Shown here piece after piece: positions 1-28,834 of a stretch of 28,834 nt of DNA; position 1 is the stretch's first letter; every line of letters starts with the position of its first letter. The notes under the pieces are model-generated. The model was not told the DNA's origin. It did no database searches and saw only the letters and a list, made by a program, of their open reading frames with translations. The DNA is from Acidimicrobiia bacterium. GTDB lineage: Bacteria > Actinomycetota > Acidimicrobiia > IMCC26256 > BP-133. The position numbers were made by a program, and so were the translations under genes. Location: the NCBI GenBank assembly GCA_025923175.1, contig JAICGL010000001.1, forward strand, positions 1-28,834. Direction: 5' to 3'.

Positions 1-97
1 AGCCGGAGCCCGAGCCGCCACAGGCGGCGCCGGCGGCGAGGCCGGCGGCCAGCAGGATGAGAACAGGGAGCCGGTGCGACCGGCGCCGATCGATCAT
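1..97 (-). CDS. N-terminus of a predicted lipoprotein (runs off the window edge)
   Basis: Manual translation from ATG at 97 gives MIDRRRSHRLPVLILLAAGLAAGAACGGSGSG: basic N-region, hydrophobic core, lipobox-like GAAC, Gly/Ser linker. AGGAG RBS at 112-108. Not in the ORF track because it is truncated. Confidence 0.75.
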   Translation of the reverse strand, partial: MIDRRRSHRLPVLILLAAGLAAGAACGGSGSG

Positions 98-159
98 GGG
101 GTGGTCACTCCTTCGCAGATGGGTGCGGAACGCTGACCCGGAGTGAACGCTGTCGCCCC

Positions 160-197
160 TAAAACCGCAGTAAAGCGGGGGCTTTATGGCGGCTTTA
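160..197. promoter_or_regulatory. Back-to-back OmpR-type direct-repeat sites in the divergent lipoprotein / response-regulator promoter
   Basis: TAAAAC(160-165)-N5-TAAAGC(171-176) GGGG GCTTTA(181-186)-N5-GCTTTA(192-197): two 11-bp-period hexamer pairs in mirror orientation. Confidence 0.6.
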
Positions 198-222
198 CAC
201 GGCGACGGGCACGATGTGCGCC

Positions 223-903
223 GTGCGCGTACTGGTTGTGGAAGACGAAGATGCCCTCGCCGATGCCATCGCCCGCGGTCTGCGCCGGGAGGGGATGGCG
301 GTCGACATTGCCGGCGACGGTGGCGTCGCCCTCGAAAAGGCCGCCACCAACGGTTACGACGTCGTGGTCCTCGACCGGGATCTGCCGGTCGTCCATGGTG
401 ACGACGTCTGCCGCATGCTGATCGCCTCGTCGCCGGCGCCGGGCGCGGCCGAGATCCCGCGGATCCTGATGCTGACCGCCTCCGGCGATCTCGACGCCCG
501 GGTCGAAGGGCTCACGCTCGGCGCCGACGACTATCTCGGCAAGCCGTTCGCCTTCACCGAGCTGGTGGCCCGCATCCGGGCGCTCGCCCGGCGGGGCGGG
601 TTGGCGGTGAAGCCCGTCCTCGAAGTGGGCGACGTCGTCCTCGACCCGGCCCGCCACTTCGTCACCCGGGCCGGGCGGCCGTTGCCCGTCACCCGCAAGG
701 AGCTCGCCGTGCTGGAGGTGCTCATCCGGGCGGGTGGGGCGGTGGTGAGCCCCGAGCAGCTCCTCGAGCGGGCGTGGGACGAGCACGCCGACCCGTTCAC
801 CAACACTATCCGGGTGACGGTGATGAACCTGCGGCGCAAGCTCGGCGACCCGCCCGTCATCGAAACCGTCGTCGGTTCCGGCTACAGGATCGTTACACCA
901 TGA
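223..903 (+). CDS. cutR: OmpR-family response regulator, CutR-like
   Basis: MRVLVVEDE...VVVLDRDLP (phospho-Asp)...GADDYLGKPFAF...AWDEHADPFTNTIRVTVMNLRRKLGDPPVIETVVGSGYRI closely follows Streptomyces CutR as I recall it. GTG 223 preferred over ATG 214 by homology. Confidence 0.88.
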   Translation: MRVLVVEDEDALADAIARGLRREGMAVDIAGDGGVALEKAATNGYDVVVLDRDLPVVHGDDVCRMLIASSPAPGAAEIPRILMLTASGDLDARVEGLTLGADDYLGKPFAFTELVARIRALARRGGLAVKPVLEVGDVVLDPARHFVTRAGRPLPVTRKELAVLEVLIRAGGAVVSPEQLLERAWDEHADPFTNTIRVTVMNLRRKLGDPPVIETVVGSGYRIVTP

Positions 904-2186
904 ACGCTGTACGGCCCACCGTCCGCCTGAAGCTCACGATGACCTACGGCGGGCTGTTCCTCCTCGCCGGCGCGCTGCTCCTCGCGGTGAACTACGCCCT
1001 GGTCCGCCGCAGCATCGGCCCAGCCCCCGACGTCGGGCTGACGTTCGTAACGTCCGCCCCGGCGGGCGTGCCCGGGCCCATCGGAGGCATCGGGCCAGGG
1101 ACCGGCGCCGTCAAGGTGATCATTGGCGAACAGGGCAGGGTCGTCGGCGCTATCACCAAGCCAACAGCCGGGATTCTCCCCGAGCCGGTCACGCCGGACG
1201 GCCGCAAGGTCTCCGACGTGCTGCAGGAGGTCACGAACTCGTATCGGTCCAAGACGCTGCATGAGCTGGTGGTGAAGTCTCTGCAGGCGCTCGGGCTCAT
1301 GTCTCTCCTGTCGGTCGGGTTCGGCTGGGCAATCTCCGGCCGGGTGCTCGCGCCGCTCCACCGCATGACCGCTACCGCCCGGAAGCTGTCCGAAGAGAAC
1401 CTCCACGAACGCATCGCCCTCGCCGGGCCCGACGACGAACTGAAGGAGCTGGCCGACACGTTCGACGCCATGCTGGCCCGTCTCGAGTCGGCCTTCGACA
1501 GCCAGAAACGCTTTGTGGCCAACGCTTCTCACGAGCTGCGGACACCGCTGTCGATCATCCGGACCGAGGTCGACGTGGCCCTCGCCAATCCCGACGCGAC
1601 AGCGGACGAGCTGCGCCGGATGGGCGAGGTCGTTCGCCGGGCCACCGAACGGTCCCAGGCGCTGATCGACGGGCTGCTCGTGCTGGCCCGCTCCGACCGG
1701 GGGCCGGGGACGCTGGTGCCCGTCGACCTGGCCATGCTGGCCGAGGAGTCATTGGCGCAGGCGTCCGGCGAGGCGGCTGCGGCCGGAGTAGAGCTGCGCA
1801 GCCGACTCGAGCCCGCTTCGACCGACGGCGACGATGCGCTGCTCGGCCGGCTGGCGGGGAACCTGGTGGAGAACGCCATACGGCACAACGAGCGAGGCGG
1901 TCACGTCGAAGTCGTCACCGGCCCGGCTTCCGACCCGGGTGAGGTGCGCCTGGCGGTGTCGAACAGTGGCACGGTCATTGACCCCGCCGACGTCGACGGT
2001 CTGTTCGAACCGTTCCGGCGTCTCGGCTCCGACAGGGTCGGCGGCCGCGGCGCGGGCCTCGGTCTGTCAATTGTGCGATCTGTCACAGTCGCGCACGGCG
2101 GCCGGATCGCTGCCCGCCCTCGCCCGAAGGGTGGGCTGATCGTGGAGATCTTCCTGCCCCGAGCGGGGTCCCGGCCCGCTTCGTGA
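900..2186 (+). CDS. cutS: HAMP-domain sensor histidine kinase, CutS-like
   Basis: ATGA overlap with the regulator stop. Two TM helices, HAMP, H-box FVANASHELRTPL, N-box NLVENAIRHN, G-box GAGLGLSIV. The N-terminus RPTVRLKLTMTYGGLFLLAG resembles CutS. The ORF-track start at 774 is a spurious extension. Confidence 0.88.
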   Translation: MNAVRPTVRLKLTMTYGGLFLLAGALLLAVNYALVRRSIGPAPDVGLTFVTSAPAGVPGPIGGIGPGTGAVKVIIGEQGRVVGAITKPTAGILPEPVTPDGRKVSDVLQEVTNSYRSKTLHELVVKSLQALGLMSLLSVGFGWAISGRVLAPLHRMTATARKLSEENLHERIALAGPDDELKELADTFDAMLARLESAFDSQKRFVANASHELRTPLSIIRTEVDVALANPDATADELRRMGEVVRRATERSQALIDGLLVLARSDRGPGTLVPVDLAMLAEESLAQASGEAAAAGVELRSRLEPASTDGDDALLGRLAGNLVENAIRHNERGGHVEVVTGPASDPGEVRLAVSNSGTVIDPADVDGLFEPFRRLGSDRVGGRGAGLGLSIVRSVTVAHGGRIAARPRPKGGLIVEIFLPRAGSRPAS

Positions 2187-2192
2187 CGTTCC

Positions 2193-2215
2193 GTCCGTTT
2201 TCGGACATTTCGTTT
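2193..2215 (+). terminator. Possible weak terminator after the TCS
   Basis: GTCCG-TTTT-CGGAC hairpin followed by ATTTCGTTT, 7 nt after the kinase stop. The stem is short. Confidence 0.3.
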
Positions 2216-2267
2216 CGGGGAAAGATTTCCAGCGACCGGAGTTGTGTTTTCAAGGGGGCGACAGATC

Positions 2268-3278
2268 ATGCGCACGATCCGCATGCCGTTGCTGGGGCTG
2301 GTGGCAGCAGCGCTCGTTCTCCTCCCGACGGGGGGAGCAGGAGCGTCGAATGACCCGTCCTTCAAGGACCAGTGGGGGCTGGCCAAGATCGGCGCCGAAA
2401 GCGCCTGGACCCGCACGACCGGGGCCGGGATCCGCATCGGCATCGTCGACACCGGCATCGACCTCGAACACGAGGACCTCGCCGGGAAGGTCGTGGAGTC
2501 GATCAACTGCGTCGGGTCGGGCGGTGACCAGGCCAAGTGCAACGGCAGCGCGCAGGACGACCAGGGTCACGGCACGCACGTGGGCGGGATCGCAGCTGCG
2601 TCGAAGGACAACGGGAAGGGCGTCGCCGGCGTGGCGCCGGACGCTCAGCTGGTCGTCGCCAAGGTCATGAACTCCCAGGGCGCCGGGGCCGGTGCCGACG
2701 TCACCGCTGGCATCAAGTGGGTCGTCGACCACGGCGCCAAGGTGGTCAACCTGTCGCTCGGTGACCCGGCTCAGCCCATCACCGCGCTCATCAGCGAGAA
2801 CGAGCTGAAGGAGGGTGTCGAGTACGCCTGGAGCAAGGGCGCCATCCCCGTCCTCGCGTCGGGCAACTCCGGGACAGGGCTCGGCATCGAAGGGGCCAAC
2901 TTCGGCGATATGAACGCCATCGTCGTCGGCGCCACCGGCCCTGACGACACCGCGGCCTCGTACTCCACCTCGACCGGCGAAGCCAAGTGGGCCGTGGCCG
3001 CCCCGGGCGGCGCCGCCGACCAGAGCAAGAAGGCCAACGACATCTTCTCGACGTTCTGGATCAAGGGTCAGAAGAACGCCTACGGCTACCAGGCCGGCAC
3101 GTCGATGGCCGCTCCGCACGTGGCCGGCGCCGTCGCCCTCCTGCTGGCGCAGGGCTACAGCCCGGCGGAGGCCGTGACGCGCCTTCTCGACACGTCCGAC
3201 AAGGGCGTGGGTTGCGAATCCACCAGCTCCACCTGCCGGGGCCGCATCAACGTCGACAAGGCCACCGCGAAGAAGTAG
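2268..3278 (+). CDS. Secreted subtilisin-like S8 serine peptidase
   Basis: Signal peptide. Catalytic triad motifs IGIVDTG (D), GHGTHVGG (H), GTSMAAPHV (S); oxyanion ASGN. RBS AAGGGGG before ATG 2268. No obvious I9 propeptide. Confidence 0.93.
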   Translation: MRTIRMPLLGLVAAALVLLPTGGAGASNDPSFKDQWGLAKIGAESAWTRTTGAGIRIGIVDTGIDLEHEDLAGKVVESINCVGSGGDQAKCNGSAQDDQGHGTHVGGIAAASKDNGKGVAGVAPDAQLVVAKVMNSQGAGAGADVTAGIKWVVDHGAKVVNLSLGDPAQPITALISENELKEGVEYAWSKGAIPVLASGNSGTGLGIEGANFGDMNAIVVGATGPDDTAASYSTSTGEAKWAVAAPGGAADQSKKANDIFSTFWIKGQKNAYGYQAGTSMAAPHVAGAVALLLAQGYSPAEAVTRLLDTSDKGVGCESTSSTCRGRINVDKATAKK

Positions 3279-3292
3279 TCGTTCGCTCGCTC

Positions 3293-3664
3293 TTAGCGAT
3301 CGGTATCGAACCCCGCCCGGCGACGCTTCGGGCGGGGTTCGCCAGTTTCCAGGTACTGAGACAGCGCCTGCAGGCGATCGTCCCATTGGGCGCCGACGTC
3401 GGCCATCCAGGTGACGGCATCGGTCAGCGGCTGCGGGGTGAACGAGAAGAGGGTCTCACGGCCCTGCCGGTCGGAAGTGACGAGCCCGGCCTCGGCGAGC
3501 GTGGCCAGATGCTTGGCCACCGCCTGCCGGGTCACGGGGAGGTCGCCGGCCAGCTCGGTGGCCGTGGCCGGGCCGCCCTCCGCCAGCCGGCGCATGACTT
3601 CCCGGCGGGTCGGATCGGCCAGAGCCTCGAACACGTTGGCGTTCTCGGAGTCGTCTCGGCCCAT
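3293..3664 (-). CDS. ArsR/SmtB-family transcriptional regulator (Cys-free, SRPBCC-associated type)
   Basis: VFEALADPTRREVMRRL...ELAGDLPVTRQAVAKHLATLAEAGLV...WDDRLQAL. ATG at 3664; the ORF-track start at 4012 is a spurious extension. Confidence 0.92.
   Translation of the reverse strand: MGRDDSENANVFEALADPTRREVMRRLAEGGPATATELAGDLPVTRQAVAKHLATLAEAGLVTSDRQGRETLFSFTPQPLTDAVTWMADVGAQWDDRLQALSQYLETGEPRPKRRRAGFDTDR
3307..3341. terminator. 13-bp perfect hairpin between convergent genes, overlapping the arsR 3' end
   Basis: CGAACCCCGCCCG(3307-3319)-9 nt loop-CGGGCGGGGTTCG(3329-3341), 28 nt after the subtilase stop. Confidence 0.65.
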
Positions 3665-3669
3665 CGCGA

Positions 3670-4059
3670 TCACGCCACCGCCAGCGCCGCTGGCGACGCC
3701 GACGGAACGGGGGCGCGTTCGACCACCGTGAGGTAGGTGCAGGCGGCGTTCTCGGGGACGGGTGCCAGGACGAACTCGATCCCACCGCCGGTACCGGCCG
3801 GTTCGTCGTCGGAGCCCCAGAGGAAGCCCATCCTCCGGGAGGCGGGGAGCCACCGGATCTCCAGGTGGCGCAGCGGTTCCAGGTCGACGATCACACCCCG
3901 GCGGAGGCGGCCGTCCTCGTTCATGACGATCTGACCGCCCGGAAAGGGCTCGAGGTCGACGTCGCCGCCCAGCCAGGCCGACAGCCGGCCTGCCTCGGTC
4001 AGCGCGGCCCACACCGTCTCCACCGGCGTGGGGAGCAGCACAGTCCGCCGAACTTCCAT
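3670..4059 (-). CDS. SRPBCC/AHSA1-like (START-fold) domain protein
   Basis: MEVRRTVLLPTPVETVWAALTEAGRLSAWLG...DLEPFPGG...VDLEPLRHLEIRW. GGAGG upstream of ATG 4059; 5 nt upstream of arsR. Confidence 0.85.
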   Translation of the reverse strand: MEVRRTVLLPTPVETVWAALTEAGRLSAWLGGDVDLEPFPGGQIVMNEDGRLRRGVIVDLEPLRHLEIRWLPASRRMGFLWGSDDEPAGTGGGIEFVLAPVPENAACTYLTVVERAPVPSASPAALAVA

Positions 4060-4071
4060 CCTCAGCCTCCC

Positions 4072-4128
4072 GATGTGCAACCGGATGGTTGCGCGTCCGC
4101 TACGATGATGTGCAACCCGCTGGTTGCA
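4072..4128. promoter_or_regulatory. Two ArsR-type palindromic operators GATGTGCAACC-N4-GGTTGC
   Basis: TGCAACC-ggat-GGTTGCG at 4076-4093 and TGCAACC-cgct-GGTTGCA at 4111-4128, both preceded by GATG, 35 bp apart, in the divergent SRPBCC/clpP gap. Confidence 0.75.
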
Positions 4129-4145
4129 TCATACAGGAGGACCCG

Positions 4146-4793
4146 ATGGCACCCGAGCCGATCACACCGACCACCCCCAGCACCCCGGCACCATTCATCC
4201 CGGGGTTCGCCTCGCCGCTGGGGTCGGCGGCGCATCTCACGGAGCGGCTGCTCGACGCCCGCATCGTCGTCGTCAGCGGGCAGATCGACGACGCCCTGGC
4301 CACGAGCGTCTGCTCCCAACTGCTCGTCCTCGAAAGTCTCGACCGGCGGAGGGACATCTCCCTCTACATCAACTCCCCGGGCGGGTCCGTCGACGCCGGC
4401 TTCGCCATCTACGACACGATGCAGTCGCTCGGCTGCGACGTGGTGACCGTGGCCATGGGCCTCGCCGCTTCGATGGGGCAATTCCTGCTGGTGGCCGGCA
4501 CTCCCGGCAAGCGCTTCGCGCTGCGCCACAGCCAGATCCTGATGCACCAACCACTCGGGCAGATGTCGGGGGTAGCGAGCGACATCCTCGTCCATGCCGA
4601 CCACGTCGCGTACCTCCGCCGGCTGATGGCCGAGCGGATCGCCTTCCACACCGGCCAGTCGCAGGAGCGGATCGTGGCCGACTTCGACCGGGACCGGTGG
4701 TTCACCGCCGTCGAAGCGCAGGAGTACGGGATGATCGACGCCGTGCTCGACAGTCAAGGGCAGCTTCGCTGCCTACCTCCTCGCCAGCTGTGA
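4146..4793 (+). CDS. clpP: ATP-dependent Clp protease proteolytic subunit
   Basis: LYINSPGGSV, GLAASMG (catalytic Ser), ILMHQP (His), DRDRWFTA (Asp). CAGGAGG RBS before ATG 4146. Confidence 0.95.
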   Translation: MAPEPITPTTPSTPAPFIPGFASPLGSAAHLTERLLDARIVVVSGQIDDALATSVCSQLLVLESLDRRRDISLYINSPGGSVDAGFAIYDTMQSLGCDVVTVAMGLAASMGQFLLVAGTPGKRFALRHSQILMHQPLGQMSGVASDILVHADHVAYLRRLMAERIAFHTGQSQERIVADFDRDRWFTAVEAQEYGMIDAVLDSQGQLRCLPPRQL

Positions 4794-4796
4794 TCT

Positions 4797-4823
4797 CGGG
4801 GGGACACCCCCCGAACCCCCCGG
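4797..4823. repeat. REP-like G6/C6 intergenic element
   Basis: CGGGGGG-ACA-CCCCCCG-AA-CCCCCCGG directly after the clpP stop. Resembles short G/C-run palindromic repeats common in actinobacterial intergenic regions. Single copy in this window. Confidence 0.5.
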
Positions 4824-4865
4824 CAGGAGTCTGACTGTCACAGCCTCCGACTAGCGTCGGCGGCC

Positions 4866-5696
4866 ATGGGGACCTTCACGTTTGACGGCCTGTCCATCCA
4901 CTATCTCGACGAGGGCGCCGGTGACCAGGCGGTCGTGTTCGTCCACGGCTTTCCGTTCCGGGCGTCGATGTGGGAGCCGCAGTTCCCGGTGGCCGTGGAA
5001 GCCGGCCGCCGAGTGGTGGCTCCCGACCTCCCAGGCTTCGGTCGCAGTGCGGTGCCGGCCGAGCGGTCGGCCTACTCGATTGACAACTACGCCGACCTCG
5101 TGGCGGCGCTGGTCGGCGATCTCGGCCTCGAGCGGGTAGTGCTCGTCGGGCTGTCGATGGGGGGCTACATCGCCCTGGCCGTCGCCCGCCGGCATCCCCA
5201 TGTGCTGGCGGGGCTCGTCCTGGCCGACACCCGGGCCGACCCCGACAGTCCCGAAGGCCGCCAGACCCGCAGCGACCACCAAGCGCTCGTCGAGGAGCGG
5301 GGCGACGTCACCCCGCTGGTCGACGGCCTGCTGACCAAGATCCTGGCCCCTGCTCCTTCTGGAGATGGCGGCCCCCGCCGCGCCGAAGTGGGGGCGACCC
5401 TGGGCGACATGATGCGCTCGACCGCCCCCGCCGGTTGGATCGGCGCCCTCGAAGCGATGAAGCAGCGCAGTGATCAAACCGACCTGCTTCCCTCGATTGC
5501 CGTACCCACCCTGGTCGTGGTGGGGGAGGGCGACGCGCTCGCACCGGTCGACGTCGCCGAGGCCATGGCCAAAGCGATCCCCGGCGCCCGCCTCGAGATC
5601 GTGCCCGGCGCCGGCCACGTCGCCAACCTGGAAAACCCCGAGGTCTTCAACCGGGCCTTTTCCGAGTTCCTGTCCACCCTCCCGACCGGGTCGTAG
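4866..5696 (+). CDS. Alpha/beta-fold hydrolase (3-oxoadipate enol-lactonase/PcaD-like)
   Basis: VVFVHGFP, APDLPGFG, nucleophile elbow GLSMGG, VVGEGD, AGHVANLENP. Confidence 0.9.
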   Translation: MGTFTFDGLSIHYLDEGAGDQAVVFVHGFPFRASMWEPQFPVAVEAGRRVVAPDLPGFGRSAVPAERSAYSIDNYADLVAALVGDLGLERVVLVGLSMGGYIALAVARRHPHVLAGLVLADTRADPDSPEGRQTRSDHQALVEERGDVTPLVDGLLTKILAPAPSGDGGPRRAEVGATLGDMMRSTAPAGWIGALEAMKQRSDQTDLLPSIAVPTLVVVGEGDALAPVDVAEAMAKAIPGARLEIVPGAGHVANLENPEVFNRAFSEFLSTLPTGS

Positions 5697-5698
5697 GC

Positions 5699-8600
5699 AT
5701 GGGATTTCCGGGGCCGGATGAGCTGGGTCGGGGGCTGGTGGTCCTGCCCGGGGCGGCGGTGGCGGCGCCGTATGCCGATGCGCCGCGGCTGACGATCGAC
5801 GAAGCGGTGCTCGGTGCGCCGCAGGTCATGGAGGCCATGGCCGCCGTGCTCCACGAGGCGTGGGCTGAGCGGCGCCGCGTCGTGATCGAGCTGGCCGTGC
5901 CGCCCGAGACGCTCCGTGCGCCAGAAGTGGAACGGCGCCCGCCCTACGAGCTCGACCCCGGCTTCACCTTCGAACGCGAGCGGCTGCAGTTCCTCGTCTG
6001 GGCCAACAACTACGACGCCCGCAAGCCCGGCGATCCGATCTGGTGGCATGGCGTGCGCGCCGCCCGCATCGGAGCGACCCTCGGCGATCCCGCCGACATC
6101 CTGCTCCCCGACGGCACCCCCGCCTGGTGCGACGGCGGCCCCCGCCGCCCTGTCCTCACCGACAGCGGCGCTGTTGTCGTGCATCGCGACTCGATCGATG
6201 CCGGGCTGCTCACGCCGGCTCGCTTTGCCGAGCCGACAACGGTGCTGGCGCCGGATCAGCTGGCGGCGGTGGCCCACCCGGGTGGGCCGGCCCGGATCAT
6301 CGCGCCGGCAGGGTCCGGCAAGACCCGGGTGTTGACCGAGCGGATCCGGCATCTGCTCGTCGACCGCGGGTACGAGCCGGGCGTCGTCACCGCCGTGGCC
6401 TACAACGTCATGGCCGCGGCCCAGCTACGGGAACGCACCGCCGGGTTCCAGCCGACCATCCGCACGCTCAACTCGTTGGGGCTCAACGTGTGCTCCCGCC
6501 GGGGCGACTGGCGCATCGCCGAAGAACCGTTCTGCCGCGACGTGTTGTCGGGCCTGGTGAAGACGGCCCGCAAGGTCGGCACCGATCCGCTGGCTCCGTA
6601 CCTCGATGCGCTCGCCACCATCCGGCTGGGGCTCGTCCCGCCCGAGAAGGCGGAGGACATGCATCCCGACGCCGCCGGCATCGCCGCGGCCTTCCCTGCC
6701 TACCGCGACGCACTCCATCGCGCCGGCCGTCTCGACTTCGACGAACAGATCTACCAGGCGATCGAGTTGCTCCTCAGCGACCCTGACCTCCGGGCCGAGG
6801 TGCGCGCCGAAGCCCGCACGCTGCTTGTCGACGAGTTCCAGGACCTGACGCCCGCCCACCTCCTGCTGATCCGCCTGATCGCCGGCCCGGCCGCCGACGT
6901 GTTCGGGGTCGGCGACGACGACCAGGTCATCTACGGCTACGCCGGCGCAGACCCCGGCTTCCTCATCGACTACCGCCGCTACTTCCCGGCCGCCGCGACC
7001 TACGACCTCCAGGTCAACTACCGCTGCCCGCCCGCCATCGTCGATGCCGCCCGCACCCTCCTCGGCCACAACCGCCGCCGAATCGCCAAGACGATCCGCC
7101 CCGCCGAACCCGCCGCCGCCCGCACGTCCTCCTCCTCCGGAAGCGCAACCGGTTGCGCGACGGTGACGTTGACGGCCGTCGACGCGGCAGCAGCGCAACC
7201 GGTTGCACCCCATGGTGCGCTCGTCTTCCGGGCGGTCACCGCCGACGACATGGGCCCTGCGGCCGTCGAGGCGGTGCGGCAATGGGCGGTGGAGGGTGTG
7301 ACGTACTCCGACATAGCTGTCCTCACCCGGGTGAACTCGTCACTTCTGCCTGTCCAACTCCTGCTCGACCAGGCGGGAATCCCGTACAGGGCCGCCGTTG
7401 GGCCATGGATCCTTGAGCGGGCGGGCACCGCCGCGGCCCTCGCTTACCTGCGGATCGCCGCCGATCCCACCCGGATCACCCGGGCGGATCTACGTGCCAC
7501 GGTGCGGCGCCCGTCCCGCAAGATCTCGCCGAAGGCCATCGACATGCTGGCCCGCGACGCCACGACGTCGCTGCGCTCCATCCGCGGCCTGGCCGCCTGG
7601 CTGGCTGATAAGGACGCCTTCGTGAAGGACGTCGATCGCGTGGACGCCTATGCCGCCGACCTCGAGGCGCTAGCCGAGGCATTGGCCAAGCCCGGCACCA
7701 CCACGGCCGACCTTCTCCGCTTCATTCGCGACACGATCGGCCTCGGCGAGGCGATGGACACGCTCGACGCCAGCAAGGGCGCCCTCGATCGCTCCAGCAA
7801 CGGTGACGACCTCGCCGCCCTCCTCCAGGTGGCACCTCTGCACCCGGAAGCTGCAACCTTCGAAACGTGGCTCCAGGAGCGGTTGGCCGGCGGCGTGGCC
7901 AGATCGTCCAATGGCGCAGGGCAGGACCCTTCTGGCGGCGACTCAGTGGAACCGGCGGTCCACCTCGCCACCGTCCACAGGGTTAAAGGCAGGGAATGGG
8001 CTCGTGTCATCGTCTTCGGAGCCGACGCCGGCCTGTTCCCGCACCGCCTCTCGGCTGACGTCGAGGAAGAACGCCGCATCTTCCACGTCGCCATCACACG
8101 AGCCAAAGACCAGGCCGTCGTCCTCGGCGACGAAGCCGGCCCGTCACCGTTCGTCGACGAGCTCACCCGCGAGGCGCCGCCCCGCCCTGCGCTCGACCCG
8201 TCCGACTCCAACCCCTTCCGCCGGCTGGAGATGCCAACTCCTCCGCCAACGGCGACCCGCGCCGGGCGCAACAAGAACAAAGCCAAGGCCACCAACGGCG
8301 AACCGGGCTTCGCTGCAGCGACCGGCGCCGAGATCACCCTGGCCGGCGGCCTGCGGGCCACCATCAAGGAGGTTCGCCGGGGCGAGGTCCTTGCCGAGAC
8401 GGCCACCGGATCGACAGTCGTCAGCTTCGGCGCTGCCATCCGCGCCGACGGCGAGAACGTGCGACTCGTTGCTCCGCCCGAGCGGGTGGACGCGGGCATC
8501 GCTGCGCTCAAGGCATGGCGCACGGCAATGGCGAAGGAAGAGGGCAAGCCGCCCTACGTGTATCTCTCCGACGCCCACATCACCGACATCGCCGAACGCG

Positions 8601-8701
8601 ACCCCGACACCCTCGACCGTCTCGCCCGCTGCAAGGGCATCGGCCCCGGGAAGCTGGAGTCCTACGGCGAAACCCTCCTGGCCCTACTCGACGAACTCTG
8701 A
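5699..8701 (+). CDS. UvrD/Rep-family SF1A DNA helicase with long N-terminal extension and C-terminal HRDC domain (UvrD2-like)
   Basis: APAGSGKT (I), LVDEFQD (II), VGDDDQVIYGYAGA (III), NYRCP (IV), TVHRVKGREW (V), EERRIFHVAITRAK (VI). HRDC-like ALKAWRTAMAKEEGKPPYVYLSDAHI...CKGIGPGKLESYGETLL. Confidence 0.93.
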   Translation: MGFPGPDELGRGLVVLPGAAVAAPYADAPRLTIDEAVLGAPQVMEAMAAVLHEAWAERRRVVIELAVPPETLRAPEVERRPPYELDPGFTFERERLQFLVWANNYDARKPGDPIWWHGVRAARIGATLGDPADILLPDGTPAWCDGGPRRPVLTDSGAVVVHRDSIDAGLLTPARFAEPTTVLAPDQLAAVAHPGGPARIIAPAGSGKTRVLTERIRHLLVDRGYEPGVVTAVAYNVMAAAQLRERTAGFQPTIRTLNSLGLNVCSRRGDWRIAEEPFCRDVLSGLVKTARKVGTDPLAPYLDALATIRLGLVPPEKAEDMHPDAAGIAAAFPAYRDALHRAGRLDFDEQIYQAIELLLSDPDLRAEVRAEARTLLVDEFQDLTPAHLLLIRLIAGPAADVFGVGDDDQVIYGYAGADPGFLIDYRRYFPAAATYDLQVNYRCPPAIVDAARTLLGHNRRRIAKTIRPAEPAAARTSSSSGSATGCATVTLTAVDAAAAQPVAPHGALVFRAVTADDMGPAAVEAVRQWAVEGVTYSDIAVLTRVNSSLLPVQLLLDQAGIPYRAAVGPWILERAGTAAALAYLRIAADPTRITRADLRATVRRPSRKISPKAIDMLARDATTSLRSIRGLAAWLADKDAFVKDVDRVDAYAADLEALAEALAKPGTTTADLLRFIRDTIGLGEAMDTLDASKGALDRSSNGDDLAALLQVAPLHPEAATFETWLQERLAGGVARSSNGAGQDPSGGDSVEPAVHLATVHRVKGREWARVIVFGADAGLFPHRLSADVEEERRIFHVAITRAKDQAVVLGDEAGPSPFVDELTREAPPRPALDPSDSNPFRRLEMPTPPPTATRAGRNKNKAKATNGEPGFAAATGAEITLAGGLRATIKEVRRGEVLAETATGSTVVSFGAAIRADGENVRLVAPPERVDAGIAALKAWRTAMAKEEGKPPYVYLSDAHITDIAERDPDTLDRLARCKGIGPGKLESYGETLLALLDEL
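7145..7206. repeat. 62-bp imperfect palindromic element inside the helicase CDS
   Basis: Arms of 31 bp match at 24/31 about a centre at 7175/7176 (GACGG|CCGTC). Both ends carry the self-palindromic GCAACCGGTTGC, read in different codon frames. Confidence 0.7.
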
Positions 8702-8711
8702 GAGGCGCACC

Positions 8712-9434
8712 ATGTCGATTGGCAACGGCTACGAGACCGTTACCGCCTTTGACGGCGGCACGTTCGAGGCGTACTGCGCGGTTCCGGAGGGGAGCGGGCC
8801 CTGGCCGGGGCTCGTCCTGTTCCAGGAGATCTTCGGGGTCAACGACAACATGCGGGGGCTTGCCGAGAAGGCGGCTGCCGCCGGGTATCTGGCCCTCGTG
8901 CCAGACATGTTCTGGCGCATCGAGCCGCGCTTCGAGCGCAAGGACGAGAGCGGCCTGGCCGACGGCATGACCAAGGTCGGGCAGTTCGACTGGGAGCGGG
9001 GTGGAGCGGACATCGCCTCCACGCTCGGCCACCTGCGGGGCATGCCCGAAAGCAACGGGCGCGCCGGCGGGGTCGGGTTCTGCTTTGGCGGCGTCCTCGC
9101 CTATCTCTTCGCCGCCACCTCCCGGCCCGACGGTCAGGGGCCCGACGCCGTCGTCAGCTACTACGGCTCAGGCGTGCACGGCCTGCTCGAACTGGCCGGC
9201 AGGATCGAGTGCCCGATCATGTTCCACTACGGAACACTGGACCCGTTCATCCCTGTCGATCAGATCGACCAGGTCGAAGCGGCCATGAAAGGCCACCCCG
9301 GCCTGGAGTTCCACCGCTACGACGCCGGTCACGCCTTCTCGAACTGGGACGCCCCGTCGATGTACGACCAGCCTGCGGCCGACGAAGCCTGGGCGCGCAC
9401 ACTCGACTTCTTCTCTCGCCACCTCGGCGCCTAA
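8712..9434 (+). CDS. Dienelactone hydrolase family protein (carboxymethylenebutenolidase-like)
   Basis: VLFQEIFGVN (Glu), GFCFGG (Cys nucleophile), FHYGTLDPFI, YDAGHAF (His). ATG 8712 with GAGG upstream. Confidence 0.93.
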   Translation: MSIGNGYETVTAFDGGTFEAYCAVPEGSGPWPGLVLFQEIFGVNDNMRGLAEKAAAAGYLALVPDMFWRIEPRFERKDESGLADGMTKVGQFDWERGGADIASTLGHLRGMPESNGRAGGVGFCFGGVLAYLFAATSRPDGQGPDAVVSYYGSGVHGLLELAGRIECPIMFHYGTLDPFIPVDQIDQVEAAMKGHPGLEFHRYDAGHAFSNWDAPSMYDQPAADEAWARTLDFFSRHLGA

Positions 9435-9447
9435 CGGAGGAGGAGTC

Positions 9448-11127
9448 ATGCCGGGTCGCCGCCACTTCGCGGTCCTGGTCACGCTCCTGACCCTCGTGTC
9501 GGGATGCGGGGGCGGCGGTTCTCCGGGCATCGAGGGAGGCGCGGAGCCATCAGCGGGGCCGAACGACGTCAACCCGACGGACCGCGAGCAGATGGCCGAG
9601 GGCGGCACGCTGCGGTGGCCCATTTCCCAGTTGCCACCCAACTTCAACACCGGCCACCTCGACGGCAGCCTGGCCGACAACGCGGCCGTGATGGGCGGCC
9701 TCCTCGGCGGCCCGTTTGACTTTGACGCCGCCGGCCAGCCGGTGCTGAACACCGACTATGTCGAGACCGCCGAGTTGACCGCGACCGCGCCAAAACAGGT
9801 GGTCACCTACAAGATCAACCCCAAGGCCAAGTGGTACGACGACACGCCGATCACCTGGGTCGACTACGAGGCCCAGTGGAAGGCGCGCAACGGCACGAAC
9901 CCGGCCTACCGGGTGGCCTCCACCCAGGGCTACGACAAGATCGAGAGCGTGCTGCGGGGAAGCGATGACCGGGAGGTCGTGGTCACATTCCACCAGCCGT
10001 ACTCCGACTGGAAGGGCCTCTTCGGGCTCTATCCGGCGTCCACCAACCGGGATCCCGCGGTGTTCAACGACGGCTGGAAGGACCGACCGCTCACCACCGC
10101 TGGGCCGTTCAAGCTCGAAGGCGTCGACCACACGGCGCAGATCATCACGATGGTCCGTAACGAGAAGTGGTGGGGCAGGCAGGCCAAGCTCGAACGCATC
10201 GTCTATCGGGTGATCAACCCCGACGCCCAGATCGACGCCCTGACCAACGGCGAGATCGACTTCGTCGACGTGGGCCCCGACGTCAACAAACTGCGGCGGG
10301 CCGAGACGACGCCCGGGATTACCCTCCGCAAGGCCGGGGGCGGCGACTTCCGGCATCTGACCATGAACGGCCAGAGCGAGATCCTCAGCGACATCAACGT
10401 GCGCCGGGCGCTGGCCATTGCCATCAACCGGGAGCAGATCGCCCGGACGCTGCTCGGGCCGCTCGGCGTGCCGGCCGTCCCCCTCAACAACCACATCTTC
10501 ATGCCCAACCAGAAGGGCTATCAGGACAACTCCGGCGAGGTGGGGAAGCACGACGTCGAGAAGGCCAAGAGCTTGCTCGACGACGCCGGCTGGACGCCGG
10601 GGCCGGGCGGGCTGCGGATGAAGGGTGGTAAGCCGCTCACCATCCGTTTCGTGATCCCCTCCCAGGTAGCGACGAGCATTCAGGAGGTCCAGCTCATCGA
10701 GCGCATGCTCCAGGCGGTGGGGGCGAAGGTCGAAGTCCAGGCGGTGCCCACCGGCGACTTCTTCGACAAGTACATCAGGCCGGGCAACTTCGAGTTCACG
10801 GTTTTCTCCTGGCTGGGTGGGGTGTTCCCCGTCAGCGGCCGGAAGTCGATCTATGCCAAACCGATGGGCGACCGCATCCAGCAGAACTACGCCCGGGTGG
10901 GATCCGACGAGCTCGATGCTCTCTTCGACCGGGCCACCGCGGAGTTCGACCCCGACAAGGCCATCGCCCTCGGCAACCAGATCGACACGTTGATCTGGGA
11001 GGAGGTCCACTCCCTCACCAACTACCAACGCCCCGAGATCGTGGCAGCCAATTCGAAGCTGGCCAACTTCGGCGCCTTCGGTTTCGCTTCCGCCGCCTAC
11101 GAGGACATCGGCTTCAAGAAGGGCTGA
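9448..11127 (+). CDS. ABC transporter family-5 (peptide/nickel) substrate-binding lipoprotein
   Basis: GGAGGAG RBS, lipobox LVSGC, YKINPKAKWYDDTPITWVD, TAGPFK, VRRALAIAINREQI; typical actinobacterial OppA/DppA-like. Confidence 0.92.
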   Translation: MPGRRHFAVLVTLLTLVSGCGGGGSPGIEGGAEPSAGPNDVNPTDREQMAEGGTLRWPISQLPPNFNTGHLDGSLADNAAVMGGLLGGPFDFDAAGQPVLNTDYVETAELTATAPKQVVTYKINPKAKWYDDTPITWVDYEAQWKARNGTNPAYRVASTQGYDKIESVLRGSDDREVVVTFHQPYSDWKGLFGLYPASTNRDPAVFNDGWKDRPLTTAGPFKLEGVDHTAQIITMVRNEKWWGRQAKLERIVYRVINPDAQIDALTNGEIDFVDVGPDVNKLRRAETTPGITLRKAGGGDFRHLTMNGQSEILSDINVRRALAIAINREQIARTLLGPLGVPAVPLNNHIFMPNQKGYQDNSGEVGKHDVEKAKSLLDDAGWTPGPGGLRMKGGKPLTIRFVIPSQVATSIQEVQLIERMLQAVGAKVEVQAVPTGDFFDKYIRPGNFEFTVFSWLGGVFPVSGRKSIYAKPMGDRIQQNYARVGSDELDALFDRATAEFDPDKAIALGNQIDTLIWEEVHSLTNYQRPEIVAANSKLANFGAFGFASAAYEDIGFKKG

Positions 11128-11146
11128 AGCGGGGTGCCTGCAGGCG

Positions 11147-11629
11147 TCAGGCGGGGTCGGGGGTGAGGAGGGGGCTGACGGCCCGGTCGTCGAGGTGGGT
11201 CGGCATGCCGTCCCGGGCGTCGAAGAGGGTCTCGCCCCCGTAGAGGGCCACGAGCTCGGGGCCGAGCCGCTCGGCGGCGCTGGCCAGCAGGTGGCAGGCG
11301 AAGTGGAGTTCCCGGGCGTCGAGTGTCTCGGCGACGAGTTCCGTGGCCAGGATGACCTGGTTGTCGGTCAGGAAGATGCGAAGGCCGAGGCCGTTGGCGT
11401 TGAGGCCGTTCAGCATCTCGAGGAGCCCGATGCTCATCGGGATACCGACCACGACCGGGGACCACATGCGGACCAGCGTCGGCTCGAAGTCGACGATCTC
11501 GACGATGAAGCCGCTCGTGTTGACCCGCACGTGATAGCGGCCGTCCTCGTCGGGGGCGGGGACCGGCTCCTCCAGCCACTGGCCGATCAGGCGCTCGATG
11601 TACGGCCGGATGATCTCGCTGCGCATCAT
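11147..11629 (-). CDS. YbjN / T3SS-chaperone-like fold protein
   Basis: 160 aa. The pattern DEDGRYHV...LVRMWSPVV...LLEMLNGLNA...RIFLTDNQVILATEL...L is typical of the YbjN/CesT-like family. RBS GGAAGGGG. Confidence 0.7.
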   Translation of the reverse strand: MMRSEIIRPYIERLIGQWLEEPVPAPDEDGRYHVRVNTSGFIVEIVDFEPTLVRMWSPVVVGIPMSIGLLEMLNGLNANGLGLRIFLTDNQVILATELVAETLDARELHFACHLLASAAERLGPELVALYGGETLFDARDGMPTHLDDRAVSPLLTPDPA

Positions 11630-11696
11630 GGGCCCCTTCCGCGATGGATCGATATGGGGCCTATCGGCGCATTCGTCGCCGGGCTTGAGCGGAGCG

Positions 11697-12704
11697 TCAG
11701 GCGGAGTCGACCACCTCGTAGTGGACGGGCTCGCCGGGGATCGCCCGGAGGATGCCGCGGCGTTCCAGGGCGCGGATGTGGGCCATCGCCTCGGACACGG
11801 CCATCCGGCGCATGAAGCCCTCGATACGGTCCCACGACCGGGACCACTTCATGTGGCCGGCGACTTCCCAGCCGGTGTCGTGGCCGGCCCGGATGGCCGC
11901 CAGGATCTCCTCGAAGCGATGCTCGTGATGCTCGGCCAGTTCGGCCAGCCGGGCCTGGAGACCAACGAAGCGGTGCTCGTGGGCCGGAAGGACCTCGTCG
12001 CTGTCGTAGGGCGTCAGCTTGTCGAGCGAGGTCAGGAAGCTACCCAGCGGATCGTCGCCTGACTGGGGGTGCAGCCCGATGTTGGGCGTGATGCGGGGCA
12101 GCACGTGGTCGCCGGTCAGCATCAGCCGGTTGCGGGGCTCCCAGAAGCACAGGTGGCCGGGGGAGTGCCCCGGCGTCCAGATGGCCTGCAGGTCCCAGCC
12201 GGGGACCTCTGGCTTGTCACCGTCCTCCAACATGACGTCGGGCTTGACGAGCGACACCCACTTGCGGACGGGCATCGATGCGTAGGTCAGCCCCTCGAGT
12301 TCTTCGGGCGGGGCGCCCTGCGCCCGCAGGATGGCGGCCACCCGCTCCAGGAGCCTCTCCGGCTCCTCGTAGCGGTCGGGGATGAGGGCGGCGTCGGCAG
12401 GATGGAGGGCGACCCATGCCCCGGAGGTCTCCCGCACCCGACCGGCCAGGCCGTAGTGGTCGGGATGGATGTGGGTGACCATCACGCCCCGCACGTCGGC
12501 CACCGAGGCACCGGCTGTGGCAAGCCCCGCGGCCAGCGTCTCGAAGGCGTCGTCGGTGTTCCAGCCGGCGTCGACGATGTACATCCCCCGATCGGTTTCG
12601 AAGGCGTAGACGAGGACGTAGCGCAGCGGGTTCATGGGGATGGGGACGGGGATGCTCCACACCCCCGGCCGCACCCGCTCAACGGGTGGGAGAGGAGCCG
12701 CCAT
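11697..12704 (-). CDS. MBL-fold metallo-hydrolase
   Basis: IVDAG, THIHPDHYG (HxHxDH), TPGHSPGH, LTGDHVL, LPAHE. Confidence 0.93.
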   Translation of the reverse strand: MAAPLPPVERVRPGVWSIPVPIPMNPLRYVLVYAFETDRGMYIVDAGWNTDDAFETLAAGLATAGASVADVRGVMVTHIHPDHYGLAGRVRETSGAWVALHPADAALIPDRYEEPERLLERVAAILRAQGAPPEELEGLTYASMPVRKWVSLVKPDVMLEDGDKPEVPGWDLQAIWTPGHSPGHLCFWEPRNRLMLTGDHVLPRITPNIGLHPQSGDDPLGSFLTSLDKLTPYDSDEVLPAHEHRFVGLQARLAELAEHHEHRFEEILAAIRAGHDTGWEVAGHMKWSRSWDRIEGFMRRMAVSEAMAHIRALERRGILRAIPGEPVHYEVVDSA

Positions 12705-12714
12705 CGAAGGAGCT

Positions 12715-12730
12715 TGGCACGAGTGTCAGG
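12715..12730. promoter_or_regulatory. Palindromic operator candidate TGGCAC-GA-GTGTCA (copy 1)
   Basis: Lies in the divergent MBL/methyltransferase gap. Its reverse complement CCTGACACTCGTGCCA is identical to 17626-17641. Confidence 0.45.
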
Positions 12731-12775
12731 TGTCAGTCCGAATCACGCCCCGGCCCCCTGCCACAATTTCGGACC

Positions 12776-13594
12776 GTGACCTCCGCCGGTGACACGTACA
12801 TCCACGGCCACTCCGACTCGGTGCTGCGGTCCCACCGCTGGCGGACGGCAGAGAACTCGGCCGCCTACCTCCTGCCTCACCTGGCGGACGGTCAGCGACT
12901 CCTGGATGTGGGCTGCGGCCCCGGCACTTTGACCGTCGACCTCGCCGGAAGGGTCGGCCCGAACGGCAGCGTCGTGGGGATCGACATCTCGGCCGCCGTG
13001 GTGCAGGAAGCGGCGGCCCACGCCACCAGGCAGGAGGTGGGCAACGTCACGTTCCGGACCGGGGACTTCCGTGCACTCGAGGAACTCGACGGATCCTTCG
13101 ACGTCGTCCACGCCCACCAGGTGCTCCAGCACCTCCGAGACCCGGTGGGCGCACTCGCCGCCATGGCCCGCCTGGCCCGCCCTGGTGGGATCGTGGCCGC
13201 TCGCGACAGCGACTACCTGTCGTTCGTATGGACTCCCGGCGACCCGAGGCTCGACCGGTGGCGGGAGATCTACATGGCCGTGGCCAGCCGCAACGACACC
13301 CGGGGCGACGCCGGACGCTGGCTGCTGCGCTGGGCCGTGGAAGCCGGCCTCACCGACGTCGCCTACACCACCTCGACGTGGACGTTCGCCACGCCGGCCG
13401 ACCGGGCCTGGTGGGGCCAGTCGTGGGCAGAGCGCACGGTGGCGTCGAGCCTCGCCGAGCAGGCGGTGGAATACGGCATTGCGACGAAGGCCGAGCTCGA
13501 AGAGGTGGCGGGTGGCTTCCGGGACTGGGCCGACCAGCCACAGGGGACGTTCGTGCTAGTTCACGGCGAGATCGTCGCCCGCTCGTCTTCCTGA
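12776..13594 (+). CDS. Class I SAM-dependent methyltransferase
   Basis: TYIHGHSDSVLRSHRWRTAENSAAYLLPHL N-terminus, LLDVGCGPG motif I, FDVVHAHQVLQHL. GTG 12776 chosen by family N-terminus. Confidence 0.9.
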   Translation: MTSAGDTYIHGHSDSVLRSHRWRTAENSAAYLLPHLADGQRLLDVGCGPGTLTVDLAGRVGPNGSVVGIDISAAVVQEAAAHATRQEVGNVTFRTGDFRALEELDGSFDVVHAHQVLQHLRDPVGALAAMARLARPGGIVAARDSDYLSFVWTPGDPRLDRWREIYMAVASRNDTRGDAGRWLLRWAVEAGLTDVAYTTSTWTFATPADRAWWGQSWAERTVASSLAEQAVEYGIATKAELEEVAGGFRDWADQPQGTFVLVHGEIVARSSS

Positions 13595-13743
13595 CCCGTC
13601 GCCCAGTAGCCCTTGGCCGATGCTTTGAGATCCAGCGCCGTCGCCGACGTGATCAGGTCGCGCAGCCGTTCGAGCGCCGGATGAATCCGGGCCACGTTCT
13701 CGAGAGCTTCCCCAGCCCCAGCGTTGTTGTCGTCGTCGGACAT
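13561..13743 (-). CDS. Possible small hypothetical protein (60 aa)
   Basis: MSDDDNNAGAGEALENVARIHPALERLRDLITSATALDLKASAKGYWATG...; AAGCAGG upstream and a helical-looking core. Overlaps the methyltransferase 3' end by 34 nt. Confidence 0.35.
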   Translation of the reverse strand: MSDDDNNAGAGEALENVARIHPALERLRDLITSATALDLKASAKGYWATGQEDERATISP

Positions 13744-13813
13744 CGTCGGCGCCTGCTTTCTGAAGCGCGTGGACATACGAATTGCGGGGATTCGTACCCA
13801 GTCCGGCTCGGAA

Positions 13814-15127
13814 TCATTCCTCCGCTTTCGATCCAAACCGGATTTTTCGGAATGCGGCGATACCGGCCGCCAGGGCGAGACCGACGGGAATCCCGATCCA
13901 CCATCGCCGCGACGGGCGCTGCGGCCGTCCGGCCGGGTTCACCGGCGGGTCGGGCGCCGGAGCGGCCACCTCGGCGGCAGCCGTCGTGGTCGTCGATTCC
14001 GGGAGCGGGGCGGTGGTGGTGGAGGCATCCGTCGGCGTCGTGGCGGTCGTCGTCGCCGTTGCGGGCTGCGTCGTGGTCGTCGTCGGCTTCGGACGGGTCG
14101 TGGTCGTCGCCCTGGGACGGGTCGTGGTGGTCGTCGGCGCGGTCGGCGCAGTCGTCGCCGGCGGCACCGAGGAGGTCGCCACCCGTCCGGAGTCGGCGTC
14201 GGCCATGAGCGACGACGTGTCGACGGCTTCGAAGGCGCCGGCCGGGATCGTCTTCAGCTGGTCGAGGAGGTCGGTGTCCCAGCCGGGCTCCGACGTACCG
14301 GTGAAGTACCAGTTGGAGCCGTTGTCGGCCACGATCAGGCCGTGGCGCTGCATGGCCCGCAGCACCACCTGGGTGTCGGGCCGGTAGCGGGACACGTCGA
14401 AGCTCGCCTTCAGCCGGAACCACGCCCCCATCGGCGGGAGCGACGGGTCGTTGGCTGCACCGGCGTGGTGGCGGGCCGGCCACAGGAAGCTGCGGTCGGT
14501 GCGCGACGCCGTGAGGCGGATGGCATGGTCGACCGTGCCGGCCGCCACCTCGTCGCGGCGCAGCAGCCCAGAAAGGATCGGCAGGCCGGCGGCGTCGGCC
14601 GACGTCCAGCCCCGGGGCCGCAGGGCGTTGCTGCGCAGATCCCAGATCGCGCCCGACCCGGCGGTGGGCTGCCCGCCATTCCAGTCGGCGGCGAAGAGCT
14701 CGTAGAGAACGCAGCGGTCCTTGTCGACGACGAGGGCATGGGCGTCGGAGCCGCCCTCGATCGGGGTGGCCGGCCCGAAGGGGTAGGGCCCGGGGTCGCT
14801 CTCGTCGGCATAGTCGAAGGTGACCGCCACCTTCTGCGTCGAGCCCGGCACCACGGAGTATGGGATGCCGTAGGGCTGCCCGCCGTCGTTCGGTCCGAAG
14901 TCCGGATGGAGGCGCCGCTCCGGGCCGCCCATCGAAGCGATCCATGCCGCCGAGCGCGCATGCACCGGCAGGCTGCTCACGTCGGCATGCCAGATGTTGT
15001 CGGCCGGGAAGAGCGGACAGGCGGGCCCGGCGCCCGGCAGCGGCGCCCCGCCGGCGCCCGCGCCCGAGGACAGCAGTCCCGCCGCCAGCAGACCGGCGGC
15101 GACCAGGCCGGCGGGAACTCGCCTCAT
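13814..15127 (-). CDS. Secreted, C-terminally membrane-anchored protein of unknown function with Pro/Thr linker
   Basis: Signal peptide from ATG 15127. Globular domain (CPLFPADNIW, YGIPY, WTSADAAGLP, DHAIR, GLIVADNGSNW), T/P-rich stalk, then TM WWIGIPVGLALAAGIAAF and a basic tail. Confidence 0.85.
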   Translation of the reverse strand: MRRVPAGLVAAGLLAAGLLSSGAGAGGAPLPGAGPACPLFPADNIWHADVSSLPVHARSAAWIASMGGPERRLHPDFGPNDGGQPYGIPYSVVPGSTQKVAVTFDYADESDPGPYPFGPATPIEGGSDAHALVVDKDRCVLYELFAADWNGGQPTAGSGAIWDLRSNALRPRGWTSADAAGLPILSGLLRRDEVAAGTVDHAIRLTASRTDRSFLWPARHHAGAANDPSLPPMGAWFRLKASFDVSRYRPDTQVVLRAMQRHGLIVADNGSNWYFTGTSEPGWDTDLLDQLKTIPAGAFEAVDTSSLMADADSGRVATSSVPPATTAPTAPTTTTTRPRATTTTRPKPTTTTTQPATATTTATTPTDASTTTAPLPESTTTTAAAEVAAPAPDPPVNPAGRPQRPSRRWWIGIPVGLALAAGIAAFRKIRFGSKAEE

Positions 15128-15172
15128 CCTGCAATTTTCGGCGCGCCGACAGCCCGGCCTTAATCTGGCGCG

Positions 15173-15790
15173 GTGACGAGCGCCGAGCCGACTCTCTCGG
15201 AGCAGCGGCGGGAACGGCGCTGGGAATCCCGCCGCGAGCTGATCGTGCGGGCTGCGGCCGAGGTCATCGCCGAGATGGGGCTTGAGCGGGCCACGCTCGA
15301 CGCCGTGGGCGAGCGCGTCGGCCTGTCGAAGGCCAGCCTCTACTACTACGTGAAGAGCAAGGAGGAGTTGCTCGGTCACGTCATCGCCCACGTCCTGGCC
15401 GCCCAGGAGGAGGCCATGGCGGCCCTCACCCGGGAGGGCATGACCGCCGAGGAGCGCCTGCGGGCGTTCTGCCTCGGACACCTCCAAAGCCTCTTCGCCG
15501 ATCCCGCCGGCCACATCGCCGCCCGGGTCGCGCTCTCCGACATCCGCGACGAACTGGTCCGCCGGCCGCTGCGGGCCTACATGGCCCGTTTGGAAGCGAT
15601 CCTGGCCGACGGCGTGACCGAGGGCGCCTTCCGGCCGGCCGACTCTCGCATCGTGCGGTACTCGCTGTTCTCGGCGCTCAACGCCGTGACCCTCTGGTAC
15701 TCGCCGGGCGGCCCGCTGACCCTGGAGGAGGTGGGAAACCAGATCTGCGACCTTGTCATCGACGGGTTGCGGGAAGGATCCTCCCCATGA
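15173..15790 (+). CDS. TetR/AcrR-family regulator
   Basis: IVRAAAEVIAEMGLERATLDAVGERVGLSKASLYYYVKSKEELL HTH. TAATCT 6 nt before the GTG suggests a leaderless mRNA. Confidence 0.92.
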   Translation: MTSAEPTLSEQRRERRWESRRELIVRAAAEVIAEMGLERATLDAVGERVGLSKASLYYYVKSKEELLGHVIAHVLAAQEEAMAALTREGMTAEERLRAFCLGHLQSLFADPAGHIAARVALSDIRDELVRRPLRAYMARLEAILADGVTEGAFRPADSRIVRYSLFSALNAVTLWYSPGGPLTLEEVGNQICDLVIDGLREGSSP

Positions 15791-16230
15791 AAATGATCTC
15801 TCGCATCCTCGTCCTGGCCGGTGCGGCCGCGGTGGTCGTGTCGGCGGGGCTGCCGTGGGTCACAGTCAAGGGCGCCCTGCCCAGCACGCTCGACCTCGGC
15901 CTCATCGGCGCCGAGGTCTCACCACTCGGCAAGACCGTCTCGGGCACCGAGACCAAGGCGTGGCCCGTCGTGATCGGGATCGGTGCGGTGGTGGCGGTGC
16001 TGGCCCTCATGGGCCTAGCCCGCAAGCTCATCCTGCTCCTCGGCCTGCTCACCACCGTGGCCGGCGGAGCCCTGCTCTACTACGTGATGAACGTGGTCGA
16101 CATCGAGACGAAGGGCGACACCCTGAAGAACGCCCTGGCCAACCTCGCCCTCGACAGTTCCGCCGGGGCCGGGCCGATGCTCCTGATAGCCGGCGGCCTC
16201 GCCATCGCCATCGGCGCCATCCTCGACTAA
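15787..16230 (+). CDS. Small integral membrane protein (about 4 TM)
   Basis: ATGA overlap with tetR; four hydrophobic segments; GC3-rich codons. Confidence 0.8.
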   Translation: MKMISRILVLAGAAAVVVSAGLPWVTVKGALPSTLDLGLIGAEVSPLGKTVSGTETKAWPVVIGIGAVVAVLALMGLARKLILLLGLLTTVAGGALLYYVMNVVDIETKGDTLKNALANLALDSSAGAGPMLLIAGGLAIAIGAILD

Positions 16231-16616
16231 GGACCCTTCGGGTCACCGCCGAACGGGCCTTCGTCGAGGCCGGCCACCAGCCAGCCCAGCAAGCCCCGCA
16301 GCTCCTCGTAGGCGACCAGGCGGGCTTCGTCAGTCCCGGCCGCTTCGGCCCGGTCTATCGGCTCCGCCAGCCGGCGCACCCACGCCGGACCCACTTCCAG
16401 CAACGCATCGCTGCCCGCCGACACCCACTTCACCAATGCGTGCCGCACCACCGCTCCCAGCGGCAGCCCGACGAAGTCGGCCAGATTCTGCAAGGTGGGC
16501 AACGGATCGACGAGCGCCCCCGCCGCCACCTCCTGCTTGAAGTTGCGGTGCGGATCGTCGTCGGTGATGGGGCCCGTCCACTGTTCCAGCGCGACGGCAT
16601 CGGGGGGTTGGCTCAT
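16227..16616 (-). CDS. Conserved hypothetical protein, DUF6027-like
   Basis: WTGPITDDDPHRNFKQEV...DPLPTLQNL...ALVKWVSAGSDALLEVGP...RLVAYEELRGLLGWL resembles DUF6027 as recalled; not verified. ATG 16616. Confidence 0.7.
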   Translation of the reverse strand: MSQPPDAVALEQWTGPITDDDPHRNFKQEVAAGALVDPLPTLQNLADFVGLPLGAVVRHALVKWVSAGSDALLEVGPAWVRRLAEPIDRAEAAGTDEARLVAYEELRGLLGWLVAGLDEGPFGGDPKGP

Positions 16617-16658
16617 CCGACCAGTCTGCTCATCGCACGGCTGCGGTATGAATTGGAG

Positions 16659-17630
16659 ATGTCCCCGATCGCTGGTGGCTTTGGGGAGATGAACCAGGCC
16701 GGCGAGCACGTGCTCGCCTCCCTGCCTGACGGCCAGCGCGCGTCCCTGTGCTTCCCGTTCGACCATCCGGAGCGCTGCGCGTGGCATTACACGCCGGGGC
16801 CGCGCCAGGGTGTCTCTTTGGCTGACATGGGCCGGGAACCGGCCAAGGCCGTCCACCAGTTGCTGACCACCGTCCTCTCCCGGTCGGCCCACACCCGGGT
16901 GGCGGCGATCCGGGGCCTGGAGGACGTGCTCGACGACAGCGAGGGCGGCCGTCGCGACCGTCACGCCGGCGACTACTGGACGGCCATCTTCGGCGAGCCG
17001 GGCGACGCTATCTGGGGCTGGCGGTTCGAGGGCCACCACGTGTCGATCAACGTCACGGTGAGCGACGATGCCGTCTCCACGACGCCGTTCTTCCTCGGAG
17101 CGAACCCGGCCTCGGTCCCGGACGAAGGCGGCCGGAGCGTCTCCCGCCCGCTGGGCCCGGAGGAGGACGTGGCCGTCGCTCTCATGGGCCGCCTCGACGA
17201 CGATCAGCGGAAGCGGGCCGTTGTCAGCGACGCAGTCCCGACCGACATTCTGAGCAGCGACGTGCCCGACTCGACCGCAGTGGTCGGCCTCGGAGCGCTG
17301 TCCGGACTTCCAGGATCCGCGTTGCGGGCCGACCAGGTGTCGTTGCTGCGCTCCCTGGCCGGTGTCTACGTCAACCGGCTGGCGCCCGAACTGGCCGAGC
17401 CCGTCTTAGCCCGGCTTGATCGTGAACTGCCCGCCTTCTGCTTCGCCTGGGCGGGTCCGGCGACCCCGACGCCGGGGCAGCCGCACTACTACCGGCTCGA
17501 AGGTCCCCGCTTCCTGGCCGAGTTCGACAACCACCAGAACAGCGCCAACCACATCCACTCGGTGTGGCGCGATCCCGGCGGCGACTTCGGCGCCCGGCTG
17601 CTCCCGGAGGGCGCGCGCCACCTATCCTGA
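16659..17630 (+). CDS. DUF3500 domain protein
   Basis: WHYTPGPRQGVSL, YWTAIFGEPG, WGWRFEGHHVSIN, PFFLGANP, YYRLEGP, NHIHSVWRDPGGDFG. Start 16659 or 16689. Confidence 0.85.
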   Translation: MSPIAGGFGEMNQAGEHVLASLPDGQRASLCFPFDHPERCAWHYTPGPRQGVSLADMGREPAKAVHQLLTTVLSRSAHTRVAAIRGLEDVLDDSEGGRRDRHAGDYWTAIFGEPGDAIWGWRFEGHHVSINVTVSDDAVSTTPFFLGANPASVPDEGGRSVSRPLGPEEDVAVALMGRLDDDQRKRAVVSDAVPTDILSSDVPDSTAVVGLGALSGLPGSALRADQVSLLRSLAGVYVNRLAPELAEPVLARLDRELPAFCFAWAGPATPTPGQPHYYRLEGPRFLAEFDNHQNSANHIHSVWRDPGGDFGARLLPEGARHLS

Positions 17631-17641
17631 CACTCGTGCCA
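17626..17641. promoter_or_regulatory. Palindromic operator candidate TGACAC-TC-GTGCCA (copy 2)
   Basis: Exact 16-bp match (opposite strand) to 12715-12730; 20 nt upstream of the ABC1 kinase start. Confidence 0.45.
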
Positions 17642-17661
17642 GGGACGAGGGAGCCGCGGCG

Positions 17662-19194
17662 GTGAGGAAGCGCGAACGGGTGCTGCAGGTGGCCTCCGTC
17701 CTGAGCGAGCTGATGGTGGGCGAAGTCAAGCTGCGCCGGCGGCGTTATCGCGACGAGCTGGCCGACCCCGAGGACTTCGAGCGGGCGCGGGCGGCTGCGC
17801 TGCGCCAGTCCCTCGAGCATCTCGGCCCGCTCTACATCAAGGTCGGCCAGGTGCTCTCGACCCGGCCCGACCTCGTGTCCCAAACCGTCATCGACGCGCT
17901 CCAGGATCTCCACGAGCAGGTGATGGTCCGGCCGTTCTCCGAGTTCGAGCCCGTCCTGGCCAAGAATCTCGGCGCCCACTGGCACTACCGGTTCAAAGAG
18001 ATCGACACCGAGGTGCCGCTCGGGGCGGCGTCGATCGCCCAGGTCTACCGGGCGGTGCAGAACGACGGGCAGGAGGTCGTCCTCAAGGTGCAACGGCCCG
18101 GCGTGGCCGCCGCTACCCGGCTCGACATGGAGATCCTCGCCCAGGCCGTGAAGCTCGCCATGAAGCGGGCACCCAACATCGCCGAGATCTTCCAGCCCGA
18201 AGCCATGCTGGAGGTGATCTTCACCGCCATGCGGCCGGAGATCAACTTCAACGTCGAAGCATCGAACATGGACGAGTTCCGGGACATGCTCGAGCAGTTC
18301 GACCACCTCGAGGTACCCGACGTCCTCGACGTCACCACCGAAGTCCTCATCATGACGAAGGCCCCCGGGGTGTCGATCCGGGAGTGCAACCTCGACGACT
18401 TTGCCGACAAGGAGCGGGAGGCGATCGCCCGCGACCTGTGCGCCATGCTCTTCCACGGCTTCATGGTGGACGGGCTGTTCCACGCCGACCCCCACCCCGG
18501 CAACGTCTTCGTGGCGCCCGGCGAACCCGCCACGGTCATCGACTTCGGGATGATCGGGCGCATCGACCGGAAGATGGCGCTCGGCTACACCCGCTTCATG
18601 ATGGCCACCGCCCTCAACGACGGTGAAGCGGCCGGCCGGGCGGCGCTGGAGATGGGGACGCTGACATCGCGGGCCAACATCGCCGGATTCCTTTCCGACA
18701 TGCAGCGCTACATCCCGACGATGTCCAACCAGACGTTGCAGAACATGGAGTTCGGCAACGACTTCAACCAGTTCCTCGTCTTCTGCACAAACCGGGGGAT
18801 CGCCGTCAACCCGGCCATCGCCCTGTTCGGCAAGGCCACTGCCAACCTCGAGGGTTCGCTGCGCCGTTTCGCCCCCGAGCTCACACCCTTCGACGTCTTC
18901 CGGGACACGATGGGCGACATCGTCCGCGACCAGGCCAAGCAGATGGTGGCCGAGGAGGAGATCCTCCGCGTCGCCAACGAGGCCTTCTCCGCCAGCCGGG
19001 CGTTGCCCGAGCAGGCGCGCTACCTCCTGCAGGCGATCGTCAACGGCCAGTACGTGCTGCGCACCCGGGACGATTCCGCGGTGATCCACGAAGCCCGGGA
19101 AGACGTCCGGGCCCGGAAGATGCGCAGGACCCTGGTCGGCATCGCCGCCGCCGCCCTGTGGATGGACCACCGGCGACGGCGGCCGCCGTCCTGA
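17662..19194 (+). CDS. ABC1/UbiB/AarF-family atypical protein kinase
   Basis: YIKVGQVLSTRPDL (KxGQ), PLGAASIAQVYRA, VVLKVQRPG, FHADPHPGN, IDFGMIG, C-terminal hydrophobic helix. GTG 17662 with GAGGGA upstream. Confidence 0.93.
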   Translation: MRKRERVLQVASVLSELMVGEVKLRRRRYRDELADPEDFERARAAALRQSLEHLGPLYIKVGQVLSTRPDLVSQTVIDALQDLHEQVMVRPFSEFEPVLAKNLGAHWHYRFKEIDTEVPLGAASIAQVYRAVQNDGQEVVLKVQRPGVAAATRLDMEILAQAVKLAMKRAPNIAEIFQPEAMLEVIFTAMRPEINFNVEASNMDEFRDMLEQFDHLEVPDVLDVTTEVLIMTKAPGVSIRECNLDDFADKEREAIARDLCAMLFHGFMVDGLFHADPHPGNVFVAPGEPATVIDFGMIGRIDRKMALGYTRFMMATALNDGEAAGRAALEMGTLTSRANIAGFLSDMQRYIPTMSNQTLQNMEFGNDFNQFLVFCTNRGIAVNPAIALFGKATANLEGSLRRFAPELTPFDVFRDTMGDIVRDQAKQMVAEEEILRVANEAFSASRALPEQARYLLQAIVNGQYVLRTRDDSAVIHEAREDVRARKMRRTLVGIAAAALWMDHRRRRPPS

Positions 19195-19197
19195 GGA

Positions 19198-19407
19198 CTA
19201 CTTCTTCTCGGCTGCGATCCGATCGAGCTTGGCGTTGAGCTCGGCGACGGCCTTCTTCAGGTCGCTGATGTCGCTGTGGAGCTCGTCGTCGTCATCGTCG
19301 TCGTCACGCAGGCGGTCGATGCTGTCGTCGACGAGATCCTTGGTCTCGTCGACGACGGTCTGCCACCAGTCGAGGACGCCCTTGCGGGCGCCGCGGCGCT
19401 TCGCCAT
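19198..19407 (-). CDS. Small acidic coiled-coil protein, paralog A (69 aa)
   Basis: GAGGA RBS; basic N-terminus, LDWWQTVVDETKDLVDDSIDRLR, D7 run, heptad C-terminus; 73-aa paralog immediately upstream. Confidence 0.85.
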   Translation of the reverse strand: MAKRRGARKGVLDWWQTVVDETKDLVDDSIDRLRDDDDDDDELHSDISDLKKAVAELNAKLDRIAAEKK

Positions 19408-19613
19408 CTCTCAGTCCTCGATCAGGGGAGGGTCTTGGAGGGCGTCTTGGTCGCCGCCAAGGCGTCGAGCTTCGCCGACAGGTCGACGATCGAACGCTTG
19501 AGCTCGGCGACGTCGTCGCGCAGGTCGTCGTCATCGTCGTCGTCGCGGATGCGGTCGATGCTGTCGTCGACGAGGTCCTTGGTCTCGTCGAGGACGGTCT
19601 GCCACCAGTCGAG
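19285..19613. repeat. Tandem gene duplication: two 90-nt copies (19285-19374, 19524-19613)
   Basis: Manual alignment gives 85/90 identical nt; flanking codons are much more diverged. Confidence 0.9.
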
Positions 19614-19643
19614 AATGTTCTTGCGCTTGTTCCTGCGGGCCAT
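19422..19643 (-). CDS. Small acidic coiled-coil protein, paralog B (73 aa)
   Basis: GGGGAG RBS before ATG 19643; MARRNKRKNILDWWQTVLDETKDLVDDSIDRIRDDDDDDDLRDDVAELKRSIVDLSAKLDAL. Confidence 0.85.
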   Translation of the reverse strand: MARRNKRKNILDWWQTVLDETKDLVDDSIDRIRDDDDDDDLRDDVAELKRSIVDLSAKLDALAATKTPSKTLP

Positions 19644-19669
19644 CCGGGCTCCCCTCGAGATGTACGCTT

Positions 19670-19706
19670 TCAACAAATGATGAACTTTGTCCTCAACATA
19701 TGTTGA
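19670..19706. promoter_or_regulatory. Two TetR-type palindromic operators TCAACA-N2-TG(T/A)TGA
   Basis: TCAACAAATGATGA (19670-19683) and perfect TCAACATATGTTGA (19693-19706), 23 bp apart; the second overlaps the tetR ATG. Confidence 0.75.
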
Positions 19707-20380
19707 ACGAGCCGGGCCCGTCAAGTTCACCCCGCCGGGGCCGGCGGCCCGAGGGTGACGCCCGCCGGGCGCTCATCGAGGCGGCCCAGGCCATCCTGGC
19801 GGCCCGGCCGGCCGGGAAGCTCACGGTGCGGGAGGTCGCCTCCCGGGCAGGGTGCGACGTCGCGCTGGTGAACTACTACTTCGGCAGCAAGGAAGGGCTG
19901 CTGGCGGCGGCGCTCGAGGACGCCCTGCGGGAGCTGCGAGAGGTGCTCGAGACCTACACCCGCCGGGAGGGCACGTTCGAGGAGCAGGTCCGCCGCATGG
20001 TGCGGGAACCGATCCTGGCCATGGGGGAGCGGCGCCACCTGCCCCGGATGATCATCGGGCAGATTCTCCTCGAGCGGGGCCCACAGGCCGACAAGTGGAT
20101 CGCTGCCCTCGGGATCTCCCAACTCCAGGCGGTGGGCGAAATCGTCGAGGACGGGATCCGTTCCGGCGAATTCCGCCAGGTCGACGCCCGGGCCCTCGTC
20201 TACTCGTTTTCCGCCATCCCGGCCTTCTTCTTCCTCATGGCCCCGGTGATCGAGCGGATCCTCGGCGAGGAGGCCGTGAGCCAGGAGGCTGTCGAGAGCT
20301 TCGCCGACGCCGTGACCGATCTCGTGCTGCACGGTCTGCTAGCGCCGGCTCCGGACGCCGGCGGCTCATCGCCGGAGTAG
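19700..20380 (+). CDS. TetR/AcrR-family regulator
   Basis: ARRALIEAA...LTVREVASRAGCDVALVNYYFGSKEGLL HTH; C-terminal GIRSGEFRQVD. Confidence 0.92.
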   Translation: MLNEPGPSSSPRRGRRPEGDARRALIEAAQAILAARPAGKLTVREVASRAGCDVALVNYYFGSKEGLLAAALEDALRELREVLETYTRREGTFEEQVRRMVREPILAMGERRHLPRMIIGQILLERGPQADKWIAALGISQLQAVGEIVEDGIRSGEFRQVDARALVYSFSAIPAFFFLMAPVIERILGEEAVSQEAVESFADAVTDLVLHGLLAPAPDAGGSSPE

Positions 20381-20585
20381 GCGCGCGAACGCCCCGAACG
20401 CCGCGGTTCTGTCGCCGTCGGGTTGGGCGCTCCATCACACGGCTGTTGAGCATCCGTTATCGGATCGACGGCGCAATCCTCCAGATGCGGTTTCCCCCGA
20501 TCCCGCGTCCGGACGACGGCCCGTTGTGACGCAACACCCCCGCAGTACGAAACAACAAGACAGAGCGCAAGCCGTTCTCCCCCCA

Positions 20586-20638
20586 GTCCCGGGTGACCGA
20601 CTCGGTTTTTCGTGTGCCTCCGGCCGGTCACCCGGGAC
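20586..20638. repeat. 14-bp perfect inverted repeat with 25-nt loop
   Basis: GTCCCGGGTGACCG (20586-20599) / CGGTCACCCGGGAC (20625-20638), 40 nt upstream of the acyl-CoA dehydrogenase start. Confidence 0.75.
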
Positions 20639-20678
20639 CCCGCTCTCCTTCTCTCACCGGCATGCCAAGCTGAAGCTC

Positions 20679-21824
20679 ATGGACTTCAGCTGGCGAGAAG
20701 AAGACGAGCTGTTGCGGGACACCGTCCGGCGCTACGCCACTGAACGGCTGGCGCCCGACTACGCCCGCTGGGAGACCGAGCCGTTTCCCCGCGAGCGCGT
20801 GGTGGAACTCGGCCACCTCGGCGTACTCGGCATGCTGATCCCGCCGGAGTACGGCGGTTCCGGTGGCCGGTATGTCTCGTTCGGCGTGGCAGCCGAAGAG
20901 ATCAGCCGGGCCGACTTCAACGTGATGTCGTTCCTCCAGTTGGCGGGCATCACCTCGGGGCTCTTGGCGCTCGGCTCCGACGACGTCAAGAAAGAGTGGC
21001 TGCCCGGCGTGGCGTCCGGCGATGCGGTGGTGGCCTTCGCCCTCACGGAGCCGGGTGTCGGCTCCGACGCTGCCAAGCTCGTGACGACTGCCCGGCGTGA
21101 CAACGGCGACCTGATCCTGTCGGGGGAGAAGGCGTCATGCACGTTCGCCGGTCTGGCCGACGCCTGCGTTGTCTTCGCCCGCACGGGCGGCCCGGGGGCG
21201 GCGGGCATCAGCATGGTGCTCGTGCCGCTCGACCGGCCCGGCGTCACCCGGCAGGTCTACGACAGCGTCGGCGGGAAGCTCGCCCAGCGGGGATCGCTGT
21301 TCTTCGACGACGTCCGGGTCCCGGCCGCCAATCAGCTCGGCGCCGAGGGAGCCGGCTTCGTCGGCGCCATGAAGGGCTTCGACTTCAACCGGTCGATCAT
21401 CGCCCTCGGCTGTGTCGGCACGGCGCTGCAGTCCCTCGACGAGACGATCGCCTACGCCCGGGAACGCACCACGTTCGGCAAGCCGCTCGCCAAGCACGAA
21501 GGCGTCGCGTTCCCGATCGCCGAACACCTCGCCCTGCTCCACGCCACCCGGCTGGTGGCCTACGAGGCCCTGGCCCGCGCCGACGCCGGCCTGCCCCACA
21601 CCACGGAAGCGGCCATGGCCAAGTGGCTGGCGCCCAAGCAAGCCGCCGAGGCGATCCACTCCTGCCTGCTGTTCCACGGCTGGTCCGGTTACGGCAACGA
21701 TCTGCCCTTCGCCCAGCGCCATCGCGACATCATCGGCTTCGAGATCGGCGACGGCACCGCGGAAATCATGAAGGCGATCATCGCCCGCGAAGCCTTCGGC
21801 CGCGAGTACGCCGCCTACAAGTAG
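20679..21824 (+). CDS. Acyl-CoA dehydrogenase, cyclohexanecarboxyl-CoA dehydrogenase (AliB)-like
   Basis: MDFSWREEDELLRDTVRRYA, AFALTEPGVGSDA, LSGEKAS, RTTFGKPLA, AAMAKW, HGWSGY, EIGDGTAEIMKAIIAR. Confidence 0.9.
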   Translation: MDFSWREEDELLRDTVRRYATERLAPDYARWETEPFPRERVVELGHLGVLGMLIPPEYGGSGGRYVSFGVAAEEISRADFNVMSFLQLAGITSGLLALGSDDVKKEWLPGVASGDAVVAFALTEPGVGSDAAKLVTTARRDNGDLILSGEKASCTFAGLADACVVFARTGGPGAAGISMVLVPLDRPGVTRQVYDSVGGKLAQRGSLFFDDVRVPAANQLGAEGAGFVGAMKGFDFNRSIIALGCVGTALQSLDETIAYARERTTFGKPLAKHEGVAFPIAEHLALLHATRLVAYEALARADAGLPHTTEAAMAKWLAPKQAAEAIHSCLLFHGWSGYGNDLPFAQRHRDIIGFEIGDGTAEIMKAIIAREAFGREYAAYK

Positions 21825-21839
21825 CGCTCCGTCCAGAAG

Positions 21840-22137
21840 ACCGACGCGATCGCCGGAGACGCGAGGAAGCCCCGAGTAACCTTCGCTGTTTCCAGCTCCG
21901 TGCTCCTCGGGGCTCCTCGTTTCGGGCTCACCTTCGCCCCGGTCTGGCCATGCCCCTTGCGAGGCCGGCTCCGGTGGTGACCCGACCCGTCCGAAAACGA
22001 GCCTGGCACCGCGGCGCTGGCACTGCCCCCGGCGACCATTCCCGAAGGTCTGGCATCCGGTGACCTGGCTCCACTCAGTCGATCGGTGCTTCTCTCCGAG
22101 GAGATTGGTACCTTTCGGATCCGTGTCGTTCCAGGTC
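21840..22137 (-). ncRNA. Candidate ~300-nt structured non-coding RNA of unrecognised family
   Basis: Consensus-like promoter directly upstream, and the first helix begins at the predicted TSS. GAAA, GCAA and UUCG tetraloop hairpins, a 14-bp helix and long-range closing helices. No credible ORF; convergent with the upstream CDS. Ends are approximate. Confidence 0.62.
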
Positions 22138-22143
22138 TGCGAC

Positions 22144-22172
22144 AATATAACGGCGCAGCCACAGTCGGTCAA
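22144..22172 (-). promoter_or_regulatory. Near-consensus sigma70/sigmaA promoter
   Basis: Minus strand TTGACC (22172-22167), 17-nt spacer, TATATT (22149-22144). Confidence 0.8.
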
Positions 22173-22287
22173 TAGGATCTTTGAGAAAATCCCGGAAAGT
22201 TCCTAAACCCTTGTCCTGTAAGGGAACTTCCCCGGTGACTGCTCTTTTATTGAGACTCAATGCGCGTCCTTTAGCGCCCTTACTGCC

Positions 22288-22385
22288 TGTGGAAACATAG
22301 GGGTATAACCCTGTGTATGACGGGCATGGTTATCCACAAAGAGCAGGTCGCTGAGGGGTCAGGCGTTCGCAGCGCCTGTGGACAG
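22288..22385. promoter_or_regulatory. DnaA-box cluster
   Basis: Perfect TTATCCACA 22330-22338. Degenerate reverse boxes TGTGGAAAC 22288-22296, TGTGTATGA 22312-22320 and TGTGGACAG 22377-22385. The adjacent 22141-22320 is about 48% GC by hand count. Confidence 0.55.
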
Positions 22386-23000
22386 CCCGACGGTGAGGAC
22401 CAGCGGGACCATCCGGCGGAAGCGCCACTCGACCTGGTGCTGGGCGATCACCTCGAAGCCGGCGGAAGTGGCGAGCCGGCGCATGACCGCCGCCGTGGGG
22501 AACGTGACCTTCGTCTTCGAGGCGCCCGACGACAGGCGAGAGAAGCGGTCGCTTCCGATCGCCGTCCGGGGATGGATCATGCCGACCAGGGCGTGGCCGC
22601 CGGGGGTGAGGACCCGGTGGAACTCGGCCCAGGCCTGCGGTTGATCGAAGAAGTGGAAGGCCTGGGTGCAGACGACGGCGTCGAACGAGCCGCGCCGGAA
22701 GGGCAGCCGGGCGGAATCTCCGCGTACCCAGCCGACCCGCCGCGAGCGGGTGGCCGCCTCGGCCAACATCCCCGCCGACAGGTCGCAGCCGGCCGTCCCG
22801 CCGGGCGCCAGTTCCCGGTCGATCCGGTCGGCGAAGATGCCGGTGCCGCAGCCCACGTCGAGGACGGAGCCGGGGCGCCAGGCTCGCAGTTCGGTCAGCG
22901 CCCGGTCCTGCACCGCCGTGTACAACGCCTGCTGGACCCAGCTGGTGTCGTAGAGGTGGGCGACCCGGTCGAAGATGCGGTGCACGTCGACGTCAGGCAT
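22359..23000 (-). CDS. Class I SAM-dependent methyltransferase (UbiE/Methyltransf_11-like)
   Basis: FDRVAHLYD, VLDVGCGTG, CDLSAGML, GDSARLPF...FDAV, HRVLTPGG. ATG 23000. Confidence 0.9.
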   Translation of the reverse strand: MPDVDVHRIFDRVAHLYDTSWVQQALYTAVQDRALTELRAWRPGSVLDVGCGTGIFADRIDRELAPGGTAGCDLSAGMLAEAATRSRRVGWVRGDSARLPFRRGSFDAVVCTQAFHFFDQPQAWAEFHRVLTPGGHALVGMIHPRTAIGSDRFSRLSSGASKTKVTFPTAAVMRRLATSAGFEVIAQHQVEWRFRRMVPLVLTVGLSTGAANA

Positions 23001-23050
23001 CGGCACAGTCTGGTCCACCGGCCCCTCCAGGGCCGGTAGGGTTCGATGCA

Positions 23051-23734
23051 GTGTCGATCGAGGAGAGTGACCCGTTCGCCGAGGCGGTCGGCCGGCTTTC
23101 TGACGAAGGGCTGGCGCTGGAGATCTCGGGCCGCACGTTCCGGATCGTCGATCCGGTGCGGGGCGATGCCGGAGCAGCCGCCCTGCGTCTGCTCGGCATG
23201 GTGCAGATGGCGGCACCGGTCGCCATTGCCACCCACGGCGCCACCCAGGTGGCGGCGGCGGTGTGGATCCCGCCGCGCCTGTTCGTGGTCCGGTGGTCCC
23301 GCAACCGCTGGGTGGTGGGCTACCGGCTGGCGAGCGGATCGCGGCCCAACGACTACGTCCGCAGCGAGGGGCGGATCCCCGGCCACCTCGAGGTGGGCAA
23401 CTGGTACGAGTCGGTGCCCGACGAGATCTCCGACACCTTCACCGGCGTGGGCCTGGAGCTTGCTTCACCGCCGTTCCCGGTGCCGGCCCAGCCCGAGCCG
23501 GAGCCGCCGCCGACACCCCGCCGCACGGCTGCCTCGGGCGGGCGGGTCTCGGCGGCCGAGAAGGCGCCGCCGGCCCGGCCGGCTCCCCGCCGGGTGAGCA
23601 CCCCCAAAAAGCCGCCGCCGGGCCCGAAGCCTCCGCCGCCCCCGACAAGCCGTGTCTGTCCCGGCTGCAACATGCGCCGCCAGCTCACCCAGTTCGAGCC
23701 CGGCTCCGAGCTCTGCATCGACTGCCGCTACTGA
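23051..23734 (+). CDS. Hypothetical protein: globular N-domain, Pro-rich linker, C-terminal CxxC...CxxC zinc ribbon
   Basis: Ends VCPGCNMRRQLTQFEPGSELCIDCRY; GC3-rich codons; GTG start. Confidence 0.78.
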   Translation: MSIEESDPFAEAVGRLSDEGLALEISGRTFRIVDPVRGDAGAAALRLLGMVQMAAPVAIATHGATQVAAAVWIPPRLFVVRWSRNRWVVGYRLASGSRPNDYVRSEGRIPGHLEVGNWYESVPDEISDTFTGVGLELASPPFPVPAQPEPEPPPTPRRTAASGGRVSAAEKAPPARPAPRRVSTPKKPPPGPKPPPPPTSRVCPGCNMRRQLTQFEPGSELCIDCRY

Positions 23735-23741
23735 CGACGAG

Positions 23742-24170
23742 TCAGCCGGCAGCAAGCTCCCGGAGCCACAGCGGAACGCGGGTCGGGCGGCCCTGCCCGT
23801 CGACCACGCCGTGCACGGTGACGCAGGTGGCGCTCGCCACCCCGCCGCACCCGACGAGGTAGTTCATCTGGAAGGTCGCACCACCCGCCGAGGCCACCAC
23901 GACGCCGACGTCCACGACGTCGTCGAAGCGCAATGGCCGGCGGTACTGCAACGCCGCCTCCACCACCGGGAACTCCACACCCTCGGCTCGCAACTGGTCG
24001 TAGGGCCGGCCAATGGCCCGGAGATACTCGACCCGGGTCTCCTCGAGATAGGCGAGATACGAGGCGTGGTGGACCACGCCCATGGCGTCGGTTTCGCAGA
24101 ACCGCACCCGAAGGTGGTGGGTGAACGCATACGCCGCAGGGTCGCTCGGGGCATCGAACCGCATCCTCAT
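23742..24170 (-). CDS. Acyl-CoA thioesterase, hotdog fold (YbgC/4HBT family)
   Basis: LRVRFCETDAMGVVHHASYLAYLEETR, YRRPLRFDD. Start 24170 or 24164. Confidence 0.92.
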   Translation of the reverse strand: MRMRFDAPSDPAAYAFTHHLRVRFCETDAMGVVHHASYLAYLEETRVEYLRAIGRPYDQLRAEGVEFPVVEAALQYRRPLRFDDVVDVGVVVASAGGATFQMNYLVGCGGVASATCVTVHGVVDGQGRPTRVPLWLRELAAG

Positions 24171-24197
24171 CGGCGGAAACGCTAGGCGCGCGCGGCG

Positions 24198-25628
24198 TCA
24201 GGCCGCATGGACGCAGGCGTCGTGGCAGGCGTGGTTGGGATCCGGATGGGTGACCGACCGGACCGGCGCCGCCGACCGCACGAACCGCCAGGCGACGGCG
24301 GCGCCGACCCCGCAGAGCGCGGCCGAGATTCGCAGCGCCGTGGGGTAGGCAGTGTCGAGACTGGGGCCCAGCCCTGCGCCGTTGTCGAATCCTGCCACGA
24401 CCGGGATGACGGCGATGCCGAGCAGGCCGGCGAGGCGGGCGGCGACGTTGTTCACCGCCGAAGCCACGCCGGCGCGTCGGCGGTCGACTGCCCCGAGGAC
24501 GGCGGCGGTGAGTGGAGCCACCGTGACCGTCATCCCGAGCCCGAACAGCGTCACGGCCGGCAGCACCGCGGTGAGGAAGCCGTCGCCGAGCCCGATCCAA
24601 GAGAAGAGCAGCAGCCCTCCGGCCGACAGGAGCGGCCCGACGGTCATCGGCAGCCGGGGCCCGATCCGCTGGGCGAGGGCTCCGACCCGGGCCGAGAGCA
24701 GCAGCATCAGGCCGGTGAACGGAAGGAACGACGCCCCGGCCTCCAGCGCGGAGTAGTCCAGCGTCACCTGGAGCCGCAACGTGATGAGGAACATCGCTGC
24801 GCTCATCGCGCCGTAAACGGCGACCGTGCTGAGGTTGGCGCCGCTGAACTGGCCCGAGGTGAACAGGGAGAGCGGCAGCATCGGATGGTCGCCGCGCCGC
24901 TCGACGAGGAGGAAGGCGGCGAGGGCGGCGGAGCCGGCGATCCCGGCGACAACCGAGTGCTCGATGAGGCCATAGGCCACGAGCGCGACACCGGCACTCA
25001 CCAGTGCAGCGCCGGTCACGTCGAGGGGGCCGGCTTCGTCGTCGCTGGTCTCGGGCACGTGGCGGAGGGCGATGGCGGCCGCCGCAGCCGCCACCGGCAC
25101 ATTGAGGAAGAAGATGAGCCGCCAGGAACCGGCATCGACCAGCCACCCACCAAGCAGAGGGCCCAGAGCCCCGGCCACCGCCGCCAGGCCCGACCAGGCG
25201 CCGATCGCCCGACCCCGGTCGTCGCCGTCGAACGCCGACGAGATGATCGACAGGCTGGCCGGTACTAGCAGCGCTCCGGCCACACCCTGGAGGGCCCGCG
25301 CCACGATGAGGAACCCCACGCCGGGCGCCAGACCGCACAACACCGAAGCGACCACGAAGCCGCCGAGGCCGGCGACGAACATGCTGCGCCGCCCGTACCG
25401 GTCCCCGGCGCTGCCGCCCAGCAGGAGGAGGGCGGACAGCGTGACGAGGTAGCCGTCGAGAATCCACTGGAGGCCACGGACGGAGGCCTTCAGGTCGCGG
25501 CTGAGGGCAGGAAGAGCGACGTTGACGACCGTGCCATCGAGGAACACGACCCCCGAGCCGAGGACCGCGGCGATGATCACCCACCGGCCCTGGGCCGTGC
25601 CGTACCGCACGGCGACTCCGTCGGCCAT
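24198..25628 (-). CDS. MFS transporter, DHA2 (14-TM) family
   Basis: FLDGTVVNVALP, LLLGGSAGDRYGRR (motif A), ARALQG, GPLLGGWLV, WRLIFFLNVP. ATG 25628. Confidence 0.93.
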   Translation of the reverse strand: MADGVAVRYGTAQGRWVIIAAVLGSGVVFLDGTVVNVALPALSRDLKASVRGLQWILDGYLVTLSALLLLGGSAGDRYGRRSMFVAGLGGFVVASVLCGLAPGVGFLIVARALQGVAGALLVPASLSIISSAFDGDDRGRAIGAWSGLAAVAGALGPLLGGWLVDAGSWRLIFFLNVPVAAAAAAIALRHVPETSDDEAGPLDVTGAALVSAGVALVAYGLIEHSVVAGIAGSAALAAFLLVERRGDHPMLPLSLFTSGQFSGANLSTVAVYGAMSAAMFLITLRLQVTLDYSALEAGASFLPFTGLMLLLSARVGALAQRIGPRLPMTVGPLLSAGGLLLFSWIGLGDGFLTAVLPAVTLFGLGMTVTVAPLTAAVLGAVDRRRAGVASAVNNVAARLAGLLGIAVIPVVAGFDNGAGLGPSLDTAYPTALRISAALCGVGAAVAWRFVRSAAPVRSVTHPDPNHACHDACVHAA

Positions 25629-25675
25629 CGGCCCATCTTCACAGGTGCCCACCGCTCAGGTGACACAGTGGAGCT

Positions 25676-26029
25676 GTGGACCTGGAGATGGAGGAACAGG
25701 TGCTCGACGTGCTGGCCCGCTGGGACCGGCGCCTGGAGATCGCCAATGCGGCCTGGGCCGAATTGCCCGCCGGTGAGCAGCGCCGCCGCGAGGCCGACTT
25801 CGACGCCGCCGGCGAGACCGACGAATGGGTCATCGTGCTGTGGAACTGGTGGAACGACGCCGGAGGACTCGAACAGGACCAGCTCCGCGCCGACGTCGCC
25901 GTCCTCGACCGGGCCCTCTGGGCGGCCGCGGCCGACGGCCGTCTCGAAGGCCCTTCTGACGAGGCGGCCTCGGCCCGCCACCTCCTCCGGGCGCTCGACC
26001 GCATCGCCGAAATCCTTTCGCAGGGGTGA
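25676..26029 (+). CDS. Hypothetical acidic helical protein
   Basis: 117 aa, GGAG upstream of the GTG, GC3-rich codons; fills the gap divergent to the MFS gene. Confidence 0.7.
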   Translation: MDLEMEEQVLDVLARWDRRLEIANAAWAELPAGEQRRREADFDAAGETDEWVIVLWNWWNDAGGLEQDQLRADVAVLDRALWAAAADGRLEGPSDEAASARHLLRALDRIAEILSQG

Positions 26030-26145
26030 CGCTGATGTGACGGCTGGATGACAGTGGTCCGCGCGAACCGCCTCATCGCGACAACACGTGCCTGTCAGTC
26101 AATTCCAAGAGTGGGGAACGGGCGCCGAGATGCCGAATCTTCATA

Positions 26146-27750
26146 GTGATGCGCCCCCCACGGCATGGACATCGCTGGCTGGCCGCCCTCGCTGCGGCGC
26201 TCGGCTCGGTCGCGCTGACAATCGCACAGCCCGCCCCGGCATGGGGGGCCGGCCTTCCGATCCCCGCCGGCTTCTCCGTGACAGCCCACGACCAGGCGGC
26301 CGAAGGCGTGGAGCACGTCGTTTTGGCCAGGACCGATCCGCCAATGGTGGTGAATGTCGCCCGGATCGCCGCCGGAGCGCCCGTGTCGCTGCGGGCCGTG
26401 CTGTCGAACGACACGGTGGCCGGCGACGAGCCCCGCCTCGAGACCACCAGCCGGATGTGCGCACGGGTCCACTGCCTCTTCGGCATCAACGCAGACTTCG
26501 CCGGTGTCGGCACCGGCCAACCCCTCGGCGCCTTCGTGACCGACGGTGAGCTGCTGCGCTCGCCGAGGAACACCCACCACCAGCTTTCGCTCACCGGCGA
26601 CGGCCGGCTGACCGACCAGACCTTCCCCTGGACCGGCCGGCTGATGACCACCGATCTCAAGCAACTGTCCCTCGACGGGGTCAACGTCGATCGGGTGCCC
26701 GGCAAGATCGTGCTGTACACGCCGGCCTTCGGACCGACCACCAGGACGGCTCCGGGTGTCGATCTCGTCGTGCGGGTGGTGGAACCGGCGGGTGAGTTCC
26801 GCCTCGGGCAGACGTCCCTCGTCGAGGTCATCGCCCTGCACGAGGGTGCGCAGGACGGCCCGGTCCCGCCCGGCGGTGCGGTGCTCTCCGCCGACGGCGC
26901 CGGCGCCGACGCCTTGCGGGCGCTGTGGAACCAGGTCTCGAGCGGAGCGGCTTCGAACCAGGCCTTCCTCCGCCTCGAGTCCACCGAGGACGTGCGGGAG
27001 AGCGTCGGCGGGAGCCCCATCCTGGTGAAGGACGGCAAGCGCTGGTTCACCGATCCCGGCGACAACTTCACCAATGGCCGCCACCCCCGCACGATGGTCG
27101 GCTGGACTCCCGGCGGCGACACGCTGCTGGTGACGGTGGACGGGCGCCAGCCGGCGACGTCCGTCGGCATGACGCTGCACGAGACCACCGATCTCCTGAT
27201 CGGCCTGGGCGCCACCGAGGCCATGAACCTTGACGGCGGCGGTTCGACGACGTTCGTGCGGGCCGGCAGCGTCGTGAACTCGGTCAGCGACGTGGAGGTG
27301 CACTCCGGCGGCAAGACCATGCTGCGCCACTCGGTGCAGAGCGGCGACAAGGTGCTCCGTCATGTCGAGCGAGCGGTGGCTTCGGCCCTCGTGATCGTGC
27401 CCCGCATCGCCGTGTCAGTACCGCCGGTCGACCCGTTGGCCGGTGGTGTGGCCCTCGGGCTGCGGGAGCAGGCCCTGGCACTGCCCGGCGGGACGTCGGC
27501 CTCGCCGTGGGTCACTGCCTCCGCGACCCGGGGCAACGGAAGTGCCCGGTCGACCGGGACGCTGGCGGCAGGCGACCCCGCCTCGGCGCCCGACGGCCGC
27601 CTCCCGGCCCTGATCGGCCCGCGGCCGGAAGTCGTATCCCCGTTCGTGCGGGTGGCGGTGGCGCTCGACGTTCTCGCCCTGATCGCCGTGAGCGGCGGCG
27701 CTCTCATCGTCCGCCGCCGGGTTGTTACCCTTCCGCTTACAGAAGAATAG
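26146..27750 (+). CDS. Phosphodiester glycosidase (NAGPA/DUF2233) family, secreted with C-terminal membrane anchor
   Basis: Signal peptide, GINADF, GGSPILV, HPRTMVG, LLVTVDGRQ, AMNLDGGGSTT, C-terminal TM followed by RRR. Confidence 0.9.
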   Translation: MMRPPRHGHRWLAALAAALGSVALTIAQPAPAWGAGLPIPAGFSVTAHDQAAEGVEHVVLARTDPPMVVNVARIAAGAPVSLRAVLSNDTVAGDEPRLETTSRMCARVHCLFGINADFAGVGTGQPLGAFVTDGELLRSPRNTHHQLSLTGDGRLTDQTFPWTGRLMTTDLKQLSLDGVNVDRVPGKIVLYTPAFGPTTRTAPGVDLVVRVVEPAGEFRLGQTSLVEVIALHEGAQDGPVPPGGAVLSADGAGADALRALWNQVSSGAASNQAFLRLESTEDVRESVGGSPILVKDGKRWFTDPGDNFTNGRHPRTMVGWTPGGDTLLVTVDGRQPATSVGMTLHETTDLLIGLGATEAMNLDGGGSTTFVRAGSVVNSVSDVEVHSGGKTMLRHSVQSGDKVLRHVERAVASALVIVPRIAVSVPPVDPLAGGVALGLREQALALPGGTSASPWVTASATRGNGSARSTGTLAAGDPASAPDGRLPALIGPRPEVVSPFVRVAVALDVLALIAVSGGALIVRRRVVTLPLTEE

Positions 27751-27774
27751 AAGGGCAACCCTTCTCTCTTTTTT
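27749..27774 (+). terminator. Intrinsic terminator
   Basis: AGAAGGG-CAA-CCCTTCT followed by CTCTTTTTT, starting at the stop codon. Confidence 0.75.
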
Positions 27775-27917
27775 CACCGGCTATGGGTTGACGCCAGGGG
27801 CCACTCTTGTTGCATGCTCAGGCGGACGCAATCCATGCGTCCGAGTTGGGCTTCTTCGCATTCGCACCTTCACCACAGCATTTCGTCGCGCTCATATAGC
27901 AGGAAGCGAGGAACAAC

Positions 27918-28400
27918 ATGATTCGTAGAATCGCGCTCGCCGCGGCCACCTTTTCCGTGCTGACCTTCCTGGCACCCCCCGCTCAGGCCGGCGAATCCTC
28001 GGCGTTGTGCAGCGTCGCCGGCACCGTCGCATCGACGCCGGGTCTGGGCTATGCCCCGCAGTCCGGCACGTATGAGGTGAAGGGCACCCTCGACTGCCAA
28101 TCGGGCGCCAACAAGCACGGTGAGATGACCGGGACGGGCACCGGCACCATCGGCTGCATCGGCGGTTCGAGCACCGCCGCCCTGCGGATCGACTGGGGCG
28201 GAAGCAAGATCAGCGCCGTCAAGGTGCAGCTCGCCGACTTCACCTACGGCACCGGCGGATACGGGATGGTTGAGGACGGCGTCGCCAAGGGAGCGCACGT
28301 CTTCGTCGGGTGGGGTCGTGAAGCGGCCGGCGCCGAGGTGCAGTGCGCCACCGAAGGCGTGAAGTCGTACCAGATCGCCGGCGGGATGATGCTGAGCTGA
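27918..28400 (+). CDS. Small secreted Gly/Thr-rich beta protein with four Cys
   Basis: GAGGAA RBS, Sec signal ending AQA, Cys in LCS, DCQ, GCI and QCA. Confidence 0.82.
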   Translation: MIRRIALAAATFSVLTFLAPPAQAGESSALCSVAGTVASTPGLGYAPQSGTYEVKGTLDCQSGANKHGEMTGTGTGTIGCIGGSSTAALRIDWGGSKISAVKVQLADFTYGTGGYGMVEDGVAKGAHVFVGWGREAAGAEVQCATEGVKSYQIAGGMMLS

Positions 28401-28451
28401 TTTCCGAAGGCTGATTCTCTGAGCGGGGGAGGGCCGTCCGTATCATGCGGC

Positions 28452-28834
28452 GTGCCCACCCTCTCCGAGGCTGAGTCCAAAGCGCTGCTCGCCCGGCATG
28501 GAGTCCCCGTGCCGGGCGAAGCGCTTGTCTCCACACCCGGGGAGGCGGCGGAGGCCGCCGACCGCATCGGGTATCCCGTCGTCGTCAAGCTCTGCGGCGC
28601 CGCCATCGCTCACAAGACCGAGCGGGGGTTGGTGAAGCTCGGCCTGCACGACACCGCTGCGGTGCACGCAGCCGCCACTGAGCTGCTGGCCGCCACCCGC
28701 CCCGAGGACGGCGATGTCGCCCTGCTGGTCGCCCAGATGGTGTCGGGCGCCCGGGAGCTGATCGCCGGTTTCGTGCGGGACAACGAGTTCGGCCCCTGCG
28801 TCATGCTCGGCATCGGCGGGATCTTCACCGAAGC
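28452..28834 (+). CDS. ATP-grasp domain of acetate/acyl-CoA ligase (ADP-forming) family, truncated by the window end
   Basis: Manual translation from GTG 28452: MPTLSEAESKALLARHGVPV...IGYPVVVK...IAHKTERGLVKLGL...ELIAGFVRDNEFGPCVMLGIGGIFTE. TATCAT 5 nt upstream. Confidence 0.88.
   Translation, partial: MPTLSEAESKALLARHGVPVPGEALVSTPGEAAEAADRIGYPVVVKLCGAAIAHKTERGLVKLGLHDTAAVHAAATELLAATRPEDGDVALLVAQMVSGARELIAGFVRDNEFGPCVMLGIGGIFTE

What the first reader, a model, noticed from the sequence alone, without database searches (positions are those of the whole stretch)
21840..22172. Unrecognised ~300-nt highly structured ncRNA with its own consensus promoter
Seen: in the ~530-bp gap between two convergent CDSs the minus strand has TTGACC-N17-TATATT, and helix P1 (GACCUGG 22137-22131 / CCAGGUC 22068-22062) starts 6 nt after the -10 box, at the expected TSS. 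By-eye folding gives three parts. Domain 1, closed by P1, holds CC-GAAA-GG and UCUC-CUCG-GAGA hairpins. Domain 2 is CCGG..CCA-GA-CC-UUCG-GG-AA-UGG..CCGG (22060-22029). Domain 3 is closed by long-range helices (21991-21983 with 21852-21843; CCGGAG 21974-21969 with CUCCGG 21858-21853). It contains GCCUC-GCAA-GGGGC, a GGGC/GCCC hairpin with loop GAAGGUGA, and a 14-bp helix (21919-21906 / 21876-21862) capped by GA-GCUG-GAAA-CAGC-GA (tandem G.A). The bulged UCACC (21980-21976) is complementary to the loop GGUGA (21932-21928), a potential pseudoknot. Motifs CAGACC (x3), GGUCACC (x2) and GCGAAGGU (x2) recur. Knowledge: GNRA/UUCG caps and tandem GA pairs mark evolved RNA structure. I see no hallmarks of tmRNA, RNase P, SRP, Ms1, raiA or common riboswitches. 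Inference: an independently transcribed, abundant large ncRNA, possibly a new class.
Basis: partly seen in the sequence, partly recalled or inferred. Interest (0 to 1): 0.9.

Follow-up and report, generated by a model that had tools for sequence, protein, structure and literature searches.

The report
Second copy of abundant Acidimicrobiia RNA
This is a real, highly expressed non-coding RNA gene of about 280 bases with its own promoter: a second, fuller copy of an undescribed RNA family that most soil Acidimicrobiales carry next to the repair helicase gene uvrD2, and whose job is still unknown.

Summary
No Rfam family matches. 6S, Ms1 and raiA models do not hit this RNA, and RNase P and SRP RNAs lie elsewhere in the genome.

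The RNA belongs to a family defined by a near-invariant 3' hairpin (GCCCCGAGRAG...YUACUCGGGGC). An exact-pattern scan found that hairpin in 71 of 109 sampled Acidimicrobiales, almost always once per genome. The usual copy lies just upstream of a uvrD2-like helicase that has its own promoter. This genome has two copies. The uvrD2-linked one lacks the 5' domain. The window copy keeps the 5' domain and has no gene downstream on its strand.

Covariation supports P1, the UUCG hairpin, a junction domain and the long 3' rod. The 115-aa ORF is not conserved.

Metatranscriptome contigs from eight studies cover only the RNA, not its flanking genes. Function is unknown. My best guess is a trans-acting, protein-binding RNA, possibly bound to RNA polymerase.

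This scan has already reported the uvrD2-linked members of the family on other DNA.

The parts
22205..22230 (-). Conserved upstream block GAAGUUCCnUUACAGGrCAAGGGUUU, 35-60 nt upstream of the -35 box. Role unknown; it could be a regulator site or part of the upstream gene's terminator.
   Evidence: Shared by the nine long-form sequences and by three of the four short uvrD2-linked copies of the same genus (L004, L005, L021; not L022). Not followed up.
22167..22172 (-). -35 box TTGACC
   Evidence: Invariant in all nine long-form homologs. TTGAC(C/G)-17-TAnnnT was found in at least 50 family members.
22144..22149 (-). -10 box TATATT (TATGTT in relatives), 17-nt spacer
21857..22138 (-). Predicted transcript of about 280 nt. 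The start at 22138/22137 is inferred from the promoter. The end near 21857 is inferred from where conservation stops.
   Evidence: Conservation in nine homologs ends right after CGCGUCU. RNA-library contigs from eight studies lie within 21896-22164. Neither end has been mapped experimentally.
22062..22137 (-). 5' domain: a long irregular hairpin closed by the 7-bp helix P1, carrying the 5'-proximal motif GGAACGACACGG.
   Evidence: P1 closes the same domain in genera g1, g2 and g3 with different sequences (GACCUGG/CCAGGUC, GUCCCCG/CGGGGGC, GUCCUCG/CGAGGAU). One inner pair changes from U-A to C-G among the long forms. The uvrD2-linked paralog lacks this domain.
22029..22060 (-). Domain 2: hairpin capped by UUCG
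   Evidence: Helices 1-2 of the consensus fold. 98-100% of cells are paired, and three pairs show changes on both sides.
21923..22028 (-). Junction domain. Three short closing helices enclose a UUCG-capped hairpin (GGUGCC/GUCACC plus CUCGUU/GACGGG) and a GCAA-capped hairpin (GCCUC/GGGGC).
   Evidence: Helices 3-10 of the consensus fold. 90-97% of cells are paired, and 11 pairs show changes on both sides.
21862..21919 (-). 3' rod. A 14-bp lower helix with the near-invariant core GCCCCGAG/CUCGGGGC, a purine-rich internal loop (GGA opposite GAA), and an apical stem capped by GAAA.
   Evidence: This core is the pattern the scans searched with, so its invariance in those hits is by design; BLAST-found homologs in 15 or more genomes carry it too. 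The apical stem covaries freely. The lower extension pairs beyond chance: 4.12 pairs against 2.69 +/- 0.13 in mismatched controls over 116 sequences.
21857..21861 (-). Conserved 3' tail, CGUCU of the CGCGUC motif
   Evidence: CGCG(U/C) follows the rod in most family members. Conservation stops here.

Best explanation
The gap holds a stand-alone gene for a stable structured RNA of about 280 nt on the minus strand (about 22138 to about 21857). A near-consensus housekeeping-type promoter drives it.

It belongs to an undescribed RNA family of Acidimicrobiia. The family's hallmarks are that promoter, a 5' hairpin domain, GNRA- and UUCG-capped hairpins around a junction, and a long 3' rod whose base sequence is almost invariant.

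In most lineages the single copy lies just upstream of uvrD2 as a separate transcription unit. In this genus the gene was duplicated. The uvrD2-linked copy lost the 5' domain. The window copy kept the full architecture and sits alone, convergent with an acyl-CoA dehydrogenase gene.

Shown: gene status, family membership, most of the fold, and presence in RNA libraries.

Inferred: it acts in trans as an abundant RNA that binds a protein through the sequence-invariant 3' rod. The partner I consider most likely, at about 1 in 4, is RNA polymerase. That would make it the functional counterpart of 6S, Ms1 or CoRP RNA in a class where no 6S model hit was found and whose order Acidimicrobiales gave no Ms1 hit in five genomes.
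For: Promoter and fold. The promoter is the only such site in the region and is invariant in close homologs. It recurs in at least 50 members. MFE z = -4.27.

Consensus fold on 16 sequences. 95.4% of cells are paired, against 35-51% when partners are slid. 19 pairs change on both sides, against 3-9 in the slid controls. 0 of 500 shuffles reach the observed values.

Distribution.
- BLAST finds homologs in 22 of 41 relatives.
- The hairpin pattern gives 118 or more hits, almost all titled Acidimicrobiia.
- In a class sample, 71 of 109 genomes of the same order and 14 of 292 in other orders carry it. Nearly all have one copy, and the reversed-pattern control gives 0.

Separate unit.
- 78 non-redundant loci have the helicase start within 400 nt downstream (59-285 nt in those listed). 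61 of them carry a TGTC-N12-TAnnnT promoter in between.
- Other members lie convergent to a cation-efflux gene, or elsewhere.
- The window copy has no co-oriented downstream gene.

Expression. Contigs of 151-232 nt from seven RNA libraries, plus shorter pieces from an eighth at depth up to 448, lie inside 21896-22164. There is no comparable coverage of the flanks. 16 RNA runs hold the RNA's words.

Room for a polymerase-binding RNA. 6S is found in 0 of 151 class genomes and Ms1 in 0 of 5. PMC11077062 proposes that each species has one abundant RNAP-associated RNA, which may differ from 6S and Ms1.
Against: - No protein partner has been tested; polymerase binding is pure inference.
- The supported fold is branched. 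It is not the long hairpin with a central bubble that 6S and Ms1 use to bind RNA polymerase (PMC4191392).
- The family was not found upstream of uvrD2 in four relatives that lack the motif. So it is not universal in the order, which is odd for a core housekeeping RNA.
- Contigs cannot show strand, ends or level. One contig (run X15) reaches 22164, 27 nt upstream of the predicted start.
- The invariance of the 3' stem in the wide scans is partly circular, because the scans used that stem as the pattern.
Confidence: 0.6

Rival explanations
1. It is a large structured RNA whose work depends on its own tertiary architecture, as with raiA, OLE, ROOL or GOLLD. It could be a scaffold, an assembly or a catalyst, with no link to RNA polymerase.
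For: Many short helices are capped by GNRA (GCAA, GAAA) and UUCG loops. CCGCAAGG occurs in 40 of 116 non-redundant members. The fold is a branched junction. Members range from 141 to 332 nt with added or lost peripheral domains, as in other large structured RNAs.
Against: No tetraloop receptor or pseudoknot was found; the one proposed pseudoknot fails. The minimal members are only about 145 nt. There is no biochemical evidence.
Confidence: 0.25
2. It is a base-pairing regulatory sRNA that acts on mRNAs through a conserved single-stranded seed, such as the 5'-proximal GGAACGACACGG or the CGCGUC tail.
For: A CGACACGG-like word recurs in 26-42 of 116 members, and in a family of another class. The CGCG(U/C) tail is conserved and has no conserved partner.
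Against: The strongest conservation lies in a stem, not in a loop or linker. About 280 nt of tight structure is unusual for a seed-type sRNA. No targets were searched for.
Confidence: 0.1
3. It is, or derives from, a cis-acting leader, attenuator or transcriptional-interference element for uvrD2, and the window copy is a decaying duplicate.
For: 78 non-redundant loci place the RNA 59-285 nt upstream of uvrD2 on the same strand. The 3' rod resembles a terminator without a U tract.
Against: - uvrD2 has its own conserved promoter between the rod and the start codon in 61 of 78 loci. It keeps that promoter where the RNA is missing.
- The window copy, the cation-efflux-linked members and the members in family f68 have no helicase downstream.
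- The window copy is conserved from promoter to 3' tail at 86-88% identity in two other genomes of the genus and six metagenome contigs. It is also found in RNA libraries.
Confidence: 0.04
4. It is a divergent homolog of Ms1 or 6S RNA.
For: Size, own sigma-A-type promoter, apparent abundance, actinobacterial host, and no other 6S or Ms1 candidate in these genomes.
Against: - The Ms1 model RF02566 gives no match in the genome or four relatives; the best is 12 bits against a cut-off of 162.
- The 6S model matches nothing.
- The fold is not a bubble-containing rod.
- The flanks are not the HAD-IB hydrolase and oxidoreductase genes that flank Ms1.
Confidence: 0.03
5. The stretch encodes the 115-aa protein of ORF 21815..22162.
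For: The frame is open in this genome.
Against: - No Pfam match.
- Seven of eight close homologs have 1-3 stops in that frame.
- Indels are 1-2 nt long.
- Variable columns are spread evenly over the codon positions: 19, 21 and 23 of 102 each.
- The start codon lies inside the promoter spacer.
Confidence: 0.01

Closest known systems
Undescribed uvrD2-adjacent small RNA family of Acidimicrobiia
   Same: Same promoter type, same near-invariant 3' rod and CGCGUC tail, and the same core helices with covariation. The window RNA is 80% identical over about 200 nt to the uvrD2-linked copy in its own genome.
   Different: The window copy is not next to uvrD2. It keeps a 76-nt 5' domain that the uvrD2-linked copy of this genus has lost. 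It is one of two copies, whereas nearly all genomes have one.
Ms1 RNA (Rfam RF02566; MTS2823 in M. tuberculosis, scr3559 in S. coelicolor)
   Same: About 300 nt, actinobacterial, single-gene unit with a sigma-A-like promoter, apparently very abundant, and present in a lineage without 6S (PMC4191392, PMC9130861).
   Different: No covariance-model match. Branched fold instead of a long hairpin with a central bubble. Different neighbouring genes. Acidimicrobiales is not among the 14 orders reported to have Ms1. RNAP-core binding is untested.
6S RNA (Rfam RF00013)
   Same: An abundant, stand-alone structured RNA with a strong housekeeping promoter. Two paralogs in one genome recall 6S-1 and 6S-2 of Bacillus.
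   Different: No model match in 151 class genomes. The 5' and 3' ends fold locally instead of pairing with each other into a closing stem.
CoRP RNA of Corynebacterium glutamicum (PMC11077062)
   Same: An abundant actinobacterial RNA with no similarity to 6S or Ms1, found in a lineage that lacks both. It is a precedent for lineage-specific RNAP-associated RNAs.
   Different: CoRP is about 516 nt, is flanked by tRNA genes and is cleaved into two fragments. I had no CoRP sequence to compare. RNAP binding is shown for CoRP and untested here.
raiA motif RNA (Rfam RF03072)
   Same: A structured RNA of unknown biochemical function that also occurs in Acidimicrobiia (PMC10861870).
   Different: The raiA model does not match this RNA. 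It does match a separate locus in a genome of the same genus, at 139 bits.

Membership tests
uvrD2-adjacent Acidimicrobiia sRNA family (undescribed) | 3' rod with the core GCCCCGAGRAG ... YUACUCGGGGC, followed by CGCG(U/C) | tested here: met
   Window 21912-21870 matches the pattern exactly, as does the second copy on contig C11. The tail CGCGUC follows.
uvrD2-adjacent Acidimicrobiia sRNA family (undescribed) | Own promoter TTGAC(C/G)-17-TAnnnT 140-330 nt upstream of the end of the rod | tested here: met
   TTGACC-17-TATATT at 22172-22144. The same type occurs in at least 50 members.
uvrD2-adjacent Acidimicrobiia sRNA family (undescribed) | Shared core helices that covary with other members | tested here: met
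   54 pairs, 95.4% of cells paired, 19 pairs with changes on both sides, 0 of 500 shuffles as high.
uvrD2-adjacent Acidimicrobiia sRNA family (undescribed) | Position directly upstream of, and co-oriented with, a UvrD2-type helicase gene | tested here: not met
   The window copy is followed by a convergent acyl-CoA dehydrogenase gene. The paralog on contig C11 does meet this feature. Position is typical of the family but is not kept by the cation-efflux-linked members or the family-f68 members either.
Ms1 RNA (RF02566) | Match to the family covariance model (cut-off 162 bits) | tested here: not met
   No match in the genome or in four relatives. The best hit anywhere is 12.2 bits, E = 0.96. 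Nothing at E up to 10 in the region.
Ms1 RNA (RF02566) | [quoted passage not shown] | tested here: not met
   The covariation-supported fold consists of local domains plus a junction. The two ends do not pair with each other.
Ms1 RNA (RF02566) | Flanked by HAD-IB hydrolase/phosphoserine phosphatase and oxidoreductase-type genes (PMC9130861) | tested here: not met
   The flanks are an acyl-CoA dehydrogenase and a SAM methyltransferase. The paralog is flanked by a DUF2505 protein and a UvrD2-type helicase.
Ms1 RNA (RF02566) | Binds the RNA polymerase core | not testable with these tools
   Needs RIP-seq or a pull-down.
6S RNA (RF00013) | Match to the family covariance model | tested here: not met
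   0 of 5 and 0 of 151 genomes match, while the control genomes do.
6S RNA (RF00013) | Rod with a closing stem, a central bubble and a terminal loop; binds the sigma-70/sigma-A holoenzyme and templates product RNAs | tested here: not met
   The shape is not met. Binding and templating cannot be tested here.
raiA motif RNA (RF03072) | Match to the family covariance model | tested here: not met
   No match in G000. In G004 the 139-bit match lies at a different locus from both copies of this RNA.
CoRP RNA | Sequence or structure similarity to C. glutamicum CoRP; association with RNAP core and holoenzyme | not tested
The gene context differs, since CoRP is flanked by tRNA genes.

The most novel reading that the evidence does not exclude
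This family is the abundant RNA-polymerase-associated RNA of Acidimicrobiia. It would be a fourth, structurally unrelated class after 6S, Ms1 and CoRP, binding through a sequence-specific 3' rod rather than an open-promoter mimic. The recurrent placement next to the damage-inducible helicase gene uvrD2 would then point to a link between polymerase handling and DNA repair.
Probability: 0.2. Interest if true: 0.85.

Novelty: new variant of a known kind. Interest (0 to 1): 0.62.

Why it matters
Acidimicrobiia are common in soils and waters but rarely cultured, and their RNA biology is almost unknown.

This appears to be among their most abundant non-ribosomal RNAs. It is assembled on its own in soil, rhizosphere and wetland metatranscriptomes from eight studies, yet it is in no RNA catalogue. 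It therefore goes unannotated in thousands of genomes and is lost or misassigned in metatranscriptomes.

The class shows no 6S hit in 151 genomes, and its order Acidimicrobiales no Ms1 hit in five. The family is thus a concrete candidate for testing the published idea that every bacterium has some abundant polymerase-associated RNA.

The two-copy state in this genus helps with that test. One copy has the 5' domain and one lacks it, so the pair forms a natural deletion series for working out which parts matter.

Tried and rejected
Known RNA families.
- Rfam 15 at gathering thresholds on the whole window gave no match.
- Rfam at E up to 10 on 21500-22500 gave only chance miRNA-like hits on the opposite strand.
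- Rfam at E up to 0.1 on nine homolog loci gave no match.

Divergent housekeeping RNA.
- RNase P RNA and SRP RNA are found elsewhere in the genome.
- 6S is not found anywhere.
- Ms1 is not found.
- raiA is found at another locus in a genome of the same genus.

Ms1 sequence from the literature.
- I looked in the supplement of PMC9130861 for a direct comparison. The hairpin words are not in it.

Kink-turn reading of the purine loop.
- The consensus GCGAAGA / GGAGC resembles Kt-7 (recalled from memory).
- Positions that a kink-turn needs invariant do vary. 2b is G in this genus and in many members, and 1b is A in some.
- Those positions covary as Watson-Crick pairs with the opposite strand: U-A changes to C-G, and C-G to U-A. 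I therefore read the loop as a straight rod with three purine-purine pairs.

- The pseudoknot and the long-range closing helices are rejected on homologs.

Coding potential.
- Rejected.

Wide alignment of the 3' hairpin.
- A 115-sequence MAFFT alignment aligned the apical part poorly, and RNAalifold kept only the base stem. I built no covariance model from it.

Transcript ends and strand.
- All runs offered were assembled contigs, not raw reads. Neither ends nor strand could be read.

RNA upstream of uvrD2 in four relatives that lack the motif.
- None found there.

Tool slips.
- Searches failed on argument errors.

Full report
WHAT IS IN THE SEQUENCE

On the minus strand a SAM-dependent methyltransferase gene ends at 22359. 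On the plus strand an acyl-CoA dehydrogenase gene ends at 21824. The gap holds the only sigma-70-like site in 21500-22600: TTGACC (22172-22167), a 17-nt spacer, and TATATT (22149-22144). Shuffles predict 0.1 such sites.

The 306-nt stretch folds to -154.5 kcal/mol, z = -4.27, and none of 100 shuffles folds as well.

NOT A KNOWN RNA AND NOT A PROTEIN

Rfam 15 gives no match.
- Nothing at gathering thresholds on the window.
- Only chance miRNA-type hits on the other strand at E up to 10.
- Nothing at E up to 0.1 on nine homolog loci.

The other housekeeping RNAs are accounted for or are not found.
- RNase P RNA and SRP RNA are found elsewhere in the genome and in four relatives.
- The raiA model hits a separate locus in a genome of the same genus.
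- The 6S model hits nothing in 5, and then in 151, Acidimicrobiia genomes, while it does find its control genomes.
- The Ms1 model (RF02566, cut-off 162 bits) gives nothing better than 12 bits.

The 115-aa ORF is not a gene.
- It has no Pfam match.
- Seven of eight close homologs have 1-3 stops in that frame.
- Gaps are 1-2 nt long.
- Variable columns are spread evenly over the codon positions: 19, 21 and 23 of 102 each.

THE FAMILY

BLAST with the region finds matches in 22 of 41 relatives, including a second copy in the window's own genome (contig C11, 8576-8773, 80% identical over about 200 nt).

The part shared by all is the 3' hairpin, GCCCCGAGRAG ... YUACUCGGGGC, followed by CGCG(U/C).

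Almost all are titled Acidimicrobiia, Acidimicrobiales or Actinomycetota MAGs. The window therefore comes from an Acidimicrobiales MAG.

In an even sample of the class the pattern occurs in 85 of 401 genomes.
- 71 of 109 are in the window's order and 14 of 292 are in other orders.
- Nearly all have exactly one copy, and the reversed-pattern control gives 0.
- One of the 85 (G293) is an unpublished genome. No claim depends on it.

In a phylum sample the pattern also occurs in 6 of 13 genomes of one family (f68) of another class. There it has the same promoter type and a similar 5' word, CGACGGCACGG. A seventh hit, in family f81, lies inside a gene and is chance.

At least 50 members have TTGAC(C/G)-17-TAnnnT at the right distance, which gives RNAs of 141-332 nt.

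This scan has already reported the uvrD2-linked members on other genomes (e1-5127668, e1-5261532, e1-2245852). My results agree with those notes.

GENE CONTEXT

In 78 non-redundant loci a helicase gene starts 59-285 nt downstream on the same strand. The helicase has UvrD-helicase, UvrD_C and HRDC domains and is 676 aa long, which is the UvrD2 architecture.

In 61 of the 78 loci the spacer carries [TC]GTC-N12-TAnnnT shortly before the start codon. The background rate is 0.05 per kb. This is the geometry of the actinobacterial RecA-independent, PafBC-dependent damage promoter. I recalled that consensus from memory; the papers I opened name the motif but do not print it.

uvrD2 keeps this promoter in relatives that have no RNA gene upstream. 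The RNA and uvrD2 are therefore separate transcription units.

Another subgroup of the family lies convergent to a cation-efflux gene.

TWO COPIES IN THIS GENUS

Within the genus, the long form is seen in G000, G002 and G004. The short form is seen in G000, G001, G003 and G004. These genomes are 61-97% complete.
- The short form lies between a DUF2505 gene and uvrD2. Its promoter sits directly before the UUCG hairpin.
- The long form, which is the window copy, adds a 76-nt 5' domain.

Sister genera g2 and g3 have one uvrD2-linked copy, and that copy does carry a 5' domain. In g2 the domain even has the same word, GGAACGACACGG. The simplest history is a duplication in this genus followed by loss of the 5' domain from the uvrD2-linked copy. 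That leaves the window copy as the full-length one. This history is an inference.

Six metagenome contigs add to the long form. Across the nine long-form sequences the conservation has these limits.
- It starts about 100-130 nt upstream of the -35 box.
- It includes an invariant -35 box.
- It stops abruptly after CGCGUCU, at about window 21857.
- Beyond that point nearly every sequence differs.

STRUCTURE

RNAalifold on 16 family-level sequences gives 54 pairs. Counted on the alignment:
- 95.4% of cells are paired, against 35-51% when the 3' partners are slid by 1-3 columns.
- 19 pairs change on both sides, against 3-9 in the slid controls.
- The covariation score is 0.265, against at most 0.089.
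- 0 of 500 shuffles reach any of these values.

In window coordinates the supported elements are:
- the UUCG hairpin, 22059-22030;
- a junction closed by three short helices (22028-22013 with 21938-21923);
- inside the junction, a UUCG-capped arm (22010-21976) and a GCAA-capped arm (21974-21939);
- the 3' rod, 21919-21862.

The rod's lower extension was not part of the search pattern. It pairs better than mismatched controls over 116 sequences: 4.12 pairs against 2.69 +/- 0.13.

The 5' domain folds as a P1-closed irregular hairpin in three genera. The 7-bp P1 differs in sequence between them but sits at the same place, starting at transcript position 1-2.

Four of its elements fail.
- The two long-range helices use bases beyond the conserved 3' end. 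One of their arms, GACGGG, belongs to a covarying local helix.
- The GGGC/GCCC hairpin is 70.9% paired.
- The UCACC/GGUGA pseudoknot is 68% paired.
- UCACC instead pairs with GGUGCC.

In the uvrD2-type members the rod holds a 3x3 purine loop, GGA opposite GAA. It looks like kink-turn Kt-7. But the positions a kink-turn needs fixed do vary, and they covary as Watson-Crick pairs, so I read it as a straight rod. In the cation-efflux-linked subgroup this loop is replaced by ordinary pairs.

EXPRESSION

Sixteen RNA runs hold the RNA's words. I laid contigs from eight RNA libraries, each from a different study (soil, rhizosphere, wetland).
- Seven libraries each give one contig of 151-232 nt lying wholly within 21896-22164.
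- The eighth, an rRNA-depleted library, gives several pieces of 54-114 nt within 21916-22123 at depths up to 448.
- Within 5 kb around the RNA there are otherwise only stray fragments of 18-38 nt, plus two diverged pieces near 19500-19655.

The contigs stop where the family-wide hairpin begins, as expected if the assembly graph branches there.

Three limits apply. Contigs show presence only, not strand, ends or level. One contig reaches 22164, 27 nt beyond the predicted start. DNA carry-over cannot be formally excluded, although the silent flanks argue against it.

Fourteen DNA metagenomes, from soils, roots and rhizospheres plus two unspecified samples, hold 81% or more of the words.

HOW IT PROBABLY WORKS

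Shown:
- it is a stand-alone gene;
- it has a strong housekeeping-type promoter;
- it has a conserved, branched fold;
- the base of the 3' rod is almost invariant in sequence, although the scans that show this most widely used that sequence as the pattern;
- it is present in RNA libraries in which neighbouring genes are not seen.

Inferred: a trans-acting stable RNA whose rod is read by a protein.

The partner I rank first, at about 1 in 4, is RNA polymerase.
- The class shows no 6S hit in 151 genomes, and five Acidimicrobiales genomes show no Ms1 hit.
- Ms1 was not reported in Acidimicrobiales.
- The RIP-seq study that found CoRP argues that each species has one abundant polymerase-associated RNA, which may look like none of the known ones.

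Three points count against this. The fold is not an open-promoter mimic. The family was not found in about a third of the sampled genomes of the order. Nothing has been tested.

The rivals are:
- a self-structured RNA of the raiA or OLE kind;
- a seed-type regulator using the 5' word or the 3' tail;
- a uvrD2 leader, largely excluded for this copy;
- a divergent Ms1 or 6S, excluded as far as the models can tell;
- a 115-aa protein, excluded.

VERDICT

The RNA is a new family in the general class of abundant stand-alone bacterial structured RNAs. The window adds a second, full-length, uvrD2-independent copy to what this scan had seen before.

Noticed in passing
Relatives, between the RNA 3' hairpin and uvrD2, e.g. 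L021:1499-1580 (- strand) and L022:1587-1665: 61 of 78 non-redundant uvrD2-linked loci carry [TC]GTC-N12-TAnnnT 9-97 nt before the helicase start, against a background of 0.05 per kb. This is the geometry of the actinobacterial RecA-NDp/PafBC damage-inducible promoter (consensus recalled from memory). It suggests that the PafBC regulon extends to Acidimicrobiia uvrD2.
   Followed up: partly
window 22205-22230 (- strand): The block GAAGUUCCnUUACAGGrCAAGGGUUU lies upstream of the promoter. It is conserved in both paralogs of the genus. In the window it sits inside a larger inverted repeat followed by AUUUUCUC, which could be the methyltransferase gene's terminator or a regulator site.
   Followed up: no
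I also saw TATCCAC-like words between the RNA and uvrD2 in relatives (L022, L019). Ms1 genes are reported to lie near the replication origin (PMC4191392). This may be coincidence.
   Followed up: no
G000:C11:8576-8773 (- strand; locus L021): A second, shorter copy of the RNA in the same genome lies between a DUF2505 gene and a UvrD2-type helicase gene. It lacks the 5' domain.
   Followed up: yes
L030, L116, L132 and about 40 similar loci: A subgroup of the family has a fully paired 3' hairpin and an inner hairpin with the loop UCCGACA. It lies convergent to a cation-efflux (CDF) transporter gene rather than upstream of uvrD2.
   Followed up: partly
L154, L155, L156 (family f68 of another class of the phylum): The same 3' hairpin, a TTGACC promoter and a 5' CGACGGCACGG word occur in 6 of 13 sampled genomes of a family outside Acidimicrobiia, with no helicase nearby. 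The RNA family is therefore wider than one class.
   Followed up: partly
G004:C11:104113-104378: A raiA motif RNA scoring 139 bits in a genome of the same genus. None was detected in the window's own genome, which is 90% complete.
   Followed up: no
L068, L031, L086: Contigs titled Burkholderiales, Bifidobacteriaceae and Acidoferrales MAGs carry this RNA followed by the helicase gene. They are probably Acidimicrobiia contigs placed in the wrong bins.
   Followed up: no
L158-L161 (G022, G030, G026, G014): Four relatives without the hairpin pattern have no RNA gene upstream of uvrD2. At least two of them (L158, L159) still keep the TGTC-N12-TAnnnT promoter. The RNA has either been lost or has moved in these lineages.
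   Followed up: partly
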